The notes under the pieces are model-generated. The model worked only from the letters and a program-made list of their open reading frames with translations. It was not told the origin of the DNA and ran no database searches. Positions 1 to 64,000 of a stretch of DNA of 64,000 bases are shown here, one piece after another (within the stretch, counting starts at the first letter, position 1; each line of letters begins with the position of its first letter). The position numbers and the translations under genes are program-made. Location of the stretch: contig JAHPZE010000002.1 in the NCBI GenBank assembly GCA_019058365.1, positions 224,001 to 288,000 on the forward strand, in the 5' to 3' direction. Source of the DNA: Promethearchaeota archaeon. GTDB taxonomy: Archaea; Asgardarchaeota; Lokiarchaeia; Sigyniarchaeales; SOKP01.

Positions 1-543
1 GGCATATAGACTTGCAGCGGCTACCCCTTCAATACTTCTACCCCTTATTAAATGTGCTTCAACCGCATCTCGGTATATTTTAGCTGAACATTCTCTTAAA
101 TTCTTTTGAAGATCCAAGTTTGAAGCCATTCGGTCAAGTTCGCTTAATGCAAACGTAAGGTTTCGTTCAGTAGCATCAGATACTCTTATACGACTTTGCC
201 ATTTGCGAAGTCTATAAATTTGACCCCTCAATTTAGCAGGTATTTCTTTCCCAAAAATATCTCTATTTTTCCAGTCAATCATAGTACTAAGCCCTTTATC
301 GTGTATCATATAAGTCATAGGCGCTCCCGTTCTTGTTCTCTTCTTTTTCTGATCAGCATCGAAAGCTCTCCATTCTGGTCCGCGATCAATATATTTTTCT
401 GAATGAACTAAACCACATTCTTCACAGACTATTAATCCTCTATTTTCATCAAAAAACATGTTTTTTCCGCATTCTGTACATATATTATTTTCTGTATGAG
501 AAAAATCTTCTGATTCTGCTTTCACTTCTTTCCAATTTGAAAT
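1..543 (-). CDS. tfb: Transcription initiation factor IIB (runs off the window edge; start uncertain, ATT at 543 or GTG at 525)
   Basis: Not in the ORF track. Manual translation gives the Zn ribbon [60 protein letters not shown] and [17 protein letters not shown]. Confidence 0.97.
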
Positions 544-597
544 AAAACACACCTTTTTTTAAAAAAATTCTTCTCTCTTAAAAGATCATTTAAAATG

Positions 598-849
598 CTA
601 GGTTATCCTAGTGAAAAGTTTATCATTAGGGTCAAATGGTTGATTTGGTAATGCTTTAATTGAGATGAAAGGGAGCTTTATGGGGCCAAAAACATCTCTA
701 ACGTAAGCGATCTTGACATATTTCTCGTTGTAGATCGACTTCTTAATAATTTGTTCTAATTTATTATTCCATTGTTTCGCTCTAAAGATGTGATGGTTCT
801 TAGTTGATTGTCCAATATAGAAAAAGTTCAATTTAACCCAGTTTTTCAA
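598..849 (-). CDS. gar1: H/ACA RNP protein Gar1/Naf1
   Basis: IAYVRDVFGPIKLPFISIK motif; usual archaeal position upstream of tfb. Confidence 0.85.
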   Translation of the reverse strand: MKNWVKLNFFYIGQSTKNHHIFRAKQWNNKLEQIIKKSIYNEKYVKIAYVRDVFGPIKLPFISIKALPNQPFDPNDKLFTRIT

Positions 850-1241
850 GAGATCCCCTAACTAAGTGGATGAAATTTAAAATAAATGATGGTTGTTAAT
901 ATTTAAATATAATGGTTTTTATTTCCCACCAATACAAAATGGTAAATTAAGGGATTAATAATCTAAAAAGAATTTTATTGAAAAATTCCCTAAAAAAAGA
1001 ATATGAGTAATTTTTTTAGGTTTGGGATTTTTAGGGAGATAATCTACATTTTTTAATATGACTATCTGATATTTGAGGTTTCCTTTTAAAAACATTGGAT
1101 AAATATGTAGCTAATTAGATATAAAATATAAAAGTGATCTGACTTAATATTAAGATTTTTTTCTCATTTAACATAAATTTTAAAAATTCATAGCTATAAT
1201 CTTTACAAAATTAAGTTTTTATATCTTTTTAGTGAATATGA

Positions 1242-2450
1242 ATGAAATCAAATGATAAAGTAAAAAATCTATTTTTAATTATCCTAGGAATTGTTCTCGC
1301 CTTTACCTTAATATCTAGCAGAGATCTTAATATCAAAACGGGAAATTACAGAAATCAAGTAAAGATAGATATATTAAAAACATCATTAATATCTGGAAGA
1401 ATTCATATTGACAATAATTGGTCTGATGCAAAGTTCGCGGGGATCTGTACTGGTTCTGGTAATTCTTCCGATCCTTATGTTATAGAAGATTTGGTTATAG
1501 ATGGTGGAGGTGCAGGAAGTTGTATCCTTATTGAAAACTCAGAAGACTACTTTAAAATAGAAAATTGCACTATATCCAACTGTGGAAGTGTTTTTTACGA
1601 TTCGGGTATTAAATTAATTTCAGTAAATAATGGCAATTTATCTAACAACCGTGCTTTAAATCTTGATTCTTTTGGGCTCGTTATGTATGAAAGTAACAAT
1701 ACTATCGTTGTAAATAATATGTTTAGTGGTGAACGTGGCATCTCGATTCAATTTTCTAAAAATGATGTTATATATTTCAATCAGTTTATTGGTAGTACGT
1801 TCTCAGTTGAAACTCATTATTGTACTAATAATAGATGGAGTTCACTAGAACAAATAGAATATTTTTATAGTAGTAATACATATAAGAATTACCTCGGTAA
1901 CTATTATCAGGATTACAATGAACTTGATAATAACAATGATGGGATTGGAGATACTCCAATGATCTTAGATCAACATCTACCCTCATCTGAATGGATTTAT
2001 CTTGACTATTATCCATTGATTGCTCATATACAGTATTATGAGCTTTCTGTAGAGATTCAACCTCCTGATGCTTTTGTGTTATCATCTAATGCGGGAACTC
2101 CCGAAACAGATGGAAATTTTACTTTAACCTGGACTATTGCTGATAGAGCCTCAAATTATTCTGTTTATCAACACTCTGGGGTAATAACTGACATAAATGA
2201 TAGCCTAACGATACTATTAAATGAAACCATAGATCTTTCGCTTGCATTAACGGATTATCCTCTAGGTATTTATTATTTTATAGTTGTTGCTCGTAATAAT
2301 TATGGGCAAAGTATTTCAAATAATGTAAAGATCGAAATAGAAAGTCCTAATGAAGGCAACCCTACTGTTTTCGGATATAATATGTTCATTTTAATCAGTA
2401 TTATTTGCTTAATCTCAGTGATTCTAACTAAGAAGCTAAAAAAGCCTTAA
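1242..2450 (+). CDS. Secreted parallel beta-helix (NosD/PbH1-like) surface protein with an Ig/Fn3-like domain and Loki-CTERM-like anchor
   Basis: N-terminal hydrophobic signal, CTGSGNSSDPYVIEDLVIDGGG, Asn-rich beta-helix repeats, GNYY..DGIGDTP, C-terminal VFGY-TM-KKLKK. Confidence 0.8.
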   Translation: MKSNDKVKNLFLIILGIVLAFTLISSRDLNIKTGNYRNQVKIDILKTSLISGRIHIDNNWSDAKFAGICTGSGNSSDPYVIEDLVIDGGGAGSCILIENSEDYFKIENCTISNCGSVFYDSGIKLISVNNGNLSNNRALNLDSFGLVMYESNNTIVVNNMFSGERGISIQFSKNDVIYFNQFIGSTFSVETHYCTNNRWSSLEQIEYFYSSNTYKNYLGNYYQDYNELDNNNDGIGDTPMILDQHLPSSEWIYLDYYPLIAHIQYYELSVEIQPPDAFVLSSNAGTPETDGNFTLTWTIADRASNYSVYQHSGVITDINDSLTILLNETIDLSLALTDYPLGIYYFIVVARNNYGQSISNNVKIEIESPNEGNPTVFGYNMFILISIICLISVILTKKLKKP

Positions 2451-2754
2451 GATAAAATTATATAAAGTTTTATTCTATATTCATTGTCATCCTATAAGTT
2501 GTTTATTTTGTGGTAATTTTATTTCATTTTTCCGGACTTAATTTAAAATGCTCAATTTAATAAATCTGATCAATTTATTAATATAATTATTTCTTCTATT
2601 CAATCTTTTAATCAAAATCTTTGTTGATTAGATACTAACACATTGCTTTAATCGACAGTCCGAATTCTTCTAAAGTTACTCATTATTGAATAAAAAGAAT
2701 CAATATAATAAACCCCATATACTTTTGAGATTTTCATTTCTTAAGCATAATTTT

Positions 2755-3855
2755 TCAGTCAAAAACTTTCTTCAAGTTATACTTTTTCTTACAGGTACAT
2801 TCATATCCATTTTGATCTAACTCGCTCAAATCCTGAGAGAGAACGAAATGTTTAAGTCTTTCTTTTGCTGAAATTTCGCATTCTCTTTTTAAGCAATTAT
2901 GGATCCCTCTTTTTGTTCCCGCTCCAGAAGGATCAGATAAAATACGTAAATTTTTTAAATTTTCTTGGGTTAAAGACTTTTTTAAGCATTTAAATAATGA
3001 ATAAAACCAAGGAGGTCTATAGCGATTTTGAAACCATAAATATTCTGCAAGAGTTCCTTTTTGTATATTCAATGGGTTAATTGATATTGAATTCACGTTT
3101 AGTTCTACTAATTTTTTTATAGATTGGGAACAATCATCAATCGCTGCTTGTTCATTCATGAATGGAGGTTTCAGTAAAAGATAAACTCTTACTCCAATAT
3201 TATATTCTTTTAATCGCTGTAACGTACTTTTAAAATCCTTGAATACAACTCCTTTATTTATATAGTTGTTTCTAATATAATCATCAACAGTTTCAAGCCC
3301 AATAGCAATTTCTAAGTATTTTTTATCAAAAAATTCTCTAATTTCTTCTAATTTTTCTACCGTTATGTATTCTAACCGTGATTCTATAACAAACTCCTTA
3401 AATTTTTCTACTTTTGAGATTTTTTCATAGATGTAGTTTCTAGCTTCTTGTGGTATTTCATTTTCATCCAAGAAGCTTCCAGAATTGTAAATTTTAAAAA
3501 TATAATTATGAGGGTCTTGTTTGATTTCATTTATCTTATTATTATAAGCATAATCAAATTGATTAATAAGTTGGGTAGTTGAAACCTCTTCATTTACAGC
3601 ATCCAAATAATATCCACACATGGAACACCCTCCATGTTCACTTGCACCCCAACTGCATCCCTTTGATCGTAAAATAATCGTAAATTCTTTTCCAATTTCC
3701 TCTCTAAGTCTATCTTCTTTTATCCAAAAACTAATTGGTCGCTCTATTACCTCTAATCCATATTTGATTCTCTTTTTTAAAGCTTCCCATCTAATCGAGT
3801 TAATCTTCTCAACAATTGGTTTATTATCTTTAAAAAAAGTATTATTTCCATTCAT
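2755..3855 (-). CDS. raseA: Archaeosine biosynthesis radical SAM enzyme RaSEA
   Basis: ILRSKGCSW..GGCSMCGY, FKIYNSGSFLD, AIGLET, YLLLKPPF, YRPPW, GTKRGIHNC; overlaps arcS. Confidence 0.9.
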   Translation of the reverse strand: MNGNNTFFKDNKPIVEKINSIRWEALKKRIKYGLEVIERPISFWIKEDRLREEIGKEFTIILRSKGCSWGASEHGGCSMCGYYLDAVNEEVSTTQLINQFDYAYNNKINEIKQDPHNYIFKIYNSGSFLDENEIPQEARNYIYEKISKVEKFKEFVIESRLEYITVEKLEEIREFFDKKYLEIAIGLETVDDYIRNNYINKGVVFKDFKSTLQRLKEYNIGVRVYLLLKPPFMNEQAAIDDCSQSIKKLVELNVNSISINPLNIQKGTLAEYLWFQNRYRPPWFYSLFKCLKKSLTQENLKNLRILSDPSGAGTKRGIHNCLKRECEISAKERLKHFVLSQDLSELDQNGYECTCKKKYNLKKVFD

Positions 3856-5932
3856 TTATTTTTACAATTCTCCCACTTTTAGAATTTTTGATAAAATTAG
3901 AGCCAACTAATAATACTCCACTTCCTAAAATTTTTTTTTTTCCTTTATCTAATATGACGACTTGATTATTAGGAATGAGATCTAAACTATAATCTAACAC
4001 TCCTGCTCGAAATAATGTATTTCCTTGTAATTCTTCACCGTCAAAGACAATATAGTTTGAATTTATAGAACTATAAGATTTAAATAACCTTTTAAGTCCA
4101 TTAAGTGTTAATTCTATTTGCCCTGTTGAGTGTTTAAAAACTCCTAACTTTTCATTAGTTTTTAGGTCCTTCAAATCAATCTGATCATTAAATCTAATTC
4201 GAATCGGTTTTAGGCCATTAGTAATAATATTAATACCCGCATTTGTACCAAATTGATAATCTAGGATTTTCATAAATTTTCTAATCCATGTTTTTGAGTA
4301 ATTCTCACTTTCCAAATAATTTTTTTTAGGTTGAAATTTATCCTTAAACTTCATAATTAAGCTCTCTAAAGATTGAAGTGATTTAATAGAAGTTGTTTTA
4401 TCAGAGATTTCAGAGAAAAGAAAATTATGTGGTAATTTAGAAGAAGCGCTGTTTACGATTTCGAGATATTCATTTTTTAAATGGCAAATAATAGGTATAT
4501 TTGGGTCATATTTTTCTATTAATTTAATAAGCATTTCTGATGCAATATTTATTTCTTCACTATCCCATTCCCCAGTAACAGAAATATCGTAAGAATTAAC
4601 GGGATAAACATTTTCTAACTGTCTAGGAATACACCCAAGAGGAGAGGTTAAGATCATTTCTTGAAAAGTAGGAAATTCTGGAAATTTTCTAGTACTATTA
4701 TAAAACTTCTTATGAGATTTGGATTCTGAATATGGTTTCTTAGCTGAACATGGTAGTAAAATAATTAATGTTGTCCAAGGTTCAGGTTCAAAATTTTTGA
4801 TTGTTCTTTCCCTAAACTGCTTGAAATCTGGTCTATTATATGACAATGGTCCGATTAATCTTATTTTTTTACTTTTTTGCCTTATCGGAGTTTCATATTT
4901 AATAATATCAAAATATTCTTTATCTAAAATCTTTAACATCGAAATTAAGTTTGTATCATCAAAAGAAGACTTTTCCACAAATGCTCGAAAATCTTCGTAA
5001 TTCAGGTATTGTTTGGTTTTATTCATATAATTATTTGCCGTAATTAGATTATGTAAGCTTAATAAATCAATCTTTTCAGAAGAATGTTTATTATATGATA
5101 TGTTAATCAAATTACCTTTACACGCTATGCATGAACATGGAAAATATTTTATTTTATATATCGGTAATAGATATTCTATCGTATCATAGAAATTCTCCGC
5201 AGATAAAAACAATAAATATGAAGAATCAATTAGATCTATTCCTAGGTAAATTAGTAATGGATAATATTTCGGAATTATTCTTCCAGAAGCCATAATAATT
5301 ATATTATTATCCAATTCTAGTTTTATTTTAATTATAATTTTCAAAATATTTCGATAATTGCTGATATTATCAAAAACATCCGCTAAATTAACAATTTTTA
5401 TATTTTCAAATTGTTTAACAATTGGAATATAAAGATCTAATAAATCAACATAATCAAATATTTTTATAGTTAAACCAAAATTTAGTTGTGGATGATTATT
5501 CAATATTCTTTCTGTATTTAAAAGATAATTTTTTACTTCTTTTGTAGCAAATTCTTTAGTAATACTAGTAGTGGGAATATTGAATGGAATAAGTGATATT
5601 ATATTATCTTTGGAAAATACATTGCTATTATTTATTAATATTTCTTGAAATTTTTGTAGAGTACCAGGATATGTAAATAAAAATCCAGTATTTCTGAATT
5701 TCTCCCATATAAAACCAATTTTCAAGAAAAATTCTTTAGAAATTGTAAATAAATCATGATTCTCAAATTCTTGAATAAAACTAAATTGTTTCATTAATGA
5801 ACTTTTTATAGGTATAATTATGTTAGGTGTAGTAATAAATAATTTGCGTTCTTTAGAAAAGATGATTCGTCCAATTCTAGAATAACCAATCTTACTTGAT
5901 AATACTTCAAAGAAATATTTCATTATTTTCAA
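3842..5932 (-). CDS. arcS: Archaeosine synthase ArcS (TGT-like N-terminus, C-terminal PUA)
   Basis: LLPCSAKKPYSESKSH, ILTSPLGCIPRQLE.VYP..SYDISVTGEW, DYQFG, CSCIAC..H Zn site, PUA-like C-terminus. Confidence 0.88.
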   Translation of the reverse strand: MKIMKYFFEVLSSKIGYSRIGRIIFSKERKLFITTPNIIIPIKSSLMKQFSFIQEFENHDLFTISKEFFLKIGFIWEKFRNTGFLFTYPGTLQKFQEILINNSNVFSKDNIISLIPFNIPTTSITKEFATKEVKNYLLNTERILNNHPQLNFGLTIKIFDYVDLLDLYIPIVKQFENIKIVNLADVFDNISNYRNILKIIIKIKLELDNNIIIMASGRIIPKYYPLLIYLGIDLIDSSYLLFLSAENFYDTIEYLLPIYKIKYFPCSCIACKGNLINISYNKHSSEKIDLLSLHNLITANNYMNKTKQYLNYEDFRAFVEKSSFDDTNLISMLKILDKEYFDIIKYETPIRQKSKKIRLIGPLSYNRPDFKQFRERTIKNFEPEPWTTLIILLPCSAKKPYSESKSHKKFYNSTRKFPEFPTFQEMILTSPLGCIPRQLENVYPVNSYDISVTGEWDSEEINIASEMLIKLIEKYDPNIPIICHLKNEYLEIVNSASSKLPHNFLFSEISDKTTSIKSLQSLESLIMKFKDKFQPKKNYLESENYSKTWIRKFMKILDYQFGTNAGINIITNGLKPIRIRFNDQIDLKDLKTNEKLGVFKHSTGQIELTLNGLKRLFKSYSSINSNYIVFDGEELQGNTLFRAGVLDYSLDLIPNNQVVILDKGKKKILGSGVLLVGSNFIKNSKSGRIVKINEWK

Positions 5933-6079
5933 TAAAAGGTATTATTTTTTTGTATAAATTATTTCACTATAAATTAAGATATTTCTCAAAATTATTAAGA
6001 ATTTAGACAATTGAAGTCATTATTATTCTTGAAATTTTTTACTTTTTAGAGTTAATTTAATGGTTGTAAATAATCTAAA

Positions 6080-7042
6080 CTAAAAAATAAAGAAATTTGT
6101 ATAGGGTTTTAACTCATCTAAAACAAAATTAGTATATGTATCTTCTATCTCTTCAGAAGTGTATAGGTCCCTAATAAAAATAGCATAATCTTCAATCCTC
6201 TTAACTCTCACAATTGCAAATAATCCATATTGTTCTCCCATCCTAAATAAATCTGTGATAAATTGGTTTTTTTCTAAATTCAATGCAATTTCATTATATT
6301 TGGAAGGATCTTTAGGTTTAATACGAACAAGATATTTTCCTTTATAACCTACTTTTTTAGGAGAAAAATTAATAGAATAATTGAGTATAATACCATTTAC
6401 CTCAAGTTTTTTTATTCTATTATGTATTGTTGATTGAGAAAATTCAATATTATATTGATTTTTCATTATATCCCGAATCTCATATGTTGATATTGGTTTC
6501 TTTTCTTGTTCTTCTTGCAATATTTTTAATATCAAAGAATCATTTCTGTCCATTGTAAATTCAGAATTTAAATCCACCTCATCTATTTTGATGCCATTAG
6601 TCTTAAACACTCGTATTGTCTCAAGTATCTGATACTTCTTAAAATAAGATTCAGCCATGATATTATCAATTTTTTCCAGTCCTTCATGATAGTCTTTAGT
6701 AGATTTAAAAACGAATAGAGCTATTAAAGAGAATTCTCCTAAGATTCCATCAAGCATTTTTAAATGTGGAATTTTTAACAGTTTTTCCAATATTTGAGGT
6801 TCTCTAGGATTAGTTTTAATTTCTAGAATAACATATTTTAGATTATCTGGCTGGATGTAAGGATGAATATTAATTGTAATATTTTCAATTATTTCTTGTT
6901 TTCTTAGGAGCTCAATCTTGTTATGAATTGTTTGTCGTGTAAGGCCTAAAGCTTTTACATTTTTCGAAACATAAAATTTCGATCTTCCACCAAACATTCT
7001 AATTAATTGAAGAGCTGCTGCTCTATCAGTAGAATTAATCAT
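6080..7042 (-). CDS. Tandem (double) Lrp/AsnC transcription regulator
   Basis: Two HTH+RAM units (LGLTRQTIHNKIELL; FSQSTIHNRIKKLE..GII). Confidence 0.85.
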   Translation of the reverse strand: MINSTDRAAALQLIRMFGGRSKFYVSKNVKALGLTRQTIHNKIELLRKQEIIENITINIHPYIQPDNLKYVILEIKTNPREPQILEKLLKIPHLKMLDGILGEFSLIALFVFKSTKDYHEGLEKIDNIMAESYFKKYQILETIRVFKTNGIKIDEVDLNSEFTMDRNDSLILKILQEEQEKKPISTYEIRDIMKNQYNIEFSQSTIHNRIKKLEVNGIILNYSINFSPKKVGYKGKYLVRIKPKDPSKYNEIALNLEKNQFITDLFRMGEQYGLFAIVRVKRIEDYAIFIRDLYTSEEIEDTYTNFVLDELKPYTNFFIF

Positions 7043-7175
7043 TTCATTACAATTTATTATTTGTTAATAAATATAATAAATTAATTGTTAAATAAAGATT
7101 TAAATTTTTATATATTTAATGAAAAAAAGATTAATAAATTAATTATTACTAAAATTAATATTATTATAAACAATT

Positions 7176-8456
7176 GTGAAATTTTCTATGGTAAATTATA
7201 AAATAGCTGATGAAAGTTTAGCAGAAAAAGGTAAAGAAGCTCTATATATAGCTGAAAATAAAATGCCTGTAACTGCTAAAGTTATTCGTAAAAGATTTGA
7301 AAAAGAGAAACCGTTAAAAAATATAACGATCGCCGGTTGTTTGCACGTAACAAAAGAAACTGGGATTCTTGCTCGAACCTTGAAAGCTGGAGGAGCTGAA
7401 GTATATCTCTGTGGGAGTAATCCATTATCAACCCAAGATGATGTAACAGCAGCATTGATACAGGAAGGAATTAATGTTTTTGCATGGCATGGCAATACTG
7501 ATGAGGAATTCTATTGGTGTATAAAGCAATGTTTAAAAGCTAAGCCAAATATTTTAATTGATGATGGTGGTGATATGATTGTTACTGCTCATCAAGAATA
7601 TCCAGATCTTATATCCTCTGGAACTATAATCGCTTGTCAAGAAGAAACTACCACAGGTGTTAAGAGATTTAGAGCTATGGATAAAAAAGGAGTTCTAAAA
7701 GTGCCACTTTTTCCTGTTAATGATGCCAGATGCAAAAATCAATTTGATAATGAACTAGGAACAGGGCAAGGTATAGTATCTGCAATTTATGGAATGCATG
7801 TTCTTTTTGCAGGCAAAAACGTAGTTATCGGTGGATATGGTCATTGTAGTTCAGGTATGGCACTCAGAGCGCGGGGATTAGGTGCGATCGTAACTGTTAC
7901 AGAAGTTGACCCAATAAAGGCATTACAAGCCGTATTTGCAGGATTTAGAGTTCAAAAAATCGAAGATACGCTCCCTAATGCTGAAATAATTTTAACCGCA
8001 ACTGGTTGTAAACATGTTATTCCTCCAACGATAGAGATGTTCGATAAGTTGAAGAATGGCGTCATTCTTGGTAATCTTGGACACTTCGATATTGAGATCC
8101 CCACAAAAGAACTCTATGAATATGCAAAAGAAATTAAACCAATTAGACAAAACGTAGAAGAATTAATTTTTCCTAATGGTAAAAAAGTCTATCTCCTAGC
8201 TAAAGGACGATTAGCTAATTTAGTCTTATCAGAAGGTCATCCAAGTGAAGTTATGGACATGTCATTTGCCCTTCAATCCTTAATGTCGGAATATATCGTA
8301 AAAAATAAAGATTCCCTAAAACCAGGTATGCTTGAGGTTCCAACTGATATTGATGATAAAGTTGGATTTCTCAAATTAAAATCAATGGGTATTGAAATCG
8401 ATAAATTATCCGAAGAACAATACAATTATATTCATGGATTTCTCGAAGGTACCTGA
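7176..8456 (+). CDS. ahcY: S-adenosylhomocysteine hydrolase
   Basis: GCLHVTKET, SNPLSTQDD, DDGGD, EETTTG, KNQFDN, GHFDIEI, GRLANL..EGHPSEVMDMSF. Confidence 0.97.
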   Translation: MKFSMVNYKIADESLAEKGKEALYIAENKMPVTAKVIRKRFEKEKPLKNITIAGCLHVTKETGILARTLKAGGAEVYLCGSNPLSTQDDVTAALIQEGINVFAWHGNTDEEFYWCIKQCLKAKPNILIDDGGDMIVTAHQEYPDLISSGTIIACQEETTTGVKRFRAMDKKGVLKVPLFPVNDARCKNQFDNELGTGQGIVSAIYGMHVLFAGKNVVIGGYGHCSSGMALRARGLGAIVTVTEVDPIKALQAVFAGFRVQKIEDTLPNAEIILTATGCKHVIPPTIEMFDKLKNGVILGNLGHFDIEIPTKELYEYAKEIKPIRQNVEELIFPNGKKVYLLAKGRLANLVLSEGHPSEVMDMSFALQSLMSEYIVKNKDSLKPGMLEVPTDIDDKVGFLKLKSMGIEIDKLSEEQYNYIHGFLEGT

Positions 8457-8485
8457 AATAATTAATTTTTATTTAATTTTTTTAA

Positions 8486-8557
8486 TTCTATACTTTAGGG
8501 TTTAAAATGTCATCAGCAGGGATATTTTTTCTCCGTAAACTTCGAAAACAAGATTTC
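8486..8557 (-). repeat. Degenerate duplicate of the 3' end of the ArsA/Get3 gene (direct repeat of 10813-10882)
   Basis: ttctatactttagggtttaaaatgtcatcagcagggatattttttctccgtaaacttcgaaaacaagatttc aligns to ttctatacttttgggtataaaatttcatcagcagagatattttctccgtaaacttcgaaagcaagatttc with 5 substitutions and a 2-nt insertion. Confidence 0.9.
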
Positions 8558-8749
8558 CACAATACTTTTTACTTTTTTCCTTTTAGTCTAGTCTATATAT
8601 TTATAAATTCGCATCTGCTTCGGTAAAACACATTTTGCATAGGTTATGCAAGTAATAATGTACTCAATTTTCATGAAGGAGGAGGAAATGAGAGTTTTAG
8701 CTTGATGTGTCTGTTTTTCTATGTTCTAATTTATAGAATTATAATATAG

Positions 8750-9538
8750 TTAAATATATTCATTCATTTTTTTTATCACAATTTTTTTAAAAAATTTCAA
8801 TTTCTTTAAGTATTTGAATCCTGGTACTGCGATAATTTCTTGATTACATGCTTTTTGTATCTTCTTAGTTATATAACCTTTTACTGCAATCTCTTTTCCA
8901 GCGAGTTTGAAGCTTTCGTGAATTTTTATAATGCGAGGGAACTTTAATTCTTGTTCATGATTTATCCCCTTTCCCCCTATTTTTGACGAATTGCGGACTA
9001 ATTTGGCAATTATTCTACTGTCAAAAAATCGTTCAAATATCTTAAAGTAATTAATAATATTTTCAGCGGTTATTTTTTCAATGTTATCATATACAATTAA
9101 TGGAATAATAGGTTTCTTGGTTATTGAATCACTAACATGATGAAAAAATAATCCACTATCATTAACTCTAATTTGAGAACAATCAGCTGTACTATATAGT
9201 CTTTCAAGAAAACATTTCATTAAGGAAGACATGGTAAAAATATAGATGGGTGTTGCATAAATGATGACCTCCGCCTCTGCCATCTTTGAGAATATTTCTC
9301 TACAATCATCTTTCTCAGCATAGATACATCTTAAGTAATGTGCATCAGTTTGACAAGTATTACATCCTATACATCTTTTAATTTTTTTTTCAGATAAGTT
9401 TATGATTTCTAGTTCTGAATCGTTGCTTATGACCCCTTCTCTGATTTTATTTAATAAGAAGAAAGTATAACCTTTATTTCCACTAAAACTTCCATTTAAA
9501 GCTAATATCTTTTTAAATCCTTTTTCCATATTTTTCAT
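8750..9538 (-). CDS. Flavodoxin-like NADPH-dependent FMN reductase / iron-sulfur flavoprotein
   Basis: ILALNGS..GYT, CIGCNTC....C, IIYATPIYIFTMSSLMKCFLER. Confidence 0.88.
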   Translation of the reverse strand: MKNMEKGFKKILALNGSFSGNKGYTFFLLNKIREGVISNDSELEIINLSEKKIKRCIGCNTCQTDAHYLRCIYAEKDDCREIFSKMAEAEVIIYATPIYIFTMSSLMKCFLERLYSTADCSQIRVNDSGLFFHHVSDSITKKPIIPLIVYDNIEKITAENIINYFKIFERFFDSRIIAKLVRNSSKIGGKGINHEQELKFPRIIKIHESFKLAGKEIAVKGYITKKIQKACNQEIIAVPGFKYLKKLKFFKKIVIKKMNEYI

Positions 9539-9541
9539 ATT

Positions 9542-10102
9542 TTATTTGAAATTTATCAAATCTGAAAAAATAGAAATTAATTCTGATACAGTGTAAAACT
9601 CATGTTTTTCAAAAATAATCTGAGTAATCATACCTAGTGCAAATGTTCTGATCTTGTTTATCATTGCTATTTGCCTTTCTTTAGGTAAATTGTTCAAAAT
9701 AGGGTCTCTTAAAGCCAATTTATAAACATAATCCAATCTCTGTTCAATAATCTTTTTCCGATAAGTTCGAGAAATTTGATATCCGAAAAACATTTCTCTA
9801 CAGAGTTCCATTTCGTTTTGAGCAAATTGAACGTAACCTACTCCAAGCTTGATTGCAATTGACTCGTGTGAAATCTCTTCTATTGTTTTTCTAAGCAGTT
9901 GTTGACTTTGATTTATTATTTCCTTTTTTAATTCCTTCTTTGATCCCAATTCAGAATAGATTGGCATCGTCGAGCAATTTAGCATTTTTGCGAGTTTTCG
10001 AATCGAAAATTTACCTGAACCATATATTCGAATGAATTCAAGTGCATTCTCGATAATTAGATCCTTAGTATATTCAGTTGGTCGAGGCATTATTTTGTTC
10101 AA
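9542..10102 (-). CDS. TetR/AcrR family regulator (likely start ATG 10090)
   Basis: MPRP..IIENALEFI..G..FSIRKLAKMLNCSTMPIYS HTH. Confidence 0.92.
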   Translation of the reverse strand: MNKIMPRPTEYTKDLIIENALEFIRIYGSGKFSIRKLAKMLNCSTMPIYSELGSKKELKKEIINQSQQLLRKTIEEISHESIAIKLGVGYVQFAQNEMELCREMFFGYQISRTYRKKIIEQRLDYVYKLALRDPILNNLPKERQIAMINKIRTFALGMITQIIFEKHEFYTVSELISIFSDLINFK

Positions 10103-10128
10103 ATAACACTGTTATATAACATTGTTAT
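10103..10128. promoter_or_regulatory. Putative TetR operator: two abutting 13-bp palindromes
   Basis: ATAACACTGTTAT followed by ATAACATTGTTAT immediately upstream of tetR. Confidence 0.75.
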
Positions 10129-10277
10129 ATTTCAATCAATATAAATTTTTCCTTTTTCGTAATAAATGGAAGAGTTAGGAGATTTCAAAATATCTCACCG
10201 GCTAATTTAGTCTTTAGAAGAGACTTAAAATTAATTAAATCTTTAATTTTAATTATTCCATATTAAATCATGATTAA

Positions 10278-10793
10278 GTGTTAAATATGAAAGAAAATAT
10301 AGAATTAGAATTAGAAGAATTAATGGAATTGATGAGATATGCTTTTCTCAGATTGGACGGTGCGTGGTTCATGGCTTCAGTTGAAAAATTCGGTTTGAAG
10401 AATGCGACAGAATTAGATATAAAAGCATGGGAGATGTTTTCTGAAAGGTTGGGAAAGAAAATTGCTTCAATAACAAACTTGAAAGGTAATTTATCTCAAA
10501 CTTTGCCAAAACTGATGAAAATCCAACATACACTCATGAATATGAATTCAGAAATAGAAGTTATTAATGAGAGCAAAATGATTCACAGAGTTTTAGAATG
10601 TGAAGTTTGGAGAATGGTTCAGAAAGTATGGACTCAGGATGCAATTCCTTGTCACAAGGTTACACTAGCAAGTATTAGGGGTTTGCTAAAGGGAGCTTTT
10701 CCAGAAAAAGAGTTTATTTTAAAACATAAGAAGAAAATCCCTTTGGGAGATCCTTGTTGTGAGATTGAAATTTCCATTAAAAGCAATAATTAA
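10278..10793 (+). CDS. DUF6125/V4R-like small-ligand-binding protein
   Basis: LDGAWF..VEKFG, RVLECEVW, PCH, GDPCCEIEI. Confidence 0.6.
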   Translation: MLNMKENIELELEELMELMRYAFLRLDGAWFMASVEKFGLKNATELDIKAWEMFSERLGKKIASITNLKGNLSQTLPKLMKIQHTLMNMNSEIEVINESKMIHRVLECEVWRMVQKVWTQDAIPCHKVTLASIRGLLKGAFPEKEFILKHKKKIPLGDPCCEIEISIKSNN

Positions 10794-10814
10794 AGTATTT
10801 TTATAAAAATTTTT

Positions 10815-11840
10815 CTATACTTTTGGGTATAAAATTTCATCAGCAGAGATATTTTCTCCGTAAACTTCGAAAGCAAGATTTCTCAATCCATCTAATCCAA
10901 TAGGTTCTTCTCTAAGCTTTTCTGATTCCCAAATTTTTAACTTTTTAAATTCTTTTTTAATTTCTAATGTATATTTTAGTTGTTGTAATCTAATCTTAGT
11001 ACAAAAATCACATTTTTTTGGTTCTGGAGTAATCATATTAATATGAACGCCCTCTAATTTAATATATCGCATTGTTAAGTCTCTAGCTCTTTTTATTTCT
11101 TCAAAACTTGGTTTTTCAGCTATAGTTACTAATCTAAGTGACCCTATATCATGAATTAGATCTGATATTCTTTCTCCTCGTCTTTCTAATTCAACAATCA
11201 TATTAAAAATCTCTTTTCCCAATTCTCGTCTTTTTTCATAATTATCAAATGGTTTGATTATATTTCTCCACACTTTTGAAACATTTCGAATCGCACCCTT
11301 AATAGAATTATAAAAATTTAATGAGTACTTAAGCATTACTTTGACCTGGTCTTCAGGAATCTCAAAAAGAGTAATCATGTTTGCCGTTGGAGGAAAATCT
11401 GCAATTATTATATCAAATTGAATTTCTTGAGTATTAATATCTTCAGCATCTAATATTTTTTGAAAAAACATTGCATTTTTTAGTGCTAATGGAATAGAAT
11501 CAGCTGTAAATGTAGTATCTATAAATTTCTCGATTTGAGGAATCATCCCTACTAAAGGCATTTGACTCATAAGGATTTTCATTTTTTCTATTAACTCTTT
11601 AGTATATTTCTTAGCATAACTATCAGCATCAGGTTCTATTCCCCAAAGATTTTTTGTTAGCTGAGTTAGTTTATTTCCAATCTCTATTTGGAATAAGTCA
11701 CTAAGATTATGAGCCATATCAAAAGAAATTAGAAGAATATTTTTATAAGGAAGTAAATCTGAAAGTAATACTGCTGTAGAAGCGCTAATCGAACTCTTTC
11801 CTACCCCTCCTTTTCCACCTAAAACAATAATTTTTTCCAT
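10815..11840 (-). CDS. ArsA/Get3 (TRC40) family ATPase
   Basis: GGKGGVGKSS, SFDMAHNLSDLF, DFPPTA, CDFC, EEPIGLDGL. Confidence 0.9.
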   Translation of the reverse strand: MEKIIVLGGKGGVGKSSISASTAVLLSDLLPYKNILLISFDMAHNLSDLFQIEIGNKLTQLTKNLWGIEPDADSYAKKYTKELIEKMKILMSQMPLVGMIPQIEKFIDTTFTADSIPLALKNAMFFQKILDAEDINTQEIQFDIIIADFPPTANMITLFEIPEDQVKVMLKYSLNFYNSIKGAIRNVSKVWRNIIKPFDNYEKRRELGKEIFNMIVELERRGERISDLIHDIGSLRLVTIAEKPSFEEIKRARDLTMRYIKLEGVHINMITPEPKKCDFCTKIRLQQLKYTLEIKKEFKKLKIWESEKLREEPIGLDGLRNLAFEVYGENISADEILYPKV

Positions 11841-12393
11841 ATTTCGATTTTAATTTAGAAAGTCTGATTTATTATATCAAAAACAAAAATAACATAAAAA
11901 ACTAACCAAATAGCAATAATTTCAATATTAATATTCTTTCATCAAGAATTAGCAAAAAATAAATATCTTGAACGATTTTATTAATATAGAATATTAAAAA
12001 TTATCAAAAATATTAATTAAATCATCAATTATATTAATTAGTTATATCAATACATCATAATTCTTAATCAAATATATAAATTCATTAAATAATTTTATAA
12101 ATTAAATAACGCAATTAATAGAATAAATCAAATAAACAATTAATTAAAAAAATTATCAATTCAGTAAATCAAAATTATTGTTCAGACTTATAATAAACCA
12201 TAAGAAGTAGATCTATATTTCAAGCTTAATAAAAATTCATAGATTTCATTAAAAGACTAAAAATTCAAGATTTTAGTTAGAAATAATTAATTTAGTATTG
12301 GTTCTAAATCAAATGGATAGAATCTGCTTCTACTTTATAAGTATCACTTTATATTTTGATTTATTGGAGATTTAAACAAATCAAAAAAAAGAA

Positions 12394-13578
12394 GTGATAA
12401 AAATTACAAATCAATCAGAATTTACTACAAAATATATTATTGAAGTTAAGTTCAAAATTATGGGTGTAGTTGAGAAATCAGATATCGTTGGAGCAATATT
12501 TGGGCAAACGGAAGGTCTTCTATTAGATCTTGATTTAAGGGATTTACAGAAGTCGGGAAGGATTGGTAGAATAGAGGTTGAAAATGAATCAAAAGAAGGA
12601 ATTTCGAAAGGTATTATAAATATTCCATCCTCTTTAACGAGAAAGGAAACTGCATTATTGGCAGCAACTGTTGAAACTGTTTCTCGTGTGGGGCCATGCG
12701 AAGCAGAAATTACACTTATCGAAATTCGGGATGTTCGCGAAACTAAACGACAACAAATAATAGAAAGAGCAGCAGAACTTTTAAAAGAATGGGATCAAAA
12801 ATCCCTAGAACAAAGTGAGATAGAAGAACAAATTGATACAGATATAAAACTTGGAGAGATTATTTCATGGGGCTCAGAAAGTCTTCCTGCAGGCCCAGAA
12901 GTGGATAGTAATCCAGAATTAATTATTGTAGAAGGTCGAGCTGATGTTTTAAATCTATTAAGAATTGGAGTTAAAAACACGATTGCCGTTCAAGGAACTC
13001 AAGTTCCAAAGTCAGTAATTAAATTAGCTAAACAAAAAAAATCAGTAATAGCATTTGTCGATGGAGACCGTGGTGGAACGATTATTCTTAATGAATTATT
13101 ACAAGTTGCTAAGATTGATCATGTAGCTAGGGCTCCTAATGGATCGGAAGTAGAAGAATTAACCCGAAAGCAGATGATAAAAGCATTGCAAAACAAAAAA
13201 CCAGCAAAAACTTTTAAAGTTATGAAAGAAAAAGATAAAATTCAAAAAAGAAATGGCGATATTGATGGAAGTATTCAGAAAATTTTAAAAAAATTAAAAA
13301 TAAAAGATGAAACAGTAATTATTAAAGCTATACAGAATATACAACCAGGTTTTGCTATTGGATTTAATAAGGCTCTTGAAAAATTATTTGATATGCCCGT
13401 AGGTGAAATTTTCGAAAAAATTAGAAATTTTAAAGATACCCAGTATTTAATAATTGATGGTATTTTGTCAAAAAGGCTCCTTTCACTTTCAATCAATATG
13501 AAAATTAAATTAATTGTAAGTAAAAATAAAGAAGAAGAATTAGTTATTCCAGAAAATATCTTAGTCTGGTTCTTTTAA
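12394..13578 (+). CDS. dnaG: Archaeal DnaG (TOPRIM, exosome-associated)
   Basis: GVVEKSDIVGAIFGQTEGLL, LRDLQKSGRIGRI, IIVEGRADVLNL, FVDGDRGG. Confidence 0.97.
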   Translation: MIKITNQSEFTTKYIIEVKFKIMGVVEKSDIVGAIFGQTEGLLLDLDLRDLQKSGRIGRIEVENESKEGISKGIINIPSSLTRKETALLAATVETVSRVGPCEAEITLIEIRDVRETKRQQIIERAAELLKEWDQKSLEQSEIEEQIDTDIKLGEIISWGSESLPAGPEVDSNPELIIVEGRADVLNLLRIGVKNTIAVQGTQVPKSVIKLAKQKKSVIAFVDGDRGGTIILNELLQVAKIDHVARAPNGSEVEELTRKQMIKALQNKKPAKTFKVMKEKDKIQKRNGDIDGSIQKILKKLKIKDETVIIKAIQNIQPGFAIGFNKALEKLFDMPVGEIFEKIRNFKDTQYLIIDGILSKRLLSLSINMKIKLIVSKNKEEELVIPENILVWFF

Positions 13579-13592
13579 AAATTTACTTCATC

Positions 13593-13829
13593 TCAACCAA
13601 TAGGTATAATTTGAAAAATTGATTGAAATATATATGAAACTGCACCTAAAAGGATAATACCTATCGCACAAATTTTGAATACTAAGAAATATTCTTTTTT
13701 TGTAGGTTTATTTGCAATTTTAATTATTCTTTTTGAGTTTTGGAAGAATGAAACCAGTCTTTCATATAATCCTGGTTTTTTCTGTTTGTTAGTCTTCGAA
13801 TAATTCTCATATTTCGGATAATTTGACAC
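13593..13829 (-). CDS. secE: SecE/Sec61-gamma
   Basis: RIIKIANKPTKKEY plus TM helix; follows ftsY. Confidence 0.9.
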   Translation of the reverse strand: MSNYPKYENYSKTNKQKKPGLYERLVSFFQNSKRIIKIANKPTKKEYFLVFKICAIGIILLGAVSYIFQSIFQIIPIG

Positions 13830-13891
13830 AATAAAAAAAAAGTACAGTTAGATAAAAAAGTTATCTTTTATGACGGTTATTTAAATTAGGA

Positions 13892-14782
13892 TTATATAAT
13901 TTCGAGTATGTTTGTGATAAATAGATCTCGATTAAAAGGGTCTAAATTTTCATAATTCTGCCCTGTCCCTAAAAAAATGATGGGTTTTTTTGTTTCAAAG
14001 GAAATTGACAATGCGGCACCACCTTTTGCATCAGCATCAAATTTTGTTAAAATATTGGCATCAATACCAACATGTTTTTTAAACTCTTTTGCTTGAAAAA
14101 GAGCATCATTACCTGCTAAAGAGTCACCCACAAATATACGACAATCAGGTTGAGCAATTCTACAAATTTTTTGTATTTCTATCATCAAATTTTTATCTGT
14201 AACTTGTCTTCCGGCTGTATCGATTAAAACCACATTTATATTTTTTGCTTTTGCGTGCTCTATAGCATCATACGCAACTGAAGCAGGATCTGATTTATAT
14301 TCATGCTTTATAACTCGTATTCCTACATTCTCCATGTGATAAGATAATTGCTCGATTGCTGCGGCTCGAAATGTATCTGCTGCAGCAGCAACAATTGAGA
14401 AACCATGTTTTTTTAAAAAATAAGCGATCTTTGCCATAGTGGTAGTTTTTCCTGTACCATTAACTCCAAGAAATAAAATTACATAAGGTTCACTTTTTTT
14501 CTTAATTTCTGCGATTAAATCAATTTCTTCTTCAGGTGTTAAGATCTCAGTTATAGTATCTTTTAAAGTTTCAAATAATTTCTTTTGGGTTGATTTTAAA
14601 CGCCCTATTTGTTCTCCTTTAAAAGATTCAACAATCCTATTACAAATTTCATCGGCAGTGTCAATAGCTACATCGTTACTTAAAAGAAGTAATTTTAGAT
14701 CATTAATGGCATCATCTAACTTTTTTTCTGTTAAAGTTTTTTTAACAAATGATGAAAATGTGTTTTTTAGTTTCTCGAGCAT
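13892..14782 (-). CDS. ftsY: SRP receptor FtsY (NG domain only)
   Basis: GVNGTGKTTT, DTFRAAAIEQL, DTAGR, TKFDADAKGG, GTGQ. Confidence 0.97.
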   Translation of the reverse strand: MLEKLKNTFSSFVKKTLTEKKLDDAINDLKLLLLSNDVAIDTADEICNRIVESFKGEQIGRLKSTQKKLFETLKDTITEILTPEEEIDLIAEIKKKSEPYVILFLGVNGTGKTTTMAKIAYFLKKHGFSIVAAAADTFRAAAIEQLSYHMENVGIRVIKHEYKSDPASVAYDAIEHAKAKNINVVLIDTAGRQVTDKNLMIEIQKICRIAQPDCRIFVGDSLAGNDALFQAKEFKKHVGIDANILTKFDADAKGGAALSISFETKKPIIFLGTGQNYENLDPFNRDLFITNILEII

Positions 14783-14847
14783 TTATTTCTCCGTAGAATT
14801 GTGAAAAATAATTAAGATTATAACAAGTTTAATATAAAAAATTATTC

Positions 14848-15267
14848 TTATGTGTAATTTCTTTGAATATTTTGAGAAATTTCTTTAAGGTTTAGATCTA
14901 TATTTTGTATTTGTGTGGTTAAAAACTGTACTTGTTCATTATGTTGTTCAATTAATTTATTAAGAAATTCAAGGGCTCCATCTAAATCCTTCTCAATGAA
15001 TACATCTTGAGTTACAGCTAATAAAACTTTCTCTGGTTCTTTAATAGATGCCTTAGTATATACTAATCCTCCAATTGGAACAAGAATTTCATCATTTTCA
15101 TTTATTCCCTCTTTTAAGTTTTCAATGGTTCTCTTAGTATTCAAAACATTTGCTAAAGAGGCATTTATCATTTCTAATTGATTCTGAAACATTTCGCTTT
15201 GTTCTTTAAAGTATCGAAATTTTAATAATTGTTCTTGGTACTCTTGAGATTGTTCCATCTTTATCAA
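14848..15267 (-). CDS. pfdA: Prefoldin alpha subunit
   Basis: EILVPIGGLVY hairpin between coiled coils; conserved cluster position. Confidence 0.93.
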   Translation of the reverse strand: MIKMEQSQEYQEQLLKFRYFKEQSEMFQNQLEMINASLANVLNTKRTIENLKEGINENDEILVPIGGLVYTKASIKEPEKVLLAVTQDVFIEKDLDGALEFLNKLIEQHNEQVQFLTTQIQNIDLNLKEISQNIQRNYT

Positions 15268-15288
15268 ATCTTTTAGTAGTTTTCTTGA

Positions 15289-15516
15289 TTATTCTGATAA
15301 TTCTCGGATGAGATAATCTTGAGATTCTTCTAGAGATATTTCTCCAATTTCTTGAATGTTGATTTGACGTCTGTAAATTCCAATTGAGGTAATTTGAGAT
15401 AGTACTTTTTCAAGAGCCTCTTCTTCTTTCAAGGCACGTACTTCTTTTCTAAATAAATACTTTTTATGATCTTTATTATAATTACCAATAATTCTGAAAA
15501 TTTTAATCTCTGACAT
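15289..15516 (-). CDS. rpl18a: Ribosomal protein eL20 (LX/L18a)
   Basis: KIFRIIG..FRKEVRALKEEEALEKV; between aIF6 and pfdA. Confidence 0.9.
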   Translation of the reverse strand: MSEIKIFRIIGNYNKDHKKYLFRKEVRALKEEEALEKVLSQITSIGIYRRQINIQEIGEISLEESQDYLIRELSE

Positions 15517-15654
15517 AACTTATTTAAACCACTGTTTCAAAGCTTTTAAAATACGATAATATTTCTAAAAATATTAAATTTTGTATTTCAATCCATGTAG
15601 GATTTTAAAGCAAATTAGATATAAATAAAGAGATCGCAAATTTTTATATCTAGT

Positions 15655-16323
15655 CTATAAATGTAAAACACTTGTAATACGCATTAATTCGGGACCAGTA
15701 CAATTAACCCCAAAAATTCCGCTCTCATCGTTAACTATTGCTCCAGACCTTAAATAAGGCACTCCACGATTTACAGTCGATACATCCACTTCATCGACCT
15801 TTAGAATGGAAGATATAATTTCGATTTCACTATCAGTTGATAGAGGATGTACTAAGCAACCAAAATTATTCGCTAATGAGATTGATCCGGGGAGATAATA
15901 GTCCGCAAATTCGTAAATAACAACCTCAACATTTAGAATATCTTCAATCTCTGTTTTATAATTTTCTAAGAAAGAGCTGATTATTGCGCCTTTATCGTTA
16001 CATAAGATTAAATTACCAAAAGCATTATCAATTGATTTTAGAACTCCAATTTGGCTCGATTCTTTCACATGTAGTTCTAAATTATTAAGCTCATCTTCTC
16101 TTATAATATGTGGTACTATTATCCCGTATTTATTTGACGCTGTATATACACCTAATAAATTAGAATTATTAATTGTAAGAGGATAAAATGGAGCCTTAAA
16201 AGTGGTTTTAAATTTCTCCAGTAATGTGCTCAGTAATGTTGGAGGATAAAGAATAAATGAATTATTGGCAGCTAGATATACTCCAATTAAACTTCGACCA
16301 AAAATCTGGGCTCTAAGGATCAT
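15655..16323 (-). CDS. eif6: Translation factor aIF6
   Basis: IGVY, LLGVY, GNLILCNDKGA, LVHP, TVNRG..SG..VND, TGPEL. Confidence 0.95.
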   Translation of the reverse strand: MILRAQIFGRSLIGVYLAANNSFILYPPTLLSTLLEKFKTTFKAPFYPLTINNSNLLGVYTASNKYGIIVPHIIREDELNNLELHVKESSQIGVLKSIDNAFGNLILCNDKGAIISSFLENYKTEIEDILNVEVVIYEFADYYLPGSISLANNFGCLVHPLSTDSEIEIISSILKVDEVDVSTVNRGVPYLRSGAIVNDESGIFGVNCTGPELMRITSVLHL

Positions 16324-16453
16324 TATTCTATTTTTAATTTGTGAATTGCTTAATTTTTGCTATTGATATTTTTGAGATTTGATTTTAATTCTTTAAATTA
16401 TATGTTTTAAAATGAGTATACTATTTTTGAATTCCTATAAAATTTAATTACCC

Positions 16454-16906
16454 CTACCCTAAATAAACGACTACTAATCCATCAATATTCTTTGTTGCCC
16501 TAACTTTTAACTTTCGTGGAGGTTTTTGAGTGGAACGTTCCCAAATCTTCTCATTAACTTCTTGAGTTATTACTAAAGATTCTGGTTTAAAGTGACGCGT
16601 CATGTATTCTCTAAGATACCTAACTGCTTTATTAGCTCGTTTATGTCTAGGCCCTTTTCGAGCTTTAGCAAGAGGAACTATGTATATTCTCTCATCTATA
16701 ATCTCTTCTTTAGGAGCTTCCTCTTCCTCAATTTCTTCTCGTTCTTCAACTCCCTCTTCAAAAATTTCACTTATTTCTTCTTCCTCAGAAATTTCATCCA
16801 GACCAAATTCTTCTATTTCTTCAATTTCTTCTGGTTCTTCAACTTCAGAATCTACTAATTCTTCTTCTAGATCATCTAAACTAATTTCTTTTTCTTTTTT
16901 TGCCAT
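16454..16906 (-). CDS. rpl31e: Ribosomal protein eL31 with acidic N-terminal extension
   Basis: ERIYIVPL..KRANKAV..VNEKIWER..KPPRKLKV. Confidence 0.95.
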   Translation of the reverse strand: MAKKEKEISLDDLEEELVDSEVEEPEEIEEIEEFGLDEISEEEEISEIFEEGVEEREEIEEEEAPKEEIIDERIYIVPLAKARKGPRHKRANKAVRYLREYMTRHFKPESLVITQEVNEKIWERSTQKPPRKLKVRATKNIDGLVVVYLG

Positions 16907-16933
16907 CTTATTTCAGATTCTTTTTTTTCTTAA

Positions 16934-17095
16934 TCAATCTCTTTTTAGTCGAGCATTCCTCCATGTTCTTTTCGAATAGGGACTATCTCTCACTCTACGA
17001 TTTGTTTTTATAGTAATCCAATTTGGAATTGTTTGACTTTGTTTAGCCTTTTTTGCTCTTCGCAATTTAGAAGGCAAATTCTTATTTCTCGCCAT
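16934..17095 (-). CDS. rpl39e: Ribosomal protein eL39 (53 aa, below ORF-track cutoff)
   Basis: Manual translation MARNKNLPSKLRRAKKAKQSQTIPNWITIKTNRRVRDSPYSKRTWRNARLKRD. Confidence 0.95.
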   Translation of the reverse strand: MARNKNLPSKLRRAKKAKQSQTIPNWITIKTNRRVRDSPYSKRTWRNARLKRD

Positions 17096-17131
17096 AATTT
17101 CTGATCTCTTAAATATTTCTGTTTTTTGTAA

Positions 17132-17473
17132 TTATTTTTTAATATTAAATTCTTTTTTTTTTCCTATTGAAGAAATTTGTTCTAATAACTTTTTAAATGC
17201 ATTATCTGGTAAAGGTGTTGCACCTCTTAATTGTCCTGATTGAAATAATTGAATCAATTCTAACTCAATTTGTTCTGCGAATTGTGGTTTAACCATCCGA
17301 ATATTTTCTAATCTTTGCCTTCCTTCTTGGCTTAATATCTTCCTCATCAACAGATATTTTTTATTTTCAAACTCTTTTTGCTGAGCTTCTGAGATTTGTT
17401 GTTGTGCTGCTTGTTGTCTTAATTCTGCTAATTTTCTTTTTCTGATATTATCTAATTCTTCTTCGTCACTCAC
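17132..17473 (-). CDS. PDCD5-like DNA-binding protein
   Basis: ELDNIRKRKLAEL, ILSQEGRQRLENIRMVKP..AEQIE..LIQL. Confidence 0.93.
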   Translation of the reverse strand: MSDEEELDNIRKRKLAELRQQAAQQQISEAQQKEFENKKYLLMRKILSQEGRQRLENIRMVKPQFAEQIELELIQLFQSGQLRGATPLPDNAFKKLLEQISSIGKKKEFNIKK

Positions 17474-17504
17474 AATAACTCCCTAAATTTTACAAATTTT
17501 ATAT

Positions 17505-17924
17505 TTAATGCCTTAAAATTGCATAAGCTGTTCGTTCTAATAAACTTGTACCTTCTGTGGAGACGGTTCTTCCTTCTTTTTCCATCTTGTCAATTAACTT
17601 TGCATTCTCTAACTGTTGCAAAGCTACTCTTATTATTTTTCCACTTCCTTTTGCAGAATGATTCAGCCCTGGTCCTCTTCGATTTCTCCCACCATAAAAT
17701 TTCCTAAGTTTATTTACACCTATTGGTTCAAATTTCTTTACTTTTCTAAGAATTGAAGCACATCTGATAAACCAAAAATTTTCAGTGTCTTCTGGTGCTA
17801 ATTCTTTAAAAAATGCTGTTTTCCAAAACTCTGAACCTTTTGGAGGAGAAATTTCTGGATAACCTTTTAATTTTTCTGCTAATGTTTTTACAAGTTTTTC
17901 CGGTTGAACAACAAATATAGACAT
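17505..17924 (-). CDS. rps19e: Ribosomal protein eS19
   Basis: KTAFFKELAP..WFIRCASILRK..YGGR..GSGKIIRVALQQLE. Confidence 0.96.
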   Translation of the reverse strand: MSIFVVQPEKLVKTLAEKLKGYPEISPPKGSEFWKTAFFKELAPEDTENFWFIRCASILRKVKKFEPIGVNKLRKFYGGRNRRGPGLNHSAKGSGKIIRVALQQLENAKLIDKMEKEGRTVSTEGTSLLERTAYAILRH

Positions 17925-18043
17925 ACATTAAAAAAAGAACTTAAAATTAAAAATTTTATTATTTTAGGAACAAAATATGGGTTATACCGAAGATTTTAAA
18001 CAGTGAAAAGTCCAAATGGTTAGATGTTTAATATTTGCTATCG

Positions 18044-18526
18044 TCAGCTTATTAAGTTTGATTTTTCAAATTGATATCCTTCAAGGACTTTCAAACCCTC
18101 TTCTATTAATACAGGGCCGATGATTTCTATCCACTGGTGAGGTTTAAGAAGGGTTCGACAATCTGTTTTGGTCGATCCGCCACTGATCTTTTGGAGTATT
18201 TTTTGCGAAACGCTAAAGACGATCTTGGTGATCCGCGCCCAAAACACCGCTCCTGAGCAAAGCATACATGGTTCCGCACTACAATACAAGCTAAATCCTT
18301 CCAAGTTCATAAGTTTGTTCCTTTGACAATAATCCCGAATTAGCAGATTTTCTGCATGCGCGGTAGGGTCAGAAGTGGCATAAATCTGATTCCCTCTTTC
18401 TGCTACGATCTCATTATTTTTGACTAGTATAGCACCAAACGGTTCTTGTCCATTCTCTCGTGCTTGCTTAGCCAATTGGATGGCACGTCGTAGAAAAAAT
18501 TCGTCTCTTTCATTCATAATAATCAT
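18044..18526 (-). CDS. Zn-dependent nucleoside/nucleobase deaminase (CDA/TadA/guanine deaminase fold)
   Basis: PFGAILV, DPTAHAE, EPCMLC. Confidence 0.9.
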   Translation of the reverse strand: MIIMNERDEFFLRRAIQLAKQARENGQEPFGAILVKNNEIVAERGNQIYATSDPTAHAENLLIRDYCQRNKLMNLEGFSLYCSAEPCMLCSGAVFWARITKIVFSVSQKILQKISGGSTKTDCRTLLKPHQWIEIIGPVLIEEGLKVLEGYQFEKSNLIS

Positions 18527-18543
18527 TCCGAGTTATAGTGGTG

Positions 18544-19455
18544 TTAGTTCTTCTCCACCAATTCGTGTACCATTGGTAAACATTTCGACAACAGATGAAA
18601 CACATCATCCAATGACTGTAATATTCCGGGATGTATTTTGTTTACCTTCATTAAATTCAACTCATCAACATCGATTATATCTGAAACACCAAGCAAAGAG
18701 ATCGCGGGTATCTTGTATAGCGCACCCAGAAGATATACTGCACAACTCTCCATATCGACCGAATTGCACTTATACAACCTCCAAGTGTTAATAGCTTCGA
18801 GCGGTTCACAAAAAAGAGTATCCGAGCTCCAGAGAATATCTTGTCGCTCCCGCCGATTCCGCTCCCCTTTATTATTATTAAATATAGCATAAATCGACTC
18901 AGGACTGTCTACCGACCAATAACTACCGTTTAGGCTTGGATATTTCCAAGTTTCTAAAGTTTCTATAACGTGATTTTGAAATAACCGATTGTCTATCAAG
19001 TGGGCTGCATTTTCCTGTAAATATTGTAAAGAAGTTCCATCAGTAAGAAAAACAGTCTTCGGAATAACCATACTTCCAAGATCCAACCCCGTTTCTATAG
19101 AATGATTATTTTCCAAGGTGGTTTTTAATCCTCCGCAAAAGTCTATGCGAATGGCGGCCTTACAATGGCAAATTTTAAGGACTTCCATTATCATTGCTGT
19201 GTTGGGGCTCCCCATGTTCGTCTGGATTATGGATACTTCAACATTATTCAATTTTCCATTGCAAACCAGTCCATGAATGCTCCTCTTTTTCAATTTATGG
19301 ACAATGTATCGCATGACTGTGTTAACGGCGGGAAGGATAACAATGGGGCGAATATTTTTGGGAAATGTCTCGAGGAACATATAGGAGAGTTTTGCTTCAA
19401 CGGAAATGAACTTTAGAGCCATATTGGCAATTCCCGCTTTTATCTTATTTAACAT
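18544..19455 (-). CDS. Nucleoside phosphorylase (PNP_UDP_1) family protein
   Basis: MGSPNTAMIME, IRIDFCGGL, WSSDTLF.E, VDMES. Confidence 0.8.
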   Translation of the reverse strand: MLNKIKAGIANMALKFISVEAKLSYMFLETFPKNIRPIVILPAVNTVMRYIVHKLKKRSIHGLVCNGKLNNVEVSIIQTNMGSPNTAMIMEVLKICHCKAAIRIDFCGGLKTTLENNHSIETGLDLGSMVIPKTVFLTDGTSLQYLQENAAHLIDNRLFQNHVIETLETWKYPSLNGSYWSVDSPESIYAIFNNNKGERNRRERQDILWSSDTLFCEPLEAINTWRLYKCNSVDMESCAVYLLGALYKIPAISLLGVSDIIDVDELNLMKVNKIHPGILQSLDDVFHLLSKCLPMVHELVEKN

Positions 19456-19682
19456 GGGATTCTAATTTTAATATAATATAAGAATTAAATTTACACTCTT
19501 TCATATTTTTAATAAAATAATTAAAACTCACAATTATAAAATTATTATCAAAATTTACTTTAACTTGTCTATAGCTACTTTTTTTAATAAGATGATTAAT
19601 AATAAGATCAATAAGAAGACTTAAACGATGCTATTCCTAAATATTAATATAATACTTTTAAATTAAAAATTTTCCGTATTTT

Positions 19683-19970
19683 TTGAGTTCTAGGACGATG
19701 GATTATCAACGAGAATTTAAAAATGCTCTATTATCACAACCTCACTGTATTTTAGGTAAAAATGGAATATCTAATGGATTTATTGAACATGTACTTAAAT
19801 TATTAAAAAGAGATAAAATCATAAAAATCAAAGCATTGAAATCTATTGCGACAAGATCAAATATTAATGAATTAGCTAATAAAATCTCGAATTTAACAAA
19901 CTCTAACCTTCTAGATGTTAGAGGTAAAATAATTATACTTACTAATTATGATATAAAAAATTTCAATTAA
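19683..19970 (+). CDS. yhbY: YhbY/CRM RNA-binding protein
   Basis: ILGKNGI..IIKIKAL..DVRGKIIIL. Confidence 0.88.
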   Translation: MSSRTMDYQREFKNALLSQPHCILGKNGISNGFIEHVLKLLKRDKIIKIKALKSIATRSNINELANKISNLTNSNLLDVRGKIIILTNYDIKNFN

Positions 19971-19992
19971 AATTGCTTTCAAGAACAATTAA

Positions 19993-20337
19993 ATGCCAAA
20001 AGGTAACCAAAATCCTAAAAATATTGCAAAAAAGATTGCAAATTCCCGAATGCTTTACCTCTTTCAGAAAGCTCATGAAGTGTTTCCTAAAAATAAATAT
20101 CTATCAAATCGATATATCTATTTTGCAAGACGCTATGCTCAAAGAACTAAAATAAAAATCCCTTTTGAGTGGAAAAAACGTATATGTCCTAAATGTAAAA
20201 TGTTTTTATACCCAGGCATGAATTATAGAATAAGAATACACTCACAGAAAGGAAAAGGTTCTCATCTCTCTTTAACTTGTTTTGAGTGCGATAAGACTAC
20301 AAGATATTTCATTAAATTAAAAAGGAAAAAGAAATAG
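19993..20337 (+). CDS. rnp4: RNase P protein component 4 (Rpp21)
   Basis: IANSRM..L, RYI..A, KKRICPKC..L.PG..RIR..TCFEC..RY. Confidence 0.93.
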   Translation: MPKGNQNPKNIAKKIANSRMLYLFQKAHEVFPKNKYLSNRYIYFARRYAQRTKIKIPFEWKKRICPKCKMFLYPGMNYRIRIHSQKGKGSHLSLTCFECDKTTRYFIKLKRKKK

Positions 20338-20371
20338 TATCATTATTTTAATTAATAAGAGAGAGTGGTTT

Positions 20372-21046
20372 ATGCCATTAATCATAATATTGGCTGAATG
20401 TGGATTAGAATTAATACCCAAACAAATAAGGAATCATCCTGCTGTGAAGAAAAATATATCTTCAAGAATTTATTCTTCACAATTATTAGATAACGCTTTA
20501 CATTTTTCCGCTATGAAAAAATTGAAAAATTATGAAAAGAGAGGACGACCAGACATAACCCATGTTTGTTTACTTAACGCTTTAGGATCACCTCTAAACA
20601 AAAATGGAAATTTAATACTATATATTCATACAATTAAAAATAAAATTTTTAAAATAAATCCTGAATTAAGAATCGCACGAAATTATAACCGGTTTAAAGG
20701 ATTGATTGCGAAATTATTAATAGATGGAAGTATCGAGATAAAAGGTTCATACTTAATAGAACCAATTAGAGGTACCTTAAAGGAACTTATCTCTAAATTT
20801 GAAAATTCCGAAGTTTACCTATCTTCAAGTAAGGGTAAGTCAATTGATAACTATAGAGATTTGTTTCAAGACGCTTTAGCTAAAAATTATATTGTTATCA
20901 TAGGGGGATTTCAAAAAAGTAGTTTCTCTGAAGAAATTACTAACTTATCTGGAAACCAAATCTCAATTTCAAGATACCCATTAGATGCGTGGATTGTTGT
21001 CAATAAAATTATAACTTATTATGAACTAACTCACAGAATTCATTAA
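20372..21046 (+). CDS. nep1: 16S rRNA pseudouridine methyltransferase Nep1/Emg1
   Basis: LELIP, LLD..H, RGRPDITH..L..SPLN, RNYNRFKGL, IIGGF. Confidence 0.95.
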   Translation: MPLIIILAECGLELIPKQIRNHPAVKKNISSRIYSSQLLDNALHFSAMKKLKNYEKRGRPDITHVCLLNALGSPLNKNGNLILYIHTIKNKIFKINPELRIARNYNRFKGLIAKLLIDGSIEIKGSYLIEPIRGTLKELISKFENSEVYLSSSKGKSIDNYRDLFQDALAKNYIVIIGGFQKSSFSEEITNLSGNQISISRYPLDAWIVVNKIITYYELTHRIH

Positions 21047-21095
21047 AATCACTAAAGTTAAAAGAAATGGTGAATTTAATATATTACCCAAATTA

Positions 21096-21167
21096 GCGCC
21101 GCTAGTCTAGGGGTTATGATTCCGGCCTTCCAAGCCGGTGACCCGGGTTCAATTCCCGGGCGGCGCA
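21096..21167 (+). tRNA. tRNA-Gly(TCC), intronless
   Basis: Full cloverleaf: GCGCCGC/GCGGCGC acceptor, CCGGC-CTTCCAA-GCCGG, CCGGG-TTCAATT-CCCGG. Confidence 0.97.
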
Positions 21168-21460
21168 TAAAAACATTCCTTTTTTAAACCCATATAATAA
21201 CAAATCTTATACAATAAAATTTCGTGAAAGGATAATTTCACGAAGATTTGAATGTTATGAAAAAACCAATTTTTTCTAATATTTCATAAAGCAAAGAGTT
21301 ATATTTACATATTTGTATTTTATTGTTGAAAAAACGCCTGCTAAATACTTTCCATTTCCATATTAGATCACTTCTTTATATGTATTAAAAAGGCGCTTTT
21401 TCACTTCTTTTAAGTCTAATATATTTTTCTTTCATCAATCTTAAATTTCTTATTTTATTA

Positions 21461-22627
21461 TTGAGTAATACTATACTATTAATCATTATAATGGTTAAAT
21501 ATACTTATAAAGAATTTAAGTCAGTTTTAAATAAATTAAAATATCCAGATTCATGGTTTTGGTCTCGATACACATTAAACACATATTCTGGATGTGCTCA
21601 TGCTTGTATCTATTGTGATGCTCGAAGCGAGAGATATTATATCGAGGATTTTGAAAATGAAGTGATTATTAAAACTAATTTCGATAAGAAACTAGATCAG
21701 AGACTTAAAAAAGCTCGAACATTATTGCCTGATATAATTGCTCCTGGTGGTGTAAATGATGCCTATCAACCTATTGAAAAGAAAATTGAGCATACGAGGA
21801 AAGTATTAGAAGTTATTGCAAAATATAAATTTCCAATTAATATCGCTACTAAATCGAATCTAGTTACTCGAGATGTTGATATTCTTAGAAAAATCGCAAA
21901 TGAGACATGGTGTGCTATAGGATTCTCTATATCGACTACAAATGAAGAACTAGCGAAATTCTTAGAACCTTATTCTTCTTTGCCTTCGGAACGACTTGAA
22001 GCTTTAAAAAGGATAAAGAAGGAAGCTCCTAATATTCAAGTTGGGACATATTTCATTCCTATAATTCCATTTTTAGAGGATACTGATGAAAACTTAGAAG
22101 ATGTAATAAAAAAATCTAAAGAGGCTGGTGCTGATTTTGTATTATTTTCACCTGGCTTGACCATGAGGGATTCTCAAGTGGAATATTTCTTAAAAAAATT
22201 AAAAGAAAGTAATTATAACTATGTTGTTAAACCACTACTTGAATTATATCAAGGTCAGATGCATCCACCCTCAGAATATTGTAAAAAAATTAATAATAAA
22301 TTATGGAATTTATGTCAAAAATATAATGTTAATGTCCGAGTAAAACGTTGGATTCCTTCAGATTTCCGTAATTGGAATTATAAAATATCAGAATTACTCT
22401 TAAATAAAGAGTATATAGATGCATTAAAAACAGGTAAATCGAATAAAACTCTAATGTGGGCAGGATTGAACCTTAATAACCTAGAAGAATCGATTTTAGA
22501 CTTTTATAAGAGAGATGAATTGCACACTATAAAAAACTTTAATCCCAAAATAATTGAACTTATCGAACCTTACTTGGAAAAAAGTAAAGAATTAAAACAA
22601 AAAAAGGGGTTAGAAAAATTTCTATAA
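21461..22627 (+). CDS. SplB/Rv2578c-like radical SAM protein (likely start ATG 21490)
   Basis: NTYSGCAHACIYC, DAYQPIE, TKSNLVTRD, LEP....ERL, PIIPFL. Confidence 0.88.
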   Translation: MSNTILLIIIMVKYTYKEFKSVLNKLKYPDSWFWSRYTLNTYSGCAHACIYCDARSERYYIEDFENEVIIKTNFDKKLDQRLKKARTLLPDIIAPGGVNDAYQPIEKKIEHTRKVLEVIAKYKFPINIATKSNLVTRDVDILRKIANETWCAIGFSISTTNEELAKFLEPYSSLPSERLEALKRIKKEAPNIQVGTYFIPIIPFLEDTDENLEDVIKKSKEAGADFVLFSPGLTMRDSQVEYFLKKLKESNYNYVVKPLLELYQGQMHPPSEYCKKINNKLWNLCQKYNVNVRVKRWIPSDFRNWNYKISELLLNKEYIDALKTGKSNKTLMWAGLNLNNLEESILDFYKRDELHTIKNFNPKIIELIEPYLEKSKELKQKKGLEKFL

Positions 22628-22659
22628 TCACAGAAATAATCACAGAAATCAATGAAGTA

Positions 22660-23364
22660 TTGAAAAATACAGCTCCTAAATTTACTCCCGAACAGATTGT
22701 TCGAAGAAACAAAATACTAAATTCTAATAATCCAAACTTTTTTGGATATGGTCATAAGATTTCTGATATAGAAAAAATTACTAAAATCGTCCATATGAAA
22801 TATCAATGTAGTTATGAAGATGCTCTCACCGTTTGTAAAAATTTAGTTAGTTCCAGTGTTCATGAGGAGAAATTTGCTGGTATATTTTTTCTCAATTACT
22901 TTAAAAGCAATTTCAATCAAGCGACTATAGATATGTTTGAAGAACTATTCTCCAAACACTGTGATACGTGGGCTTTTTGTGATAGTAGTTGTATTAGAGT
23001 TATTGGACCATTTCTCGGAAAAAAGAATAACCAACAATTAGCTGAAAAAACAATTGATAATTGGTCAACATCTGAAAATCTTTGGGTTAGAAGAGCTTCA
23101 ATAGTAATTCTACTTAAAATTATAATGATTAAAAAAAGATTCGATGAGGATTATGTATTTGAATTTGTAGAAAAAATGCTTAATTACACCGAGGATTATA
23201 TTCAGAAAGGTATTGGTTGGCTCCTAAAAACGTGCTCAAGATATAAACCTGATTCAATTTTTAAATACTTAATGAGTAATAAAAAAAGACACTCCCGCTT
23301 AATTCTTAGATATGCTAGCGAAAAATTAACTAAAGAAAGAAGGGAGTTAATTTTGGAAAAGTAA
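22660..23364 (+). CDS. AlkD-like DNA alkylation repair protein
   Basis: HEEK, DTWAFCD, WSTSENLWVRRAS, DYIQKGIGWLLK, LRYASEKL. Confidence 0.9.
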   Translation: MKNTAPKFTPEQIVRRNKILNSNNPNFFGYGHKISDIEKITKIVHMKYQCSYEDALTVCKNLVSSSVHEEKFAGIFFLNYFKSNFNQATIDMFEELFSKHCDTWAFCDSSCIRVIGPFLGKKNNQQLAEKTIDNWSTSENLWVRRASIVILLKIIMIKKRFDEDYVFEFVEKMLNYTEDYIQKGIGWLLKTCSRYKPDSIFKYLMSNKKRHSRLILRYASEKLTKERRELILEK

Positions 23365-23477
23365 AGGAATCATATGAAAAAACTTTATATGATATTTTTT
23401 CCTTTTTAAATTACGAATTTTGATATTTTAAAAACTTAAATGTTTTATAAAATAAAAATTCTCAATATAACCAAAGA

Positions 23478-23668
23478 GCCAAGGTGGCGTAGTAGAACTC
23501 CTAATTAGGGAGTCTGCGAACCCCGGGAACGCACTAGAATCATCAGAATTACTGATAATGGTGAAACTGAAGATCTAGGTATCGAGCAGAATGAGCTCCT
23601 CGTTCATTCTCGAGAAAGTTCAAAGGGATTCGCCTTGAACGGATTCCGGAATAATCTCTCCCTTGGCA
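23478..23668 (+). tRNA. tRNA-Phe(GAA) with four BHB introns (about 23494-23520, 23538-23565, 23587-23616, 23624-23653)
   Basis: GCCAAGG/CCTTGGC-A acceptor. After removing the four inserts: D-stem GCGT/ACGC, anticodon arm CTAGA-CTGAAGA-TCTAG, T arm GAGAG-TTCAAAT-CTCTC. Confidence 0.85.
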
Positions 23669-23992
23669 ATTATCCTAATTCTCATCAATAATATAAATCA
23701 TTCAAATTTCTTATAGAAATAGTTCAATTTTCCCCTTAATTCATAATTCTTAAAATTTAAAAATGTTTGATATAGTTCTAAGGTTGTAGGGATTCTTTTC
23801 TATTTTTCATTGAATTTTTCAATAAAATCATGCACTTTTTGATGTTTTATATTACTAACAGATATGATGCTGTTGGTTGGAGGAGTGCGCAGATGAACTC
23901 TTTTGAGAGTTAGATACTTAAAGATATTGAAAGAGAGGGTTAAGAACTAAATATTTTAAAAAAATAAAACAAAAAAGGCAAAAAAATAGACT

Positions 23993-25108
23993 TTAAGATT
24001 TCTTCAATTTTTTACTTAAAATGATTACTACAACGGATAGAATGCCAAACAGAACGAATAGATTATATCCAGGAATTATTCCATCGTCTTGATTATAAAT
24101 ACAATCTCCATTATCACTAAATGTGTTTCCTTCACAATCAATCTCTATGAAGCATCCATCATTTTCTTGCAAGATGTTTCCCGAAATTATATTATCATCA
24201 CTATTTTTTAAATATATCCCGAATTGAGAATTGTTGAATACGTTGTTTTCCTTAATGTCGTTCCAATTGCTGCCTTCTAAATATATTCCGTTAGTGCCAT
24301 CATAGCTTATACTATTTTCTGTAATTTTATTTCTATGACTATCTACTAAATTTATTCCATTAACGGTATTAAAGCTTATAGCATTTCCCGAAAGGAAGTT
24401 ATTAAAACCATATACATATATCCCACTAACCCCGTTATTACTTGCGTTGTTTCCTGAAATGAAGTTGCTATTACCTCCACAACTTATCCCATCAAGCATG
24501 TTGTTATTTGCTGTATTTCCTGAAATTATGTTATTATTACTTACTATAATTCCTATCCCAAACCGGTAATTCATGTCTGCTGTATTTCTCGCAATGATAT
24601 TATGATAACATCCCGATAAATATATTCCATAATAAGTCAACGAACAATTATTCATGATTATCAGAGAATTGTTTACATTTGATAATTTAATTCCAGCTTT
24701 ATATTCTCCTGGCGGAAATTGGGATATCGCATTGTAGAGGGTACAATTTTCAATCGTAAAATAAACATTTGAATTTTCAATCCAGATACAATTTTCTCCA
24801 TTTTTTGAACCTCCACCATCTATTATCAAATCTTCTATCACGTAAGGGTCGGAATGTGTGCCCGACCCCGAACAATTTCCATCATTTTTAAAATCAACCC
24901 AACCAGAATTACCATCTATATAAATTGGTTTTGATACTTGTGAGGTTTTCAAATTTTCTTTATTAAAAGAAATATCATCACTATATTCCGAATATGGAAA
25001 GCTATTTCCCGCATCAAGAATGAGATTAGTGTTATTTATAGTTGAAAGGATGAAAACAATTCCTATGGTGATTAAAATAATAATTTTTGATTTTGCATTT
25101 GATTTCAT
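23993..25108 (-). CDS. Secreted parallel beta-helix (NosD/PbH1) protein with Loki-CTERM-like anchor
   Basis: Paralog of 1242..2450: CSGSGTHSDPYVIEDLIIDGGG, GIYL..S..N.I..N repeats, IPGYNLF-TM-KKLKKS. Confidence 0.85.
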   Translation of the reverse strand: MKSNAKSKIIILITIGIVFILSTINNTNLILDAGNSFPYSEYSDDISFNKENLKTSQVSKPIYIDGNSGWVDFKNDGNCSGSGTHSDPYVIEDLIIDGGGSKNGENCIWIENSNVYFTIENCTLYNAISQFPPGEYKAGIKLSNVNNSLIIMNNCSLTYYGIYLSGCYHNIIARNTADMNYRFGIGIIVSNNNIISGNTANNNMLDGISCGGNSNFISGNNASNNGVSGIYVYGFNNFLSGNAISFNTVNGINLVDSHRNKITENSISYDGTNGIYLEGSNWNDIKENNVFNNSQFGIYLKNSDDNIISGNILQENDGCFIEIDCEGNTFSDNGDCIYNQDDGIIPGYNLFVLFGILSVVVIILSKKLKKS

Positions 25109-25499
25109 ACTATTTTCCCATACAAGTTAAATATAATTTGTAGCAATTAATAATTAGGTTAATTTTCTTTATATACATTTCAATCTACAACAGAAAGAAT
25201 ACCAAGCAGAAGGAAGAGATTAGATCCCCGCTTTCTTTCTATAATTCAGTTCACTTATTTCGGAATCATCTTCTTTCTTACTTTTCTTCCACATGTCCTA
25301 CAAATCTGGGTTGCTTTAAATACCCCATAAATCCAACCCTCAAATCAAAGTATAAGAAAAACCCCTAGTGTATTCTTACCATTTTTTAACTTGCATATGT
25401 TTTTCTCAAGTTTATTTTATATACAACAAAAAACACATTTGCTCATACTCTCTAATAAATATTTAATAAAGACTCTTAATTTAAATGCTTAGATTCAAA

Positions 25500-26687
25500 A
25501 TGAAATATGATTTTGATAGAGTTATCGAACGTTCTGGTACTAATTCTGTTAAATGGGACAAACAATTTCTTAAAGAACACTTTAAAACTGATGACATTTT
25601 GCCTCTGTAGGTTGCTGATATGGATTTTCAATGTCCTCAACCCGTCATTGATGCGTTAAAAAAGAGGGTTGATGCAGAAATTTATGGATATTGCTGGCAT
25701 AAAACTCCTACCTATTTAGATGCTGTTTCGAATTGGATGAAACGAAGACATGGATGGGAAATTGATAATGAATGGATAGTTTTCAGTCCTGGAATTGTTC
25801 CCGCTATTTATATGTTAGTTCAAACGCTTACTAATGTAGGAGAGAAAGTAATTGTTCAACCACCAGTATATTATCCTTTTTTTTCAGCCGTAGAAAATAA
25901 TGGACGTATCCTATTGACAAATCAATTGCATTATGAGAATAAGAGGTATACATTTAATTTCGAAGATTTTGAAGAGAAAGCTAAGGATCCATTAACTAAG
26001 ATGTTTATTCTCTGTAGCCCTCATAACCCTGTGGGGCGCGTTTGGACTGAAAAAGAACTTAGAAAACTTGGAGATATTTGTTTAGAAAATGATGTAATAA
26101 TAATTTCAGACGAAATTCATCACGATTTAATTCTTTCAGGATATAAACATACTCTTTTTTCTACAATATCGGATGATTTTGAAAGAAGCACAATTATGTG
26201 TACCGCACCAAGTAAAACATTCAATATTGCTGGTTTAAAAACGTCTAATATAATTATTCCAGACGAAAAAATGAGAGAATCATTCATAAATGTAATATCT
26301 AATAGGAATAGTGTTATGAGTCCAAATGCTTTTGGTATAGTTGCTTTAATTGCAGCCTACAATGAAGGAGAAGAATGGTTAGATCAAGCCTTAAAGTATA
26401 TCGAAACTAATTTTAAATTCTTAAAAGAATTTGTTAATGAAAAACTCATCAATATTGATTTCGTTGATCCAGAAGGGACTTATCTTGCTTGGTTAGATTG
26501 CAATAGATTGAGTATGGATGATGAAGAACTTAGTAATTTTATGCTTAAAAAAGCAAAAGTTGCACTGGATGATGGTAAAATATTTGGTCCAGGTGGAGAA
26601 GGATTTGAGAGAATAAATGTAGGATGTCCACAATCGATATTAAAAGAGTGTATGAATCGTATAGTTAATGCATTAAATGAAAAATAA
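25500..26687 (+). pseudogene. MalY/PatB cystathionine beta-lyase family PLP enzyme with in-frame TAG at codon 37
   Basis: ATG 25500 gives MKYDFDRVIERSGTNSVKWD..DILPL*VADMDF; downstream LCSPHNPVGRVW, SDEIH, APSKTFN intact. Confidence 0.85.
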
Positions 26688-26713
26688 TTTTTTCTTAACT
26701 AGTAGTATTGAAT

Positions 26714-27241
26714 TCAATGAAATAATGGGTTTTGATTTCTTCTTGAGTCGTTATTAATGAAAACCCTAAATTTTTCATTGTTTTCATCGATAAATTCCCA
26801 AAATTCATTATAAATATCTTCAAGAGACATTTTTTTTTTCTGAAAATTAGTTTTTCGATTTATTTGCTGATTATAGTTCTTCTTTAGAATTTCTTTTGGT
26901 GTATATTCAACATAATTGCCTTCTAAAATTAAATTTTCAAAAAGTCCAATATCCCCTTGTTTATTTATATTAAGATCAGAATTCTTTTCGTCATTTGACT
27001 TATTTTCAAATTCAAAATCTACTCTCTGATACCCTCGAACCTGAAAATTTTTATCCACAAATGCTTGAAATTGATGCTCGCACACTAATCCTCGTGCTAT
27101 GGACATTGTAGTTAGCTGTTTTGCTTCTGAAATTACAGTTTTAGGAATTTCTAATGATTTTTTTGACTTACATACTGGACATATAAATTCAACCTTCGAT
27201 CTATTGATATTTACATTCCTCTTAACTTCTGTGATTGCCAT
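26714..27241 (-). CDS. Hypothetical protein with putative Zn-binding N-terminal domain
   Basis: CPVC...GLVCEHQFQAFVDKNFQVRGYQRVD. Confidence 0.6.
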   Translation of the reverse strand: MAITEVKRNVNINRSKVEFICPVCKSKKSLEIPKTVISEAKQLTTMSIARGLVCEHQFQAFVDKNFQVRGYQRVDFEFENKSNDEKNSDLNINKQGDIGLFENLILEGNYVEYTPKEILKKNYNQQINRKTNFQKKKMSLEDIYNEFWEFIDENNEKFRVFINNDSRRNQNPLFH

Positions 27242-27361
27242 TATAACACCTTCTTGAGATTATCTAAAATTAACAATAAAAACCCCATTTATTTCATAAT
27301 AATAAGGATGAGATTTAAGTTCGAGGACTATACCTATTAAGTAATTTATAAATTATCAAAA

Positions 27362-27877
27362 TTAGGTACTATCGGGATCAAATTTGATATTCATATTGGT
27401 CTCATCCAATTCAAAATTAATCTCTAAATTTGATACTAAATCACTTTTAATTTTGAAACAATGAGACCCTTTGGTGAATTTCTTTAAAATATCATCATCT
27501 AATTTTATTAAGAGACTGATACTATCGTTTAGATTAACCGTTCTACCGCTCAATTTACCTTCCATAATATCATTTAAATTAAAGGATTCTCCTTTATGAT
27601 AGATTGATAAACGACTTTTTAACGTATCTAAATTAACATTATCTTTAGAAAAGTTTAATTTCATATCGTCTAAGTAAAATTCTCTATATTTAGATACATC
27701 AAGAGTATTAGGATCAAACTTTTTAATATTAAAATCTCCAATTTCAATTTCTTCAGGAATTACAAATGGTATAAGTAGATTAATAAATTTTATTTGTATT
27801 GAATCTACTCTCCCGTCACCGTCAGTATCTAGTATAAAGACACTCCTTTTTGGCGGAAAGATCTTTTTTATCAACAC
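27362..27877 (-). CDS. Hypothetical protein
   Basis: 171-aa ORF with a DTDGDG loop; no family recognised. Confidence 0.55.
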   Translation of the reverse strand: MLIKKIFPPKRSVFILDTDGDGRVDSIQIKFINLLIPFVIPEEIEIGDFNIKKFDPNTLDVSKYREFYLDDMKLNFSKDNVNLDTLKSRLSIYHKGESFNLNDIMEGKLSGRTVNLNDSISLLIKLDDDILKKFTKGSHCFKIKSDLVSNLEINFELDETNMNIKFDPDST

Positions 27878-27952
27878 TTTGAATGCAGATAAATCATACG
27901 ATATAAAATTTCACCCTAATTATTTTTTATGGATTATTTGTAAATCTAAATA

Positions 27953-28975
27953 TTAATATTTTTCAATTTCAGAAATCTTTACTGGACGATTCTCTTCATA
28001 TGATTTCTGAGCAGCTAAGGCTACCAAAACATTTTGCAATCCATCTTCCCCATTTGGTTTGGGTTCTATATTTTTACGTAAGCATTCAAAGAAACTTTTT
28101 AATTCAGTAGAATAAGATTCCATGTATCTTTCCATGAAAAAGTATGGAATTTTGTCAATATTAGTGCATTCAGCAGTATAAATACGGACAGTATTAGTAG
28201 CCTCATTATCCGCTATAACACATCCCTTAGAGCCAAAAACTTCAACACGTTGGTCATATCCATAAACTGCTTGACGAGTATTATCAATTATTCCTATAGC
28301 TCCATTTTTAAATTTTAAAACTGCAACAGCAGTATCTATATCTCCTGCCTTCCCGATTTCGGGATCAATAAGTACAGATCCAGTTGCATAGATTTCTTCC
28401 ACTTCACTCCCAGCTTGGAATCTTGCCATATCCCAATCATGAATAGTCATATCAAGAAAAATACCTCCCGATACTTTTATATAGTCTATTGGAGGGGGAG
28501 CAGGATCCCGAGAAGTAATTTTAATTATTTGAGGTTCACCTATTTGACCAGAAGCGACTGATTCATAACATCTTAAAAAGTTACGATCAAAACGACGATT
28601 AAACCCCACCATGAGTTTGATACCCGTCTCTTTAACAATTGAAAGTGTTTCTTTAATACGCTTTATATCTGTATCAATTGGTTTTTCACAAAAAACATTT
28701 TTGTTCACTTTAGCAGCTTCTTGGATAAATTTTGCATGAGTATCTGTGGGGGAGCATATTAAAACAGTTTCAATTTCAGGATCTTTAAAGATTTCATTTG
28801 GATCGTTAGTGAGTTTGGAAACTCCCATGTCTGTTGCCCATGTTCTCAAATTATCATTTATCTCGAGATCAACTACACTTTTTAATTTTACATTCGGTAT
28901 TTTATGTAATAAATTTTCAATATGAATTTTACCAATTCTACCTGCTCCTATTAAACCAACGGAAAAAGATTTCAT
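27953..28975 (-). CDS. iolG: myo-Inositol 2-dehydrogenase
   Basis: GAGRIGKIH, CSPTDTH, FCEKP, GFNRRFD, ITSRDP, SGGIFLDMTIHDWD, YGYDQRVEVFG. Confidence 0.93.
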   Translation of the reverse strand: MKSFSVGLIGAGRIGKIHIENLLHKIPNVKLKSVVDLEINDNLRTWATDMGVSKLTNDPNEIFKDPEIETVLICSPTDTHAKFIQEAAKVNKNVFCEKPIDTDIKRIKETLSIVKETGIKLMVGFNRRFDRNFLRCYESVASGQIGEPQIIKITSRDPAPPPIDYIKVSGGIFLDMTIHDWDMARFQAGSEVEEIYATGSVLIDPEIGKAGDIDTAVAVLKFKNGAIGIIDNTRQAVYGYDQRVEVFGSKGCVIADNEATNTVRIYTAECTNIDKIPYFFMERYMESYSTELKSFFECLRKNIEPKPNGEDGLQNVLVALAAQKSYEENRPVKISEIEKY

Positions 28976-29104
28976 TAAATTATATCACATCACAGTCTTA
29001 AAAGTTTATTATTTTTAAACTTTCTAAAGAAGAATTATAGATTTATATTTATGAAAGGCTAAATTGAATTAATTAATTAAAATTTTTTTAAAAGTGTTAG
29101 TATT

Positions 29105-30322
29105 ATGAGTGAAGAAAAAATACAAGTTTATGGATATCGATGGGTAGTGCTATTATTATTCATGTTAGTAAATATAACAGTACAAATACTTTGGATAACT
29201 TTTGCTGCTGTCACTATACCAGCACAAATATACTTTGGTGTAGCTGATGAACTATATATATTTCTTCTTTCTGCTATTTTTATGATAATATACATACCAG
29301 ATACCTTTATAGCTTCATGGCTAATTGATAAATATGATTTTAAAATAGGTTGTGGGATAGGAGCAGTTTTGATAGCTATTTTCGGTTTCCTACGTTTTTT
29401 TGCCGGTCCAGATTATTTTCTGATGCTAATTTTTACTATTGGTATAGCGATTGGGCAACCATTTATTATGAACAGTATAACCAAATTATCTGGTAATTGG
29501 TTTGCGAAATCTGAACGAACAACTGCAACAGGGCTTGGTACACTTTCAATGTTTATTGGAATTTTACTTGGGATGCTCTTAACACCATTTCTTATTGTCG
29601 GTAATGATCTTAGCTCAATGTTACTCATCTATGGAATCTTAAGTCTATCAATGGGAATCCTCTTTATTGTATTTGTAAAAAGTAGACCACCTACACCCCC
29701 TTCCTCAGAACCATTCAGTGAAAAGGTCCTAATGTTTGAAGGCCTGAAAAAATTGTTTACAAATAAACATTTTCTAATTTTGGTTTTTCTATACTTCTTG
29801 GGATTAGGAATTTTTAATATGATTACCACGTATATTCAGGTAATTCTAACTCCAAAGAACCCCGCAGTATATGATGAGACTTTTGCAGGGATTGTTGGTG
29901 GAATTATGCTTCTTGGAGGAATTTTTGGTGCTATTATTATGTCAGCTCTTTCTGATAAATTTCAGAAAAAAGTAGTTTTAATAATAATTTCTGTTGCAAT
30001 TGCTACCATTTCTTTATTCATATTTGCTTTTGTAATTGATGAAACATCACTAATGGTCAGTGCTTTCTTATTTGGTTTTGGATTACTTGGCGCTGCTCCA
30101 GTTGCATTGGAATATGCAGTAGATATCACAAAACCAGTTCCAGAAGCAAGTTCGAATGGAATCTTGATGATGGTTGGACAAATTGGAGGGATTGTCTTTA
30201 TCCTTGGTCTAGCAAATTTTACATTACCAAGCGGGAATTATCTGCCAGCATTACTCTTAGAAGCTATTTTAATTGCTATTGCCTTAGTGTTATCATTCTT
30301 TCTTAAAAAAGTGAAAAAATAA
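29105..30322 (+). CDS. MFS transporter (FLVCR-like)
   Basis: About 12 TM helices, YGYRWVVL, WF..SER..A, PPTPPS. Confidence 0.88.
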   Translation: MSEEKIQVYGYRWVVLLLFMLVNITVQILWITFAAVTIPAQIYFGVADELYIFLLSAIFMIIYIPDTFIASWLIDKYDFKIGCGIGAVLIAIFGFLRFFAGPDYFLMLIFTIGIAIGQPFIMNSITKLSGNWFAKSERTTATGLGTLSMFIGILLGMLLTPFLIVGNDLSSMLLIYGILSLSMGILFIVFVKSRPPTPPSSEPFSEKVLMFEGLKKLFTNKHFLILVFLYFLGLGIFNMITTYIQVILTPKNPAVYDETFAGIVGGIMLLGGIFGAIIMSALSDKFQKKVVLIIISVAIATISLFIFAFVIDETSLMVSAFLFGFGLLGAAPVALEYAVDITKPVPEASSNGILMMVGQIGGIVFILGLANFTLPSGNYLPALLLEAILIAIALVLSFFLKKVKK

Positions 30323-30534
30323 TTCAAAAATTTCTTTTTTTTTCTCTTTATCTCATTAAAGTCAAAAATTTTACAATAGTAATAGTTTTATCAAGTTTTA
30401 TTTCCTAAAATCCTCTTCTCTTGATTAATAAATTCACTAAGTTATATAAAAAATATTGACATAGATGTAAAAATGAGTTACTAATCCTTTTATCTTTTAA
30501 AAAATCTTTTATAAATTTAGTAAATTATGGGTAA

Positions 30535-31722
30535 ATGAAAATTATGAAAACGATAGAAATTAATGCTGAATGGGATCCAAAACCAGGATTTAAATTAGGA
30601 TCAAAAGATATAGAAGGAAAGCTAACTTATTTAGGCTCGCAAGTGTGGCGTAATCCTGTTGTTGAAGTAGTAGAAAAACCAAAGCCTCAAATTAAATCAA
30701 ACGAAGTATTGATAAAAGTGAAACGATGTGGTATTTGTGGAAGTGATGTACACATGGCTCAAACATATGAAGATGGATATATTTATTATCCAGGATTAAC
30801 AGCTTTTCCAGCAACCCTTGGACATGAGTTTGCTGGTGAAGTTGTTGAAGTTGGAAGTCTAGCAATTAATAAAAGAACTGGAAAGCTTTATGAAAAAGGG
30901 GAACCTGTTACAGTTGAAGAAATGGTCTGGTGTGGCGAGTGCAAGCCTTGTTGCGATGGATACCCTAATCATTGTGAAAGACTACAAGAAATTGGTTTTT
31001 CTATTGATGGGGCTTATGCTGAATATATTGCTGTACCTGCCAAATTATGTTGGAGTTTAAAGAAGTTGGAAGATAAATATGATGATATTTTTAAGATAGG
31101 GAGTTTAGTAGAACCAACTTCAGTGGCATATAACGCAGTTATTGAAAGAGGTGGTGGAATTCGACCAGGGGAGAATGTAGTAATTCTGGGAGCTGGTCCT
31201 ATTGGTTTAGCAGCGGTAAAAATTCTAAAAACTGCTGGAGCAGCAGTATGTATTGTTTCAGAACCCGAAGAAAGCCGAGCATCATTAGTTAAAAAAATGG
31301 GTGCTGATTATGTGATAAATCCTCTTAGGGAAAATTTTGTTGAAAAAATTAAAGAATACACTGATAATGAAGGAGCTGCAATATATCTCGAAGCAACAGG
31401 ATTACCTGCTATTGTAACAAATGATATACAAAATGCAATATGGGAATGTAAAGCTGTTAATAGCACTGTAGTTATCGTAGCCAGAGCGGAGCAAAATATG
31501 CCAGTTTGTGGTGAATATTTCCAAGTAAAGAGAGCTCGTATTGTTGGTTCTCAAGGTCATTCTGGACATGGTAATTTTCCTAATGTAATAAGTTGCATGG
31601 CTGCTGGAATGGATATGACACCAATGGTTACAAAGGAAATTTCTCTTAATGATGTTCCTAAATATCTTAAACTTTTACAGACAGATAAAGAAAATTGTAA
31701 AATTTCAGTTAAAATAGCTTAA
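30535..31722 (+). CDS. iolM: scyllo-Inosose 3-dehydrogenase (Zn-dependent, Thermotoga IolM-like)
   Basis: CGICGSDVH, GYIYYPGLT.FP.TLGHEF, EEMVWCGECKPC.DG.PNHC, VGSQGHSGHGNFP.VI. Confidence 0.85.
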   Translation: MKIMKTIEINAEWDPKPGFKLGSKDIEGKLTYLGSQVWRNPVVEVVEKPKPQIKSNEVLIKVKRCGICGSDVHMAQTYEDGYIYYPGLTAFPATLGHEFAGEVVEVGSLAINKRTGKLYEKGEPVTVEEMVWCGECKPCCDGYPNHCERLQEIGFSIDGAYAEYIAVPAKLCWSLKKLEDKYDDIFKIGSLVEPTSVAYNAVIERGGGIRPGENVVILGAGPIGLAAVKILKTAGAAVCIVSEPEESRASLVKKMGADYVINPLRENFVEKIKEYTDNEGAAIYLEATGLPAIVTNDIQNAIWECKAVNSTVVIVARAEQNMPVCGEYFQVKRARIVGSQGHSGHGNFPNVISCMAAGMDMTPMVTKEISLNDVPKYLKLLQTDKENCKISVKIA

Positions 31723-31816
31723 AGTTTCTTAAAACACATAATGTTTTTGAAAGTTTTGATAATAAGAGACAATCAAAATTTTTTTATATCATTTTCATTA
31801 TTCTATTAATTCATTT

Positions 31817-32629
31817 TTATAAGATTAATCGTAAATATTCTGATGATTCTTTAGCAACATCTTCAAATGAAGGTTTCATTATTGTTTCAATTGAGGCAAA
31901 CCCATCATAACCAGCTTTTTTAAAAATATTCAGAAACGTTCTAAAGTCAAAATGACCTGTTCCTGGAGCTCTACGGGTGCAATCTGCAAGATGTATATGA
32001 GCAACATTTTGAGTTATTTCCTCTAAATAGTCCCATATATAGCCTGGATCCTCCTCTAAATAAGTATGAAAAGAGTCAATTAATAATTTTAAGTTTTTTG
32101 AGCCGATTTCCTCTATTAAATTTACTGATTCGGATATTGTATTATAAGAATCTATTTCAAATCTATTAATTGGTTCAAATAATAATAACACTCCATTATT
32201 TTCTGCCAAACGGCAGCATTCCTTTAGGGATGATTTAATGTTATTCTTTTCTTTTTTTAAGCTACTCTCAAAATTAAAACGCCCTCGAATTAAACCAATT
32301 ATAACTTTTGATTGGATTTTTTGTGCAAAATCTAAATAGTTCTGAATTCTTTGAATTGCTTTTTCCCTTATATGCTCGCTTTGATGTCCTAGAGAATATC
32401 CGAAACGAATATAGGTGCTTCCAGTTCCGATGGCAGAGATCTCAAAGTTATATGAATCCTTAATATCGTTAATCTTTTCAGTATTGATTTTTTCGGGTTC
32501 AAGAAGTGATAACTCAATTCCATCATAATTTAAAGAATTTAAGAATTCACATAATTGTGAAAAATGGTTTAAGACTTCATCTTGAGTACTTTTGGATTCA
32601 TTTAATCCAGAGACAATACTTAATTTCAT
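31817..32629 (-). CDS. iolO: TIM-barrel sugar epimerase, likely 5-keto-L-gluconate epimerase IolO
   Basis: YDGIEL, AIGTG, IIGLIRG, EPINRFE, DSFH, HIHLAD..R.APG.GH; iol context. Confidence 0.75.
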   Translation of the reverse strand: MKLSIVSGLNESKSTQDEVLNHFSQLCEFLNSLNYDGIELSLLEPEKINTEKINDIKDSYNFEISAIGTGSTYIRFGYSLGHQSEHIREKAIQRIQNYLDFAQKIQSKVIIGLIRGRFNFESSLKKEKNNIKSSLKECCRLAENNGVLLLFEPINRFEIDSYNTISESVNLIEEIGSKNLKLLIDSFHTYLEEDPGYIWDYLEEITQNVAHIHLADCTRRAPGTGHFDFRTFLNIFKKAGYDGFASIETIMKPSFEDVAKESSEYLRLIL

Positions 32630-32767
32630 GATGTAAATATCTATTGAAATTTGAATAGGATAGTGCTTTAATCATATAATAATATTAAGCAAAAATATTT
32701 TAAAATTCTAAAAAAAGAAAAATGAATCATCCTTAAATTAAGTTAAAAACCTAATGAGATCTTAAAA

Positions 32768-33586
32768 ATGAAGGAAAACATTGCTACCAAATCTGTTATG
32801 ACTTCTTATTTTTTTGAAGATCCTAAATATAGCACCGTCAATAGAGAAATTAATAGAGTAAAAGTAAGCTATTGTTATTTTGACTTAAAATTTAAATTAA
32901 AAACAGAAAAAAATCAAGTATTAAATGGAAGTTTATTATTGGGAGATGCTACTTTAATTATTGACAATATAGAAACTCAATTAAATCAATTTGATATATT
33001 CTTTATTCCTCCCGAAAAAGATTTCATTATCAAAGGTAAATATAAGTCAGAATATAAAATTGCTTTAGTTATTAGTCCAACTGAAACGAAGGTAGATCTA
33101 TCTTTTAATGTACAGAAGTATAAAATAAAGAATTTTATAGCTCGAGGGGAACCTAGCTCCAGTGAAAAAATGTCAACTTATAGAACTGTATGGACAGCAT
33201 TTAGCAATGGTTTTTTTATGTCAGGTATAACAAACATTCCTACTGAATCTCTGAAAACAGGTGTGGTAACTAGCGTCAATCTAGAAAAGAATAAAAAAGA
33301 CAGAGTCGTTGAGATTTACTCACATGTTCATCCCGATTTTCCTGAATTGTATATCTTTCTCATTGATGACGATAATTATGCTATCACCCAATATTTAATA
33401 AACTCCAAGGGTCAATCTGTTTGCAAGGATCTTTCAAACGGAGATGGATTATTTTTTCCTGGACATTTAGGACATATAAATTTTGCAAAACCCTTTTATA
33501 AAAATTTAAAATTTTGTTCTTATATGTGGTTCATTCCTACATTTGGTAAAAAAAAGGGAATAGAACCAATTACTTTAAAAGTTTAA
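32768..33586 (+). CDS. Hypothetical bicupin-like protein (IolB/KduI-like fold possible)
   Basis: YSHVHPDFPELY and GDGLFFPG..GH cupin-type motifs; directly upstream of iolN. Confidence 0.55.
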   Translation: MKENIATKSVMTSYFFEDPKYSTVNREINRVKVSYCYFDLKFKLKTEKNQVLNGSLLLGDATLIIDNIETQLNQFDIFFIPPEKDFIIKGKYKSEYKIALVISPTETKVDLSFNVQKYKIKNFIARGEPSSSEKMSTYRTVWTAFSNGFFMSGITNIPTESLKTGVVTSVNLEKNKKDRVVEIYSHVHPDFPELYIFLIDDDNYAITQYLINSKGQSVCKDLSNGDGLFFPGHLGHINFAKPFYKNLKFCSYMWFIPTFGKKKGIEPITLKV

Positions 33587-33631
33587 ATTGATGGATCATT
33601 CTATTACTTAAACAATTTTTTGTGATTAAAT

Positions 33632-34603
33632 ATGACAGATTGGAATTTACCCCCTAAAGAGTTTGGCCATATGGATAAACCTAGTGGTATCTATCTTCAA
33701 ACAATGTCTATAGCAGAAATTAAAGAAAGGGTGAAAAAAAATGATGTTATTATCATTCCGTGTGGGTCTACTGAAAATCATGGTCCTGCAGCTTGTATTG
33801 GAGAAGACACTTTCTTAGTCACTCGAATGGCAGAATTAGTAGCTCAAAAAACTGGATGTACAGTTGCTCAACCAACCTGGTATGGTTCTCACCCTTATCA
33901 TCATTTAGGAATGCCAGGAACTATTATGATCCCCGAAGAAACTTTTAAATCTCTATTAAGATCAGTAATGGCGGGATGTTGGAATACAGGTTTTAGAAAA
34001 ATGATATTATTAAACGGACATGGTCAAGAATACGTTATTCCAAGTGCAATACACGAGTTTGCGAAAAATTATCAATTACCTATGGTTGTATGTAATCTCA
34101 ATTGGTATCACGCAATTCCTCAGCATTGTATGGATCAGGAACATGGTGGCCCTTTTGAAACACCTTTTATTCATGCAGATGAAGCTGAAACTTCATTCTC
34201 AATGACATTATTCCCTGAAATGTTGAAAAAAATAGATATATGTGAGGATAATACCCCTATAGGTTGGATGCCAGAGGGTCATGTAGATAAAGCAGGAAAC
34301 ATTTATCAACGACCTATTAAATGGTATGGTCAAGTTGGATTTGGACCTATTGAAGTGTCTGCTTATCCAGAAGGTCATGTTGGTTGTCCCAGCAAAGCAA
34401 CTTTTGAGAAGGGAAAACCTGGTATGGAAGCATTTTTAGATTATTTAGAAAAACTTGTTAATGATATACTGAAAACATTTCCCCCCGGAAAACTTCCCCC
34501 AATTGAAGGTATCACTCAACGAGATCCAAAAGAAATTGAAAAGTATATTATGGGGCCGCTTAATGGTGGAAAAAGCATTTATGAATTAAGGTACCCTCCT
34601 TAA
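33632..34603 (+). CDS. iolN: 3-Dehydro-scyllo-inosose hydrolase (creatininase family, IolN-like)
   Basis: PCGSTENHG..GED, WYGSHPYHH.GMPGT, NGHGQE, TPFIHADE.ETS. Confidence 0.85.
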   Translation: MTDWNLPPKEFGHMDKPSGIYLQTMSIAEIKERVKKNDVIIIPCGSTENHGPAACIGEDTFLVTRMAELVAQKTGCTVAQPTWYGSHPYHHLGMPGTIMIPEETFKSLLRSVMAGCWNTGFRKMILLNGHGQEYVIPSAIHEFAKNYQLPMVVCNLNWYHAIPQHCMDQEHGGPFETPFIHADEAETSFSMTLFPEMLKKIDICEDNTPIGWMPEGHVDKAGNIYQRPIKWYGQVGFGPIEVSAYPEGHVGCPSKATFEKGKPGMEAFLDYLEKLVNDILKTFPPGKLPPIEGITQRDPKEIEKYIMGPLNGGKSIYELRYPP

Positions 34604-34669
34604 AATCTCTATTCAATTTTTTTTATCTTTCTTTATATTTTTATGTAAAAAAAATAGTTTTAATATTGA

Positions 34670-35164
34670 TTATATTTGTGCTCCACAATATGAACAAAAC
34701 TGTGCTGTGTCTTTACTAATAGGTGTTCCACAATTAGGACAATACTTTGCGCGTTCTTCTGAAACTTCTTCCTTCGTTGATAATGATAAATGCTTTATTT
34801 GTCCTGTTGTTGTATTAAAATTTCCCCGTAGTTGACCTGATGCTTTTAAATCTAAAATTATGGCTTGTATATCTTTTGGTGTAATTCCTGTACTTTGTCT
34901 AATGTCTTCTATAGTAGCTTCTGGAGTTACTTGAAACTCTGATAAAACTACATTCCTTAGTTTACTTCTATTAATTATTGCAAATATTTGACCTACCAAA
35001 ATAGCTACTCCAATTCCAGTAGATATAAATCCCCACCATGACCAATAATCCCATGGGATAAATGAGCTGATCCCCCAATATAAGAAAGCACCTGCGATAA
35101 TTAAAGCACATATGGAAAAACCTTCAGAATATTGATTTTTTTTATACTTCATATTAAATCCCAA
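34670..35164 (-). CDS. Membrane protein with winged-helix-like and C-terminal zinc-ribbon domains
   Basis: Two TM helices, then YCPNCG..FCSYCG. Confidence 0.7.
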   Translation of the reverse strand: MGFNMKYKKNQYSEGFSICALIIAGAFLYWGISSFIPWDYWSWWGFISTGIGVAILVGQIFAIINRSKLRNVVLSEFQVTPEATIEDIRQSTGITPKDIQAIILDLKASGQLRGNFNTTTGQIKHLSLSTKEEVSEERAKYCPNCGTPISKDTAQFCSYCGAQI

Positions 35165-35300
35165 TAATTTTCAAATATTTATATTAGATTTCACTAAATA
35201 ATTGTTAACTACCTTATAAATTTTTAGCATCATTTTATATCCCTACTATTTTAAAGAACTTAATAGAAGTGAAATAAAATAGAGGATTATCTAAACCCAC

Positions 35301-35654
35301 TCAATTAGTTATAATACATTTATTTATTATTTCAAAAACCGATGAGAAATCTACTTGATCCTCAGTAAGAAGTATAATAATTTTTTCTAAAATTTTAATT
35401 GAAAGGATATAAAAATTATCAGAATGAATAACATTGAAATCTGGATTATGAACTCCGATTTCTGATGTTATTTCTTCAGCTAACTCGTATAACTGTGACA
35501 TATTTAACCCTATAGACGATTTATTAAATTCTTGATTAATATAAGATTTAATAACAGCCCCGTTTTCTGATGTAATGATGATAAAATAAACTCCCGTTCC
35601 TAATTCCTTAACTAGATTGTCAAGAACTAAGTCGAGATTTAAAATAACAGTCAT
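35301..35654 (-). CDS. Roadblock/LC7-like protein
   Basis: 117 aa, helix-IIITSENGAVI-helix-beta strands pattern. Confidence 0.65.
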   Translation of the reverse strand: MTVILNLDLVLDNLVKELGTGVYFIIITSENGAVIKSYINQEFNKSSIGLNMSQLYELAEEITSEIGVHNPDFNVIHSDNFYILSIKILEKIIILLTEDQVDFSSVFEIINKCIITN

Positions 35655-36015
35655 TGTGATATAATTTATCGGTTTTTTAATATATAATTTTAGGTAAAAA
35701 TTATAATCTAAACTTGAAAGATTGATTTATATAAGGGGTAGATAGAAAAATAATTTGAAAGATATTGATTTTATTGTTTTTACAAATTTACACACTTATG
35801 AAAAATTAAATTATATTTCAAAATATTCATTAATTATTTCTTCAAAACTATGGAAAGGTGTTAAAAGTCCCTTAAACTCAACCATATGTGATGAATAACA
35901 CTTGCATAGAAACTCTTCTACACATTTTTCTTTTGGTATAGATGATAAATCTTTTTAATGTGTAATTTTATATCATAAAATGAATAATTCTTTTCCTATA
36001 GTATAAATTATTAAA

Positions 36016-36119
36016 TGGGCCAGGCAGGATTCGAACCTGCGACCTTGGGTTTAATGGATACATCCATTAAAAATCCCAGTCCGAAGCCGGGCACCCTATC
36101 CAGGCTAGATTACAGGCCC
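36016..36119 (-). tRNA. tRNA-Arg(TCG) with a ~29-nt intron in the variable loop (45/46; 36044-36072)
   Basis: GGGCCTG..CCCGG-CTTCGGA-CTGGG, insert hairpin tttaatggat/atccattaaa, GCAGG-TTCGAAT-CCTGC. Confidence 0.9.
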
Positions 36120-36248
36120 TTTAAATAAATAATATAAAAAAGTAAGTTATATTATTTTCATCCATTATTTCTAAAAAATTTTATTGAATTAGAATATTGA
36201 ATAATTCAATAATTTCTCGAATCTTATAAAGGAAAAGTGGAGTATATT

Positions 36249-36686
36249 TCAAATATCTTCCTTTTTAAAACCATTATTTAGATATTTTATGAATAATCGA
36301 AATAATTTTATAAATTTTAAACCTTGAGAAAGATCTCCATCAACTTTTATTATTCCTTTCATATAAGCATCAGTTCCATACATTTCACGCTTTAAAATTT
36401 TAACTAAGATATCTTCAGTGTATCTAATTCTAAATGATGCACTTCTGTTTATACCTTTTTTATAAATAATTGAACCATGAGATATGTTTAACCAAAAGTT
36501 AAAGTCAATATCCGTAATGATGATTTGATAGATATCATCATACTCTATTATCTCTTCTCGTAATTCTTCAGTAATTTTGAATTTGTTAACGGCAAACTTA
36601 ATGATTTTATCTAAAGTAGCAATAAATTCTTCATCATGATATTCCAAATAATGGATCACAGAATTATAACTCTTTGAATTGAGCAT
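36249..36686 (-). CDS. SCP2 sterol/lipid-binding domain protein
   Basis: FWLNISHG..AYMKGIIKVDGDL. Confidence 0.85.
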   Translation of the reverse strand: MLNSKSYNSVIHYLEYHDEEFIATLDKIIKFAVNKFKITEELREEIIEYDDIYQIIITDIDFNFWLNISHGSIIYKKGINRSASFRIRYTEDILVKILKREMYGTDAYMKGIIKVDGDLSQGLKFIKLFRLFIKYLNNGFKKEDI

Positions 36687-36860
36687 GCTATCTATACTTG
36701 ATACTAATTCAAATATATTATATTGTTATACCTATATATTCCTTATAATCTACATCATCTTTATAGCATATAAATGTTTCTATTAGGTGGTTTAAATGCT
36801 AAACAGAATAAAATTTTTATATTCTCTTTTATTCCTTTAATTACATAACTATAATTTTTT

Positions 36861-36970
36861 GCGGCTATAGTGTAGCCCGGTCTTTAAGTATAACAAATCT
36901 GTCTACTTAACCGAAAGCATTCGGGACTGTCACTCCTGCGACGCGGGTTCAAATCCCGCTAGCCGCGCCA
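36861..36970 (+). tRNA. tRNA-Asp(GTC) with a 32-nt D-loop intron (20b/21; 36884-36915) and encoded CCA
   Basis: GCGGCTA/TAGCCGC-G-CCA, CGGGA-CTGTCAC-TCCTG, BHB with central helix CGGT/ACCG. Confidence 0.93.
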
Positions 36971-37173
36971 TTACATTATAAAATTATTTAATTTGGAATT
37001 TATAAATTAAAGTTAGTCTGAAACTTGAGAAAAAGATAATTTACATCGAAATAATTTCTAAAAAACACTAATTTTTAACTATCATTATAACTATAACAAT
37101 AAAAAAAAATGAAATGAAATTAAATAAAAAAAAAGAAAAGATTCTTTGAAAGTTTAACAGGTTGCCTTTAATT

Positions 37174-37620
37174 TTACAAATCTTCTGCTAAATCTTCATA
37201 AGCTTCTAAAGCAAGCTCGATAATCTCCTGAAAGGCCATTGCGTCCTGTAAATTACCTTCCACTGTAATATCTCCAGCCATATACGCAGAAGTTGCATCT
37301 ACTTCTCCCATAAGAATACCCGCCCCTACCTCGAGCGTGGAAGACATTGTGAATGAAGGATTATCTACATTCCCTTCACCATAATCTAAATCTCCTTCCT
37401 TTACTGTGAGCCAATACTTCTTATTATTATCCGTGATGATCATACTTATGGCGATATCCATATCCTCGAGTTCTTCTTTGAGATCTTCATTCTCTTTCGA
37501 GATTTGCTTAACAAATTCATACATCCGCATCATATCCTCAGGTGAAGCGCTTGCAGCGCCAGCATCTTGGGCCGCTTTTATACTTTTCAATAATGATTCG
37601 TCAACCATTTTAATTTTCAA
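37174..37620 (-). CDS. SCP2 sterol/lipid-binding domain protein (acidic)
   Basis: YWLTVKEG..GEVDATSAYMAGDITVEGNL..AM. Confidence 0.9.
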   Translation of the reverse strand: MKIKMVDESLLKSIKAAQDAGAASASPEDMMRMYEFVKQISKENEDLKEELEDMDIAISMIITDNNKKYWLTVKEGDLDYGEGNVDNPSFTMSSTLEVGAGILMGEVDATSAYMAGDITVEGNLQDAMAFQEIIELALEAYEDLAEDL

Positions 37621-37932
37621 CCTTCTTTTGTAATTTTATTACTGATTTATAAAAATTATTTAAAAATATATTACATAAATAACAATATTAAAAGGATATA
37701 ATGATATAAAAAGGTTTTATTTCTTTTTTTTATATACTGAATAAAAAGCGGTTGAATACATAAATAAACTGAAATTTTAACCGAAAAGTGTAATATACTA
37801 ATATTATTTTCCCTTAAAACTACTTTTTAAAAATTTAATTAATTAATGCATAAAATTAAAACAATGTATTTTTATTATTAGTTTGGAACTAGATCATCGA
37901 CATATTTAGTCATTAGGTGTTTTGTAATAAGA

Positions 37933-38550
37933 ATGGTATTAGAACGTTTATACTCGGCAACTGATAATTTAATTAATCAACAGTTCTATAAAGAAAAAAG
38001 TGATATAATTATTGGGAGAACTCCCGAAATATCATTAAAGATTAGTAATTCAGGACAAATAGTAAGGAAATTTAAAGATTTATTTAACGAAAATCTACAC
38101 TTATTCCTTGAAGGCAAATACTTAGAATTTCTTAAGCATTTTCAAAGAATAAAAGGGATGGATGAAAACTATATTAGAGAAATTTACCAGGATCTTCAGC
38201 TTAAATTTGAAACATTAGAGGAATCAGAAAATATTAATAGCGTTATTGTTTACTCCCTCGTTCTAAATTCTCTAATATCAAGTATTAGAGATATTAATTT
38301 TGGAGAATCCATTAGAGAGATAAAAAGACGAGTATTAAAGAACTCAAATATTCATGAAAACAAGATCCAAGAAGAGTTAGATAAGTTATTCATGAGAAAT
38401 GATGAAAACGTTTCAATTTTATATAATATCTCTTATCTTGATACATTAGCAGAATCTTTCAATTATATGAAAGTTGCTCATATTTGTAAGATTCAAAAGA
38501 GCAAATTTATAAATCGAATTGTTAAACTGGTTTTGTCCCCAAATAAATAA
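37933..38550 (+). CDS. Hypothetical protein
   Basis: 205-aa helical ORF; no family recognised. Confidence 0.55.
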   Translation: MVLERLYSATDNLINQQFYKEKSDIIIGRTPEISLKISNSGQIVRKFKDLFNENLHLFLEGKYLEFLKHFQRIKGMDENYIREIYQDLQLKFETLEESENINSVIVYSLVLNSLISSIRDINFGESIREIKRRVLKNSNIHENKIQEELDKLFMRNDENVSILYNISYLDTLAESFNYMKVAHICKIQKSKFINRIVKLVLSPNK

Positions 38551-38565
38551 GTTTAGAAAAGATAC

Positions 38566-39327
38566 TTAAACATTACCAATGTCCTGATATAAGATTTCAA
38601 CAAGAGTATTTAACACAATTTCTCTTAAACCTTTATCATATTTTCTTATCCTATCTGAAAATTCAAATTGAATAGTCTGACTATTTGATGAAAAGTGAGA
38701 TGCTCCATATTGTTGTGTTATATATCCTCCAGATAGTACGTATTCTTTTCTTCTAGGATGCCCCGGTGCTATCGATATTTCTAACTCAAGAAATTTTTCT
38801 ATGATTTTTCCACGTATGTTTTTATTCCAGTCTCTTTTTAGAATTGATTTAGAGAAAAGTGACTCCAAATTATTAGTGCCTAATATTATTTCTACATCTC
38901 GAAATCCAGAAGGACGATTATCTTTTTCAAATCCATGTATATCTAGAAGTAATGAACGTCCAAATGTACTTATATTGTAATTTACCAATTTTTGGATTTT
39001 TCTATGGTAAAATCTATAGATTTCTTTAGCAAGATTTGAATTTTGATTATAAGCCTCACTTTCATACCGATTTAAATCGATTTTACTTCGCCGAACTTTT
39101 GAACTAATGTAAGAGGGAGTTTTTAATTCTGAAAATTCTTTTTTAAATTTTAAGCTTATTAGTTCAATTAATTTCTTCGAAAATTCTATAGTCCCTCTAT
39201 CAATTCCAAAAATTCCTGCTGTTCTTTGAGGAATTGTCTCACATTCTAAAATTCCGCCGTGAGGTACAGATATAATTAATGGGAGACTACCCTGTTCAAA
39301 TTCTATATAATCTTTTAGATCAGACAT
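38566..39327 (-). CDS. N-formylglutamate amidohydrolase-like Zn hydrolase
   Basis: ISVPHGG, D..T, R.KIDLNR, LLLDIHG, GGYITQ.YG, IQFE. Confidence 0.82.
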   Translation of the reverse strand: MSDLKDYIEFEQGSLPLIISVPHGGILECETIPQRTAGIFGIDRGTIEFSKKLIELISLKFKKEFSELKTPSYISSKVRRSKIDLNRYESEAYNQNSNLAKEIYRFYHRKIQKLVNYNISTFGRSLLLDIHGFEKDNRPSGFRDVEIILGTNNLESLFSKSILKRDWNKNIRGKIIEKFLELEISIAPGHPRRKEYVLSGGYITQQYGASHFSSNSQTIQFEFSDRIRKYDKGLREIVLNTLVEILYQDIGNV

Positions 39328-39595
39328 TTCTTTAAGATATAATTTTTAAAAACAAAAAATAGGTTAATTAATTGGAAAGAAGATATAATAATAAATCTTC
39401 ATGTGAATTTAAAATTCAAAAGAGTCAAATAAATCATAAAGATTAACTTATTTCACTCTGCAATGTTGCTTAAAACCAGTTAAAAATCAATTTATTTTCA
39501 CAAATTTTTATTAATTACCATAATAAAATAACGAATTATAAATTTAATTTAAAAGATATTGTATTAATATTATATCTGATTATTGAAAGTTTATT

Positions 39596-40900
39596 ATGAT
39601 AAGTAAACCCTCCTTGAAAAATATCGCTTTCATTTTTTACTATCATAGAGATAACTTTTATAGTCTAAATGCTATAGCGGGAGCTCTTGAAACAGATAAG
39701 ATATTTGAAAGCATCGATTTCTATTTTGTTCCAACACAAAATAAACTTATTATTACTCTAGAAGAAGTTGTCAAAAAATATAATAAAACCATAGTAGGAA
39801 TTTCATTTTATACAACTCAACTTTTAGAAACTCAAGATCTCATTCAAACAATAAAAAGGAAATTTAAAAATAAAACTATCATAGTCGCCGGAGGGCCTCA
39901 TCCAACAGGAGATCCTTTTGGAACTCTAAGAATAGGGGTTGATATTGTTGTTGTCGGTGAAAGTGAGGAAACTATTATCGAACTTATGCAAAGAATAGTA
40001 AATAATGAGAAATTTGATGATGTAAAGGGAATTGCTTACATAAATGAGAATAAGAAATATAATTACACAGGAAAAAGTAATTTAGTAAATTTAGATGAAT
40101 ATCCTCCCTTTCCCGTGAAAAGTACTCGATTCGGTGCGATTGAAATAACACGAGGATGCCCTTATGTATGCTACTTCTGCCAAACACCCTATCTTTTCGG
40201 CACAAAGCCTTCGCATAGAAGTATAGAAATAATTTGTAAGTATGTGCAAGAGTTAAAAAACTATTATGGAGATCTGACCTTTATACGATTCATAACTCCA
40301 AATGCTTTTTCATATGGCTCTAAGGATGGAAAGAATTTAAATTTAGAAAAACTTGAAGAATTACTTTTTAAGACTAAAGAAATTATCGGTAAAAAAGGGA
40401 AAATATTTTTAGGAACATTTCCATCTGAAGTTCGCCCTGAACATGTTACAACTGATACTTTAGATCTAGTTTTGAAATATGCTGATAATGATAATATTAC
40501 TATTGGAGCACAATCAGGTAGCCAAAAAGTATTGGATTCATGTCATAGAGAACATACCGTTCAAGATATATATAATGCAGTAGCCTTAGCATTAGAAAAT
40601 AATTTAAAAATTAATGTAGATTTTATATTTGGATTACCTGAAGAAACTGAAGAGGATATTAAATTAACAATTCAAGTAATGAGGGATTTAGCGACTAAGG
40701 ATGCAAGAATACATGCTCATTCATTTATACCTTTACCTCAAACTCCCTTTGCAAATGTACCAGTAAAAAGAATACAGGATCTTTATAAGAACGAGATTAA
40801 ATCATTAATTTCTAGAGGATTTGCATTTGGGGATTGGAAGAAACAGGAGCGAATAGCCATCAAGATAGGTAATTACATGAAAAAACTGAATTTAAAATGA
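39596..40900 (+). CDS. B12-binding radical SAM protein
   Basis: AGGPHPTG, VGESE, EITRGCPYVCYFCQTP, FPSEVRPE. Confidence 0.9.
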   Translation: MISKPSLKNIAFIFYYHRDNFYSLNAIAGALETDKIFESIDFYFVPTQNKLIITLEEVVKKYNKTIVGISFYTTQLLETQDLIQTIKRKFKNKTIIVAGGPHPTGDPFGTLRIGVDIVVVGESEETIIELMQRIVNNEKFDDVKGIAYINENKKYNYTGKSNLVNLDEYPPFPVKSTRFGAIEITRGCPYVCYFCQTPYLFGTKPSHRSIEIICKYVQELKNYYGDLTFIRFITPNAFSYGSKDGKNLNLEKLEELLFKTKEIIGKKGKIFLGTFPSEVRPEHVTTDTLDLVLKYADNDNITIGAQSGSQKVLDSCHREHTVQDIYNAVALALENNLKINVDFIFGLPEETEEDIKLTIQVMRDLATKDARIHAHSFIPLPQTPFANVPVKRIQDLYKNEIKSLISRGFAFGDWKKQERIAIKIGNYMKKLNLK

Positions 40901-40906
40901 AGTATT

Positions 40907-41791
40907 TTATTTTACTAGTTTTACAATATTTTCCTTTATTGTAATGAAACCTTCTTTTTCTAATTGATATAGAATCTTTTCTAATCTTTTAGAGTCATTA
41001 ATTTTAATTCTTTTCTGGATTTCTAGTATATCTAGCGTTTTAGCATCAATTAACATTTTTAAAAGTTTTCCCCTAATTTGTCGTGATGAACCTTTAAATG
41101 GTGCTTGCTTTCGATAATGAACACTTTTCTTATTTAATTCTGGATGTGTTCTTTTAAGCATTACACCATAATCCATGAGAGCGTAATACCATTCACGAGG
41201 GTTATTCTTATCAACAGTAAGTTTTACAATTGGTAAAATTTCTTTATCATGAACATTAATTTTTTTAGGAAAGAAAAAGTAAATATAAACTCTTCTTACA
41301 TTGGTCTCAATGAAGGCTGTAGGTTTATTAAACGCAAATGTTATAATTGAAGAAGCTGTATTATGACCTATTTGAGGAAAAGATTCCAATATTTCTTTAG
41401 AGTCTGGAAGCTCCCCGTTATAATCTCTGATAACAATTTCTGCAATTTTTTTTAATGCTACAGCTCTTCTATTATATCCTAAACCTTTCCATTCTCTAAG
41501 AATAACATCAAGTGGAGCTTGCGATAATGTTAAAAAATTTGGAAATTTCTCTGTGAATTTCAAAAACTTTTCTGAAACCCTCTCCGTTTGAGTCTGTTGA
41601 AGCATAATTTCTGAAACTAATACATTATAGGGAGTAATATTTTCTCTGAAAGGAAATTTTCTCTTATGATTTGTAAAATATTCGTAAATAAAATTCTGAA
41701 ATGAGTTTATGACCTCATTAATTAATCCCTTTTCTTTATATGATTTGTAGAAGTCGGTGATGAATAAATTTTCACTAATTCTAAACATCAA
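40907..41791 (-). CDS. mutY: MutY-like HhH-GPD adenine glycosylase lacking the FeS motif
   Basis: PYNVLVSEIMLQQTQ, WKGLGYNRRA, HhH, ETNVRRV, ALMDYG. Confidence 0.85.
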   Translation of the reverse strand: MMFRISENLFITDFYKSYKEKGLINEVINSFQNFIYEYFTNHKRKFPFRENITPYNVLVSEIMLQQTQTERVSEKFLKFTEKFPNFLTLSQAPLDVILREWKGLGYNRRAVALKKIAEIVIRDYNGELPDSKEILESFPQIGHNTASSIITFAFNKPTAFIETNVRRVYIYFFFPKKINVHDKEILPIVKLTVDKNNPREWYYALMDYGVMLKRTHPELNKKSVHYRKQAPFKGSSRQIRGKLLKMLIDAKTLDILEIQKRIKINDSKRLEKILYQLEKEGFITIKENIVKLVK

Positions 41792-41882
41792 GAACCAACA
41801 AATGAATAGTAAATTAGATTAACTACTCAAGGAAAAATAATTTATGGATTTTAAATTATAATTATTGCTAAAGGTTACAATC

Positions 41883-43787
41883 TCAATTAAGATCAAAAGC
41901 GAACACAGTAACTCCTCCCTCTATTCTTTTAAGGTTTAGAGAATAACCCGAGCTATTAATAATATGAAGCATTGATTTATTTTCAAGCAGAATTGATCCA
42001 GAAAATGTTCTATAATTAAGCTCTTTTCCAATCTTTACTAAATAATTTAACAAATATTTAGTTATTCCTAGATTTCTCCAATCTTTATGAACAACAAATG
42101 CTAACTCAGCAATAGAAGGTTGATGTGCTTTAAAAAACGCACCTAAAGCGATAATTTTACTCTCTCCATTCTCACTAATTTCTGCTACCAAAATCATATC
42201 AGTGGAGTAATCTATATTCACCATTGGTTGAATTTTTCTATGTCTAAAATCTTTAATAGGAGTAAAAAATCTTAAGTATCTATCTCTTTCATCTAAGGAA
42301 TAATGAAGTTCTTGAATCATCCTCTCATCTGTTGGTTTAACAGGACGGATTTTTATTGTTTTTCCATTTTTAAGCTTTAAGAAGGTTTCATACTTTTCAG
42401 GATAAATACTTATTCTTCCATCAATTGAAATTGGTAATGTTTGGTCTGAATATATATACTTCCACTTTTTAGCATGCTTCAATAATCCTTCTCGAAAATC
42501 AGGGTGAGCAATATTTATCATTTCGAGTACTCTTTCTCGTATACTTTTTCCATAAAGATAAGCAATACCCCATTCAGTAACTACATAATGGATGTCTCCT
42601 CTTGTTATTACAACACCAGAACCAGGTTGAAGGAAAGGTACTATTCTAGACACTAAAGTCCCATCTTTTAATGTTGCAGTAGATGGTAGAGTCATAATAG
42701 GTTTTCCATCTATAGATCTTCCAGCACCTCTTACAAAATCAACTTGGCCACCAATTCCGCTATAAAATCTGTGTCCTAAAGAATCTGAATTCACTTGACC
42801 CGTTAAATCAACACTTAAAGCAGCATTTATAGCCACTTGCTTTTTATTTTGACTAATTATAAATGGGTCATTTGTATAATCACAAGGATGAAACTCCACC
42901 ATAGGATTATCGTCAACAAAATTATACAATCTTTTTGAACCCATGACAAATGAACAAATAATTTTATCCTTATGTAATGTTTTTTTTTTACAAGTTATTA
43001 CACCGTTTTCCACGAGATCTACAATCCCATCTGAAAAAACCTCACTATGAACGCCCAAATCTTTCTTATCTAGTAATTCTTTTGTAACTGCATTAGGAAT
43101 CTCTCCTATTCCCATTTGAATAGTTGACTCATCTTCAATTAAAGATGCAACAAATTTAGCTATTTTAGTAGAAACATCATCCAACTCACCATAGCTAAAT
43201 TCAATAATATCATGCTCACTTAAAACAAAAGCATCTATATCATCCATATGAATAAATGAATTACCTAAAGTACGGGGCATTTTCGGATTTATCTCAGCTA
43301 CAACTTTTTCAGCAGATTCAGCTATTGGTTTAACAATGTCAATATTAATTCCGTAACTACAGAAGCCGTATCGATCAGGTGGACTTACTTGAATTAATGC
43401 TGCGTCTACATGCATCTTTCCGGATGTAAATAACTTTGGAATTTCAGAAAGAAGCATTGGAGTATAATCTGCTTGGGCTCCTTCCACGTATTTACGTAAA
43501 GATTTTCCTATAAAAAATGCGTTATGTCTAAATAAGTCTTCTATACCACCCGCAGTTTCATAATAATCCAAATCACTAAGGCTGAGAAAATGTAATATTT
43601 CTACATCCGGAATCTTCAATCCAAGTTCAATTAATTTTTTAGTAAGATCAATAGGTTCAGCACACCCAGAATCGATAAAAATTCGATCTCCTGGGTTAAT
43701 ATAGTCTCTAATTGCGTTATCAAAAGAAACCTGCTTCTTACTATAATCTTGCAATGAGTGTGGGAGATCTTTGTTCATATTAGGCAA
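41883..43787 (-). CDS. Acetyl-CoA hydrolase/CoA-transferase fused to a GNAT domain
   Basis: QVSPPD..G..S.G, QMGIG, HSE, SGIGGQVDFVRGA, VTEWG; C-terminal RYLRFF..AELAFVVHKDWRNLGI. Confidence 0.92.
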   Translation of the reverse strand: MPNMNKDLPHSLQDYSKKQVSFDNAIRDYINPGDRIFIDSGCAEPIDLTKKLIELGLKIPDVEILHFLSLSDLDYYETAGGIEDLFRHNAFFIGKSLRKYVEGAQADYTPMLLSEIPKLFTSGKMHVDAALIQVSPPDRYGFCSYGINIDIVKPIAESAEKVVAEINPKMPRTLGNSFIHMDDIDAFVLSEHDIIEFSYGELDDVSTKIAKFVASLIEDESTIQMGIGEIPNAVTKELLDKKDLGVHSEVFSDGIVDLVENGVITCKKKTLHKDKIICSFVMGSKRLYNFVDDNPMVEFHPCDYTNDPFIISQNKKQVAINAALSVDLTGQVNSDSLGHRFYSGIGGQVDFVRGAGRSIDGKPIMTLPSTATLKDGTLVSRIVPFLQPGSGVVITRGDIHYVVTEWGIAYLYGKSIRERVLEMINIAHPDFREGLLKHAKKWKYIYSDQTLPISIDGRISIYPEKYETFLKLKNGKTIKIRPVKPTDERMIQELHYSLDERDRYLRFFTPIKDFRHRKIQPMVNIDYSTDMILVAEISENGESKIIALGAFFKAHQPSIAELAFVVHKDWRNLGITKYLLNYLVKIGKELNYRTFSGSILLENKSMLHIINSSGYSLNLKRIEGGVTVFAFDLN

Positions 43788-44117
43788 GAAATCACCTTTA
43801 TATTTCAGAAATATATTTAAAATAGTCTTTTTTGGATTTTAAATATAATTATGAGTAATTGAAAGTTAAGTAATTTTTAAATTAAATTACAATTAAAAAT
43901 TTATCAGTTTAATTCAGAATTACATAAAAATAAACTTAGCTAACGTGCAATTTTAACATTTTTTTTTAAACTCTTTAGTAATTTTCTTTTTTTAAAAATG
44001 TCTAGGCTATTGTTATTTAACTGCAAACAGGATTTCAAAGATAAATAATCAATAATAAATATTTAATTTCTTTTTAGAACTTATATTTCTATAAAAAATG
44101 ATTTTCTTAGATTTTAA

Positions 44118-44456
44118 ATGGGAAAAGATAAGATTGATATTGAAGATTTAGAAGCTTTCATTAATGGATTGAAAGATTCATTTGACACTTTAGAGAATAT
44201 TGATCCAATACAAACTAAGGGATTCCAAGCACAAATGGCAAAAGCTATTTCAGATTTAAGGTCTAAAAGAGCCGCAAAAATTGAACCTCTTCCAAAACAT
44301 ATAGGGCATTTTAAAAAAGAAGATCTTAAAAATTACTTATTAAAGGAACTAGAGTCTTTACAAGATCTTTTAGATTCTTCTGATTATAATAGGAGAAGAA
44401 AATTTGAATTAGTAAAAAAGATCGCTCTAATACGGGAGCAAGTAAATAATATGTAA
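44118..44456 (+). CDS. Hypothetical protein
   Basis: 112-aa helical ORF upstream of tatD. Confidence 0.55.
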   Translation: MGKDKIDIEDLEAFINGLKDSFDTLENIDPIQTKGFQAQMAKAISDLRSKRAAKIEPLPKHIGHFKKEDLKNYLLKELESLQDLLDSSDYNRRRKFELVKKIALIREQVNNM

Positions 44457-44486
44457 ACTTTTTATTTTTGTTAATATTAAGAGGGT

Positions 44487-45248
44487 TTGAAAATGCTAAT
44501 AGATATACATTGTCATGCTAATCTCTATTTAGTTCTTGAGGAAATCATTAAAGATGCAAAAAACGTAGGAGTACAAAAGATAATCTCTGTTGGAATGAGT
44601 TTTATTAGTTTAGAAAGGATCTTAGAAATTTCCAAAAAATTTGATAACATCTATCCTGCATTAGGTATCCATCCAGAAGAAGTAAAGATGAATAAAAATA
44701 TCGGAAATCAAATAGATTTAGCAATTGATCTAATTAAAGAAAATAAAGATTATATTTGTGCCATAGGAGAAATTGGTTTGGATCATCATTTTATTAAAGA
44801 GAAAGAGCTATATACACTTCAAAAGAAAATTTTTGAAGACATGCTTTCATTAGCACAAGAATTAGAATTACCCGTTAATTTGCACACTAAGGGTGCAGAA
44901 AAGATTGTATTCGATATACTTCCATCATATAAAATACCTAATATTAATATTCATTGGTATTCTGGTCCTGAAGATCTTCTGAATGTAGGAATTGATAGAG
45001 GTTATTACTTCTCAATTACTCCTGCAATTAATTATTCTTCCGCAGTCAAAAAGACAGTTTTAAGGGTTGACAAAGAATTTCTTTTACTTGAAAGTGATGG
45101 CCCAGTTAAATATTCGGGAAAAATTGGTACACCTGCAATGATTAGAGACGTGTTAAATACAATCTCTAATATTATAAAAATCAATTCTAAAGATTTAGAA
45201 TTGCAGATCGAAGAAAATACTAAGAAAATTTTTCCTAAAATCTTTTAA
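44487..45248 (+). CDS. tatD: TatD family nuclease
   Basis: IDIHCH, GIHP, AIGEIGLD, NLH, IHW, LLESDGP. Confidence 0.93.
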   Translation: MKMLIDIHCHANLYLVLEEIIKDAKNVGVQKIISVGMSFISLERILEISKKFDNIYPALGIHPEEVKMNKNIGNQIDLAIDLIKENKDYICAIGEIGLDHHFIKEKELYTLQKKIFEDMLSLAQELELPVNLHTKGAEKIVFDILPSYKIPNINIHWYSGPEDLLNVGIDRGYYFSITPAINYSSAVKKTVLRVDKEFLLLESDGPVKYSGKIGTPAMIRDVLNTISNIIKINSKDLELQIEENTKKIFPKIF

Positions 45249-45255
45249 ATTTTCT

Positions 45256-46308
45256 TTACTTACCTTTAAGAGTTTTTTCTATACCTTCCCAAAGACCGGA
45301 TATATAAATTGAACCAAGAGCTCTATCATATAATCCATATCCAGGACGTCCTTTTTCTCCCCAAATCATTCTCCCATGGTCAGGACGAATCGCACCTGTG
45401 AACCCTACTTCTATAAAAGCTTTTATTACTTCATACATATTAATATCTCCAAATTCAGTAGGGTGTTCAACTTCATGAAAACTATATTCACCCGTATGCT
45501 TGATATTACGACAATGAGCAAATGGAATACGCTCCATAGCCCCAAACTTTCTTATACTTTTTATTAAATCTATTTTTGGATTTGCACCAAGAGATCCTGT
45601 ACAAAAAGTTATTCCATTTGATGGACTATCAACAATCTTTACAAAATGTTCTAAAGCAGCCTCATCAGTAATTATACGAGGTAAATTAAATATGGGCCAT
45701 GGGGGATCATCAGGATGAATACCCATTTTTACACCAGATTCTTCTGCAACGGGAATAACTTGCTTTAAGAAATATTCCAAATTCGACCATAGTTTCTTTT
45801 CATCAGTATCTGAATAAGCATCCAATAGGTCATCCAATTCTTTTTTTTTATATTGAGTTGCCCAACCAGGTAGTTCTAATGTACCTTCCCTAAGATTTAT
45901 ATTTTTTAATTGTTCATGATCATAACTTAGAACATTTGAGCCATCAGAAATTTCCAAATTGAGTTCAGTACGAGTCCAATCAAACACCGGCATAAAGTTA
46001 TAACACAAAACTCTAATACCAAGAGAAGCCATATTACGAATACTTTGGCAATAGTTATCTATAAATTCATCGCGAGTGGGAAGCCCTAGCTTGATATCCT
46101 CGTGAATAGGAATGCTTTCGATAACTGAAAATTTCAATCCTTCAGCTTCAATCTTTCTTTTAAGCAATTTTAATTTCTCTGTAGACCATACATCACCTAT
46201 ATTTACATCATATAATGCTGATACAATTCCAGTTACTCTCGGGATCTGTTTTATATACTTTAGTGGTATTGGATCATTATCACCATACCAGCGGAATGTC
46301 ATTTCCAT
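45256..46308 (-). CDS. uxuA: Mannonate dehydratase
   Basis: MTFRWYG, ESIPIHEDIK, CYNFMPVFDWTRT, IHPDDPP, CTGSLG, RPDHGRMIW..RPGYGLYDRALG. Confidence 0.96.
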   Translation of the reverse strand: MEMTFRWYGDNDPIPLKYIKQIPRVTGIVSALYDVNIGDVWSTEKLKLLKRKIEAEGLKFSVIESIPIHEDIKLGLPTRDEFIDNYCQSIRNMASLGIRVLCYNFMPVFDWTRTELNLEISDGSNVLSYDHEQLKNINLREGTLELPGWATQYKKKELDDLLDAYSDTDEKKLWSNLEYFLKQVIPVAEESGVKMGIHPDDPPWPIFNLPRIITDEAALEHFVKIVDSPSNGITFCTGSLGANPKIDLIKSIRKFGAMERIPFAHCRNIKHTGEYSFHEVEHPTEFGDINMYEVIKAFIEVGFTGAIRPDHGRMIWGEKGRPGYGLYDRALGSIYISGLWEGIEKTLKGK

Positions 46309-46335
46309 TTTGAATCACCTTAAATAATTGAAATT

Positions 46336-47193
46336 TTAGACCCCCGCATATGCAGAAAACCCTCCATCAACGGGAATAACAATTCCATTAACAAAACTAG
46401 AAGCTTTTTCATCAATTAACCATAAAAGAGTTCCAATTAACTCTTCTGGTTCGCCAAAACGTCCCATTGGAGTGTTATTAAGAATTTTTTCTGCTCGAGC
46501 GTTAAATGAACCATCTTTATTAGTTAATAGTATACGATTTTGTTCTGTTAAAAAGAAGCCTGGTGCTATAGCATTAACTCGGATTTTTACTTTAGACATA
46601 TGTACGGCTAACCACTGAGTAAAATTACTTACTGCTGCTTTTGCAGCACTGTATGCAGGGATTTTGGTTAAGGGACGAATTGCATTCATTGATGCTATAT
46701 TAATGATTATCGCATCTTTTTCGGTCATCATCTTTTTAGCAAATACTTGAGTTGCTAAAAACATTCCAATAAAATTCAAATTGAAGATAAATTCAATGCC
46801 TTCTTTTTCTAAATCAAAAAAAGTAATAATTCCTTTTTGCTTATTTGTTAAATCTTCCATGGTGAGATATTCCTTTGATGTAGTAGCTTTTGGATGATTA
46901 CCTCCTGCTCCATTTATCAAGATACTCCAAGAACCAAATTCTTTTGAAATAATCCTTTCAGCTTTCTTTAGGCTTTCCATATCTAATACATCTGCCTTAA
47001 CTGAGATTGCAACTCCTTGTTTTGAATTGATTTTATCTACTACCTTCTCAGCTGCGTCTTTATTAATATCGATAATAGCAACTTTTACCCCACACTCTGC
47101 CAGAGCTTCTGAAAAACATCCACAGAGGACTCCGGCACCACCCGTTATTATAGCAACTTTACCCTCTAAATTGATTTTTAAAGGTAAATTCAT
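46336..47193 (-). CDS. uxuB: D-mannonate oxidoreductase (SDR, fructuronate reductase)
   Basis: TGGAGVL, NGAGGNHPKATT, PLTKIPAYSAAKAA, NAIAPGFF; adjacent to uxuA. Confidence 0.88.
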   Translation of the reverse strand: MNLPLKINLEGKVAIITGGAGVLCGCFSEALAECGVKVAIIDINKDAAEKVVDKINSKQGVAISVKADVLDMESLKKAERIISKEFGSWSILINGAGGNHPKATTSKEYLTMEDLTNKQKGIITFFDLEKEGIEFIFNLNFIGMFLATQVFAKKMMTEKDAIIINIASMNAIRPLTKIPAYSAAKAAVSNFTQWLAVHMSKVKIRVNAIAPGFFLTEQNRILLTNKDGSFNARAEKILNNTPMGRFGEPEELIGTLLWLIDEKASSFVNGIVIPVDGGFSAYAGV

Positions 47194-47277
47194 ATAATTC
47201 TCACGATTTTTTTATTAAATTTGAGTAATTTAAAGGAGTGAATAATAATTCTTAATTAAATATTGCATGTACTAGTA

Positions 47278-48297
47278 TTAGTCTTTTTCCATTAATTTAA
47301 TAATTTCTTCTGGGAGTTCTCCTTTATTTTTCATACGATTCAACATGTCTTTTACTTCAGAGAGTGTATTTCCATAAATATGGAGAGAATTACTAAAATC
47401 TAAATAATGCCCAATATCAACTCCTAATTGATCAGCAACGTATTTTTGGATTCTAATCATTCCATTTACATTAGCTTCCCATGCTCGAAATAAATCTCTA
47501 CTCCTCCAAGTTGTTTGGATTATTAACTTTCCCTCTTTTATACGCATATAGATTCGTTGTAAACAAGGAGGATCTACATGATAGGGATCTATTAAAGGTC
47601 TCCATGTTATTGCTTGCGCTCGACGGCTATATGGTTTTTCTCTTAATTTCTGAATTATATATTCGATTTGATTGATTCTTGGAAAATTTAAAATCCCTAT
47701 TGGTATTTTATCTATACCAATTTTATCTGAAATTTTTTTGTCTAATTCAAATTCAACACCATCCTTTAGCTTCCATATATCTGTATCTTCTGTAGATTTT
47801 ATCTTTTCTGCTTTAATTAACTTCTGATGGTGTTTTATAAAATCAGTATCCACGAATTCTAAATCATAATATCTATGAATTGTATCTTCAAGCGCAAATG
47901 GTGCATAATTGAAAATTCTATCATGATAGGAATATGGAAAACTCACACCAGAGTCATATATAAAATGATCATTGACTCCTTCCAAAATCTCTTCAATATA
48001 ACCGCTCTGTATAGATCCAACTAAATAAGTATCTGCAATACAACCATAGATTTCATAAGAATTTCCATACTTTGATTTAATTTTCATAATTTTGTCCTTT
48101 CGCATAACAGGACTGCTAAATGGATTAATGATTTCTATTAATACTGTAGCATCTTTAGAGGGTGGATCTTCAGGTTTATCATATTCAGTTTTTATATCAT
48201 CTCCTTTGAATAATACTTGCCCCACAGCTGAAAGCCATGCGTCTCGAACATTATTTTTTGAAATGAAAAAAACTTTTGCCATTTTTGAGCACCACAA
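47278..48297 (-). CDS. thyA: Archaeal thymidylate synthase-like protein with insertions
   Basis: FPYSYHDRI, SRRAQAITW, DPPCLQ, WRSRD..AWEAN, SLHIY. Confidence 0.85.
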   Translation of the reverse strand: MWCSKMAKVFFISKNNVRDAWLSAVGQVLFKGDDIKTEYDKPEDPPSKDATVLIEIINPFSSPVMRKDKIMKIKSKYGNSYEIYGCIADTYLVGSIQSGYIEEILEGVNDHFIYDSGVSFPYSYHDRIFNYAPFALEDTIHRYYDLEFVDTDFIKHHQKLIKAEKIKSTEDTDIWKLKDGVEFELDKKISDKIGIDKIPIGILNFPRINQIEYIIQKLREKPYSRRAQAITWRPLIDPYHVDPPCLQRIYMRIKEGKLIIQTTWRSRDLFRAWEANVNGMIRIQKYVADQLGVDIGHYLDFSNSLHIYGNTLSEVKDMLNRMKNKGELPEEIIKLMEKD

Positions 48298-48574
48298 AAA
48301 AATTATTTCAATATCTATTGATATAGATATTTATAATATACAATATTAGAATGTAATTGTTAAATTTTTAATAAACTTCTATTGACTATCATAAATTTTT
48401 AATTTTCCAAAATAAGTATATTTTAGTTCAAGATTATTTTACAATTTTATAGCATTTATAATGCCCAAATTTACATTATGTTAACATAAGAATATAACAA
48501 AATTTTATCAGAATTTATTTTAAAGAAACAATTACGAATTATAAGCTAATTAACTGACAATTGGTTGAAGTATT

Positions 48575-48775
48575 ATGGGTGACGATAAGGAAAAAAAGAA
48601 AAAAAGTAAATTTGGAAAGAATTTAAAGAAAGGTTTTGCAAAAGGTTTAGGGAAAGTAGTGGAAGGAGTTAGTGGCTCAGAAGCAGCAGGTAAAGGTATT
48701 AAAAAGACTGTTAAATCTGGAAGCGTGAAAAAAGGGGTTAAAAAGGGAGTTAAGGAAGTAAAAGAGGACGATTAA
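48575..48775 (+). CDS. Small Lys/Gly-rich protein
   Basis: 66 aa, ATG start, KKG(F/V) repeats, purine-rich coding-like composition. Confidence 0.6.
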   Translation: MGDDKEKKKKSKFGKNLKKGFAKGLGKVVEGVSGSEAAGKGIKKTVKSGSVKKGVKKGVKEVKEDD

Positions 48776-48893
48776 TTCTATTCAAGAAATTAAAATTCTT
48801 AATAACTTCTTATTTTTTATTATAATTATATTTTTAATAATAAAATCATATTAAATTTATAGAAAATATAAATAAAAGAGTTTATATTTAAAA

Positions 48894-49184
48894 ATGAAGG
48901 TAGATCTCGAATTTTCCCCACCTTTTAATGAAGTATCAAAAAATCTGTTCGAAACACTTGAACTTGATAAAGAATTGACTTTAGATGAATTAATAGATTT
49001 TTTTGGACAAAAATATGGAAAGAAATTTATTGACTTAATCTGGGAAAATGGAGAGAAGGGAAAGTTTAACAAACTTCTTTCTATCATTATTAATGGAATA
49101 AGTTATCGAGATGATAATTTTTTAGAAACTAAAATTAAAGACGGAGACCAGATTGTTTTTATATATATTTATTTTGGAGGGTAA
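48894..49184 (+). CDS. MoaD/ThiS/SAMP ubiquitin-like protein
   Basis: IIING..LET.IKDGD.I.F..GG C-terminus. Confidence 0.88.
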   Translation: MKVDLEFSPPFNEVSKNLFETLELDKELTLDELIDFFGQKYGKKFIDLIWENGEKGKFNKLLSIIINGISYRDDNFLETKIKDGDQIVFIYIYFGG

Positions 49185-49226
49185 ATTTTCTTAATTCTAA
49201 TTCACTATTTCTTACCTAAAAATATT

Positions 49227-50258
49227 TTAAAGCAAATATATTATCCACATTCCAAATCCAGTTAATATTGGATTTAAAATATTATCAGAAATATTCTTTG
49301 TAAAAGCATCTACTAATAAAAATAACAAAGTAGCAATCAGACTCATAAGAATAATTTTTTCAAAACTAACCGATAACCAAGGATGATAAATCATTGAAAT
49401 TGAAAAAACTATTATAAAGGTCGCAAAACCACCAGCTATGAACCCTTCAATAGTTTTTTTATTATTTGTTTTAAGACTATGTTTCCCATATTCTTTACCT
49501 ATTAGACACGCTACCGCATCAGCTCCAGTAGTTATTAAAGCGACTGATGCAAGAATTGGAAAAGGTGCGAATATGAAAGGAACAAAAGATAGAACTAAGG
49601 GTGTAGATGCTACGAATGTGTGTAATTCACTTTGTTTCATATCTTGATACCAACTTTTAGCCCAATTAGGGAGCATGTAAAATCTATTTAAGCGTGCTAA
49701 ATCTGCAACCTGAAACATTATAACAAAACCAAATCCTACAGTGATTATCAACCAGTATGAGAAACTATAATTATCTAATCCCCATTGAGTTAAAACGCCT
49801 AGATCATTAAGGATTGTTCCTAATGTCCAAAAGAAAAAAATTACAAAACAGGTAAACAGATGCAGGAATTTTCTCCCTAATTCGCTTTTTAAATCATCTT
49901 TCCAATTTTTGTTAAATTCATCACAGAATTTACCATAATCTCTTTGAGCCATAATTTCAGGATTTTTTTTCGAGATCACAGCATTATAGATTAATGTAAA
50001 AACCCAAACTGTCATCTCGATTGAAAGAAAGAGGGATGTAAAAAGCCATAAGTAATTCAATGAATTTTGACTCAAATTGGGTGAATGAAAACGATATATA
50101 AAAGGAAATGAAATTCCTGCTAATAAAAATAGAAACGCTATTAATAATTCATTAGTAAATAAATGATTTTCAACCTTAATCTTTCTATTTTTTAAAATAT
50201 ATATTAAAGTTAAAATAAAATATCCAATGAAAATTAGGCTTGTAGGTAAAAAATACAT
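49227..50258 (-). CDS. CTP-dependent dolichol/phytol/diacylglycerol kinase family membrane protein
   Basis: RKFLH, GADAVACLIGKEYG, KKTIEG, DNILNP. Confidence 0.82.
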   Translation of the reverse strand: MYFLPTSLIFIGYFILTLIYILKNRKIKVENHLFTNELLIAFLFLLAGISFPFIYRFHSPNLSQNSLNYLWLFTSLFLSIEMTVWVFTLIYNAVISKKNPEIMAQRDYGKFCDEFNKNWKDDLKSELGRKFLHLFTCFVIFFFWTLGTILNDLGVLTQWGLDNYSFSYWLIITVGFGFVIMFQVADLARLNRFYMLPNWAKSWYQDMKQSELHTFVASTPLVLSFVPFIFAPFPILASVALITTGADAVACLIGKEYGKHSLKTNNKKTIEGFIAGGFATFIIVFSISMIYHPWLSVSFEKIILMSLIATLLFLLVDAFTKNISDNILNPILTGFGMWIIYLL

Positions 50259-50328
50259 ATTGTTATCCTTTAAAGGTGAATAATTTAAAAATTTTTACAG
50301 CCTTAAACAAATTCGATTTCACTCCTCA

Positions 50329-51591
50329 TTAAAACCACAATAAGATAAATGAATAATAATTAAAATTAAGAAAGTATCTCAAGAGTACATATATTAAACT
50401 ACAACCAATTGGAATTAGGAGATTATCTGACAGTTTAATAGGTTTGTTTGTGAAAATATCAAAAATTAAAAATGCTAGAGAAAAAATTACACCCCAATAA
50501 ATCCCAATAAAGAATAAACATATTATAAAGGTTGTAAACATGCCTGCTAATGATCCTTCCCATGTCTTTCTTTTGTTCCACAGAATATTACTGGTTCCAA
50601 ATCTTATACCAACTTGACTTGTAGCCAAATCACTAATGGAACTTATACCTAAAATAGTAAAAAATACCATTGGAGGACAAATAAAAGCAGCAAACATTTG
50701 ACCAATTGCGAAATAAAGATACGTACCATAATTTTCTCTCTCCTCATCAGAAAGATATAGCTTTGGGAAAATAGTAAAAGGGAAAGAAAAAAAGCGAGAC
50801 TTACGTGCAAACTCATTAACAAGCATAAATAAACTTAATATATAAAAAAAGAAAAAGAGGAGATAATAAAACCACCCAAATGAAAACATAATATCCCTAA
50901 TTGAATTTGGTTCATTTAAAATTCTAAAATACACTAATAACATATTATTTTCAGTAGGAATCATTCCAGCTGAGGTTCCTGTAAAAAATATTACTAAATA
51001 TAATCCAATGTACCACACAACTAAAAGACCAATGAATATTAAAACATGATTTAGCTTTCGAAGAGTGTCTTTTTTAGCCTTGCTCCATAGTTTACGTTTC
51101 TCTAATAATTTATTAGTCAATTTCGAAAAATCTTTTATTACTTTTTTTTTACTTAGAGATACTAACCCTGTAGATATTATTATTAGTACCACTATAAAAG
51201 CCAATGGAATCCCTAAAGCAAAAAAAAACAAAGGAACTATAATTGGTGGAAACAATATTTCCTGATTCATCAATATAAGAAAAATTGTAATATGAATAAA
51301 TACAAAAAATAGAGCGCCAAATCCAAATAAGTTATTTAAAATATCTGTTTTATATGAAAAATGGATATAATTAAAAAGAATAAGAAAATAAGAGAATATG
51401 ATTAATGAAAACCAGATCAAAATATATTCCATAATTTTAATAACCAAATTTATAATTACTATATATTTGGTAATTAAAATAAATTTAATATTTGGATTAC
51501 TTAGTCCACTGAAATTATTAAGTTTTAATAAAAACTGTATGAATAAATTTACAGAAAAACTATTCTTATAATAAGTAGTCTTTAAATTCAA
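50329..51591 (-). CDS. Second CTP-dependent polyprenol/diacylglycerol kinase family membrane protein (start probably further downstream)
   Basis: RKLNH, SDLATSQVGIRFG, KTWEGS, DNLLIP. Confidence 0.8.
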   Translation of the reverse strand: MNLKTTYYKNSFSVNLFIQFLLKLNNFSGLSNPNIKFILITKYIVIINLVIKIMEYILIWFSLIIFSYFLILFNYIHFSYKTDILNNLFGFGALFFVFIHITIFLILMNQEILFPPIIVPLFFFALGIPLAFIVVLIIISTGLVSLSKKKVIKDFSKLTNKLLEKRKLWSKAKKDTLRKLNHVLIFIGLLVVWYIGLYLVIFFTGTSAGMIPTENNMLLVYFRILNEPNSIRDIMFSFGWFYYLLFFFFYILSLFMLVNEFARKSRFFSFPFTIFPKLYLSDEERENYGTYLYFAIGQMFAAFICPPMVFFTILGISSISDLATSQVGIRFGTSNILWNKRKTWEGSLAGMFTTFIICLFFIGIYWGVIFSLAFLIFDIFTNKPIKLSDNLLIPIGCSLIYVLLRYFLNFNYYSFILLWF

Positions 51592-51596
51592 AGAAT

Positions 51597-52226
51597 GTGA
51601 AAATAAGTATGAAAAAAATCATCTTAGCTTCTAAATCAACTGATAGAAGTGAAATGTTTAACCGAGCAGGGATTTCATTTGAGATCTTTGCTACCAACAT
51701 TGATGAAGAAAAATACAAAACAACTATCTCTGATGGGATTGCCCTTGTAAAAAAACTTGCTAAAGAAAAAGCGGTATTTGCAAAAAATAAATTGATTAAT
51801 AATAAAGAAAATGCTATAATCGTTGCAGCAGATACAATAGTAGAACTTGATGGAAAAATTATTGGGAAAGCTCATAGTGAAGAAGAAGCATTCAAAATCC
51901 TTAAAATAATGATGGGAAGAACACATAGACTTATAACAGGAATTGCTATCACTGAAATTAAAAATCCAAAAATAGTCATAGATTCAGATACCACATTTGT
52001 TGAATTTCTTAAACTTTCTGATGAAGAAATAAGAAAATATGTTAAAACTAATGAATGGAAGGGACGTGCTGGAGCTTATTCAATAAGAGATAAAGCGAGT
52101 TTGTTTATTAAAAAAATAAATGGTTCTTCTTCTAATGTAATAGGCTTATCAATGCATAAATTATATCTAATATTAAAAATCGAATTTCAGATAAATTTAT
52201 TTCAACTTGATGAAAATTTTACTTAA
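51597..52226 (+). CDS. maf: Maf nucleotide pyrophosphatase
   Basis: ILASKS..R, IDEE, LAKEKA, AADTIV, GK, AGAY, NVIGL. Confidence 0.93.
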   Translation: MKISMKKIILASKSTDRSEMFNRAGISFEIFATNIDEEKYKTTISDGIALVKKLAKEKAVFAKNKLINNKENAIIVAADTIVELDGKIIGKAHSEEEAFKILKIMMGRTHRLITGIAITEIKNPKIVIDSDTTFVEFLKLSDEEIRKYVKTNEWKGRAGAYSIRDKASLFIKKINGSSSNVIGLSMHKLYLILKIEFQINLFQLDENFT

Positions 52227-52296
52227 CCATGGCGAAAATTAATGTTTGAATAAGTACTTTAACTAATGTAAAGAAACTGAAAAAATAACCTAGACC

Positions 52297-52467
52297 CTAT
52301 TTACCTGAAAACTCCTTCCAAACTTTTAAATCTTCATAAAATTTTAACATCTTTTCAAATTTGGAGATTTTATTTTCATAATAAGTATGATCAGCATATT
52401 TTCTTTTAGATAACTCTTTTGCTGCTAAAATTCCATTTTTATACCGAGTTATTTTTTCATCAATCAC
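52297..52467 (-). CDS. Small hypothetical protein (56 aa, not in ORF track)
   Basis: GTG start; MIDEKITRYKNGILAAKELSKRKYADHTYYENKISKFEKMLKFYEDLKVWKEFSGK fills the gap after the DUF1028 gene. Confidence 0.5.
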   Translation of the reverse strand: MIDEKITRYKNGILAAKELSKRKYADHTYYENKISKFEKMLKFYEDLKVWKEFSGK

Positions 52468-52549
52468 ATTTTTTTTTCAATTATAATCTTATTTAAAACA
52501 CAAAAATATCACGGTATTATCCTATCGAAAGATATAAGCACTGAAGATG

Positions 52550-53494
52550 TTATTTTAATGATAAAATTTTCTTCATTTCTTCTTCTTTTACATTTAACAA
52601 CTCTGAATGAGGAAGTCTTTCTGTAAGTAAACGCCAATTTTTATCTTTTTTAAATATCCTTTTAAACAGTATTAATGCTTTATCCATCTGATTTTGATTT
52701 GCTAAAGAAACTGCGGTCCAATATGTCATTTCAAGATTCTCTGGAAACATTTTCTGCGCAGCATCATACTCTTTAAGTGCTTTAGCCATATCTCCTTTCT
52801 CTATAGCGAGATCTCCATTATTCATATGTTCATAAGCACGAAAAATTTTTAATAGTCTGCTTAATTCTTTCAATGGCTCATTATGATCCTCCACTCTGAG
52901 ATCAATTAAAGGGTCTTCCCATTTATTCTCTGTTGGTTCACCAGCAACTATTAATATCGCAGCAGATTGTTTGCCTCTTATATCACCTCCAACCGATTCC
53001 GCAGCTTCTAGGCTTTTAATTATTCGCTCTGGTAATGATAAATTATCACATCTTTTAAATGCTTCGGCCATTGCTGGCCATACTTCATCAGAAAGCATCA
53101 TATTTGCCTGAACAGAAAAACTATTACCGATTTTATGTCCAGCATGTTTTATACATTTTGGACCAGTATGTGTTGCTACACGTCCTTGTGTATCTAAAAT
53201 AGCTACTTGTCTTACATCTCTACCATCGTCATCTGAGATTAAGAGATTAATTGCTTCTTGAGGTGATTTACCTTGTCTTAGAAGTTCAAGTCCTCTAAGA
53301 CCGAAAGACTTATTAACAAGTGATTGTGTTGCTACAACACCAATTCCCGCTTCTCCCCATGAAACAACGCTTCCAACTGAAAACCAATGACTTTGCACTC
53401 CAACACCCATTTCTCCAGTTTTAGGATCTCTCGCAACTATAGAATAAGTATGTGCGAAAAAGTTATTCTTAGATCGATTATTCTTTTGATTCAT
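52550..53494 (-). CDS. DUF1028 Ntn-hydrolase-like protein with C-terminal TPR
   Basis: TYSIVARD..GVGVQS, ATQS, RQVAI, QANMM, GGDIRGKQSAA, DLRVEDH..P..EL.RL. Confidence 0.9.
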   Translation of the reverse strand: MNQKNNRSKNNFFAHTYSIVARDPKTGEMGVGVQSHWFSVGSVVSWGEAGIGVVATQSLVNKSFGLRGLELLRQGKSPQEAINLLISDDDGRDVRQVAILDTQGRVATHTGPKCIKHAGHKIGNSFSVQANMMLSDEVWPAMAEAFKRCDNLSLPERIIKSLEAAESVGGDIRGKQSAAILIVAGEPTENKWEDPLIDLRVEDHNEPLKELSRLLKIFRAYEHMNNGDLAIEKGDMAKALKEYDAAQKMFPENLEMTYWTAVSLANQNQMDKALILFKRIFKKDKNWRLLTERLPHSELLNVKEEEMKKILSLK

Positions 53495-53635
53495 TGTTAT
53501 TAGATCGGTTTAAAAACTTAAAAAAGTTTTATTATTCCTTTTTTAATTTATTGATATTTCAGAATGAAAAATGTTAAATTCTTTTATAATTTAAAACCTT
53601 AATAAAAATCATTAATTCATATAAGATGATTTCAA

Positions 53636-53965
53636 ATGACTAAAAAGTATAAAAACGAAGGTTTGATGAAATTTTTAACCATCATTGGCGGTTTAGTAGC
53701 TTTAGCAAGTCAAATATTCGCAATCTTTGACTTTCAGTGGATACTAGGACGATACGTAGGATATTATGATCCTGTATATGCAATTATTGGAATTATTATC
53801 TCGGTTATAACAATCTACACCGCAATTAATCCTGATAACCCTTTTCCATTTCACTGGCTATTTCTTTTTGTATTAGGGGTATTAATTATTATTTTTGCTG
53901 GTGGAGTAATAGCTTGTGCACTACTAATCATTGCAGCTTTAATTGGATTAATTGAAGCTCTATAA
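53636..53965 (+). CDS. Small membrane protein
   Basis: 3-4 hydrophobic helices. Confidence 0.6.
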   Translation: MTKKYKNEGLMKFLTIIGGLVALASQIFAIFDFQWILGRYVGYYDPVYAIIGIIISVITIYTAINPDNPFPFHWLFLFVLGVLIIIFAGGVIACALLIIAALIGLIEAL

Positions 53966-54031
53966 GTAGAAATATAAGAAATTAAAATCAAACAAATATT
54001 AATTTTTTTCTTTTTGTTTTATATATTACCT

Positions 54032-54904
54032 TCAAATACTAGCACTTTTTAGAAAATAATTAATTATTTCCTCCGCAATATTGAAATCTGTAACCTTTTG
54101 TAATGCTGTAAATCCGGGAATTGAATTTACCTCCAATACGGTAAGACCATTTTCGCTCTCTATTATGTCAACACCTGCAATTTCGGTTTTAGTTATTTTT
54201 GCTGACTTTATAGCAAGATTTTTCATTTCATTAGTTAATTCTATAGGTTCGGCTCTCGCTCCAGTGTAGATATTTGTTTTCCAACTATCACTTACCCTAT
54301 ACATTCCAGTAATAACTTTATCTCCCAATACTAAAATTCTAATATCTCGATTGTGATGTTCAACAAATTCTTGTAAGTAGAAAACTTGATTTATCTGGCC
54401 AAGAGAAAAAATAATATTTTCCGCAAATGCTTTATCATTCAATCTAGTTATTCCAATTCCTTTTGAACCATATAAAGGTTTTAAAACACAATCTCCTCCT
54501 AATTCATCAAAGGCTTCCAAAGCTTTATGAGGATCTTCGCAAACTACTGTTTTTGGAGTAGGAATATCGTGATTTTCCAAAAAAACTGATGTTAAAAATT
54601 TATCGCTTGCGATTTCTAATGATTCTCTTGAATTAATTAATTTTATATCATATTCTTCTAATGATCTTAAAATATCAAGCCTAAAAAATATTTTTTGAGT
54701 ATCTGCGGCACCAAATCCCCTTACAAGAGCAGCTTTAGGTTCAAGGCATTCAAATTGTTTGTAAAAATCACGCTGGAAACCAATCCCTACTTTTATCGTT
54801 GATGGAATAAAATAATGAACATTAAAGCCTCGCTTTTCTAATTCAACGGAGAGGATTTGGACTTCTGAGTCTTGTGAATTTGGAGTTATAATCATTGATT
54901 CCAT
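54032..54904 (-). CDS. RimK-family ATP-grasp glutamate ligase (MptN/CofF-like)
   Basis: IN, DKF, PTPKT, VLKPLYGSKGIG, YLQEF, DIR, WKTN, GVDI, LEVNSIPG. Confidence 0.88.
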   Translation of the reverse strand: MESMIITPNSQDSEVQILSVELEKRGFNVHYFIPSTIKVGIGFQRDFYKQFECLEPKAALVRGFGAADTQKIFFRLDILRSLEEYDIKLINSRESLEIASDKFLTSVFLENHDIPTPKTVVCEDPHKALEAFDELGGDCVLKPLYGSKGIGITRLNDKAFAENIIFSLGQINQVFYLQEFVEHHNRDIRILVLGDKVITGMYRVSDSWKTNIYTGARAEPIELTNEMKNLAIKSAKITKTEIAGVDIIESENGLTVLEVNSIPGFTALQKVTDFNIAEEIINYFLKSASI

Positions 54905-54985
54905 ATCAATATCACTTTAAAATAAATTACTTAATTAATCTATAGCACTAATTTTTAAATAAATTTAAGTTCTTATAAATTATAT

Positions 54986-55612
54986 ATGAAATCAATGGAT
55001 CCTAAAGACGGTGAAAATGAAATTGAGAAATTATTACAGATACTTAGTAAAGTTCAAAATATCTACTATAAAAAAAAAGAGCAACTCGAAGAGTTGCAAT
55101 CAGAGATTAGTGAATTAAGAGAAGTATTAAATTTCTTAAATTCTCTCATATCAGGAAAATCATTTCACAGCGCAGACGAGATTTACTCAAAATCATTTAT
55201 TAAAAAAGTGGATGGACCAATTGAAGAACAATACTTCGTAGAAGATATCTCAAAAGAAAGAGTTGAGGGAACAAATATCAAAAGAAAGATTTTTTCTAAA
55301 AATAAGAATAATGATGAAGAATTATTATGTATCTTGAACTTTTATGATTTGAATCGGGTTGTAATAAAAATTGTTGAACCAGAAAAGCTGTCCATAAAAG
55401 AATCTTCTGAAGAATTTATCCGTATCTTCATTAAAGGAGCACTTGTAGAAATAATAGAGAATAATCCTAATATGAGCTTGAAATATGATTATTATAAAAG
55501 TTCGGATGTAATTAAACATATTAATATTACTAATTTGAAATCAATAAAAGAATATGATATAATTACTTCAAAAATGAGAGAGCTTTTAAGCCAAAGAGCT
55601 TGGAAAGGATAA
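54986..55612 (+). CDS. Hypothetical protein with N-terminal coiled coil
   Basis: 208-aa ORF. Confidence 0.55.
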   Translation: MKSMDPKDGENEIEKLLQILSKVQNIYYKKKEQLEELQSEISELREVLNFLNSLISGKSFHSADEIYSKSFIKKVDGPIEEQYFVEDISKERVEGTNIKRKIFSKNKNNDEELLCILNFYDLNRVVIKIVEPEKLSIKESSEEFIRIFIKGALVEIIENNPNMSLKYDYYKSSDVIKHINITNLKSIKEYDIITSKMRELLSQRAWKG

Positions 55613-55791
55613 AAAAATATAATTTTGCTCTTTTAATTATCAAGTTATTCAAAAGAACTCATTCAAAATGGTTGATTTTATATACAAAATATTATATTGA
55701 GATAATATATTGTTTAATTAGAATAGGAAAAATTAATTATGCAGTAATTCTTATTTAAGTTAACCAAATTACCATATGGAAAGTATTCACA

Positions 55792-56604
55792 ATGGCAAAG
55801 AAAAAATCTTGGTTACAAATGCCAAAAGTCCATTCGAAATTTCATGATGAAAAACTCGAAAGTGTATTAATTGAAAAAGCTTTAGAGTTTTTAACTGGTG
55901 AAAATGTTGATGCCCCTTCTTTTTTATTCCTTTCAGGAGCTTTTTTTGATGTGAAATCATTCGCTTATTCCGGATTAAGAGCTTGGAAAGGTATTGTAAA
56001 ACCATCAGAAGATAATGGTGGTAGAAGACCTGTATTGGAAGCCACTTTTGCTTCTTTATCTGTGTATTTAAGTTCTTTATTAGCGCTTCAAGCTGATTTT
56101 TATTTCGCGTATGATGAAATTAAGGATATTTTATTGGAAAAGAAAAGAGAGGATCTCTGGACGATTGTTTCAGAAAAGTTGCCATTTATCTCAATCCCTC
56201 CAAAAGAAATGTATGGGACTCAAGTATCTCCTATATCTCCTTATTTTGTTATTAAACAAGACGAAGAATTAACGTTAGGAGAAATATATCCATCTGCGTA
56301 TTTATCTCAAATTATAAAGAATATTAAAACAAGATTTTTTATCTTTTTTCAATACCAAGGATACTCCGCTTTTGGATTTTTTAATGCACTACCCGAACTA
56401 TCTAAATTTGGGTTTGAAGAGCACGCGAATGATTTTAATGGGGATCCAACCGCAGAAAATTTAATCAAATACGCAAAAAATGCAAAGAATGTTAAAGAAA
56501 TATTAATTGCACTTATTCATGCCTATAATAACGCTTTGCTTGAACAATTTTTAATACCCGATTATGAATTATTATTAAATAAATTACTGGAGGGAGAAGC
56601 GTAG
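55792..56604 (+). CDS. Hypothetical protein abutting a GTPase gene
   Basis: 270-aa ORF whose stop is directly followed by the next start. Confidence 0.6.
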   Translation: MAKKKSWLQMPKVHSKFHDEKLESVLIEKALEFLTGENVDAPSFLFLSGAFFDVKSFAYSGLRAWKGIVKPSEDNGGRRPVLEATFASLSVYLSSLLALQADFYFAYDEIKDILLEKKREDLWTIVSEKLPFISIPPKEMYGTQVSPISPYFVIKQDEELTLGEIYPSAYLSQIIKNIKTRFFIFFQYQGYSAFGFFNALPELSKFGFEEHANDFNGDPTAENLIKYAKNAKNVKEILIALIHAYNNALLEQFLIPDYELLLNKLLEGEA

Positions 56605-57240
56605 TTGGTTAATATCGGTTTATTAGGAGATGTGTCCGTTGGAAAAACGAGCATCCTTCGTTTATTTGTGCGATATTTAAAGAAAGGGGATATTGAAAAG
56701 GTAAAAGGTGGATTAAAATGTTCTGTGGTTAAAGCGGATTTTTCTGGAGAAGCTACAGTCCCAGGAGGAGAAAAAGAGGATGCTCTTAATGAAAAAGAGA
56801 CAAAAACTATTCACCCTAACCGAATTGTGTTTCGGGAAGACGCAACAAATAAAGCACATACGATTTTCGCCCCTGGTGGCGACCGAGCCCGTGCTGTAGT
56901 TAAAATGGGCATTATAACAATTTCAAGAATTGCAACCCAAATAATAGCTGTTTTTTCTCTTGATAGAGAACTGGCTCCTCAATTTGAATTTTTTAATGAT
57001 GTTAGGTTTTTTCCAGATAAAATATATGTTTGTATAAATAAAATTGATTTAGTTGAAGGAAACAAAGAGAAAAAACTTAATGAGGTAAAAACGCAGATTA
57101 TTGATTTTTTTAAAACGCGAAAAATAGCGATTAATGACACATTTATAACCTGTGGTGAAACCATAGAAGGATTTGCAGATGTTGAAACGTATAATAATCA
57201 AGTCGCAGAAATGATTCTAGAAATTACTACTAAACATTAA
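56605..57240 (+). CDS. Ras-superfamily small GTPase (MglA/Arf-like, atypical G3)
   Basis: G1 GDVSVGKTS, G2 KT, G3 region IFAPGG, G4 INKID, G5 TCG. Confidence 0.82.
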   Translation: MVNIGLLGDVSVGKTSILRLFVRYLKKGDIEKVKGGLKCSVVKADFSGEATVPGGEKEDALNEKETKTIHPNRIVFREDATNKAHTIFAPGGDRARAVVKMGIITISRIATQIIAVFSLDRELAPQFEFFNDVRFFPDKIYVCINKIDLVEGNKEKKLNEVKTQIIDFFKTRKIAINDTFITCGETIEGFADVETYNNQVAEMILEITTKH

Positions 57241-57284
57241 TATTTTTTCAATTTTGAAGTTTAAAAATTAAGTATGCTCTCATT

Positions 57285-57800
57285 TTAATTTTTCAATTTT
57301 AACGCAATTTTTAAAAATAACTTTTCTAAATCTAGTAAATATCCAATTAAAGGAGTTAAACTTACTTTATTCAAATTCTTTTCAAACAATACAAATCCCA
57401 TTTTTTTTAATTCTTTTATATCTTCTATTACCCCTTTTTTTTTACGAAGTTCTATTATTTTTTGAATTGTAGTTTCCCCAGAACTACTAAAACAACATAT
57501 TAAGGTGCAAAATAAGGTTGCAGCTAATCTAGGGTTTCCCTCAAATGGATTTGCCGAGATAATTTCAGTTGTTTCCGGATCAAAAGATATATACCAGTAA
57601 GAATTCAGAGGATTAAATCTTACTTGAAGACCTAAAGGTTCAAGATAATTAGATGCGTTATTAATTAAGTTCTGAAAATAAATCGATTTATTCTTATCTT
57701 TAACACTCAACGCGTTAAGAATTTCTTTTTTTGTCGAACCTATTATTGATATATTTTCCTTTTTGCTTAATAAATGTATTAAAACACTTAATTCATTCAC
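57285..57800 (-). CDS. Kite (tandem winged-helix) protein, Nse1/Nse3(MAGE)/ScpB-like
   Basis: INNASNYLEPLGLQVR in WH-A; IKELKKMGFV..SLTP in WH-B; last gene of the SMC operon. Confidence 0.75.
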   Translation of the reverse strand: MNELSVLIHLLSKKENISIIGSTKKEILNALSVKDKNKSIYFQNLINNASNYLEPLGLQVRFNPLNSYWYISFDPETTEIISANPFEGNPRLAATLFCTLICCFSSSGETTIQKIIELRKKKGVIEDIKELKKMGFVLFEKNLNKVSLTPLIGYLLDLEKLFLKIALKLKN

Positions 57801-57816
57801 TTTTCATTCATCTCTT

Positions 57817-58464
57817 TTATAAATACAAAAAATTCGTTTCTTTTTGATATTTTAATTTCCCTATCTGGAGTAGATGTAAAAGATATACAAAATATTCAAA
57901 AATTTTTATTTGATCATCTTCATCGCTAAAGATCTCATCATATGAACACGGTAACTTGTTTTTAATAGAATCAAAAAAAGCAATCATTTTCTCAGTGAAT
58001 TTTTTATTAGGTATTTCTAATAAGAAATTTCCTTTTGAATCTATCTTATCAATTGGTTCAATTGTAAAAGGTTCTCCTTTCTTAGCTACTAAGCGATCTT
58101 TAGAATATTCAAGAAATTCCAAGGAAAGCATATTAATAATAAAAGGTTCTCTCCAGCAGTCCCTAAATAATTTAAATATTTCTGTATCTTTTGGATTTGT
58201 TCTTAAAAAGGTTATAAATTTATCTTTGTTATCTAAATAGTTTAGGAAAATTTTTAATTCTTCAAATTTTTGACTGAGTAGTTGAAATGCACTCATATAT
58301 GTTATTGAATATTCATTAATGTTATAGATATTAAGAGAATCCTTCAAATTCTCAAAAATTGGTACTAATTCAATATCCAAAAGTGAAATTTCTCCTGAAA
58401 GAACTCTTGTTTTAATATCTTCAATTTTCTTATTTATCTCTTCAGAAAAATCTTGATAATCCAT
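57817..58464 (-). CDS. Kleisin (ScpA/Nse4-like)
   Basis: N-terminal GEISLLDIEL..SAFQLLSQK; C-terminal winged helix YDEIF..FEYFVYLLHLLQIGKLKYQ. Confidence 0.82.
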   Translation of the reverse strand: MDYQDFSEEINKKIEDIKTRVLSGEISLLDIELVPIFENLKDSLNIYNINEYSITYMSAFQLLSQKFEELKIFLNYLDNKDKFITFLRTNPKDTEIFKLFRDCWREPFIINMLSLEFLEYSKDRLVAKKGEPFTIEPIDKIDSKGNFLLEIPNKKFTEKMIAFFDSIKNKLPCSYDEIFSDEDDQIKIFEYFVYLLHLLQIGKLKYQKETNFLYL

Positions 58465-58477
58465 TTTTAATCATAAT

Positions 58478-61400
58478 TTATTTTTTTTTGATGATTTTTG
58501 GTTTAAATACAGAAGAAATTTCATTCTTTCCTACTCTGGCAATTCCAATTAATTTTTCAGCAAGTAAGAATAATGAATTTGACGATTTGGGCAAGAACAT
58601 AAATAATTGTATTGGATTTTGTTCCAACGTTGCCTTTATTAGTTGATATGCTACTTCAGAGTTCTTTTCATCTAAAAACATACCTGGTTCATCAAGTAAA
58701 CACAGCGGAGAAGGTTTAATTTCTTGAAGGGATAAAATTAAACAAATTGATATTAAAGAAACTTGACCGCCACTAAGAGCAGTAAATGATTTTAATTGGT
58801 CCTTTGAAGTAGCTGCTTTAATATTAACACCTAACTCTTCAAAATTTCCCGTCAACTCTAAAGAACAATAAGATTTTACCTGAGAATCTTGGAATTTTTT
58901 ATTAACTCTCTTTTGTAGATTTTCAAGTAAACCACTGAATTTTTCATAATATGTTTTTTCCATCTTATTTTCTGTTTTAATCGCTGATTTAACGTCATTT
59001 TCAAGCGCTTTTTGATTTTTCGAGATTTGCTTAAGAGATGCTAATATCTGATCTTTTTCAATTAGAATTGAATCATCAACATCTAAATATTTGAGTAATT
59101 CTTTATCTATACCAGAGATATCCCCTTTGATATCTTCTATGGGGCGAATCATGATTATTTCTTTTAAAATTAAAGGACTTATTTCAGAGTTAATTCTCTC
59201 TAAATCACTTTTTTTTGAATATAGATCTTGATTATAGGAATTTAATTTGATATTTTCTTGTTCAAAAGTTAATGTTATTTGAATAGATTTCCTCTCTAAT
59301 TCACTTTTTTTGTTTTGTATTAATAAAATTTCACTTTTTAAATTTGAAATCTTTTTTTTAGTTATTTCAAGTTCTTCTTCAATATTTTCTAATTGCCGAT
59401 ATGTGTTGAATGCTGTAGTGTCTGCTTTTTGAAAAGCTTCTTTCTTTGTTTCATACTCTTTTTGAATTAAGTTCTTTCCTAATATTTGTTTATTTAGATT
59501 ATCTTTCACTTCTTCTATGATGTCTGAATTCTCACTTAATTTCAAATCCCATTTTTTCTTATCTTCATTAAGTAAAGCTAATTCTTTAGGAATTTCTTTT
59601 ATTCTGTCATTCCATTTAAAAAATTCTGGATCAGTTTGAGATTTTAGATCTTGAATTTGCTGATCAAATTCTTTAATTTCATCTTTAAGAAACTGATTAG
59701 TCTTTTCCAACTCATGCATTTGATCGTATAATTGGTTTTTTTTTGATGTAATTCTTTGTTTTTGGTTAAAATTGTATAGAAGATCGTTAAAAGATTCCTT
59801 CTTTTTAAAGATATCTTGCTGAATTGTATCTATTTTAGCCTGTTCAACCTTCAATTCTGAAATGTTATTATTTAAAGATTTTACATCAGACTCTAGAACC
59901 TCAGACTGTTCTCTTTGTGTACCAGCACTTAATAATCCCTTTAATCTTTTTAAGTAAGGGGTTTCATATACATATTTATAAGATATTATTTGTTCTCCTT
60001 TTAGTGTAACACACTTTCCTTTGAAATTAAGAGAATTATAAATTTCTCTCCCAGAATGATAATCTTTTACAACAAGGCAATTTTTTACCTTTGAGTAAAT
60101 AACTTTCTTAATATCAATATCATCATCGATAATTTTAATTAATTCTGCTAAATAACCTAGCACACCATTAGCCGAAATTTTCATCATAAGCCTTATATCT
60201 ATATTTTTGGGTAGATAGATATTGCAATATGCACCAAATTTTTCTTTTAATCTCTTTAACAAGTTTAAAGTATCCCAATCTTCAGCAACAAAACTATAGA
60301 GTAATTTTTCACCAAGAACAGATTCAATTGCGTAACTTAACTCATCTTCATATTTTAAATAATCAATTATTGGACCCTTTACTTTTAATCCTCTTTTTTT
60401 TATCTCATCTTTAAGAATGGTTATATTTGATGGAAGAATTACTCTCCGTTCTCTAAGTGAAGCCTGCAAAATTTGTAGCTTTTTTAATTTTTTTGATTTC
60501 TCTAATGTTAAATGATTCATTTCAGAATCAATTTCATATATTCTTAATGATGCCCTTTTTAGTTCTTCATCAAGCTGAATCAATAGATTTTTTGTAGGAT
60601 TACCTAAAAACCATTTATTTTTTTCTAATTTATGTTCAATATCTTTAAAACTTTGAAAAAGTTGATTAATTTCATTATTAGATGCTTGTATTGATTTCTC
60701 ATTCTCTTGAATTCTAACTAATCGCTCTTTTTTTTCAATATTTATATGATTGTAATTATCCAAAAGGACTTTATTTTGTGCTATTTTTTTTATTAACTGA
60801 TTTTGTTCTATTATTAAGTTATCAATTTTTAAACCAGAATTTTTACTTTCTCTTCTTACTATTTTAATTTCATTTTCTAAGCTTTCTAGCTGTTTCTTAA
60901 AATTAGTGATAACCCTTGTAAGCTCGTTAATTTTTCCTGATAACTCATCTAACTCTTGTTTTGCTAAAATTTTATCTTTTTGCCAATTTTGGATTTTTGT
61001 AATTAATTCTTGCTTTTTATAAATTAATTCTCCCACTTTTTCAGATAGCTTATTTATGTTTTGTTCCTGTTTTGAAATTTTATTAGATAAAAGTTCTATT
61101 TCTTTATCTGAAAGGTCTTTCTTTTTTCTAATACTTTCTATGACAGATACGACATTTTTAATCATCTCTTCAATATTGATAATATCCTTTTCTAATTTGT
61201 CTTTATTTGCCCATAAAAGTTCGTCATTGAATTTATTTCTAATTTCTAATAACTCATTTTTTAGTTGTAAGCGTTCTAATTTTGGATTTAATAGCTCCAA
61301 GCTTATATTCAATGTGTTCTTTCTACTTTTTAATGATTGAAGGTCTTTATTCAAATTTAAAACGTTACTCTTCTGGTGTAATAATTCTTCTCTCAGATCT

Positions 61401-61945
61401 TTTAATCCAATTCCCTCCTCTAGAAACGAACATAATTCTGTTGGTTTCAAATTTTTAATTGCATCAATTTTTCCTTGACTTACAAAAGCAAAGTGATTAT
61501 CTGGATTAATTTTAAAATCAGAAATTAATTTTTGAATTTCTTGGACTGGAACTTTTTTAAATTCTCTATCTTCCTTTCTCTGAATTTTGAAGAAAGGAGA
61601 TTGTCCCCTAATTACATATCTTCTTATTTTAATTACTTTTTCGTCAATTTGAATATGAATTTCAACCATAGCATGATTTTGTCCATTCCTAATAAAGTTT
61701 GACCATTTCTTATATCGTTCATCTCTTTCATTACTACCCAAAGCAAATTTAATTGCTTGAAATATTGAGGTTTTTCCACTCCAATTTGGTCCTACTATAA
61801 TCACAAATTTAGATTTACCAAAATCCACTTCATCTTTCTGGAAAGATAAAAAATTTTCTAAAATGATTTTTCTAATAAAAATCCTTGAATTTTCTGTTAG
61901 AAATATTTCCTTTTTCTTCAAGTTAGAGTCTAATCGAGAAGCCAT
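58478..61945 (-). CDS. smc: SMC5/6-type SMC ATPase
   Basis: LENFLSF, GPNWSGKTS, FVSQG, coiled coils, hinge GPIIDYL..AIESVLG, LSGGQ, SPLCLLDEP.MFLDEKN, QLFMFLPK. Confidence 0.92.
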   Translation of the reverse strand: MASRLDSNLKKKEIFLTENSRIFIRKIILENFLSFQKDEVDFGKSKFVIIVGPNWSGKTSIFQAIKFALGSNERDERYKKWSNFIRNGQNHAMVEIHIQIDEKVIKIRRYVIRGQSPFFKIQRKEDREFKKVPVQEIQKLISDFKINPDNHFAFVSQGKIDAIKNLKPTELCSFLEEGIGLKDLREELLHQKSNVLNLNKDLQSLKSRKNTLNISLELLNPKLERLQLKNELLEIRNKFNDELLWANKDKLEKDIINIEEMIKNVVSVIESIRKKKDLSDKEIELLSNKISKQEQNINKLSEKVGELIYKKQELITKIQNWQKDKILAKQELDELSGKINELTRVITNFKKQLESLENEIKIVRRESKNSGLKIDNLIIEQNQLIKKIAQNKVLLDNYNHINIEKKERLVRIQENEKSIQASNNEINQLFQSFKDIEHKLEKNKWFLGNPTKNLLIQLDEELKRASLRIYEIDSEMNHLTLEKSKKLKKLQILQASLRERRVILPSNITILKDEIKKRGLKVKGPIIDYLKYEDELSYAIESVLGEKLLYSFVAEDWDTLNLLKRLKEKFGAYCNIYLPKNIDIRLMMKISANGVLGYLAELIKIIDDDIDIKKVIYSKVKNCLVVKDYHSGREIYNSLNFKGKCVTLKGEQIISYKYVYETPYLKRLKGLLSAGTQREQSEVLESDVKSLNNNISELKVEQAKIDTIQQDIFKKKESFNDLLYNFNQKQRITSKKNQLYDQMHELEKTNQFLKDEIKEFDQQIQDLKSQTDPEFFKWNDRIKEIPKELALLNEDKKKWDLKLSENSDIIEEVKDNLNKQILGKNLIQKEYETKKEAFQKADTTAFNTYRQLENIEEELEITKKKISNLKSEILLIQNKKSELERKSIQITLTFEQENIKLNSYNQDLYSKKSDLERINSEISPLILKEIIMIRPIEDIKGDISGIDKELLKYLDVDDSILIEKDQILASLKQISKNQKALENDVKSAIKTENKMEKTYYEKFSGLLENLQKRVNKKFQDSQVKSYCSLELTGNFEELGVNIKAATSKDQLKSFTALSGGQVSLISICLILSLQEIKPSPLCLLDEPGMFLDEKNSEVAYQLIKATLEQNPIQLFMFLPKSSNSLFLLAEKLIGIARVGKNEISSVFKPKIIKKK

Positions 61946-61966
61946 TTTTACCTCATTTAATATTAT

Positions 61967-63217
61967 TTATCTTCCAAAAGCTTGCTTTATTAGATCTACT
62001 CGCTTCTTAGCTTTTTCTAAATTAATCTGGGCTCTATTCGGAGAATCGTTTAAGATAAATGGATACTTTGCTAACATCTTCATATCATTATCTTCCAATG
62101 GCTCTTTTTTACTTAATTTATCAATAATAAGTATAAGTTCAGAATAGTTCTTAGAAGCAGCATTTTCATATAATTGATTTAACATAAATTCTGAAATGCC
62201 AGACTCCCGAATTCCATTAACAATATTATTAACATCCTCCGAGTTTTCAATTTTATTAACTTTTTGAATTGGGAATATTTCTCTGTCTCGATGGGATTCT
62301 GTATTTAGTTCTAAATTTGAATTTTTTTCTGAAATAAGCGGAATAGAATAAGGTATATATTCACCAGATTCAATTAAATCAATTAAAATGTCCGTTATTT
62401 CATTACTAGTCTCATTTAATTCCGAATTTAAAAAATGTTTGAATATTCCAACTTTCAATAATTGTTTAATGTCTTCTACTTCCCAATTTTCTGTGTAATT
62501 TACAATATCAGTTATATCAAACACGATCTTAGGATTTATTTCTAAAAAATCTTTTAAAACAGTTTCCCTCTCTATTTTATTTAGTAAAGGGACTTTTATA
62601 AAAAGATCAAATATATCATATAATTTGTTCGATATATTGTTAACTTCTTGAATATCATAATTTAACCATACTAGAATAATATTAGATTCAATAAAATTAA
62701 AATCAAATCCCTTATCTTGCCAAGCATTTAAAAAAACCTCTAATAAGTTTTTATCATCAAACTTCTGCTTTAGAATTGGATGTTGATTAATTAGTAATAA
62801 TCTTTTTTCCTCAATTTTATCTGGATCTCTACCATTTGCTCCAGTTTCATTTTCATTTTCTAATTTTTTACCAAAACCATTAAATATGGAAATAAAGCTT
62901 TTTAAAAATTTATTTGGAGCATTAGTGATTTCGATATCATTAAATTCAATTAAATTTAAGTAATAATTTTTAGATATTAATTTGATATAATCTAAAATAT
63001 CTGTTCCGGGATTAACATTAATTAAAACAGCTCCTTTGGGTGTTAGATAACCATTTAAAAGATTATCATGATGATTAGTTAATATTACTTTTAGATAATT
63101 TATAATATCATTATATTTATCCCGATAGAAAATATCCTCTTTATTAATCTTAATTTCTGAAGGTTTAATCATCTGAAAAAATCCTAAAAAATCCGGATTA
63201 TCGTTTAAATCTTTCAT
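61967..63217 (-). CDS. Degenerate (probably inactive) classic-clade AAA+ protein
   Basis: PKGAVLINVNPGTDI (degenerate Walker A), LLLINQ (degenerate Walker B), FDLFIKVPLLNKIERETVL..TENWEVEDIKQLL lid. Confidence 0.72.
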   Translation of the reverse strand: MKDLNDNPDFLGFFQMIKPSEIKINKEDIFYRDKYNDIINYLKVILTNHHDNLLNGYLTPKGAVLINVNPGTDILDYIKLISKNYYLNLIEFNDIEITNAPNKFLKSFISIFNGFGKKLENENETGANGRDPDKIEEKRLLLINQHPILKQKFDDKNLLEVFLNAWQDKGFDFNFIESNIILVWLNYDIQEVNNISNKLYDIFDLFIKVPLLNKIERETVLKDFLEINPKIVFDITDIVNYTENWEVEDIKQLLKVGIFKHFLNSELNETSNEITDILIDLIESGEYIPYSIPLISEKNSNLELNTESHRDREIFPIQKVNKIENSEDVNNIVNGIRESGISEFMLNQLYENAASKNYSELILIIDKLSKKEPLEDNDMKMLAKYPFILNDSPNRAQINLEKAKKRVDLIKQAFGR

Positions 63218-63487
63218 TGAAAATTTTCCTTTATTTCTTTTGTAATTTTATGAACATTATTTACATGACATTTAACACATTTATATTTAGCGATACTCCT
63301 AGTTAGCGATAACTAGATCCCCGACAAAAATCGTAAAATTTATAAAATCGTTTTTTGGAAGAGGAACTTTAATAAAAAATTTGAGAACAATTTTTAATAC
63401 AGATATAGGGACTAAAAAGCAAAAAGTTAAAGCGATTAAAAATTCAACGAACCTTCTATCGAATTTTGATGATTTATAAAAAAAATA

Positions 63488-63937
63488 TTAAATCCTACTT
63501 AAAATAAATCTTGGTAATTTACCTTCATTCACAAGAATTTTTATCAAATTAGGCACACTATTCCATTGTTGAATAGAGAGGTTATATTCTTCTTCTGTAA
63601 TATCTTTAAATTGTGCAGCACGATAAGTTAGCATTACTAAAGGAGTTGTCATAAGATGCTTTACTTTATTACAGGGGAAATCATCACATTGTGCACAACT
63701 TTCTAAACCCTTATCTCGTGCACAAGGTCGAGCTTTGCAATTCTTATCAGCAATTTTATCTCCTTTACTCTTGCATCCCTCACAAACAACATTCTCTGCT
63801 GTATAATTTTCATGACCTAGATATTTTCTCCATGTATCAACCATTTTTTGTCGAATATAAACATCATCTGATCGAGCTGCACATAAATAACAATTATAAC
63901 CACAATAACCAATCATGTTATCATCAGGCTTTATCAA
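63488..63937 (-). CDS. DUF3795 Cys-rich protein
   Basis: YCGYNCYLC, CEGC, C.ARPCA..KGLESCAQCDDFPC. Confidence 0.85.
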   Translation of the reverse strand: MIKPDDNMIGYCGYNCYLCAARSDDVYIRQKMVDTWRKYLGHENYTAENVVCEGCKSKGDKIADKNCKARPCARDKGLESCAQCDDFPCNKVKHLMTTPLVMLTYRAAQFKDITEEEYNLSIQQWNSVPNLIKILVNEGKLPRFILSRI

Positions 63938-64000
63938 AACTTAACACCTCATATATATGAATTAATCCTATTTTTTATACATAATCTCCTTGAGTGAGTA

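Follow-up and report, generated by a model that had tools for sequence, protein, structure and literature searches.

A tRNA-Phe(GAA) gene of a Lokiarchaeon is probably interrupted by four non-canonical bulge-helix-bulge introns

Is a 191-nt locus that common annotation tools pass over a working tRNA-Phe(GAA) gene and, if so, how would the four short inserts that interrupt it be removed? The locus lies in a stretch of 64,000 nucleotides, referred to here as the window, from a Promethearchaeota archaeon whose genome assembly comprises 4.74 Mb in 54 contigs (29.5% GC) and is a metagenome-type draft with an estimated contamination of 6.6%. When the four inserts are taken out, ARAGORN calls the remaining sequence tRNA-Phe(GAA), with a perfect 7-bp acceptor stem, the 7-nt anticodon loop CTGAAGA, the T-loop TTCAAAT and an A as discriminator. 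The unspliced locus, by contrast, gave no ARAGORN match, the only gene seen by that program in the window being a tRNA-Gly (21096-21167). Similarly, the Rfam tRNA model did not match the locus at its gathering threshold, its matches in the window being the same tRNA-Gly and a gene at 36016-36119 (-), and the locus was absent from the hits of a whole-genome Rfam tRNA search (E<=1). The suspicion voiced in the original prediction, that standard tools may miss the gene, thus proved justified for both programs. We consider it probable (approximately 0.88) that the locus is a functional tRNA-Phe(GAA) gene, single in its genome, from which a splicing endonuclease would remove four inserts, all at non-canonical positions, as initially proposed. 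The decisive evidence for this reading is comparative, and comes from orthologues that have the same exons and other sets of inserts.

The coordinates of the exons, of the introns and of a putative promoter are collected in Table 1. The TATA-box-like motif TTTTATAAAAT is found at an equal distance upstream of tRNA-Phe in relatives, which is consistent with a role as the archaeal promoter of the gene. Other kinds of interrupted gene were discarded. Group I and group II introns do not fit inserts of only 28-30 nt, and no Rfam intron match was present in the window; neither does a split or permuted tRNA, given that the exons are collinear within a single 191-nt locus.

Table 1. Features of the tRNA-Phe(GAA) locus, in positions of the window.
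Feature	Position	Strand	Description
TATA-box-like TTTTATAAAAT	23443..23453	+	35 to 25 nt 5' of the mature 5' end; putative archaeal promoter
tRNA-Phe(GAA) gene	23478..23668	+	191 nt: five exons (74 nt in total) and four introns; CCA not encoded
Exon 1, tRNA positions 1-15	23478..23492	+	Acceptor 5' strand, U8, D-stem 5' strand, A14, G15
Intron 1, 29 nt, 15/16 (D-loop)	23493..23521	+	Relaxed BHB; central helix G.A, C:G, G:C, U.G; inner hairpin 3+4 bp
Intron 1, alternative strict-BHB reading, 27 nt, 16/17	23494..23520	+	Central helix 4/4
Exon 2, tRNA positions 16-30	23522..23537	+	
Intron 2, 28 nt, 30/31 (anticodon stem)	23538..23565	+	CACU/GGUG 4/4; inner hairpin 2+5 bp; outer helix 1 bp
Exon 3, tRNA positions 31-51	23566..23586	+	Anticodon loop CUGAAGA, anticodon-stem 3' strand, variable loop, T-stem start
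Intron 3, 30 nt, 51/52 (T-stem)	23587..23616	+	Relaxed BHB; central helix 3/4, outer A.G mismatch; inner hairpin 9 bp
Exon 4, tRNA positions 52-58	23617..23623	+	7-nt micro-exon AGTTCAA
Intron 4, 30 nt, 58/59 (T-loop)	23624..23653	+	Relaxed BHB; central helix 3/4, outer G.A mismatch; inner hairpin 8 bp
Exon 5, tRNA positions 59-73	23654..23668	+	T-loop end, T-stem 3' strand, acceptor 3' strand, discriminator A73

Orthologues were collected by BLAST of the locus against 40 relatives together with an exact-pattern scan (exon 3) of a species-representative collection, which yielded about 90 Asgard tRNA-Phe loci. The orthologous loci are deposited as Promethearchaeota or Promethearchaeia archaeon, and two genus mates with closed chromosomes, CP070805.1 and CP070831.1, are described as Lokiarchaeota (PMC10833476). 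Across the approximately 90 loci the tRNA-Phe exons are near invariant and the inserts vary in number and in site, about six sites being used: 15/16 and ~19/20 in the D-loop, ~21-23, 30/31 in the anticodon stem, 51-53 in the T-stem and 58-60 in the T-loop. An intron-aware model search recovered 51 unique orthologous genes with no insert (n = 3), one (14), two (18), three (11) or four inserts (4), and further four-insert genes were recognized by eye among the unmodelled loci (e.g., L002, L009, L012, L032, L056, L112 and L115). As in other multi-intron Asgard tRNA genes, at least two inserts occupy non-canonical positions and are missing from compact orthologues.

The 74-nt spliced product is identical in six orthologues with different insert sets, while two to four differences separate it from the intron-free orthologues, all of them paired compensatory changes in stems. 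Since the spliced form is called by ARAGORN and the same product is obtained from differently interrupted orthologues, we assign the locus to tRNA-Phe(GAA). Against the Rfam tRNA model the intron-free orthologues reach 65 bits; the three-insert orthologues are missed by it.

We then considered the inserts themselves. The bulge-helix-bulge (BHB) geometry applied here consists of a 4-bp central helix and 3-nt bulges, with cleavage after the second bulge base, and this rule was validated on intron 3, whose product is unambiguous: only the cut that leaves two bulge bases on one side and one on the other (2/1) yields a T-stem that pairs. Cuts at shifted positions were rejected for both intron 3 and intron 4, as the T-stem would be unable to pair; for intron 3 this applies even to a register one base away in which the helix is a perfect 4/4. 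The statement that each insert is bounded by a BHB was borne out for intron 2, with all four central pairs formed, but has to be softened elsewhere, because two or three of the four motifs are relaxed and have only 3/4 central pairs (the third being intron 1 when placed at 15/16). In particular, the helices ATCG/CGAG of intron 3 and GTTC/GGAA of intron 4, both initially presented as complete, each contain one mismatch, A.G and G.A, respectively. Introns with a 3/4 central helix and a long inner hairpin constitute the relaxed BHB class. For each 3/4 helix of the gene, a complete 4/4 helix in the same register was found in some relatives, namely in L002, L003, L012, L121 and L124 for 51/52 and in L005, L095 and L127 for 58/59. 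The 30/31 introns of the orthologues have a 4/4 central helix in all 33 unique sequences.

The inner hairpins covary among orthologues. Compensatory double changes affect 8 of the 11 pairs in the hairpin of intron 2, where 92% of cells are paired in 23 orthologous 28-nt introns, as well as 6/11 pairs in intron 1 and 6/13 in intron 3. In intron 4, 94% of cells are paired and changes are single-sided only, this hairpin being too conserved for double changes. Taken together, the exact presence or absence of inserts in orthologues, the conserved exons and the covarying hairpins place the inserts beyond chance. Thermodynamic folding of the free RNA does not favor the BHB conformations; in RNAfold predictions for the precursor and all partly spliced forms, the pair probability of the central helix was, whatever the context, approximately 0 for introns 1, 2 and 4. 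Judged by their motifs and by the cloverleaf that their removal leaves, all four inserts are classified as predicted archaeal EndA-dependent (BHB) tRNA introns. Gene structure, exon conservation, exact insert presence and absence and hairpin covariation are established directly, as are the enzyme genes described below. A genome-wide BLAST with the four introns as queries returned zero paralogous copies, and therefore there is no sign of recent intragenomic transposition.

The boundary of intron 1 is the point on which a second reading of the gene has to be weighed. Originally, this intron was given as 27 nt at 16/17, with the caveat that the boundary might be off by about 2 nt, and the caveat turned out to be well placed: homology gives 29 nt at 15/16. 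The nearest relatives, L003 (flanks ~94% identical) and L031 (~91%), lack intron 1 and read GCGTAG–CCCGGGA, so that the insertion is exactly 29 nt long (23493-23521), lies between G15 and C16 and cannot slide. Because these close relatives carry a normal 9-nt D-loop and no sliding is possible, 15/16 is favored, and a 29-nt insertion at this site is most likely what intron 1 represents. In addition, all 12 unique introns at 15/16 in the orthologues are inserted between the same two bases, and with this placement four of them (L018, L045, L051 and L093) have proper bulges around a complete 4/4 helix.

Alternatively, intron 1 could be cut at the strict BHB at 16/17 (27 nt, 23494-23520), the gene and the mechanism being otherwise the same, a placement that we regard as unlikely without being far-fetched. 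This register offers a complete central helix (CGUA/UGCG, 4/4) with flanking helices on both sides, the outer one of 2 bp, and proper 3-nt bulges, and has one base pair more than 15/16. However, comparison with the nearest relatives, whose alleles lack the intron, gives an insertion of exactly 29 nt, which speaks against it, every other insert in the tRNA-Phe gene family is precise, and the four relatives named above have their 4/4 helix with proper bulges only at 15/16. A 16/17 cut would also leave a two-base scar in the mature tRNA, since the junction would read GCGUAGU–CCCCGGGA in place of GCGUAG–CCCGGGA and the D-loop would become an odd 11-nt loop, AGUCCCCGGGA. Between G15 and G18 there would then be five bases, more than standard tRNA numbering allows for.

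Ordered splicing had been proposed on the grounds that the outer helix of intron 4 forms fully only after removal of intron 3. The structural part of this proposal stands, as exon 4 is a micro-exon of 7 nt and intron 4 has its full outer helix only when exon 3 adjoins it, whereas a compulsory order does not follow from it. Introns 3 and 4 have no base in common in their cores, which comprise the central helix, the bulges and the inner hairpin, and relatives are seen with the intron 3 type but not the intron 4 type, and vice versa; thus, an order is possible but not required. In RNAfold, taking out intron 3 does no more than make the hairpin of intron 4 cleaner (from 0.54 to 0.96). More generally, closely spaced introns may need stepwise removal (PMC8450103).

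Regarding the question of whether the genome holds a further tRNA-Phe gene, which the original prediction had also raised, Rfam, ARAGORN, an intron-aware scan and BLAST all failed to find one. Of the 33 Rfam tRNA hits in the genome, none is Phe, and BLAST of the locus against its own genome gave the self match only. Further, the intron-aware, acceptor-anchored scan of 3015 GC-rich candidate regions, which is blind to acceptor-stem introns and leaves about one third of the expected tRNA set unmodelled, produced no other ARAGORN-confirmed GAA model. The gene is therefore probably the only tRNA-Phe gene of the genome, a second and very divergent one being a slim prospect. Among the ARAGORN-confirmed models of this genome, most have no or one intron, two introns are found in four or five and three in one, and tRNA-Phe alone has four.

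Several candidates that surfaced in these searches were set aside after inspection. A three-intron 'GAA' model (C39:266535-266721) and a four-intron 'Leu-CAA' model (C37:25364-25585) were not accepted by ARAGORN and resemble coding sequence. A 'Phe' reported by ARAGORN at C35:40289-40390 (-) was resolved by hand as tRNA-Thr(CGU) with an approximately 28-nt intron at 29/30 that contains the decoy TTGAAGA; in this gene, an intron-borne decoy anticodon loop misleads a standard tool.

The same searches bear on the possibility that the locus is a decaying pseudogene in which the inserts stay in, Phe being decoded by another, unfound tRNA gene. Some room for such a gene is left by the roughly one third of the expected tRNA set that is unmodelled in this 54-contig draft. 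Nevertheless, we deem a pseudogene very improbable: every other GAA candidate fell away when examined, closed genomes of the genus have their tRNA-Phe gene at this same locus, and the exons are perfectly conserved, with compensatory changes only, over dozens of species in which flanks have dropped to ~80% identity. Finally, an assembly or binning artefact, with the inserts as chimeric joins in a metagenome-type draft of 6.6% estimated contamination, is to all intents ruled out, because the same four inserts are found at 90% identity in the independently assembled closed chromosome CP070805.1 (L002/L052), where the flanks are only ~80-83% identical, and at least four further assemblies have three of them alongside the same neighboring genes; the soundness of the assembly at this locus, on which the original prediction depended, is hence upheld.

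A functional gene of this structure would depend on a splicing endonuclease that accepts relaxed motifs. Two EndA-family genes are encoded in the genome, each with the N-terminal and the C-terminal domain of EndA. One product, of 198 aa, matches the catalytic EndA subunit of Aeropyrum pernix (3p1z_B, E 1e-35) and retains Tyr, His and Lys; its SKPR is aligned to EKPR, which puts a Lys opposite K44 of the Crenarchaea-specific loop. The 206-aa paralogue has M. jannaschii EndA as its best match and carries Ser in place of the catalytic His, which fits a structural beta subunit. The subunit typing suggested originally thus points to the (alpha-beta)2 type. RtcB, an RNA ligase, is encoded as well. 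It has been reported that Asgard archaea possess an (alpha-beta)2 EndA with the Crenarchaea-specific loop and that the specificity-loop Lys is the determinant of the broad substrate range of EndA (PMC5829648). As far as protein sequence tells, the host therefore encodes a predicted two-subunit (alpha-beta)2 EndA with the broad-specificity loop expected for relaxed motifs, together with RtcB.

On this basis, a pathway can be proposed in which transcription, the cleavage sites, ligation and the order of events are the parts that we infer. Transcription from the TATA-box promoter would give a precursor of ~200 nt, in which each 28-30-nt insert would fold as a hairpin, and the foot of this hairpin would combine with neighboring exon bases into a strict or relaxed BHB. 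Both bulges would be cleaved by the heterotetrameric (alpha-beta)2 EndA, and the Crenarchaea-type loop that it carries, which in Aeropyrum gives tolerance of relaxed motifs at any position, may do the same here. RtcB would then ligate the five exons, including the 7-nt micro-exon, into the 74-nt tRNA, to which CCA would be added later.

Other tRNA genes of this genome also carry inserts. A hidden tRNA-Asp(GTC) at 36861-36967 (+) contains one 32-nt D-arm insert; its spliced model was confirmed by ARAGORN, and Rfam gave a partial sub-threshold match only (21.8 bits, C34:260905-260959). The 104-nt tRNA gene at 36016-36119 (-), with an Rfam score of 44 bits, has by eye an insert of ~30 nt 3' of the anticodon arm that is not at 37/38, and its anticodon loop, CTTCGGA, would make it a putative Arg-TCG. 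Outside the window, a three-insert tRNA gene is located at C34:25519-25694 (-), whose spliced form is Ile with anticodon TAT according to ARAGORN. Archaea normally read AUA with a modified CAU anticodon, and Ile-TAT is unusual. In Atabeyarchaeia-2, an Ile-TAT is tabulated as 'possible pseudo' (Valentin-Alvarado et al. 2024, PMC11291895).

The surroundings of the tRNA-Phe gene show two further features. An element of ~50 nt, …TTTATATGATATTTTTTCCTTTTTAAATTACGAATTTTGATATT…, at about 23377-23430 (+), that is, 50-100 nt upstream of the gene, is kept in many Lokiarchaeia, intron-free species included. It is single-copy in the genome, which rules it out as a repeated tRNA-promoter element, and it might serve as a leader or second promoter, or else form the 3' end of the gene that precedes it. 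Directly downstream, a segment of ~1.8 kb (23669-25447) holds a beta-helix/NosD-like ORF (23993-25108, -). As this segment is absent from the same position in L003 and L002 and present in L031, an indel adjoins the tRNA-Phe gene.

How unusual is a tRNA gene with four introns? The original prediction regarded four as exceptional, a view which the literature does not sustain. The limit of three introns per archaeal tRNA gene given in the tRNAscan-SE 2.0 paper (PMC8450103) is overtaken by later Asgard reports. In Supplementary Data 4 (Valentin-Alvarado et al. 2024, PMC11291895), the columns run to four introns, and four-intron genes are listed for Freyarchaeia and Atabeyarchaeia; Arg-TCT and Ile2-CAT of Freyarchaeia have four and the tRNA-Phe of Atabeyarchaeia has three. 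A preprint of October 2026 (Goswami et al., 10.64898/2026.10.13.758758) gives 2.2 intervening sequences per gene in three families, with up to five in one gene, and an average of ~0.9 inserts per gene in the non-focal Asgard families; it identifies D-arm inserts as those that annotators miss, and the name Lokiarchaeia is absent from its main text. Moreover, in the present comparison the four-intron tRNA-Phe recurs in many Lokiarchaeia.

The gene resembles the multi-intron tRNAs of Atabeyarchaeia and Freyarchaeia in that several inserts of ~20-30 nt are found per gene, at non-canonical positions (D-arm, anticodon stem and T-arm), and in that many such genes are missed by standard annotators. 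An (alpha-beta)2 EndA, predicted here too, is present in most genomes covered by the Asgard multi-intron surveys. It differs from them in its host, a Lokiarchaeon, and in that only tRNA-Phe reaches four introns among the genes modelled. Thermoproteales also have BHB introns at many non-canonical positions (Sugahara 2008; PMC8450103) and depend on an (alpha-beta)2 EndA with the Crenarchaea-specific loop. However, their maximum is three introns per gene (PMC8450103) compared with four in the present gene, they are thermophilic and GC-rich, whereas the genome studied here has 29.5% GC, and related intron families have been described in them, whereas the four introns have no paralogous copies in this genome. 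BHB introns in archaeal mRNAs, such as cbf5 of Crenarchaeota, would be processed by the same predicted enzyme but interrupt coding sequences. In summary, the four-intron tRNA-Phe is a good example of an already published Asgard phenomenon and involves no new mechanism.

A more tentative matter is how mobile these introns are. At the 15/16 site, at least two unrelated intron families, AATG…ACATACGYAA and TAGA…CTGCGAAA, occur in different species (L018, L045, L051 and L093 compared with L001, L002, L011, L013 and L067), and species with flanks as similar as 91-94% identity differ in which inserts are present. These patterns might indicate that the Lokiarchaeia tRNA-Phe locus is a hot spot at which BHB micro-introns of ~30 nt are still gained and lost at six or more sites, a reading that we offer as a doubtful one. 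If it is true, the tRNA-Phe family would be a natural series for studying how BHB introns arrive, a question left open by the preprint of Goswami et al. 2026.

With the gene described here, the extreme tRNA fragmentation of Freyarchaeia and Atabeyarchaeia now extends, at four introns per gene, to Lokiarchaeia. The latter is the class that contains the cultured Asgard strains. That an essential single-copy gene is missed by common tools bears on statements about genome completeness and codon usage made from metagenome-assembled genomes. Further, the orthologue series, with zero to four introns, identical spliced products and presence or absence of inserts at the species level, provides material for defining the rules by which EndA acts on relaxed motifs, and the same series can be used for studies of intron gain and loss.

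Follow-up and report, generated by a model that had tools for sequence, protein, structure and literature searches.

An AAA-derived gene with a private C-terminal domain precedes an SMC5/6-related operon in Asgard archaea

A published SMC trio and an additional upstream gene

Restriction of extrachromosomal DNA is known from Wadjet and from eukaryotic Smc5/6, Smc5/6 is gated by Nse5/6, and condensin is extracted by Cdc48 (PMC10954462). An archaeal SMC5/6-related SMC-kleisin-kite complex has already been published, with a counterpart in the cultured Asgard archaeon P. syntrophicum listed as genes _495 to _497 (van Hooff, Raas, Tromer, Eme, 10.1101/2024.01.07.573240); a further closest source for the operon is Yoshinaga & Inagaki (10.1101/2021.05.15.444277). 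The operon described here, from a 64,000-nucleotide stretch (the window) of a Promethearchaeota genome of the Loki lineage, has the same smc-kleisin-kite order and would likewise encode a second complex beside canonical Smc-ScpAB, but it carries an extra upstream AAA-derived gene with a private C-terminal domain (CTD). The word AAA is absent from the main and supplementary text of van Hooff et al. (10.1101/2024.01.07.573240). The trio is already published, and to that extent the initial annotation was overstated; for the AAA lead gene, a literature search of incomplete coverage found no description. The locus comprises the following features:

61967-63217, minus strand: AAA-like lead gene, 416-aa ORF
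Residues ~5-296 of the lead protein, minus strand: AAA domain, from profile and structure matches
62993-63019, minus strand: Walker A remnant NVNPGTDIL, residues 67-75, Lys absent, from motif alignment
Residues 294-340 of the lead protein, minus strand: disordered linker, from the structure model
61970-62203, minus strand: family-specific four-helix CTD, residues 339-416 (78 residues), from homologue conservation and the structure model
58478-61945, minus strand: SMC ATPase gene, 1155-aa ORF, of the non-canonical SMC5/6-related archaeal clade
57817-58464, minus strand: kleisin-like gene, probably Nse4-related, 215 aa, positioned as in van Hooff et al.
57285-57800, minus strand: kite-like gene, probably a tandem winged helix, 171 aa, positioned as in van Hooff et al.

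The ORF list places the four genes in the order lead, smc, kleisin, kite with gaps of 21, 13 and 16 bp, in agreement with the co-oriented spacing first reported; the kite-like ORF uses a GTG start and begins MNE, as in its homologues. The arrangement is not due to chance, since every Loki family sampled and five additional Asgard families show the identical order. The earlier reading as an SMC5/6-related operon is borne out, here as a second, non-canonical one with the lead gene tightly conserved beside smc. A sigma-70 promoter scan of the locus stayed at chance level, with a model ill-suited to archaea. The host genome also encodes Rad50 and canonical Smc-ScpAB (Smc and two genes in the ScpA/ScpB positions at C35:222050-228535), and smc, kleisin and kite are adjacent in it, as in the published SMC5/6-related complex.

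The SMC has a split ABC head, long coiled coils and a hinge at residues 522-635, with Pfam SMC_N and SMC_hinge both above cut-off. It carries Walker A GPNWSGKT, signature LSGGQ, Walker B LLDE and a proline at the H-loop, and the motifs quoted in the initial annotation were all located (hinge GPIIDYL..AIESVLG, SPLCLLDEPGMFLD and QLFMFLPK). The H-loop histidine, whose loss had been read as an Smc5/6 mark, is absent, but its loss is no sufficient mark by itself, being seen in some canonical SMCs too; the invariant proline is the more specific one. In SMC trees set against canonical Smc and Rad50, the window SMC shares a clade with the published P. syntrophicum member (support 97-98) and falls inside neither of those two groups, as the initial annotation had expected; a grouping of the Loki SMC with canonical Smc is rejected (p-AU 7e-6). 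The non-Asgard SMCs of related cassettes that were examined are short (548-674 aa).

The trio could instead be a diverged paralogue of canonical Smc-ScpAB with no specific kinship to Smc5/6, which we consider unlikely and which would make the earlier term proto-Smc5/6 a misnomer but leave an accessory role for the lead gene unaffected. The C-head profile scores a Pyrococcus-type Smc above Smc5 (111 versus 78 bits), the hinge profile scores best with bacterial Smc, and an AU test does not reject the whole long-arm clade as sister of canonical Smc (p-AU 0.129). Against such a paralogue, Smc5 is the best match of the N-head profile (102 versus 94 bits), the nearest Atlas clusters beyond the SMC's own are eukaryotic, two of them named SMC6, the kleisin leans toward Nse4_C, and the P. 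syntrophicum operon groups with SMC5/6 in published trees (10.1101/2024.01.07.573240). The trio is probably SMC5/6-related, a label that comes mainly from the published trees, the similarity and tree tests performed here being mixed.

The 215-aa protein is probably kleisin-like and Nse4-related. It gave no direct Pfam matches, its Atlas feature match (score 0.91) is a Bathyarchaeota cluster, 18% of which carries Nse4_C, and a positional counterpart matches Nse4_C at E 1.5e-4, below cut-off. The 171-aa protein is probably a kite-like tandem winged helix; four homologues match SMC_ScpB (best E 1.2e-6, cut-off status not given), and a positional counterpart matches MAGE at E 0.005. Profiles of the two proteins gave nothing significant against the host genome's own ScpA/ScpB-position genes, and PDB sequence searches with them found nothing. 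Eukaryotic Smc5/6 is a kite-type SMC complex with extra regulators, as the present one would be, and the two are alike in the H-loop proline and the Smc5-like N-head and probably in an Nse4-like kleisin. The present locus differs in having one SMC and one kite gene, and its lead protein, unlike Nse2 and Nse5/6, is built on an AAA fold, with neither RING nor solenoid.

Degenerate motifs and a conserved C-terminal domain in the lead protein

The lead protein has a true classical AAA+ fold. Searched alone it gave no Pfam matches; a profile of 35 homologues matched Cdc48/p97/Vps4 at E 1e-13 to 1e-10, its predicted structure resembles classical AAA domains (Z about 15), and 23 of 34 homologues match Pfam AAA. 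The alpha/beta domain and the lid are both present by profile, structure model and Pfam matches of homologues. Trip13 was not adopted as a family assignment; a bacterial Trip13 was the top VIA match (Z 15.7) but tied with p97-like entries. A quick AAA tree places the family outside the Cdc48/PAN group.

The AAA domain and lid are common to classical AAA remodellers (Cdc48/p97, Vps4, Msp1, FtsH, Trip13 and bacterial IetA), from which the lead protein differs in its single AAA domain, its new C-terminal domain and its lack of catalytic motifs. The Walker B site reads LLLINQH, with the Asp-Glu gone, the arginine-finger site reads LYDIFD, with the finger gone, and GxxGxGK[ST] occurs in none of 86 Loki, Thor, Baldr and Jord homologues. 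Decay is graded, the motifs being intact in one lineage, partial in Freyr and Hel and lost in Thor and Loki, with the AAA domain itself shrunk in Jord and Baldr. They are fully intact only in L159 and L134, and active homologues retain GPPGTGKT, DEFD and WRRFD. The lead gene had been described as a dead AAA+, which is correct for this locus and does not extend to every lineage.

Values of dN/dS (~0.18-0.26 for the lead gene; 0.05-0.15 for the CTD, in three more distant pairs) indicate purifying selection, which together with the recurring gene order rules out a frameshift or pseudogene origin. The AAA and SMC trees agree on Thor with f31, Baldr with Jord, and a Freyr/f27 grouping. It appears that the lead gene descends from an active classical AAA+ ATPase, with motif decay that differs by lineage and a CTD kept throughout; the very long branches of the AAA tree mean that neither monophyly of the family nor the direction of decay is firm.

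The CTD is the most conserved portion of the lead protein. A PDB fold search with it gave nothing above background (best Z 5.1), Nse2, Nse5 and Nse6 were absent among the matches listed in the CTD fold searches, and an Atlas fold search returned only the lead family's own clusters. Among 1.84 billion clusters just 111 contain the domain, and those that are full-length resemble the lead family.

Wadjet JetABCD and MksBEFG likewise add a single gene to an SMC-kleisin-kite set, and it is conceivable, if highly improbable, that this locus is a comparable defence system with the lead gene as effector or trigger against plasmids or viruses. The activity common to Wadjet and eukaryotic Smc5/6 would fit, and in PADLOC the active lead-family members are closest to IetA-type AAA ATPases (L159, E 4e-66). 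However, the extra gene here encodes no Toprim nuclease; AAA fold and helical CTD take up its entire ordered length, and the model contains no nuclease or Toprim domain. PADLOC matched neither the lead, kleisin nor kite gene and gave weak JetC matches for the SMC, which does not resemble MukB/JetC. Conservation of the locus is vertical, and a gene that is single-copy and near-universal in Loki and Thor, with conserved neighbours and no GC anomaly, is unlike a mobile defence island. The JetD slot and plasmid restriction suggested in the initial annotation find no support in this conserved housekeeping context.

Linkage of the lead gene to smc

Of 301 Asgard genomes, 142 have the CTD, each as a single copy. 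In 139 of the 142 it lies directly upstream of smc (138 matches just upstream of a top SMC head match, plus G087, also adjacent) and the other three copies are at contig ends, as expected if the AAA-like gene is syntenic with smc across Asgard genomes; the counts are not independent because the genomes are related. Of seven distant CTD proteins whose loci were inspected, six are encoded just before an SMC gene, and one has no smc after it on its 3.7-kb contig. The AAA-smc junction is intact in L069 and L152 even though the kite lies kilobases away. The P. syntrophicum counterpart of the lead gene is DSAG12_00496, upstream of the SMC, a match drawn from gene numbering and order.

Related SMC-kleisin-kite cassettes of the non-Asgard archaea examined and of Asgard families f22/f25 have no AAA lead gene. 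The lead gene is therefore accessory and no core subunit, and the dedicated fourth component proposed earlier must be given up in that sense. These trios also lend something to the improbable view that the lead gene is merely co-regulated with the SMC genes, serving the same process (replication stress, repair or the cell cycle) with no contact to the ring. Gene order by itself does not demonstrate contact, and in f22/f25 genes for ThiF and the primase large subunit adjoin the cassette, so neighbours need not be subunits. Speaking against mere co-regulation, the lead gene has stayed directly beside smc in six or more Asgard families despite identities of ~20% and turnover among the other neighbours, and the CTD is specific to the smc context. 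CTD-SMC covariation (MI/APC) was noise at ~33 effective sequences, and a complex prediction limited to CTD, SMC head and lower arms, and kleisin scored 0.00, which counts neither for nor against an interaction.

Alternatively, the dead AAA could be an adaptor or inhibitor of another ATPase, linking the SMC complex to a MoxR-VWA chaperone pair, or poisoning or targeting an active AAA ring, so that a second machine does the remodelling. We consider this quite unlikely. The operon has an orthologous MoxR-VWA pair as its neighbour in Thor (divergent), in Baldr and Jord (co-oriented, upstream) and in L162/L164 (downstream), and the lid is retained even in homologues whose large AAA domain has shrunk. 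The pair is nonetheless unlinked to the operon in the host genome (C7:52066-55526) and was absent from its flanks at all Promethearchaeales loci examined. Mixed rings are unlikely, as MoxR and the classical AAA proteins fall in separate clades.

A candidate regulator of a second SMC ring

Support for a partnership between the lead protein and the SMC comes throughout from gene neighbourhood, and our best inference from it is a loader or regulator role. We lean toward a lead protein that began as an AAA remodeller and became a regulator of the second SMC ring, working without ATP. The operon would encode a second Asgard SMC complex, an SMC homodimer closed by the Nse4-like kleisin and bound by the kite, which by homology of the trio and the activity of its family may act on chromosomal DNA beside Smc-ScpAB. 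The lead gene product would be an Asgard-specific accessory factor co-produced with the trio and docked onto it by the CTD. An ancestral active form may have remodelled the ring, in the simplest case by pulling on kleisin or head, leading to opening or release, much as Cdc48 acts on condensin. The dead form of Loki, Thor, Baldr and Jord would bind without ATP and control loading, head engagement or release, as a functional analogue of Nse5/6 or Nse2 and probably no homologue.

A fuller scenario, possible but doubtful as a whole, is that Asgards recruited a dedicated AAA+ remodeller to the SMC5/6-related ring, docked via a new helical domain, which still acts as a loader or unloader in a few lineages and became an ATP-independent gate-keeper subunit in the four with the dead form. 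If the scenario is true, a prokaryotic SMC complex would, to our knowledge for the first time, have an AAA-type subunit of its own, and eukaryotic SMC regulators would have a functional precursor in it. Should the lead protein prove not to bind, the locus would simply belong to the published group as an ordinary representative. The natural active, half-dead and dead versions of one factor would allow direct comparison on one ring, bearing on SMC loading and release in archaea and on unloading, a step poorly understood even for Smc5/6. With the lead gene, the presumed archaeal precursor of eukaryotic Smc5/6 gains a component.

A second SMC operon and its setting

The initial annotation had described four co-oriented genes, and four ORFs with gaps of 21, 13 and 16 bp were found there on the minus strand. 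These ORFs, together with the canonical Smc of the same genome, are as follows.

61967-63217, minus strand: lead gene, 416-aa ORF
58478-61945, minus strand: smc, 1155-aa ORF
57817-58464, minus strand: kleisin gene, 215-aa ORF
57285-57800, minus strand: kite gene, 171-aa ORF
222050-226501 of contig C35 of the same genome: canonical Smc, 1483 aa

The GC content of the operon region resembles that of the remainder of the window. Because the genome encodes a canonical Smc followed by two genes in the ScpA/ScpB position elsewhere, in addition to a Rad50 cluster, the SMC complex encoded in the window is a second one. The unusual length of the canonical Smc is shared by other family members. Three plus-strand genes (54986-57240) run toward the kite gene and hold this position in most close relatives: a 208-aa ORF, an orphan of 270 aa and a gene of 211 aa that resembles small GTPases. 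A co-oriented DUF3795 gene (63488-63937, minus strand) lies 270 bp upstream of the operon, is found in some close relatives only and is probably outside the system.

The SMC-kleisin-kite trio is already known from the literature. [quoted passage not shown] In our P. syntrophicum locus (L114), the lead gene DSAG12_00496 is followed by smc, kleisin and kite genes, and from gene numbering and order we infer that this is the published operon.

Relationships of the trio

The window SMC scores above the Pfam cutoffs for SMC_N and SMC_hinge and below the canonical Smc equivalog cutoffs, and close relatives of it are found in Promethearchaeota MAGs. SMCs about 60 to 83% identical to it occur on JBHL* contigs titled Hodarchaeota, Odinarchaeota, Thorarchaeota or Hermodarchaeota, labels that look unreliable. 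In SMC head trees, which included no eukaryotic Smc5/6 rows, the window and P. syntrophicum SMCs fell in one Asgard long-arm clade (SH-aLRT 97-98) separate from both canonical Smc and Rad50. AU tests on the same sampling rejected a grouping of Loki SMCs with canonical Smc (p-AU 7e-6) and did not reject the entire long-arm clade as sister of canonical Smc (p-AU 0.129).

The similarity of this protein to Smc5/6 is mixed: the N-head profile ranks Smc5 first, but the C-head and hinge profiles rank prokaryotic Smc first. The H-loop His is indeed absent, replaced by a Pro that is invariant within the long-arm clade, although loss of this His alone is not diagnostic. Neighbors in the Atlas protein cluster database are eukaryotic, two of them named SMC6. 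Weak similarities point to Nse4_C for the kleisin and to ScpB/MAGE for the kite. The SMC5/6 label for the trio is likely, chiefly on the basis of published trees. In 46 of 86 homologs, apparently all from the window's family, the SMC P-loop (61769-61792) is GPNWSGKT, a Trp occupying a Gly position; the signature motif in this set is mostly SGGQ. In this family the SMC motor may be tuned down.

The AAA-derived lead gene

The lead gene had been read as an AAA+ fold with destroyed catalytic motifs, and both profile and structure bear this out. A 35-sequence profile matches Cdc48/p97/Vps4 (E 1e-13 to 1e-10), and the AlphaFold model (pLDDT 78.5) matches Msp1, FtsH and p97 (Foldseek E about 3e-8) and classical AAA domains (Z 14-15.7 across about 245 residues). 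Walker A reads NVNPGTDI and neither Walker B nor the Arg finger remains; no intact Walker A was present in 86 homologs from Loki, Thor, Baldr and Jord. The gene is under purifying selection. A disordered linker leads to a 78-residue C-terminal domain of four helices (CTD; pLDDT 95), the most conserved part of the protein (mean identity 0.36 versus 0.20-0.24 in the AAA domain). Fold searches with the CTD gave no match above background, and just 111 clusters out of 1.84 billion representatives contain it.

Motif decay is graded. The L159 protein, whose Odinarchaeota label comes from a submission with unreliable-looking labels, has the full set (GPPGTGKT, DEFD, ATN, WRRFD), carries the CTD as well and is encoded at the head of a complete operon. 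In the Freyarchaeum protein GKT is retained and Walker B has DN; in a Helarchaeales protein only GKST is left. Thor proteins have GTDF and Loki proteins have no motif left; in Jord and Baldr the large AAA domain is shortened and the lid and CTD are retained. IetA-type AAA ATPases are the nearest matches to the motif-intact forms, and a quick tree with long branches places the family outside the Cdc48/PAN group. The simplest reading of these sequences, a provisional one, is an active ancestor that would have lost catalysis lineage by lineage. In one f27 genome (L134:926-12187), a fully intact AAA gene without the CTD precedes genes for a divergent SMC, a kleisin and a kite, with four unannotated opposite-strand genes (419, 424, 209 and 589 aa). 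At L177:4954-5792, a locus from a Jordarchaeales-family genome, two ORFs of 116 and 172 aa stand in place of a single AAA gene, possibly through a frameshift or assembly error, and the lid-CTD half is intact beside smc.

Linkage and possible role

Adjacency of the AAA-like gene to smc is maintained in at least six Asgard families. Each of the four sampled Promethearchaeales families has the order AAA-smc-kleisin-kite, as do Thorarchaeota, Baldrarchaeia, Jordarchaeales, Freyarchaeum and family f31. The CTD occurs once each in 142 of 301 Asgard genomes, directly upstream of a top-scoring SMC head in 138; the surveyed genomes are related, so these counts are not independent. One further copy (genome G087) also adjoins smc, and the other three lie at contig edges. 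Conversely, 138 of 140 best SMC matches adjoin the CTD, another sits at the edge of a contig, and the last is the L134 SMC, whose neighbor is the intact AAA gene that lacks the CTD. Distant CTD proteins have smc directly downstream in six of seven cases looked up, and the AAA-smc junction persists where the kite gene has relocated. A 260-aa CTD protein on a 3.7-kb contig (L166:2021-2803) is the only case seen without smc after it. Alternatively, the lead gene may merely be co-regulated with the SMC genes.

A dedicated fourth component would belong to one branch only. Short-SMC smc-kleisin-kite cassettes without the lead gene occur in three other assemblies (one named Thermoplasmatota), and Asgard families f22 and f25 also have trios without it; because such related trios exist, the lead gene is an accessory of one branch and not a core subunit. 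The f22/f25 loci (L172-L176) encode SMCs of 1056-1088 aa that retain the H-loop His, with kleisin-like and kite genes and a primase large subunit directly after; L172 also has a ThiF gene. At loci L169-L171 the SMCs are short (548-674 aa) and accompanied by genes of kleisin and kite size; upstream, each locus has an unannotated, divergently oriented gene of 211-234 aa.

A Wadjet-like defense system, with the lead gene in the JetD slot restricting extrachromosomal DNA, has the least support among the rivals: in place of a JetD-type nuclease the lead protein has an AAA fold and CTD, with no nuclease domain, PADLOC gives no match for its gene, and the gene is single copy and vertically conserved. 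The lead protein could instead be an adaptor to a MoxR AAA-VWA pair, one orthologous pair of which flanks the operon (L118-L137, L146-L148, L162 and L164), divergently in Thor, upstream and co-oriented in Baldr and Jord, and downstream in L162 and L164; in the window's own genome, however, this pair (contig C7:52066-55526) is unlinked to the operon.

We lean modestly toward the lead protein being a physical accessory of the SMC complex, of a docking, remodeling or gating kind. The CTD would dock it on the complex; the active ancestor would have remodeled the SMC ring, much as Cdc48 extracts condensin (PMC10954462), and the dead form would be an ATP-independent gate on ring loading or release, in the manner of Nse5/6 acting on Smc5/6 (PMC10954462). 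That full history from active to dead remodeler is a tentative and rather doubtful proposal. The lead gene goes unmentioned in van Hooff et al. and its supplementary text (10.1101/2024.01.07.573240), and no description of it was found in the literature searched; with the trio itself published, the new element is this fourth, AAA-derived gene.
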